Origin: Chiloscyllium plagiosum
Taxonomy: Eukaryota
DNA length: 20,000 nucleotides
Direction: 5' to 3'
Assembly: GCF_004010195.1 (NCBI RefSeq)
Contig: NC_057718.1
Span: 104,707,946-104,727,945, forward strand
Both the position numbers and the translations under genes were made by a program. Shown piece by piece: positions 1 through 20,000 of the stretch; position 1 is the first letter of the stretch, and every line of letters begins with the position of its first letter. Below the pieces are notes generated by a model. That model was not told the DNA's origin, did not search any database, and worked only from the letters and a program-made list of their open reading frames with translations.

Positions 1-581
1 CAGCACAAGGGCCCACCTGGAAACCACCAACAGGCAGACTGCTGCCTCACACCAATGTCATACAAACTCTGTACTCTGTCAGTAATCCGCTCTGTAACAG
101 CCATCATCCTAGGTCCCCAGCTCCCCATGTCCTGCTACCCTTTGCCCTCTCGTGGAGATCAATGTGGTTCCTTGGTTCTGATCAAACAGCTGAAATATTG
201 GCACTTTCTTTTCAGAATTTCGCTTATTAAGTTCACTTTCCTCTTGCAATCTCAAACACCTCTTCACTCATCTCAAGTTCTATATAGGATTTTTAAAAAA
301 GTCTGCCTTGACATTTAAAACATTTTTCTTGCATTAACAGATTGTAAGTTAATGTCCCAGTTTTTGTTGTGGACAGACATGTGGATGAACAGAGTATCTG
401 ATGAGACTTTCCCCTTGTTCCACCATCAAAACATTCATTCTGATTTCTTCAGACTGTTATCGGGTTTCCCGGGGGACTTACACCCCGTTGCTCCCCTTTT
501 CAACTTGTTCCCATTTCCCACTTTCTGCTGATTTGTTGCTTCTTCACAAACACAAAGGGTGACAGAGGAAATATAGTGTGA

Positions 582-695
582 AAATAAAATACTGCAGCTG
601 CCACAAATCTGAAACAAAATCAGAGAGTGCTGAAGAAACTCAGCGGGTCTGGCAACATCTGTGGGGACAGGAACAGGGCTAATGTTTGGAGTCTG
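582..695 (-). mobile_element. Degenerate copy of short Penelope-like-derived element (subfamily B); hammerhead motif decayed
   Basis: aaatctgaaacaaaatcagagagtgctgaagaaactcagcgggtctggcaacatctgtgggg aligns by eye to the copies at 6296, 12697 and 17289. Strand is given relative to the hammerhead sense. Confidence 0.6.
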
Positions 696-728
696 CATGG
701 AGCGTGATGTGTTGATTCAGATTCACAG

Positions 729-820
729 ATGGAAATGTGTTGCTGGAAAAGCGCAGCAGGTCAGGCAGCATCTAGGGAACAGGAGAATCGACGTTTCGGG
801 CATTAGCCCTTCTTCAGGAA
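729..820 (-). mobile_element. 92-bp short element (Penelope-like-derived, subfamily A) with 16-bp TSD
   Basis: Flanked by the exact direct repeat tgattcagattcacag at 713-728 and 821-836. The body gctggaaaagcgcagcaggtcaggcagcatc...tcgacgtttcgggcattagcccttcttcagg matches the copies at 5439 and 18445. Confidence 0.85.
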
Positions 821-821
821 T
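783..821 (-). ncRNA. Candidate minimal type-I hammerhead ribozyme
   Basis: Minus strand reads AUUC-CUGAAGA-A-GGGC(UAAU)GCCC-GAAAC-GUC-GAUUCUC: both conserved core boxes, a 4-bp stem II, a minimal palindromic stem III and a GUC cleavage triplet. Stem I is imperfect. Confidence 0.65.
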
Positions 822-1075
822 GATTCAGATTCACAGCCAGACGTCAGGTCTCATGCTACATCCATTTTTGAAGAGCCGCTGTTTGGATGGGACGTTTGGA
901 GGAGAGCACATGCTGACAGAACAGTGTCCTCTTACAATCGAGTGCAGGGAGACCAGCCTGGAAAAAGAGGATTGAAAAAACGGAGGTAAAATGATTAAAA
1001 ATGTGGAGCTCGAGCTGCAGATCTCAGACACCGCAAACAACAATTCACAGCTGGGCCCGCTAGAGAGGATCTCCA

Positions 1076-1172
1076 GGGCCTTCTTGTGGCAGTGTCACTA
1101 CCCCTGGACCGCGAGGCCCAGGTTTAAGTCCCACCTGCTTCAGAGGTGTGTAATAACATCCACGAACAGGAT
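1076..1172 (+). mobile_element. Short degenerate tRNA-derived SINE
   Basis: gggccttcttgtggcagtgtcactacccctggacc...ccaggtttaagtcccacctgcttcagaggtgtgtaataacatc, with a box-B-like GGTTTAAGTCC and a partly deleted box A. Confidence 0.5.
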
Positions 1173-1229
1173 AACTTCAAACCATGGTGTCAATTGCCAT
1201 CAGACATGTCTGAATATTTATTCCCAAAG

Positions 1230-1612
1230 AAACAGGCATTTGGTTCAGTGAGCTGGAGAGTCCTTGAACCTTGTGTTGGTTCTGGGTATTTGCATCTCCT
1301 CTTTGGTTTTCTGAGAAAAAAATCCTTTCACTGTGCCTTTGGTCATAATTCAGCCCAACAATCCTGATATTTGGGCACCCGGGGAGGGCAGATCGGAGGA
1401 GCTCCCTGTGGGTCTGCTCCTGGGCCTGGCCAGGCTGGTTATAAACAGGTCCAGGCAGCGAGCCATGGAGGGGGTGGTCATCCCTGCCAACTGCCTGCCT
1501 GTCTTCTGCAGTTACCTTTGTGCGTGGGTGTCCTTGGAAAGGGAGCACACCATGTCCACCAATGGTGGGCACTGAAGGGTACAGTGCTTTAATTCCCCTC
1601 CCACTCCATCCT
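1230..1612 (+). mobile_element. Tx1-clade LINE ORF2 C-terminal fragment (frameshifted), copy 1
   Basis: Encodes FSPTILIFGHP..RSEELPVGLLLGLARLVINRSRQRAMEGVV..NCLPVFCSYLCAWVSLEREHTMSTN, homologous to the minus-strand element at 13219-13431. Confidence 0.75.
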
Positions 1613-1994
1613 AAACAGGCATTTGGTTCAGTGAGCTGGAGAGTCCTTGAACCTTGTGTTGGTTCTGGGTATTTGCACCTCCTCTTTGGTTTTCTGAGAA
1701 AAAAATCCTTTCACTGTGTCTTTGGTCATAATTCAGCCCAACAATCCTGATATTTGGGCACCCGGGGAGGCAGATCGGAGGAGCTCCCTGTGGGTCTGCT
1801 CCTGGGCCTGGCCAGGCTGGTTATAAACAGGTCCAGGCAGCGAGCCATGGAGGGGGTGGTCATCCCTGCCAACTGCCTGCCTGTCTTCTGCAGTTACCTT
1901 TGTGCGTGGGTGTCCTTGGAAAGGGAGCACACCATGTCCACCAATGGTGGGCACTGAAGGGTACAGTGCTTTAATTCCCCTCCCACTCCATCCT
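1613..1994 (+). mobile_element. Tx1-clade LINE ORF2 C-terminal fragment, tandem copy 2
   Basis: Nearly identical to 1230-1612 (2 substitutions and a 1-bp deletion seen). Confidence 0.75.
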
Positions 1995-2756
1995 GAGTGA
2001 GCCCCTTCCCCAGTTCTCTACCTCTTCCTCACCTACAGAATTATTGCACTGTCCCTGATGGTCTTTGCAGGTAATGTGATGCATTGGAAGGACGGGTGGT
2101 GAATGAAGGTGAAAGGTTACACAGAGCTGAGGGGGTGCATTGGCTTCAGAGTGAAAGTGCTTCTGTATATAAACCTCACAGCCACTGACCTTGCAGTGGG
2201 AACACAGTGAGCTGTCAGCTTTGGACCCATCCCTGACCTCAGTCTGATCATTTAGACAAAGGAGTCTCATCGACACCTCACCAGCTGATGCAATAAAGCT
2301 CACAATTTCACTTTTGTGACATCAATCTCGAAATAGCCAAATTTGTTTAATGAATTCTTGAAAGAGCGTGTATTTACATGAGCCCTTCCTGTACAGACAC
2401 AAGGTCAGTGCTCAGTGCATGGTCCTTCCCAGGAGACTGGTGGATTTTTCGGTGTACCATGGTTTCCATGGAGATACCTTGCTCCAGTGTAGTTTTCCCA
2501 GTTTATTAAATATGTGATTATTCCTGATGATGTTCTTACTGTCGCTGCGTGTCACTATAACTCTTTGTTCCTGGTCAGCAACCCCATTGGACTAGTTTTG
2601 CAGAAAAGAGATGATTTTGTGTATTTTGTTTTAACGTGATAAAGTAGTTCAGTACAATGTCATCTTGAATCCCATTACTTTCTCTAAACCTTGTTCGATT
2701 CATTAATTTTTATGCAGGAGTTTTCAGAGGTTTTGGTTGTGGATTTTTGCGCATTG

Positions 2757-3256
2757 NNNNNNNNNNNNNNNNNNNNNNNNNNNNNNNNNNNNNNNNNNNN
2801 NNNNNNNNNNNNNNNNNNNNNNNNNNNNNNNNNNNNNNNNNNNNNNNNNNNNNNNNNNNNNNNNNNNNNNNNNNNNNNNNNNNNNNNNNNNNNNNNNNNN
2901 NNNNNNNNNNNNNNNNNNNNNNNNNNNNNNNNNNNNNNNNNNNNNNNNNNNNNNNNNNNNNNNNNNNNNNNNNNNNNNNNNNNNNNNNNNNNNNNNNNNN
3001 NNNNNNNNNNNNNNNNNNNNNNNNNNNNNNNNNNNNNNNNNNNNNNNNNNNNNNNNNNNNNNNNNNNNNNNNNNNNNNNNNNNNNNNNNNNNNNNNNNNN
3101 NNNNNNNNNNNNNNNNNNNNNNNNNNNNNNNNNNNNNNNNNNNNNNNNNNNNNNNNNNNNNNNNNNNNNNNNNNNNNNNNNNNNNNNNNNNNNNNNNNNN
3201 NNNNNNNNNNNNNNNNNNNNNNNNNNNNNNNNNNNNNNNNNNNNNNNNNNNNNNNN
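2757..3256. other. Assembly gap (500 N)
   Basis: Exactly 500 N. The round number suggests a placeholder of unknown true size. Confidence 0.99.
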
Positions 3257-3262
3257 GGAGGG

Positions 3263-3384
3263 CTTCACCCCAAACACTGGAAACGCTGAACAACAACAAG
3301 CCAGACTGAATGTGGCCCAGACAGCCCATGAGCTGATCAACATGGTGAGACTTCACCCAGAACACTGGAAATGTTGAACAACAA
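3263..3384 (+). repeat. Imperfect 34-bp direct repeat, period 88 bp, adjacent to the gap
   Basis: cttcaccccaaacactggaaacgctgaacaacaa (3263-3296) vs cttcacccagaacactggaaatgttgaacaacaa (3351-3384), 30/34 identical. Confidence 0.85.
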
Positions 3385-3707
3385 ACCATCATGTTTCTGA
3401 AGAAAACAAGTAGCCTAAGCCATTTGGAGGAAACAGCAGCTGCCCCCTCCAGCTACACGCCTGATTGGTCAGGTTGGGTTTGCGAATAGGGATAGCTCCC
3501 CTATTTGACCGTGAGGGTTATACCAGGAAGGGCTGGGTTTAATGATGAGTCTTTTTTTTCCCTATCCAGAGTGCTCTTAGACACAGCTCTCACCATCACC
3601 AAATCACCCTGCCATTTCCTGTTCCTTTATCTATTAACTGCCCCCAACAAATCACCCGAGTAGCCAATGGGATACTTACTGATGACCCCTAACACACTGA
3701 CCAGTGT

Positions 3708-3776
3708 GGAGTGCATCATTTCTCCCTCCAATTCTATTTTGATTTAGTCCCTACCCTCCCCTTCACTGAAAAAAAA
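3708..3776 (+). mobile_element. 69-bp 5'-truncated Tx1-derived insertion with A-tail and 17-bp TSD
   Basis: The TSD aacacactgaccagtgt lies at 3691-3707 and 3777-3793. The insert ggagtgcatcatttctccctccaattctattttgatttagtccctaccctccccttcactg+A matches the reverse complement of ~13228-13290. Confidence 0.85.
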
Positions 3777-4025
3777 AACACACTGACCAGTGTAAACCAG
3801 GTGCTGAGCATGGAGTTAGGAAATGCAACACATCTGAAAAATGCCCAGGCTTTATTAATAGAACATTGGAACCATGATCAGGAAGCAGAATATTTGATAC
3901 CCCTCCATACGCTTCGTAAAAAGGTTTGGGGGGAAACCCCAGGAAAATTCCAACCTGTTTCCCTCCACAGGTCCTGCCTGAGGTGGCGGCTCGTCCCTGG
4001 ACTTCCTGGTTTTGCCTTTCTATTT

Positions 4026-4891
4026 AGAGTCATAGAGATGTACAGCATGGAAACAGACCCTTCGGTCCAACCTGTCCATGCCGACCAGATATCCCAACCC
4101 AATCTAGTCCCACATGCCAGCATCGGCCCATAGCCCTCCAAACCCTTCCTATTCATATACCCATCCAAATGCCTCTTAAATGTTGCAATTGTACCAGACT
4201 CCACCACATCCTCTCGCAGTTCATTCCATACACGTACCACCCTCTATGTGAAAAGGTTGCGCCTTAGGTCTCTTTTATATCTTTCTCCTCTCGCCCTAAA
4301 TCTGTGCCCTCTAGTTCTGGACTCCCTGACCCCAGGGAAAAGACTTTGCCTAATGACCCAATCCATGCCCCTCATAATTTTGTAAACCTATATAAGGTCA
4401 CCCCTCAGCCTCCAACGCTCCAAGGAAAACAGCCCCAGTCTGTTCAGCCTCTCCTGTAGCTTAAATCCTCCGACCCTGGCAACATCCTTGTAAATCTTTT
4501 CTGAACGCTTTCAAATTTCACAACATCTTTCTGATAGGAAGGAGACCAGAATTGCATGCAATATTCCAACAATGTCCTATACAGCCGCAACATGACCTCC
4601 CAACTCCTGTACTCAATACTCTGACCAATAAAGGAAAGCATACCAAACACCTTCTTCACTATCCTATCTACCTGCGACTCCACTTTCAAGGAGCTATGAA
4701 CCTGCACTCCAAGGTCTCTTTGTTCAGCTACACTCCCTCGGACCTTACCATTAAGTGTATAAGTCCTGCTAAGATTTGTTTTCCCAAAATGCAGAACCTC
4801 GCATTTATCTGAATTAAACTCCATCTGCCACTTCTCAGCCCACTGGCCCATCTGGTCCAGATCCTGTTGTAATCTGAGGTAACCCTCTTCG
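4026..4891 (-). mobile_element. CR1 LINE 3' fragment (ORF2 C-terminal part plus 3' UTR), decayed
   Basis: Minus-strand peptides [42 protein letters not shown] and VRVWNELREDVVESGTIATFKRHLDGYM, with a ctctatgactcta tail. Same subfamily as 17379-18425. Confidence 0.93.
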
Positions 4892-4959
4892 TCTATCTTT
4901 TGGGTCTCTCTGAAAACAGAACATGGTTTCCTCGCCTGTCAAAGTCCTTGATAAATGTA

Positions 4960-5185
4960 AAAAACAAAAGTATTGCGGATGCTGCAAATCAGAAACAAAA
5001 ACAGCAATTACAGGACTGGAAAAGCTCAGCAAGACTGGCAGCATCTATGGAGAGAAAGCAGAGTTAACATGTTGAGTCCAATTTCTGACAAAGGGTCACT
5101 GGATCCAAAACTTTAACTCTGCTTTCTCTCCATTGAAGCTGCCAGACCTGCTGAGCTTTTCCAGCAATTGCTGTTTGTGTCTTTG
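4960..5185. mobile_element. Fold-back (inverted dimer) of the subfamily B short element
   Basis: Arms 5016-5067 and 5113-5164 are reverse complements at 48/52. The degenerate hammerhead-like ctgacaaagggtcactggatccaaaac lies between them. Confidence 0.85.
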
Positions 5186-5438
5186 ATCAATATCCCCGTC
5201 AGAATCCCCACCCCCAATCTGTCAGGTTGTCCCTGATTGGTATAAACTCCTTGTTCACACATCCTGCAACAATCTGCTCTAGCCTCTCTGAGCCTAGTCT
5301 GGATTACAGGCACTGTGTTCCATGTCTAATCTCAATAAGATTCTACACAATGTATTTGCTTTTTCGTCCCGTCCCCTGAATGATACGTCCTAGCGGTTTG
5401 TCTATTTGCTTCCCCACGCTCAACAAATGAGGCATTGA

Positions 5439-5548
5439 GAAAGTAGATCGGAATGAAGAGCGTGGCGATGGAAAAGCACAGCAGGTCAGGCAGCATCCGA
5501 GCAGCAGGAGATTGGACATTTCGGGTATAAGCCCCTTCATCAGGAGTC
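5439..5548 (-). mobile_element. Short element subfamily A with near-intact hammerhead motif and probable 12-bp TSD
   Basis: Minus strand reads CUC-CUGAUGA-AGGGGCUUAUACCC-GAAAU-GUC. Flanks are atgaggcattga (5427-5438) and atgagacattga (5549-5560). Confidence 0.75.
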
Positions 5549-5945
5549 ATGAGACATTGATCTAGAATGCTGCTGCCTTATGCCCACAGTGGAGCTGGGT
5601 GCATTCCCAATGAGCTGACCCCGAGCAGCAGCAGCAGCTGGTTTGTATTGGAGCTGCTGTTCCCAGCCAGTGCTGCCCTCGGCAGGGTTTGCTGCTCATG
5701 TGACTCCAGGCTGACTCTGTGGTTTCGGTTGCCTGCTTGTGGTCATGAATGCACCAACAGCAACAAAGACAAAAGTCTGCTACAGGCGCCACTGAAAATC
5801 GGGTCTGCAATTTCATTCTGACTCCCAGCCTGTCGGTACAAGCAAGACAGATCTGACACTGGCAGCAGCTCAAGGCCAGAAATGTTTAGACTAGAATGGA
5901 TTTTGTTTTTAAGGAACATACACACAGATCCTGGTGTTCCAGCAG

Positions 5946-5960
5946 TCTCTCTCTCTCTCT
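5946..5960. repeat. (TC)n microsatellite
   Basis: tctctctctctctct. Confidence 0.9.
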
Positions 5961-6295
5961 AAGAGAAGTTTCATAACCGGAAAAAGCAATTGAACAAGTG
6001 GCTAGGGGCTGGGTTATGGAAGCTGTGGGTTCGCCTGTAGACAGTTACCTGGCTCTGAGCCTATCAGAGTGACTGTATCAGCTCACAAGGCCAGGTCCTC
6101 TCACTTCACCGAAACTCCCAAGTTCAAACACAGCTTCACTTTCCTGTAACAACTTGCCCGGACAGTGACAGCACACACAAGCATCAGCTGCACTCTGGAG
6201 GAGGTGTACTCTTTACACGTTGCAACTTACAGGGTCTGCAGCAACAGAGAGAGTTGGGGGTGTCTCTACACAAAAAGGTGCAGAACTAATTCAGG

Positions 6296-6460
6296 CAAAA
6301 ACAGAAAGAGCTGTGGATACTGTAAATCAGAAACAAAAACAGAAATAGCTGGAAAAGCTCAACAGGTCTGGCAGCATCCGTGAAGACAAATCAGAGTTAA
6401 CTTTTCAGGTCGAGTGACCCTTCCTCAAAACTGATGGTACCTGGCTAGGAAGGGTCACTA
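6296..6460 (-). mobile_element. Short element subfamily B with start of an inverted second arm
   Basis: Body aaatcagaaacaaaaacagaaatagctggaaaagctcaacaggtctggcagcatcc...gagttaac. A perfect 13-bp inverted repeat agtgacccttcct (6413-6425) / aggaagggtcact (6447-6459) follows. Confidence 0.8.
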
Positions 6461-6468
6461 CCCCTTTT

Positions 6469-7047
6469 GGGCAGCACGTTGGCTCAGTGGTTAGCACTGC
6501 TTCCTCACAGCACCAGGGACCCAGGTTCAATTCACAGCCTCGGCTTCAGGTGACTCTCTGTGTGGAGTTTGCACATTCTCCCAGTGTCTGTGTGGGTTTG
6601 CTCTGAGATTCCTCCCACAGTCCAAAGATGTGCAGGTTTGGTGGAAAGGCCATGCTAAATTACCCGTACTGTGCAGGGACGTGCAGGTTAGGTGGAAAGG
6701 CCGTGCTAAATTACCCGTACTGTGCAGGGACGTGCAGGTTAGGTGGAAAGGCCGTGCTAAATTACCCGTACTGTGCAGGGACGTGCAGGTTAGGTGGAAA
6801 GGCCATGCTAAATTACCCGTACTGTGCAGGGACGTGCAGGTTAGGTGGAAAGGCCATGCTAAATTACCCGTACTGTGCAGGGACGTGCAGGTTAGGTGGA
6901 AAGGCCATGCTAAATTACCCGTACTGTGCAGGGACGTGCAGGTTAGGTCCATTAGTTAGCTGGGTGGGTTACTCTTCAGAGGGCCAGTGCGGACTTGTTG
7001 GGCCGAAGGGCCTGTTTTCACACTGTAGGGAATTCTCTGATTCTAAT
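6469..7047 (+). mobile_element. tRNA-derived V-SINE (HE1-like) with CR1-like 3' tail
   Basis: Box A tggctcagtgg and box B ggttcaattc, a V-domain-like tgtgtggagtttgcacattctcccagtgtctgtgtgggttt...cctcccacagtccaaagatgtgcagg, and tail ttgggccgaagggcctgtttt...ctgtagggaattctctgattcta. Confidence 0.9.
6630..6948 (+). repeat. 51-bp minisatellite, 6 full units plus 13 bp, inside the V-SINE
   Basis: Unit gtgcaggttaggtggaaaggccatgctaaattacccgtactgtgcagggac starts at 6630, 6681, 6732, 6783, 6834, 6885 and 6936 (partial). Confidence 0.97.
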
Positions 7048-7317
7048 GTGCTGTAGGTAGACCCACAATGCCCTTAGGGAGGGAATTCCAGGATTTTGAC
7101 CCAGCGACAGTGATATATTTCCAAGTAAGGATGTTGAGTGGCTTGGAGGGAAACGTACAGGTGGAGGTGTTTCCATGTACCTGCTGCCCTTGTCCTTCTG
7201 GATGGAAGGGGTCGTGGGTTTGGAAGGTGCTGTCTGAGGATCTTTGGTGAATTTCTGCAGTGCATCTTGTAGATGGTACACACTGCTGTTACTGGGCTTC
7301 GATGGTGGAGGGAGTGG
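7048..7317 (-). mobile_element. CR1/L2-group LINE ('family B') ORF2 C-terminal fragment
   Basis: CTIYKMHCRNSPKILRQHLPNPRPLPSRRTRAA; homologous to 15600-15880 and 16905-17190. Confidence 0.88.
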
Positions 7318-7349
7318 GTCCCAGGTACCCTGGCTGATATTTATCATCC

Positions 7350-7472
7350 ACAGAATCATACAGCACACAACCAAATCCTTTGGTCCAACCAGTCCGTGCT
7401 GAACATAATTCCAGACTAAATTGGTCCCAGTGCATGCTCCTGGCTCATCTCGCTCCAAGCCTTTCCTATTAT
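7350..7472 (-). mobile_element. CR1 3' UTR remnant
   Basis: cagaatcatacagcacacaaccaaatcctttggtccaaccagtccgtgctg...ctccaagcctttcctatt resembles the CR1 3' ends at 4026 and 17379. Confidence 0.7.
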
Positions 7473-8187
7473 CTCCTTATGGAGTTGCTGATTTGGGAGC
7501 TTGCTATGCGCAACATTGCTGCTGGAGTTCCTGCACGATCACACTCCAAAAGGCTGTCAGGAGGTGGCGATAGGCGCTGCAGAAATGCAAGTCCTTTATT
7601 TGAAGCTAATGCTGAAATGTGTCACAGTACGTGTTCCAGGAATCAAACCACGTTCTGATCGAAGATTTGGTTTGATTTTGCTGCTGTTATGTGCTTTACT
7701 AACCAGATGCCCTTTTCTGAATTCCGGGTTCCCCCATTGGTCGGGTGTTAGTGGAGGACACAGAGATACCGATATTTCAAGGGGGATTCCCCATTGCTGA
7801 GCTGGGTGGTAATTGTCAAATGGAGACGGCTGCAGACTGCAGCTCATGAGAGACTTTGATGCTGCTGCCGCCGCCAATGGAGAGTGTTAGTGTCTGTCTC
7901 TGAGGCTGGACCCAGACTAGAATTCGAGGCAGAGCCGGCTGAAGGCACAGTTTGGGTGGAGCAAGGCGAGGCTTTCTGCTTTTAATTGTAACTGTCCCCA
8001 CACCAAATAGAGATCAAAGAAGGAAAGGAAGACGATAGATGAATCTTACAATTACTCGAACAAGCACTGATGTCGGTGGAGTTAAAAGGCGCAGGGTAAC
8101 TCGAACTCTCTCCCACTTGGACCACTGGCCAGAGACAGGCACAGGATGTACTCTCATCAGCAGCTAATACTGCCTTTGGCCATCACA

Positions 8188-8460
8188 TTGTTACAGTCCA
8201 GAAGGTGACCATTCGGCCCATTGTGTCTGCACTAGTCCTCCTAATGAACAGCTCACTGTGTGCCATTCTCCCACTTTCTCTGCATCAACCTGCACACACT
8301 GCCTTTCTGGGAACAGACTAATTCCCTCTGGAGAGTGTCACTTGACCCTGTGCCTACCACAGTCTAAGGCACCGCGTTCCAGATGCCAAACATTCACTGC
8401 AGGAAAAAAAACCTTGCATTTCCAATTGTGTTAAACCTGCACTCTCTTGTCCTTGAATCC
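8188..8460 (-). mobile_element. Old CR1 3' fragment
   Basis: The tail motif acagtccagaaggtgaccattcggcccattgtgtctg is followed by taccacagtctaaggcaccgcgttccagat...cactgcaggaaaaaaa (reverse of the F.QRVV.IWNAL motif). Confidence 0.6.
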
Positions 8461-9244
8461 CTCAGCAGTGTTAAACCTTTGTTGAGAAAGTAAGATTGTA
8501 ACCTGGGAGTAGAAATACAATGAATCAAAGCCTAAATATAAACTCTTTCTCCTGCTGGTTCTTACCCTGGAGTCAGGTATGCCCCCAGCTCTCTGCCACT
8601 CATTGAACAAACACTGGCACTGCACATTGGCACAATATTTCACCAAAGACCGTGTCAATCCCTGCAGTGATGCCAATGTCCTGTACTCTGACACTGCTCT
8701 ACATTCTGTCCCTGATTATCCATGTCAGACTTGTTCAGAAACACTGAGAGAACCTGCAATTCAGGAGCTTCATTGCAATAGCTGACATATGCTGGGAATC
8801 CACAAACACAAGGAAAGACTTTGGCACAAGCGGAATATGTGGTTGGTTGTGCTGTGGTAGGGTAGAGGTGGGTAGTTTGTTGAGATGGCAGTGTGTTGGT
8901 GGGGGCTGTTGTTATTAGTCGTATTGTTGTTAGCAGTGTTGAGGGATCGGCAATGACAGTCACAGCTGGGCACCATTCCCATTATTTTGGGAGCTTTCAG
9001 GAGGTCATGGGATGAATTTGAGAGGAATAGGGCATAATCAGGATTTGGCTGTGCACCAGACTGCCTGATACTGCAGCACTCCCTCAGCTGCTCAAGTCAG
9101 ACTAGAATCCACAGTCTGCATTAAAACCACGGCTGAGGGCAGTACGTGCAGTTATACAGTCAGGAATGGTCTGTTGCAGGAGGTCAGCAGGTCTCAGCTA
9201 CATGTGCTCTGACACCACTGACAATCAGCATGACAGTTATCAAT

Positions 9245-9520
9245 GAGATGTGAGCATCAATGGCTACCCATCTCTAATTACCTGAGTGGAGGCTAGGCCA
9301 GATAAGAACAACAGGTTTCCCTCCCGAAAGGATATTGGTGAGCCAGTTAGGTTTTACTGGTAAAGAAACACAGTGACTATCAGAGTAGCTTCTAACTTCC
9401 GATTGAATTAAACACAGATAATACCACCGGCCTGAGGAGGGGGTGATTTGGACCCATAACCCCACACTAGTGCTCCTGGATTACCAGCCCTGTGACAGGG
9501 CCACTACACCACAGCCTCCC
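9245..9520 (-). mobile_element. Degenerate tRNA-derived SINE sharing its tail with LINE family B
   Basis: Minus-strand head gggaggctgtggtgtagtgg (box A)...gggtccaaatc (box B-like). The 3' part ggtaattagagatggg resembles the family B tail ggcaattagggatggg. Confidence 0.6.
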
Positions 9521-9764
9521 TCTGCTTGTGGCGTAAGCTGCTGGCACAGAGATGGTGGATGGTGCAGACTGCTCACAGGTTCTGTGGGAAGTTAAGAGTT
9601 AATCTGCAAGGTTTCAAATCACTTTCCAAGAAATGCACCCAATCTGTGGGCAATTATAAATAAACCCAAACTGAGGGAATGATTATAACATGTTATATAG
9701 CCTCACCCTCAAATACAAATTGAAAAGTGGAATTTGTACTTCCTCAAATGGTTTGATAGCGTGG

Positions 9765-10118
9765 CCACTGACTCTGGAATTCACTCCCTAAAATTCTCCC
9801 CTTTTCTCTGTTTGAGTTTTCCTCTCTTTCCCCCTTTTGCCCCTCCCTGTCGCCCCTCGCTTCTCTCTCCTCTCATTCTGCCTCTGTACCACCCTCCTCC
9901 CTTCTCACCTTACCCTGTCTCTGCAATAACCCCTCCCTCTCTGTCTCTCCCTCCCCTCCATCTCCATCTTTTAAGGTGCTCCTCAATAGGTCTCTCTTTG
10001 AGCAGGTTCTGGGTCATCTGTCCCTGGGCCATCACCTCATCTGCATCATGGTTCAATGTTGTTTGAAACATGTTTGGATGTTTACTATGTTAAAGGTGCT
10101 ATTTAAATGCACCTTGCT
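9765..10118 (+). mobile_element. L2-type LINE 3' end with expanded internal pyrimidine tract
   Basis: ctctggaattcactccctaaa (LWNSLP)...ttttaaggtgctcctcaataggtctctctttgagcagg (FK.LL...LF) and terminal ttggatgtttactatgttaaaggtgctatttaaatgca, typical of L2/Deu-SINE tails. Confidence 0.65.
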
Positions 10119-10544
10119 GGTGGAAGTACCCCACACAGGAGACTGTTTGGTTCAGTCCTGGCCCTGTGTTACTTGCAGCCCGCAGTAGCTGAGATGCTGT
10201 GATTGATCTCACTGACCCCGGCTGGTACCTGCTAAATCTCACTTGCTGTGTGATGACTGAGGGATGCATCAGGTTCAGAACTAAGGTTCTGCTGTTAAAC
10301 TGCTCTCTGGTACTGGGAGGGGCAATCAATCCTGAAGCAGACGGCCAACACCCATGACCTGGGAATGAATTTTAAAAAGGAACCTCATGGCTAACTGCAT
10401 TTGTGAAAGTAACAGGGAGGACAGTCAATGCAAATATAACTGATCATTGACACTCTGGTATTTCAAAGACCTCTGTGTTGTTACAACTTGTAAGTGAAGG
10501 GTGGATGAATGTAAGAGCAGCAGAAAGCTGCTATAGTGCGAATG

Positions 10545-10640
10545 AGGCACAGGAACAGTGGGAGGCCATTCGGCCCAATGAGCCTGACCTGTTGATGGCT
10601 GATCTAAGCCCGCTGTACCTGCCTTGATTCCATCCCTGTT
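10545..10640 (-). mobile_element. Old CR1 3' tail remnant
   Basis: aggaacagtgggaggccattcggcccaatgagcctg...atggctgatct, the reverse of a CR1 tail motif (compare gatcagccatgatct at 19669-19683). Confidence 0.55.
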
Positions 10641-11783
10641 GATAATAAAAGCTGATATTTCAAAGTTGCCGTCTGTCAACAGAGTGAAGAGAAGGTGCCC
10701 AGTGCTGGAGTGAGTCTGCTGAAGGACCACTGCAATGTTGGGATCAGAATGATAAATATCTCCGACTGTTCGTACAATCTGTGTCACAGGCAAGAGTCCT
10801 CAGTCTGGGGAGATTGAGGGAAAGAGATTAGGATATCATTCCTGTATAATGTGATTTTTCATGTTCCTTTGCAGCCCTGCCAATGCTGTTGCACTAACAG
10901 CTGTGTTTCACCACCGTACTGAGCTATAAATTGTGCAATATCTTCCAGATTCCCAGTTGATTACCCCATTAGGGTTAAGGTTAAGGTACAATGTTGAATA
11001 ACTATCACCTTCCTCCACATCTGTCTAAATCCTACATATTTAAAAATCACAAATCCATACAGTTTTACTTGGAGTTAATTAATTACATTTCAAGCAAACA
11101 TTTTTCCTTTTTTGAAAAAATAAATCCAGGAATGTAAATCTCGTTGCTTTTCTTTTGTAGAATTTCTGAAAACTGGTTACAGGGTCAATGAACTGTAGTT
11201 TGTTAATGAAATGTTAAAGATAACAGCTTCAAAGATTTATGGTATTAACAGCTTTTAATGAAGTGTGTTCATTCACCTGATGGAGGTGACGTGTTCACCA
11301 CTTCAGGTAAAACATCAGTCAGAAGGAGGCAGCTGCCTGACCAGAGTGTCAGTGTGTACTGCACTTACATTAATAACATCAACCATTGAGAAATCCTTCC
11401 CATTGGGTCCATTCCTTACACGGTGAAAGAAGACGGGTCACTGACAGCAGCTCTGAATGTGGAGGGCGTGTGCCTGAGTTCAGGGTATGTGCCATTTAAA
11501 CACCAGTTCCTAATCGTTCTTAACAGATGTGACATAACAACAGTGCAGTGAAAGTTTAAAGATGAGCTCTCCCATCTCCCAGGGAGCACACTGCTCTTCC
11601 TGACATACAAGGTGGAATTATCAACAGCTTTGAGACTGCATATGGAAGAATTACATTTTTACAGCAGGCAATAGTTGGGGGGCAGACTAGAAACAAGACA
11701 GCTCTTGCCCACAATGTCCAAGTGCCACTTTATCCCCTGCCACAGGTGAACCTCTAATACCATCGTTGGCTCTCCTTCTGCTT

Positions 11784-12604
11784 CAAAGAACAAAGAAAAT
11801 TTATAGCCCAGGAACAGGCCCTTCGGCCCTCCAAGCCTGAGCCGATCCAAATCCACTGTCTAAACCTGTCACCCAATTCCTAAGCATCTGTATCCCTCTG
11901 TTCCCCCCCTACACATGCATCTGTCCAGACGCACCTTAAATGAATCTACCGTGCCTGCCTCTACCACCTCTGCTGGCAACGCGTTCCAGACACCCACCAC
12001 CCTCTGTGTGAAGTACTCTCCGCATGTATCCCCCTTAAACTTTTCACCTCTCACCTTGAACGCATGCTCTCTCTTTACTGAATCTCTAACTCTGCAAAAA
12101 AGCTGATCTCTATTCACCCATTCGTGATTTTGTAGACCTCAATCAGGTCCCCCCTCAATCTCCTTTTTCCTAATGAAAACAAACCTAACTGTCCACATCC
12201 TTTTGGTAATGTGGCGACCAGAACTGTACACAGTATTCTAAATGCGGCCGAACCAATGTCTTGTACAATTTTAACATTACCTGCCAGTTCTTATACTCAA
12301 TACCCTGTCCGATGAAGGCAAGCATACTATATGCCTTCTTGGCCACTCTACCCACCTGTGCAGCCACCTTCAGGGTACAATGGACTGAACTCCCAGATCT
12401 TTCTGCTCATCAACTTTTCCCAAGGCTCTACCGTTTACTGTATAGTTCCCTCTAGAATGAGACTTCCCAAAATGCATCACCTCCATCTACCACTTCTCCG
12501 CCCAACTCTCTAGTCTATCTATATTCTCCTGTAATCTCTGACAGTCCCCTGTGCTTTCTGCTACTCCACCAATCTCCATGTCATCTGAAAACTTACTGAT
12601 CAGA
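11784..12604 (-). mobile_element. CR1 LINE 3' fragment (different subfamily) with internal deletions
   Basis: [25 protein letters not shown] and KVRGEKFKGD..GEYFTQRVVGVWNALPAEVVEAGTVDSFKVRLDR, with a (ttctttg)n tail at 11784-11800. Confidence 0.92.
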
Positions 12605-12696
12605 GACTGCACCCAGTTTTATACAAGCATTACCAGTCCTGAGGTTCCCTTTCCCAGCCAGATATCCTCCACAGCTATTTTTGTACAGCATAGCGC

Positions 12697-12800
12697 AAAC
12701 AGAAACAGAAATTGCTGGAGAAACTCAGCAGCTTTGGCAGCATATGTGGAGGGAGAAACAGAGTTAACATTTTCAGTGCAATGACTCTTCTTCGGAACTA
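12697..12800 (-). mobile_element. Short element subfamily B, degenerate hammerhead
   Basis: aacagaaattgctggagaaactcagcagctttggcagcatatgtggagggagaaacagagttaacattttcagtgcaatgactcttcttcggaact. Confidence 0.75.
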
Positions 12801-12992
12801 CACTGCAACTGATCTTAATCTTTATTGAGAGAGGGTTTCATCTTTGAAAAGCCTCACCAAGTGAACACCAACAGAATGCGCAGACAGCAACAATGAGAAT
12901 GCACTGTAGGGTTCCCCAGCATCAGGTGACATGGACAGATATAGCACAAAGGATGGCCATTCACGCAACCATTCCATGCCAGAGCAATTTAT

Positions 12993-13431
12993 TTCTATTT
13001 CTATATTTATTTATTTATTTCCCCCCCCCCCACTACTGCCAGATAGTGGTAGTGCTTAGCTTTCCCCCAGCACCCATGTTGTGTGTGTGTGCAGGTGTGA
13101 GACACAGTGAAAGACACAAGGTGTACAAATCTTTATTAATTTCCCACCACCAGGAAGCAAGGAAACAGCCAAGTGGCAGTGACTGGCCATGCCCTTCTCA
13201 GAGGGCAATGCTGCCTGATCAAAAAAAAGTGAAAGGGAGGGCAGGGATTAAATCAAAATAGAGTTGGAGGGGGAAATTAAAACACTCCACTCCCTGCGGC
13301 GCCCACCTCTCCCTGAAAACCTCGAGGGTGTTGGTACACACTGCGTGCTCCTTCTCGAGGGACACCCAGTCTAGGACGTAACCACGGAAGAGGGGCAGGC
13401 AATCAGCCATAATGACCCCCTCCATGGCCCA
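12993..13431 (-). mobile_element. Tx1-clade LINE 3' end (ORF2 C-terminus, 3' UTR, A-rich tail) with 14-bp TSD
   Basis: Peptide AMEGVIMADCLPLFRGYVLDWVSLEKEHAVCTNTLEVFRERWAPQGVEC, AATAAA and an (aaat)n tail. Flanks are ccagagcaatttat (12979-12992) and ccagagcagtttat (13432-13445). Confidence 0.85.
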
Positions 13432-13810
13432 CCAGAGCAGTTTATAATAACAGCATTCATTCCGATCAGAATGGAGATGATTGGTTGATTTCCCTTGTCA
13501 ATCATGCCGAGAGCCCCTCAGGGATTGGTTTGACATTTGTATTGTGTGATGATCCTCCAACATTGGCACCTTCTGGAAGAAATTGTCCTGTTTCCATTGG
13601 GCAGCAATGCTGCAGCTTTAGCCATGAGTTCTGTTTGCTGTTGCTCTAAGATGCTCTTTTTAAACAGACACTGTGGACTGTTGCTGTGCAGTTTAAACAC
13701 ACTGTCAAGTTAGTGGGCCTTGTGTAGAGTGAGATAGATTTACTGTGAGTCCAGCCCCCACCTCCAAACCATTGGTTGAGAGATTGGTGATAATAGTCAG
13801 TGACTATTAT

Positions 13811-14515
13811 CCATGGACATTCAGATCAACTGATTCCAAAATGATCTAAGCTCCAATTTTCCAAGATGTGTAGCTTCTTCCAGGTCTTACCTCTCTGTCC
13901 TCTGGTTAACAGCCGACTTAGTCACAAACTCAGGGACGGTGTGAAACAGATTGACAAGAATTGTCCCAGATCGTTTTCACTATCAGGAAAAATTAAAGAG
14001 GTTTTGAACCTCGTCTTTAGAATGTAGAAGACAAGTACAGGATCTGGTCAAGATTAATAAAATTATCAAAGGAATTTCATTGAACACATTCAGGAATAAT
14101 GTTTCCACTTGTGAGGAACCCGAATCTCAGGTCAATCCTTTAAAAGAATCAGAAATAAATCCAATCAGATATTCAGGAGAAGTGTCTCTGTCCAGACAGT
14201 GGGGAGAATGTGGAACCCACTCCCACAGGAAGTAGTTGGAATGATTAGTGTCAATGTGATTAAGGGGAGACAGGAGCAGGGGGATATGCTGATGGAGTGA
14301 GATGACGAGGGGATTGGGAGGATGCTTGTGTGGAGCATTATTACCAGCATAAACCAGTTGGGCTGAATGGCCCGTTTCTGTGTTATAAATAGTATTTAAT
14401 TGATGGAAAATAAATTCAGTTCCACTGGAGTTAACAAGGCACTTACCATGACCTTGTCCAACCATGGACATTCAGATCAACTGATTCCAAAATGATCTGA
14501 GCTCCAATTTTCCAA
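13811..14515 (+). repeat. 54-bp dispersed direct repeat (13811-13864 and 14462-14515)
   Basis: ccatggacattcagatcaactgattccaaaatgatct[a/g]agctccaattttccaa, 53/54 identical. Confidence 0.95.
13950..14400 (+). mobile_element. Old, heavily decayed CR1 3' fragment
   Basis: tctttagaatgtagaag..gatctg..aaaattatcaaagga, gtggggagaatgtggaacccactcccacaggaagtagttg (V.RMWNPLPQEVV), and tail ttgggctgaatggcccgtttctgtgtt. Confidence 0.7.
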
Positions 14516-14837
14516 ATTTTATAATCGCCAAAATTTCTCAGTTTGTGAGGAGCCCTGAGTCATTGACTGTAGGGCACAGGCTGCTACTTACAACACAGTC
14601 ACACTCCTACTCTCCACAAGCTGCAAGTACAGCATTCAGACAGTATTAACCATCTCCACTGGCCAGAGAACCGTTTCTGATACTGATCTCAGTCAATCTG
14701 TGACGTCTTAGTGATTCCTGTTCCTCATCCCAAATAGCCCTGTCTTAGATACTGACAGAAATCCCCTCAGTGACAGCTGTCCCCTTGTAGAAGGAAACAT
14801 TGCTTTTACCAATAAGAAATGAAGAAAGAGAAGCTGC

Positions 14838-16000
14838 TTGTTGTTGTTGGAGGGTCAGTCATCTCAGCTCCAGACCATCACTGCAGGAGTTCCTCAGGGT
14901 ACTGTCCTCAGCCCAACCATCTTCAGCTGCTTCACCACTGCCCTTCCCTCCATCATCAGGTCAGAAGTGAGGATGTTCACTGATGATTGAACAATGTTCA
15001 GCACCACCCACAAATCCTTAGATACTGAAGCAGTCCGTTTAGTGTTTTGAAGCATCCAAGAGAGCATTGGATGATTATTTAAATACAATCAGATGCAAAG
15101 AGATGGGAAAAGGCAGATGATTAGCCGAATGGCCACCTTGTGTGCTGTGACATTGCGCTGACTGGGTATCCATGTGCAGTGACTCCTGGGCAGCATTCAG
15201 GCTTGGGCTGATTTATACAAATAACACCTGCGTCATCTAAGTACCACATCATGACCACATCTAACCAGACAGAATCCAACCATTGTCCGTTAACATTCAC
15301 TGGTGTTACCGGCACTGAATCCCCCACTATCAGCATCCTGGGGGTTGCCATTGACCAGAAACTCAGCTGGACTTACCACATAAACACAGTGGCTACAAGA
15401 ACAGGTCAGAGGCTGGGAATCCTGCAGTGAGTAACTCTCCTCCTGACTCCCCAAAGCCTGTCCACCATCTACAAGACACAACTCAGGAGTGTGCTGGAAT
15501 ACTCCCCACTTGCCCTGGATGGGTGTAGCTCCAACAACACTCAAGAAGACATGCAGGATGAAGCAGCCCGCTTGATTGGCACCGCATCCACAAACATCCT
15601 CTCCCTCCACCACCAACACTTAGTAGCAGCAGTGTGTACCATCTACAAGATGTACTGCAGAAATTCACCAAAGATCCTCAGACAGCAGCTTCCAAACCCA
15701 CAACCACTTCCATCTAGAAGGACAAGGGCAGCAGATGCGTAGGAACCTGCAAGTTCCTCTCCAAGCCACTCACCATCCTGACTTGGAAATATATCGCCGT
15801 TCCTTCACTGTCACTGGGTCAGAATCCTGGAACCACCCCCCCCCCCCCAACAGCATTGTGGGTCAACCCACAGCACACGGACTGCAGCAGTTCAAGAAAG
15901 CAGCTCACCCCCACCTTCTCAAGGGGCAACTAGGGACGGATAATAAATGCTGACCCTGTCAGTGACATTCATGTCCCATGGAAGAATAAATGAATATAAA
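14838..16000 (+). mobile_element. CR1/L2-group LINE ('family B') 3' 1.1 kb including RT motifs, pseudogenised
   Basis: AGVPQGTVLSPTIFSCF...EVRMFTDD* (in-frame stop after the catalytic DD), ILGVAIDQKLSW, LEYSPLA and AVCTIYKMYCRNSP, with 3' tail taataaatgctg...gtcccatggaagaataaatgaat. Confidence 0.92.
15037..15165 (+). mobile_element. Short CR1 3' end nested within family B LINE
   Basis: Interrupts the host frame after gaagcagtcc. Contains caagagagcattggatgattatttaaat (KRALDDYLN) and the tail gccgaatggccaccttgtgtgctgtga. Confidence 0.65.
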
Positions 16001-16789
16001 ATGAAGATTTCAGGGGAAAAATTTGGAAACAGAGGCACTGGAGTCACAGACTGGAGTTCAATGCACCCATTACGTTTATGATGAAATGGTATAAAAACAG
16101 AGTCCTGGAGGTATTCCATACCACTTGGCTTTAATGCAATGTCTGGAGTTAGATTGCTACATTATTTCAGGGTTATAGTGCCAGTCTTGTGTTTCTGAGC
16201 ATCCAATCCAGAAAGAATAAGTGCAGCCTTGTATTCATCTTCCAGGTCCACTGCCCACTCCCCTCACTCTTACTCATTACTATTAAACCTGATTTGTTTC
16301 TGATGTGTTGATTTTGGCTCTGCACTCTCAGTGGTTCACTTTCTAACTTGTCTTTTCTTGTTCCTTTACATTGACATCATGAGAGAAACTGGCAAAAAGA
16401 GAAACTGATTGTTGGGGAATGGGAGGGGCCTGAGTAGATCAGGAATCGGTATATTACCCCAAGGCTGCAGAGTATCAGTATGGAACTCTGCAGAAAGTAC
16501 AAATGGGCTCTGTTACAAATCTTCACAACTCTCTGAAAGAGGTTGCTTGTCTAAACTCTGATGATGCTGTGGATTATACACTGTGAACAAGCCACACTGA
16601 CCGTGCTCCATGTGTTTGACCACATGAGCTACCTGCTCCTATCCTATACTCCCCGATATCCCTCTTTCTGTGGCAATCATTTAATCTGATTCTTTAAGCT
16701 AGTCCCATTATCTGCATATCTGGACACTGTCATTAGTACCTGTGGTTGTAGGTGTCTATACACGTTCCTGAGGCTGTCCTGCCCAGATT

Positions 16790-17216
16790 CTTTTATTACT
16801 CAGTCTTGGGACATGGACGTCGTTGATTGGGCCCAGTATTTATTGCCCATCCCTAATTGCCCCTTGAGAAGGTGGGGGTGAGCTGCCTTCTTGAACCGCT
16901 GCAGCCCATGTGCTGTGGGTTGACCCACAATGCCCTTAGGGAGGAAATTCCAGGATTTTGATCCAGCAACAGTGAAAGAACGGCAATATATTTCCAAGTC
17001 AGGATGGTGAGTGGCTGAGAGGGGAATTTGCAGGGGGTGGTGTTCCCATGTATCTGCTGCCCTTATCCTTCTAGATGGAAGTAGTCGTGGGTTTGGAAGG
17101 TGCTGTCTGAGCATCTTCAGTGGATTTCTGCAGTGCATCTTGTAGGTAGTACACACTGATGCTACTGAGAGTCAGTGGTGGAGGGAGGGGATGTTTGTGC
17201 ATGAGGTGCTGATCAA
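16790..17216 (-). mobile_element. LINE family B 3' end
   Basis: Open peptide CTTYKMHCRNPLKMLRQHLPNPR...RSFTVAGSKSWNFLPKGIVGQPTAHGLQRFKKAAHPHLLKG plus 3' tail. Confidence 0.92.
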
Positions 17217-17288
17217 ACCTTTCCACTCATGATGCACTGGAACACTCCATTATTGACACCGGTACATTACAGGTTATAAAATACAGCT

Positions 17289-17374
17289 CAGAAATTGCTG
17301 GAGAAACTCAGCAGATCTGACAGCATCTGTGGAGAGAAAAATGTTAACATTTCGTGTCCAGTGACTCTCCTTCA
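17289..17374 (-). mobile_element. Short element subfamily B, truncated at the adjacent CR1 3' end
   Basis: cagaaattgctggagaaactcagcagatctgacagcatctgtggagagaaaaatgttaacatttcgtgtccagtgactctccttca. Confidence 0.75.
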
Positions 17375-17378
17375 TAAT

Positions 17379-18425
17379 TAGAGTCATAGAGATGTACAGC
17401 ACGGAAACAGACCCTTCGGTCCAACCCATCCATGCTGACCAGATATCCCAACCCAATCTAGTCCCACCTGCCAGCACCTGGCCCATATCCCTCCAAACCC
17501 TTCCTATTCATATACCCATCCAAATGCCTTTTAAATGTTGCAATTGTTCCAGGCTCCACCACATCCTCTGGCAGCTCATTCCACACACGTACCACCCTCT
17601 GTGTGAAAAAAGTAGCTCCTTAAGTCTCTTTTATATCTTTCCCTTCAAACTCTAAACCTATGCCCTCTAGTTCTGGACTCCCCCATCCTAGGGAAAAGAC
17701 TTTGTCTATTTACCCTATCCATGCCCTTCATAATTTTATAAACCTCTATAAGGTCACCCCTCAGCCTCCGACGCTCCAGGGAAAATAGCCCCAGCCTGTT
17801 CAGCCTCTCCCTGTAGCTTAAATCCTCCAACCCTGGCAACATCCTCGTAAATCTCTTCTGAACCCTTTCAGGTTTCACAACATCTTTCTAATAGGAAGGA
17901 GACCAGAATTGCACACAATATTCCAAAAGTGGCTGAACCAATGTCCTGTACTCAATACTCTGATCAATAAAGGAAAGCATAGCAAACGCCGCCTTCACTA
18001 TCCTATCAACCTGCAACTCCACTTTCAAGGAGCTATGAACTTGCACTCCAAGGTCTCTTTGTTCAGCAACACGCCCCAGAACCTTACCATTAAGTGTATA
18101 AGTCATGCTAAGATTTGCTGTCCCAAAATGCAGCACTTCGCATTTATCTGAATTAAACTCCATCTGCCACTCCTCAGCCCTTTGGCCCATCTGATCAAGA
18201 TCCTGTTGTAATCTGAGGTAACCTTCTTCGCTGTCCACGACACCTCCAATTTTGATGTCATCTGCAAACTGACTAACTGTACCTCTGATGCTCACATCCA
18301 AATCATTTATATAAATGACAAAAAGTAGAGGACCCAGCACCGATCCTTGTGGCACTCCACTGGTCACAGGCCTCCAGTCTGAAAAACCAACCTTCCACCA
18401 CCACCCTCTGTCTTCTACTTTTGAG
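17379..18425 (-). mobile_element. CR1 LINE 3' ~1 kb with RT C-terminal motifs
   Basis: [27 protein letters not shown]...[26 protein letters not shown] and ERLNRLGLFSLERRRLRGDLIEVYKIMKG, with the same tail as 4026. Confidence 0.95.
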
Positions 18426-18444
18426 ATGGACTGGAAGGGGAGCA

Positions 18445-18566
18445 GGTAAAAACAATGACTGCAGATGCTGGAAACCAGATTCTGGATTAGTGGTGCTGGA
18501 AGAGCACAGCAATTCAGGCAGCATCCGAGGACAGGCAAAATCGACGTTTCGGGCAAAAGCCCTTCA
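18445..18566 (-). mobile_element. Short element subfamily A variant; hammerhead lacks the CUGA box
   Basis: Minus strand reads UGA-A-GGGC(UUUU)GCCC-GAAAC-GUC-GAUU. Body is gtggtgctggaagagcacagcaattcaggcagcatccgagg. Confidence 0.8.
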
Positions 18567-18928
18567 CCCCCTTGACAGGCCCCAGCTGCTGAACTGTTTC
18601 TGACTCGATATCGGCATCATGGACTTGTTCTGCTTCCCATTTATGCCTGTGACCCTCCAGGATGACAGTCCCAAGTTAAGTATTTGGCTTACGTTTCATT
18701 GCTTATTCTTTTTAGGATTTTAATGTTTGGATAATGAGCATCTATCAAAAATAAGTTTGTCTCCACAAGCCTGTATCTATAGGTTAGATCCATAACTCGC
18801 AGAATCAGCACCCTTCTCCTTTTCAAATCACTATTCTCATCATTGTGTCTGTAAAGGACAAAGTCTCTCCCAGTTCACCCCATTGACCTGTGCCTTCAAT
18901 TTACAAAGGTTATTTCTTCTGGCTCAGC

Positions 18929-19107
18929 GACCCTTCTCCAGAACTGTGTTTGGAATTAATTCCAGTTCCAAAGAAGGGTCACTGGACCCAAAATGTTAAC
19001 TGTGCTTTTCTCTCCGCAGATGCTGCCAGACCTGCTGAGTTTTGCCAACAATTTCCATTTTTGTTTCTGATTTCCAGCATCTGCAGGTCTTTGGATTTTT
19101 GTTTATT
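18929..19107 (+). mobile_element. Short element subfamily B with partial inverted arm
   Basis: cagttccaaagaagggtcactggacccaaaatgttaactg...gatgctgccagacctgctgag. 18929-18946 is the reverse complement of 18963-18980 at 15/18. Confidence 0.8.
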
Positions 19108-19309
19108 TCTTCCGGTACTTGACTAACATTGAAAATGGATTCACTTTAACCTGATACAGTCAGCCTAAAAACAGGTATAATCCGGGCAATTCCAGTTTGT
19201 ACTGGGAATGGTAATAATCTTGGCTAGTCTGGTAGGTGGTCACAGAGCAGAATAGTTTCCTTTGGTGCTCTGGAATTTCAATGATTCCCGACCTTTTTTT
19301 CCCAAGTGT

Positions 19310-19385
19310 ATTCATTCCCAGGATGGCTGGGCCAGCTTCTGTTACTCATCCTTAATTACCCTTGAGCTGAGTGACTTGTTGGGGG
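19310..19385 (-). mobile_element. SINE/LINE family B tail remnant
   Basis: attcattcccaggatggctgggccagcttctgttactcatccttaattacccttgagctgagtgacttg resembles 16795-16868. Confidence 0.55.
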
Positions 19386-19399
19386 GGGGCAGGGGGGAA

Positions 19400-19684
19400 T
19401 AAATAAGGTAGAAACAGGGAGATTGTTTCCACTGACAGGTGGAAACTGGGGAGCATTGCCTCAAAATAAGGGGAGGCAGATTTAGGCCGGAACTGAGGAG
19501 AAACGTCTTCACCCAGAGGGTTGGGAATCTGTGGAATTCCCTGTCCCGGGAAGCATTTGAGGTGACCTTGTTAAATGTTTTTAAGGCAAAGATAGATAGC
19601 TTTTTGAACAGTAAAGGAATGAAGGGTTATGGTAAGAGGGCGGGTAAGTGGAGCTGAGACCATGAAAGGATCAGCCATGATCTT
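19400..19684 (+). mobile_element. CR1 ORF2 C-terminus and partial 3' UTR
   Basis: LKIRGGRFRPELRRNVFTQRVGNLWNSLSREA...FKAKIDSFLNSKGMKGYG. Confidence 0.88.
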
Positions 19685-20000
19685 GGGAGCATAGGCTGTC
19701 AGGGAAGGATGTCATTGAAATGTGGAACTTTTTCAAGGAACAGATACGACGTGTCCTTGATATGTATGTACTTGTCAGGCAGGAAAGAGATGGTCGTGTG
19801 AGGGAAGTATGGTTGACGAGGGAGGTTGAATATCTAGTAAAGAGGAAGAAGGAGGCTGACATAAGGTTGAGGAAACAGGATTCAGACAGAGCGTTGGAGG
19901 GATACAGGATAGCCAGGAGGGAGCTGAAGAAAGGGATTAGGAGAGCTAAGAGAGGGCATGAAAAATCTTTGGCGGGTAGGATCAAGGATAACCCCAAGGC
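19684..20000 (+). mobile_element. 5'-truncated CR1 ORF2 (endonuclease-RT linker region), frame open to the window edge
   Basis: WEHRLSGKDVIEMWNFFKEQIRRVLDMYVLVRQ...WLTREVEYLVKRKKEA...YRIARRELKKGIRRAKRGHEKSLAGRIKDNPK, with no stop in about 105 codons. Confidence 0.88.

What the first reader, a model, noticed from the sequence alone, without database searches (positions are those of the whole stretch)
713..836. 92-bp non-coding insertion with an intact hammerhead-ribozyme core and a perfect 16-bp TSD
Seen: the insert 729-820 sits between exact tgattcagattcacag repeats. Its minus strand begins with CUGAAGA-A-GGGC(UAAU)GCCC-GAAAC-GUC. It has no ORF, Pol III boxes or poly(A). Known: Penelope-like elements carry minimal type-I hammerheads with a palindromic stem III that cleave as dimers, and an extra nucleotide after A9 occurs in some natural hammerheads. 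Inferred: this is a recently mobilised, ribozyme-bearing miniature non-autonomous element (retrozyme-like). Stem I is imperfect here (AUUC/GAUU), so activity is uncertain.
Basis: partly seen in the sequence, partly recalled or inferred. Interest (0 to 1): 0.7.

Follow-up and report, generated by a model that had tools for sequence, protein, structure and literature searches.

The report
Fresh Penelope-type hammerhead stub, shark-like genome
This 92-base insert is a real and very recent insertion (related individuals carry the empty site), but it is likely just the ribozyme-bearing end piece of an abundant Penelope-like jumping gene, an already described kind of thing whose hammerhead is predicted to be inactive here.

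Summary
The 16-bp direct repeat is exact, and the minus strand carries a complete minimal type-I hammerhead core of the kind described for Penelope-like elements (PLEs; PMC4209133). The empty site (one 16-mer, 108 bases skipped) is present in 6 of 8 runs laid: four samples of the closest organism and two of a relative about 4% divergent. The other two runs do not cover the flanks. No listed piece shows the filled allele, so the insert is very young and seen only in this assembly. It is not a stand-alone mini-element. About 30,000 contigs per run lay on the stretch, and the family runs on beyond both ends of the insert. The insert also spans the predicted cleavage bond, so its template was uncut RNA, not a retrozyme monomer. 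Best reading: a truncated PLE end module inserted by target-primed reverse transcription, with short homologies at both junctions. The link to a PLE RT/GIY-YIG frame could not be tested here, and cleavage is untested. This scan has reported the same kind of stub many times on other DNA of this genome, polymorphic ones included. Ordinary in kind.

The parts
713..728 (.). Target-site duplication, left copy (original target). Its plus-strand 3' end at 728 is the inferred primer; its last six bases match the family tail in register at 5 of 6.
   Evidence: Exact repeat; single copy in the empty site, joint 712->821 with both=16; tail letters from loose ends (rows before 733 and 723)
729..820 (-). 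Inserted stub: hammerhead-bearing end module of a very high-copy repeat family, inferred to be the PLE pseudo-LTR end plus the start of the tail
   Evidence: Skipped in 6 of 8 runs; 29,665-34,740 contigs per run laid on 350-1200 at 88%, with depth concentrated on 727-813; 8 related pieces elsewhere in the window
790..817 (-). Minimal type-I hammerhead core with stem II, extra A after A9 and no helix III loop; predicted cut between 790 and 789
   Evidence: Sequence; matches the min-HHR traits listed in PMC4209133; stem II pair probability 0.98-1.00 in folds up to 201 nt
785..789 (-). 3' strand of stem I; pairs with 821-818 at 3 of 4 positions, or with the duplication-derived 826-822 in a competing helix
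   Evidence: stem I p<=0.06; competing helix p about 0.40 in the 108-nt RNA
729..729 (+). One base at the priming junction that departs from the family letter (untemplated or misincorporated first base, or a subfamily variant)
   Evidence: Loose ends 'before 730' end in AGC, so 730-732 match a family variant and 729 does not
821..836 (.). Target-site duplication, right copy; its first three bases (821-823) are also the next three bases of the family body (junction microhomology)
   Evidence: family pieces match through 823 and then continue into a shared sequence (loose ends 'behind 823')
575..693 (-). Older, decayed copy of a sister subfamily lying 20 bases from the target; present in the empty alleles too
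   Evidence: empty-site contigs cover 635-712 or more

Best explanation
The 92 bases are a very recent insertion into a site that is empty in related individuals, and they are likely a doubly truncated end piece of an abundant Penelope-like retrotransposon, likely laid down by target-primed reverse transcription of uncut element RNA. Shown: the empty site, the 16-bp duplication, the minimal hammerhead core, and that other copies of the family continue past both ends of the insert. Inferred: an element-encoded endonuclease made staggered nicks 16 bases apart. The plus-strand 3' end at 728 primed cDNA inside the element's tail, close to where many family copies end, perhaps helped by a 5-of-6 match between target and tail. 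Synthesis ran 92-95 bases through the intact hammerhead and stopped just in front of it, where many family copies stop. The other target end then annealed over 1-3 shared bases (821-823) and the gaps were filled. The hammerhead is a passenger: it can form helix III only as a dimer, and in this locus it is predicted not to fold into the active form. The stub has no promoter signature or coding frame and is most likely dead on arrival.
For: Empty site: joint 712->821 (108 skipped, 16 ambiguous) in X1, X5, X2, X9 (organism A, 4 samples) and X11, X13 (organism B). The X9 contig matches 428 flank bases with 2 differences; organism B differs at 29 of about 707. Family size and youth: 1,794-3,618 contigs per run at 99% or more. 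Variants of 5% or more inside the insert fall at 753, 761, 773-779, 793 (minor, a CpG position) and the stem II loop base 804; none is listed in the stem II pairs or CUGA..GA. Body upstream: 106-116 contigs per run in three runs and 25 raw RNA reads at agreement 0.82 continue behind 823 with one shared sequence. Fixed stop: 97-146 contigs per run end at 820/821 with unrelated letters behind (agreement 0.33). Tail: 286-446 contigs per run continue before 733 for about 6-9 shared bases, and 41 continue past 723. Structure across 7 window copies: 89.6% of cells paired against 10-49% for slid controls; pair 2.1-1.1 is C-G here and U-A in 5 sister copies. Literature: min-HHRs occur mostly as single motifs 'probably related to truncated PLEs' and carry the 9/10.1 extra base (PMC4209133). 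A purified PLE protein starts reverse transcription inside the RNA downstream of the HHR, and unprocessed RNA is its main substrate (PMC11167929). PLE insertions show TSDs, tails and 5' microhomology joins (PMC3846280 passages).
Against: No RT or GIY-YIG frame was linked to this family here: no genome is held, pattern scans found 0 loci, and protein searches with the insert's frames gave nothing relevant. The filled allele is not shown by any listed piece in 8 runs (the tables are cut). PMC11167929 reports initiation at a site not homologous to the cut DNA and a nick preference for ATT, whereas this copy has a 5-of-6 match (chance about 0.005 in register, post hoc) and no ATT directly at either inferred nick. 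This copy lacks the extra C that often follows 821 in other copies. PLE TSDs in the passages read were 8-10 bp, shorter than 16. The covariation count rests on 7 related copies (34 of 500 shuffles reach the number of both-sided changes).
Confidence: 0.85

Rival explanations
1. A stand-alone, SINE- or retrozyme-like non-autonomous unit of about 95 bases, transcribed on its own and mobilised in trans by PLE proteins.
For: Many family copies stop at 820/821 and end a few bases beyond 733, so about 95-100-base copies are a recurring product. The insert has its own TSD. Metazoan non-LTR retrozymes are proposed to derive from PLE pLTRs (bioRxiv 10.64898/2026.07.22.740005, parts 1-3 of 5 read).
Against: Single hammerhead, no tandem. 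The insert spans the cleavage bond with 31 bases upstream, so it is not a cleavage-defined monomer. Similar numbers of copies run on into a shared body. Fixed ends follow equally from a fixed RNA start and a fixed internal priming site of the full element.
Confidence: 0.08
2. Assembly artefact: a repeat read was spliced into the locus and the 16-mer doubled.
For: No listed piece in 8 runs shows a filled junction. The window is a scaffolded assembly with a 500-N gap and a 382-base near-perfect tandem duplication nearby.
Against: The junctions look biological: both fall at the family's usual ends, with 3 shared bases at one side and a non-family base at the other. The window's flanks differ from every run laid, so the assembled haplotype was not among them. 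Contigs drop rare alleles.
Confidence: 0.05
3. An old insertion that was lost in other lineages by recombination between the two 16-mers.
For: Precise deletion between direct repeats would give exactly the empty form seen.
Against: It needs independent loss in organism A haplotypes and in organism B, about 4% divergent. The two 16-mers are still identical, and the insert has thousands of contigs at 99% or more, whereas none of the 9 other window copies keeps an exact flanking repeat above 6 bases.
Confidence: 0.02

Closest known systems
Minimal type-I hammerheads (min-HHR) of metazoan Penelope-like elements (Cervera and De la Pena 2014, PMC4209133; abstract, Results and Discussion read; 2 of 3 supplementary files searched)
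   Same: No helix III loop, palindromic 15.2-16.2, extra base between 9 and 10.1, G10.1-C11.1 pair, short helix I, mostly solitary copies tied to truncated PLEs.
   Different: Helix II is 4 bp (7-8 in Schistosoma) and helix I has a U.U. No shark name was found in the two supplementary files searched. This copy is shown to be a fresh insertion with an empty site.
Insertion units of endonuclease-bearing PLEs: pLTR, optional tail, TSD (Arkhipova 2013 PMC3846280 and Craig 2021 PMC8557442, passages; Frangieh 2024 PMC11167929, parts 1-2 of 4)
   Same: HHR in the terminal module, cDNA starting inside the RNA downstream of the HHR, uncut template, variable tail, TSD, microhomology at the 5' join.
   Different: Far shorter (92 bp, no coding remnant, no inverted copy); TSD 16 against 8-10 in the rotifer passages; a target/tail match at the priming end, which the in vitro study did not find.
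Non-LTR retrozymes of animals (Cervera and De la Pena 2020, PMC7229834, passages; Li, Clavereau and Pollet 2026 preprint, parts 1-3 of 5)
   Same: Non-coding, carries a type-I hammerhead, related to PLE pLTRs, can have TSDs longer than 4 bp; dispersed monomers are described.
   Different: Retrozymes are tandem repeats (monomers about 300 bp; consensus range 51-972 bp) with at least two hammerheads that give circular RNAs. This is a single 92-bp unit with one minimal hammerhead, not phased on the cleavage site.

Membership tests
PLE minimal hammerhead (min-HHR) | Conserved core CUGAnGA ... GAAA ... UH in type-I order without helix III loop | tested here: met
   817-790 on the minus strand
PLE minimal hammerhead (min-HHR) | Extra base between 9 and 10.1; G10.1-C11.1; palindromic 15.2-16.2 | tested here: met
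   A810; G809-C798; C793-G792 within ACGU (traits)
PLE minimal hammerhead (min-HHR) | Short helix I of 4-5 bp | tested here: inconclusive
   3 of 4 pairs with a U.U; pair probability <=0.06; pairing pattern kept in sister copies
PLE minimal hammerhead (min-HHR) | Self-cleavage as a dimer or with protein help | not testable with these tools
   Needs an in vitro assay. The predicted homodimer minimum pairs in another register that ties up G12-A14.
Endonuclease-bearing Penelope-like element (parent family) | RT plus GIY-YIG frame attached upstream of the terminal module | tested here: inconclusive
   A shared body begins behind 823, but only 30 letters are shown. No long copy could be fetched; protein searches were blank. 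An earlier scan note (e1-9369093) claims the link; unchecked.
Endonuclease-bearing Penelope-like element (parent family) | Variable 3' tail downstream of the pLTR, no poly(A) | tested here: met
   Short and long tail classes in loose ends and in window copy 18447-18565; no poly(A) in the insert
Endonuclease-bearing Penelope-like element (parent family) | Target-site duplication confirmed by an empty site | tested here: met
Non-LTR retrozyme | Tandem repeat with at least two hammerhead-bearing units | tested here: not met
   One unit between the TSDs
Non-LTR retrozyme | Expressed, self-processed linear and circular monomer RNA | not testable with these tools
   One polyA single-cell run had no read on the flanks and no pile-up of ends; the library type is not suited to the question.
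Rfam hammerhead families | Score at or above the gathering threshold | tested here: not met

The most novel reading that the evidence does not exclude
Penelope-like elements are transposing in living sharks, and these roughly 95-base stubs are complete copies of a discrete short RNA stretch: from the transcript start just in front of the hammerhead to an internal priming site chosen partly by base pairing with the nicked target. The stubs could then serve as their own templates, a SINE-like cycle with no Pol III promoter. Head-to-tail joints that return to within 0-3 bases of the cleavage bond in other copies would record jumps onto ribozyme-cut RNA and the birth of tandem retrozymes.
Probability: 0.15. 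Interest if true: 0.55.

Novelty: new member of a known kind. Interest (0 to 1): 0.2.

Why it matters
As a single locus it matters little: it is one more solitary PLE hammerhead stub among very many. Its value is as a clean, unmutated insertion with a known pre-insertion site. It shows that the family has moved within the time of present-day variation in this species, gives a presence/absence marker, and preserves both junctions for testing how PLE proteins prime (with or without target pairing) and where their RNA starts. If such stubs proved to be self-propagating or ribozyme-processed, that would bear on the open questions of what PLE hammerheads do in vivo and how retrozymes arise.

Tried and rejected
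Rfam: 0 hits at gathering score in the window; four unrelated weak hits and no hammerhead at E<=10 in 500-1000. Own genome not held. Pattern scans for family copies gave 0 loci in viral, metagenome (25, 47) and prokaryote genome contigs (32, 48); this is expected for an animal repeat and is no evidence on the family. Protein searches: the 33-codon minus frame gave 2 unrelated repetitive hits, the plus-strand 104-codon frame gave none, and another minus frame read with X at two stops gave none among longer proteins. Pfam on 21 of the 85 stop-to-stop frames found only one RVT_1 (17888-18616) and no GIY-YIG. Whole-insert folding is no better than shuffles (z -1.2 to +0.6). RNA: no RNA holder listed. 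The one raw RNA run laid had 227 family reads (226 only partly on the stretch), both directions, none on the flanks and no pile-up of ends; uninformative on expression or cleavage of this copy. X8 has no flank cover and was not counted for or against. Literature searches for a description of this shark family found none; subscription papers, Repbase/Dfam entries, one supplementary file of PMC4209133 and the preprint's supplements were not seen and may name it. Rejected: a cleavage-defined retrozyme monomer (wrong phase), a coding role for the 661-975 frame, and chance duplication.

Full report
Observation. The sequence is as described. Bases 713-728 and 821-836 are identical and the match cannot be extended; 100 order-3 Markov simulations of the window gave no exact repeat of 16 or more bases at 30-400 bases' distance. 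On the minus strand the hammerhead core runs from C3 at 817 to C17 at 790, with an extra A at 810, a 4-bp stem II and the palindrome ACGU in place of helix III; the predicted cut is 790|789. Stem I pairs 818-789, 819-788 and 821-786 with a U.U between. Rfam does not detect the motif. It does carry the traits that Cervera and De la Pena list for PLE minimal hammerheads: a base between 9 and 10.1, G10.1-C11.1 and palindromic 15.2-16.2 (PMC4209133, Results and Discussion).

The insertion is real in kind and very young. Of 24 runs listed I laid 8. A contig that joins 712 to 821, skipping 108 bases with 16 ambiguous letters, is present in X1 and X5 (organism A) and X11 and X13 (organism B), and in X2 and X9 (organism A). 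X8 and the RNA run X21 have no cover of the flanks. So 6 of 6 informative runs, from six samples, show one copy of the 16-mer and no insert. The X9 contig differs from the window flanks at 2 of 428 bases; organism B differs at 29 of about 707. No listed piece shows a filled junction, but the tables are cut and contigs drop rare alleles, so the filled allele rests on this assembly alone. None of the 9 other related copies in the window keeps an exact flanking repeat above 6 bases, which fits their greater age.

It is a piece of a very abundant family. Blastn finds 8 related pieces in the window at 68-86% identity (alignments). At 88% likeness, 29,665-34,740 contigs per run lay on 350-1200, with depth concentrated on the insert, and 1,794-3,618 of them are 99% alike or better. 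These are contig counts, not copy numbers. Variants of 5% or more inside the insert lie at 753, 761, 773-779, 793 (minor) and the stem II loop base 804; none is listed in the stem II pairs, in CUGA..GA or at the U.U, so the imperfect stem I looks like the family state rather than decay (positions near contig ends are under-reported). Across 7 window copies the stem I and II pairs hold in 89.6% of cells against 10-49% when slid, and pair 2.1-1.1 is C-G here and U-A in five sister copies. The sample is small and related: 34 of 500 shuffles reach the count of both-sided changes.

Where the family's copies end. Upstream of the hammerhead two classes appear among the loose ends shown (1,195 further rows were not shown). 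In three runs 97-146 contigs stop at 820/821 with unrelated letters behind, beginning with C in X1 and X13. In three runs 106-116 contigs match through 823 and continue into one shared sequence, as do 25 raw RNA reads. Downstream, 286-446 contigs per run continue before 733 for about 6-9 shared bases and then diverge, and a smaller class runs on into a longer tail. This copy ends within a few bases of both common end points. Its junctions are ambiguous in the way retrotransposon junctions often are. Bases 821-823 belong equally to the duplication and to the family body, so the duplication is 16 bases at most and 13 if these are given to the element. At the other end the last six target bases match the tail in register at five positions (chance about 0.005, post hoc), followed by one non-family base at 729.

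Mechanism. The anatomy fits target-primed reverse transcription by a PLE. Frangieh et al. (PMC11167929, parts 1-2 of 4) show that a lizard PLE protein nicks both strands, starts cDNA inside the RNA about 110 bases into the region downstream of the hammerhead start, uses mainly uncut RNA, and that its hammerhead cuts only with protein present. Here the insert includes the cleavage bond and 31 bases upstream of it, so its template was uncut. I infer nicks after 728 (plus strand) and before 713 (minus strand), priming in the tail, 92-95 bases of synthesis, and closure over 1-3 shared bases. I cannot tell whether the template was a short leader beginning at 821 or a longer RNA truncated there. The stop at the family's usual position favours the first; the match through 823 and the missing extra C favour the second; I lean about 60:40 to the first, as a judgement and not a computation. 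Two points sit less well with the in vitro work: it found no homology at the priming site and a preference for ATT at nicks.

What was not shown. I could not attach the family to an RT/GIY-YIG frame: no genome is held, six pattern scans were empty, and protein searches were blank or irrelevant. The PLE assignment therefore rests on the hammerhead type, the tail, the body that follows 823, and the literature; an earlier scan note claims a GIY-YIG upstream, unchecked here. The label 'shark' comes from my recall of the window's repeats and from earlier scan notes, not from a named record.

Ribozyme activity. A monomer cannot close helix III. Stem II forms with p 0.98-1.00 in RNAs up to 201 nt but is lost in a 401-nt read-through (p 0.003). 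Stem I never exceeds p 0.06, and five bases of the duplication (826-822) can take its 3' strand (p about 0.40 in the 108-nt RNA). The homodimer minimum pairs in a register that ties up G12-A14. These programs ignore tertiary contacts, so this is a prediction of inactivity only. Published min-HHRs showed no cleavage as monomers and low cleavage as dimers; 8 of 9 frog retrozyme dimers did not cleave.

Comparison and verdict. It works like the short end of an endonuclease-bearing PLE insertion. It fails the defining test of non-LTR retrozymes, tandem units with at least two hammerheads, although those are thought to derive from the same PLE ends. Four literature searches found no description of this shark family, within the limits of an open-access library. 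This scan has recorded the same family and pattern many times in this genome, including young stubs absent from other individuals (unchecked notes, not counted as evidence). I score it as a new member of a known kind, interest 0.2.

Noticed in passing
other family copies, seen in table 5c (window coordinates 820/821 back to 787-790): Recurrent head-to-tail joints from the front of the hammerhead back to within 0-3 bases of the predicted cleavage bond, with 1-3 extra letters (often C); one row in X8 returns exactly to 790. These would be tandems of bare 32-36-base hammerhead units. They could be template jumps onto cut RNA, or jumps guided by a 5-base match between 818-822 and 785-789.
   Followed up: partly
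window 4955-5187: Two sister-subfamily copies head to head at their hammerhead ends (65-base arms, 86% complementary): the inverted arrangement known from PLE insertions.
   Followed up: no
window 575-693, 6296-6433, 12697-12800, 17280-17378, 18962-19101: A second, older subfamily with a 5-6-bp stem II, a GUU cleavage triplet and a U-A first pair in stem I; cores partly decayed.
   Followed up: partly
window 1230-1994: 382/383-base tandem duplication, 99% identical, just before the 500-N gap region; recent duplication or assembly overlap.
   Followed up: no
window 6640-6950: 51-base unit repeated about six times inside what looks like a tRNA-derived SINE (label recalled, no call).
   Followed up: no
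window 3691-3800 and 13228-13277: A 50-base piece flanked by an exact repeat of 16 or more bases at offset 86, matching in reverse the end of another repeat at 13228-13277: probably another very short, TSD-flanked retroelement stub.
   Followed up: no
window 17888-18616 (minus): LINE-type reverse transcriptase fragment (RVT_1, E 8e-16) directly abutting the long tail of the hammerhead-family copy at 18447-18565, whose own hammerhead is cut off before CUGA.
   Followed up: partly
window 899-915, 1015: Organism A is polymorphic in the right flank: an 8-base deletion and 899T in X1 and X5 but not in X2, X9, the window or organism B.
   Followed up: no
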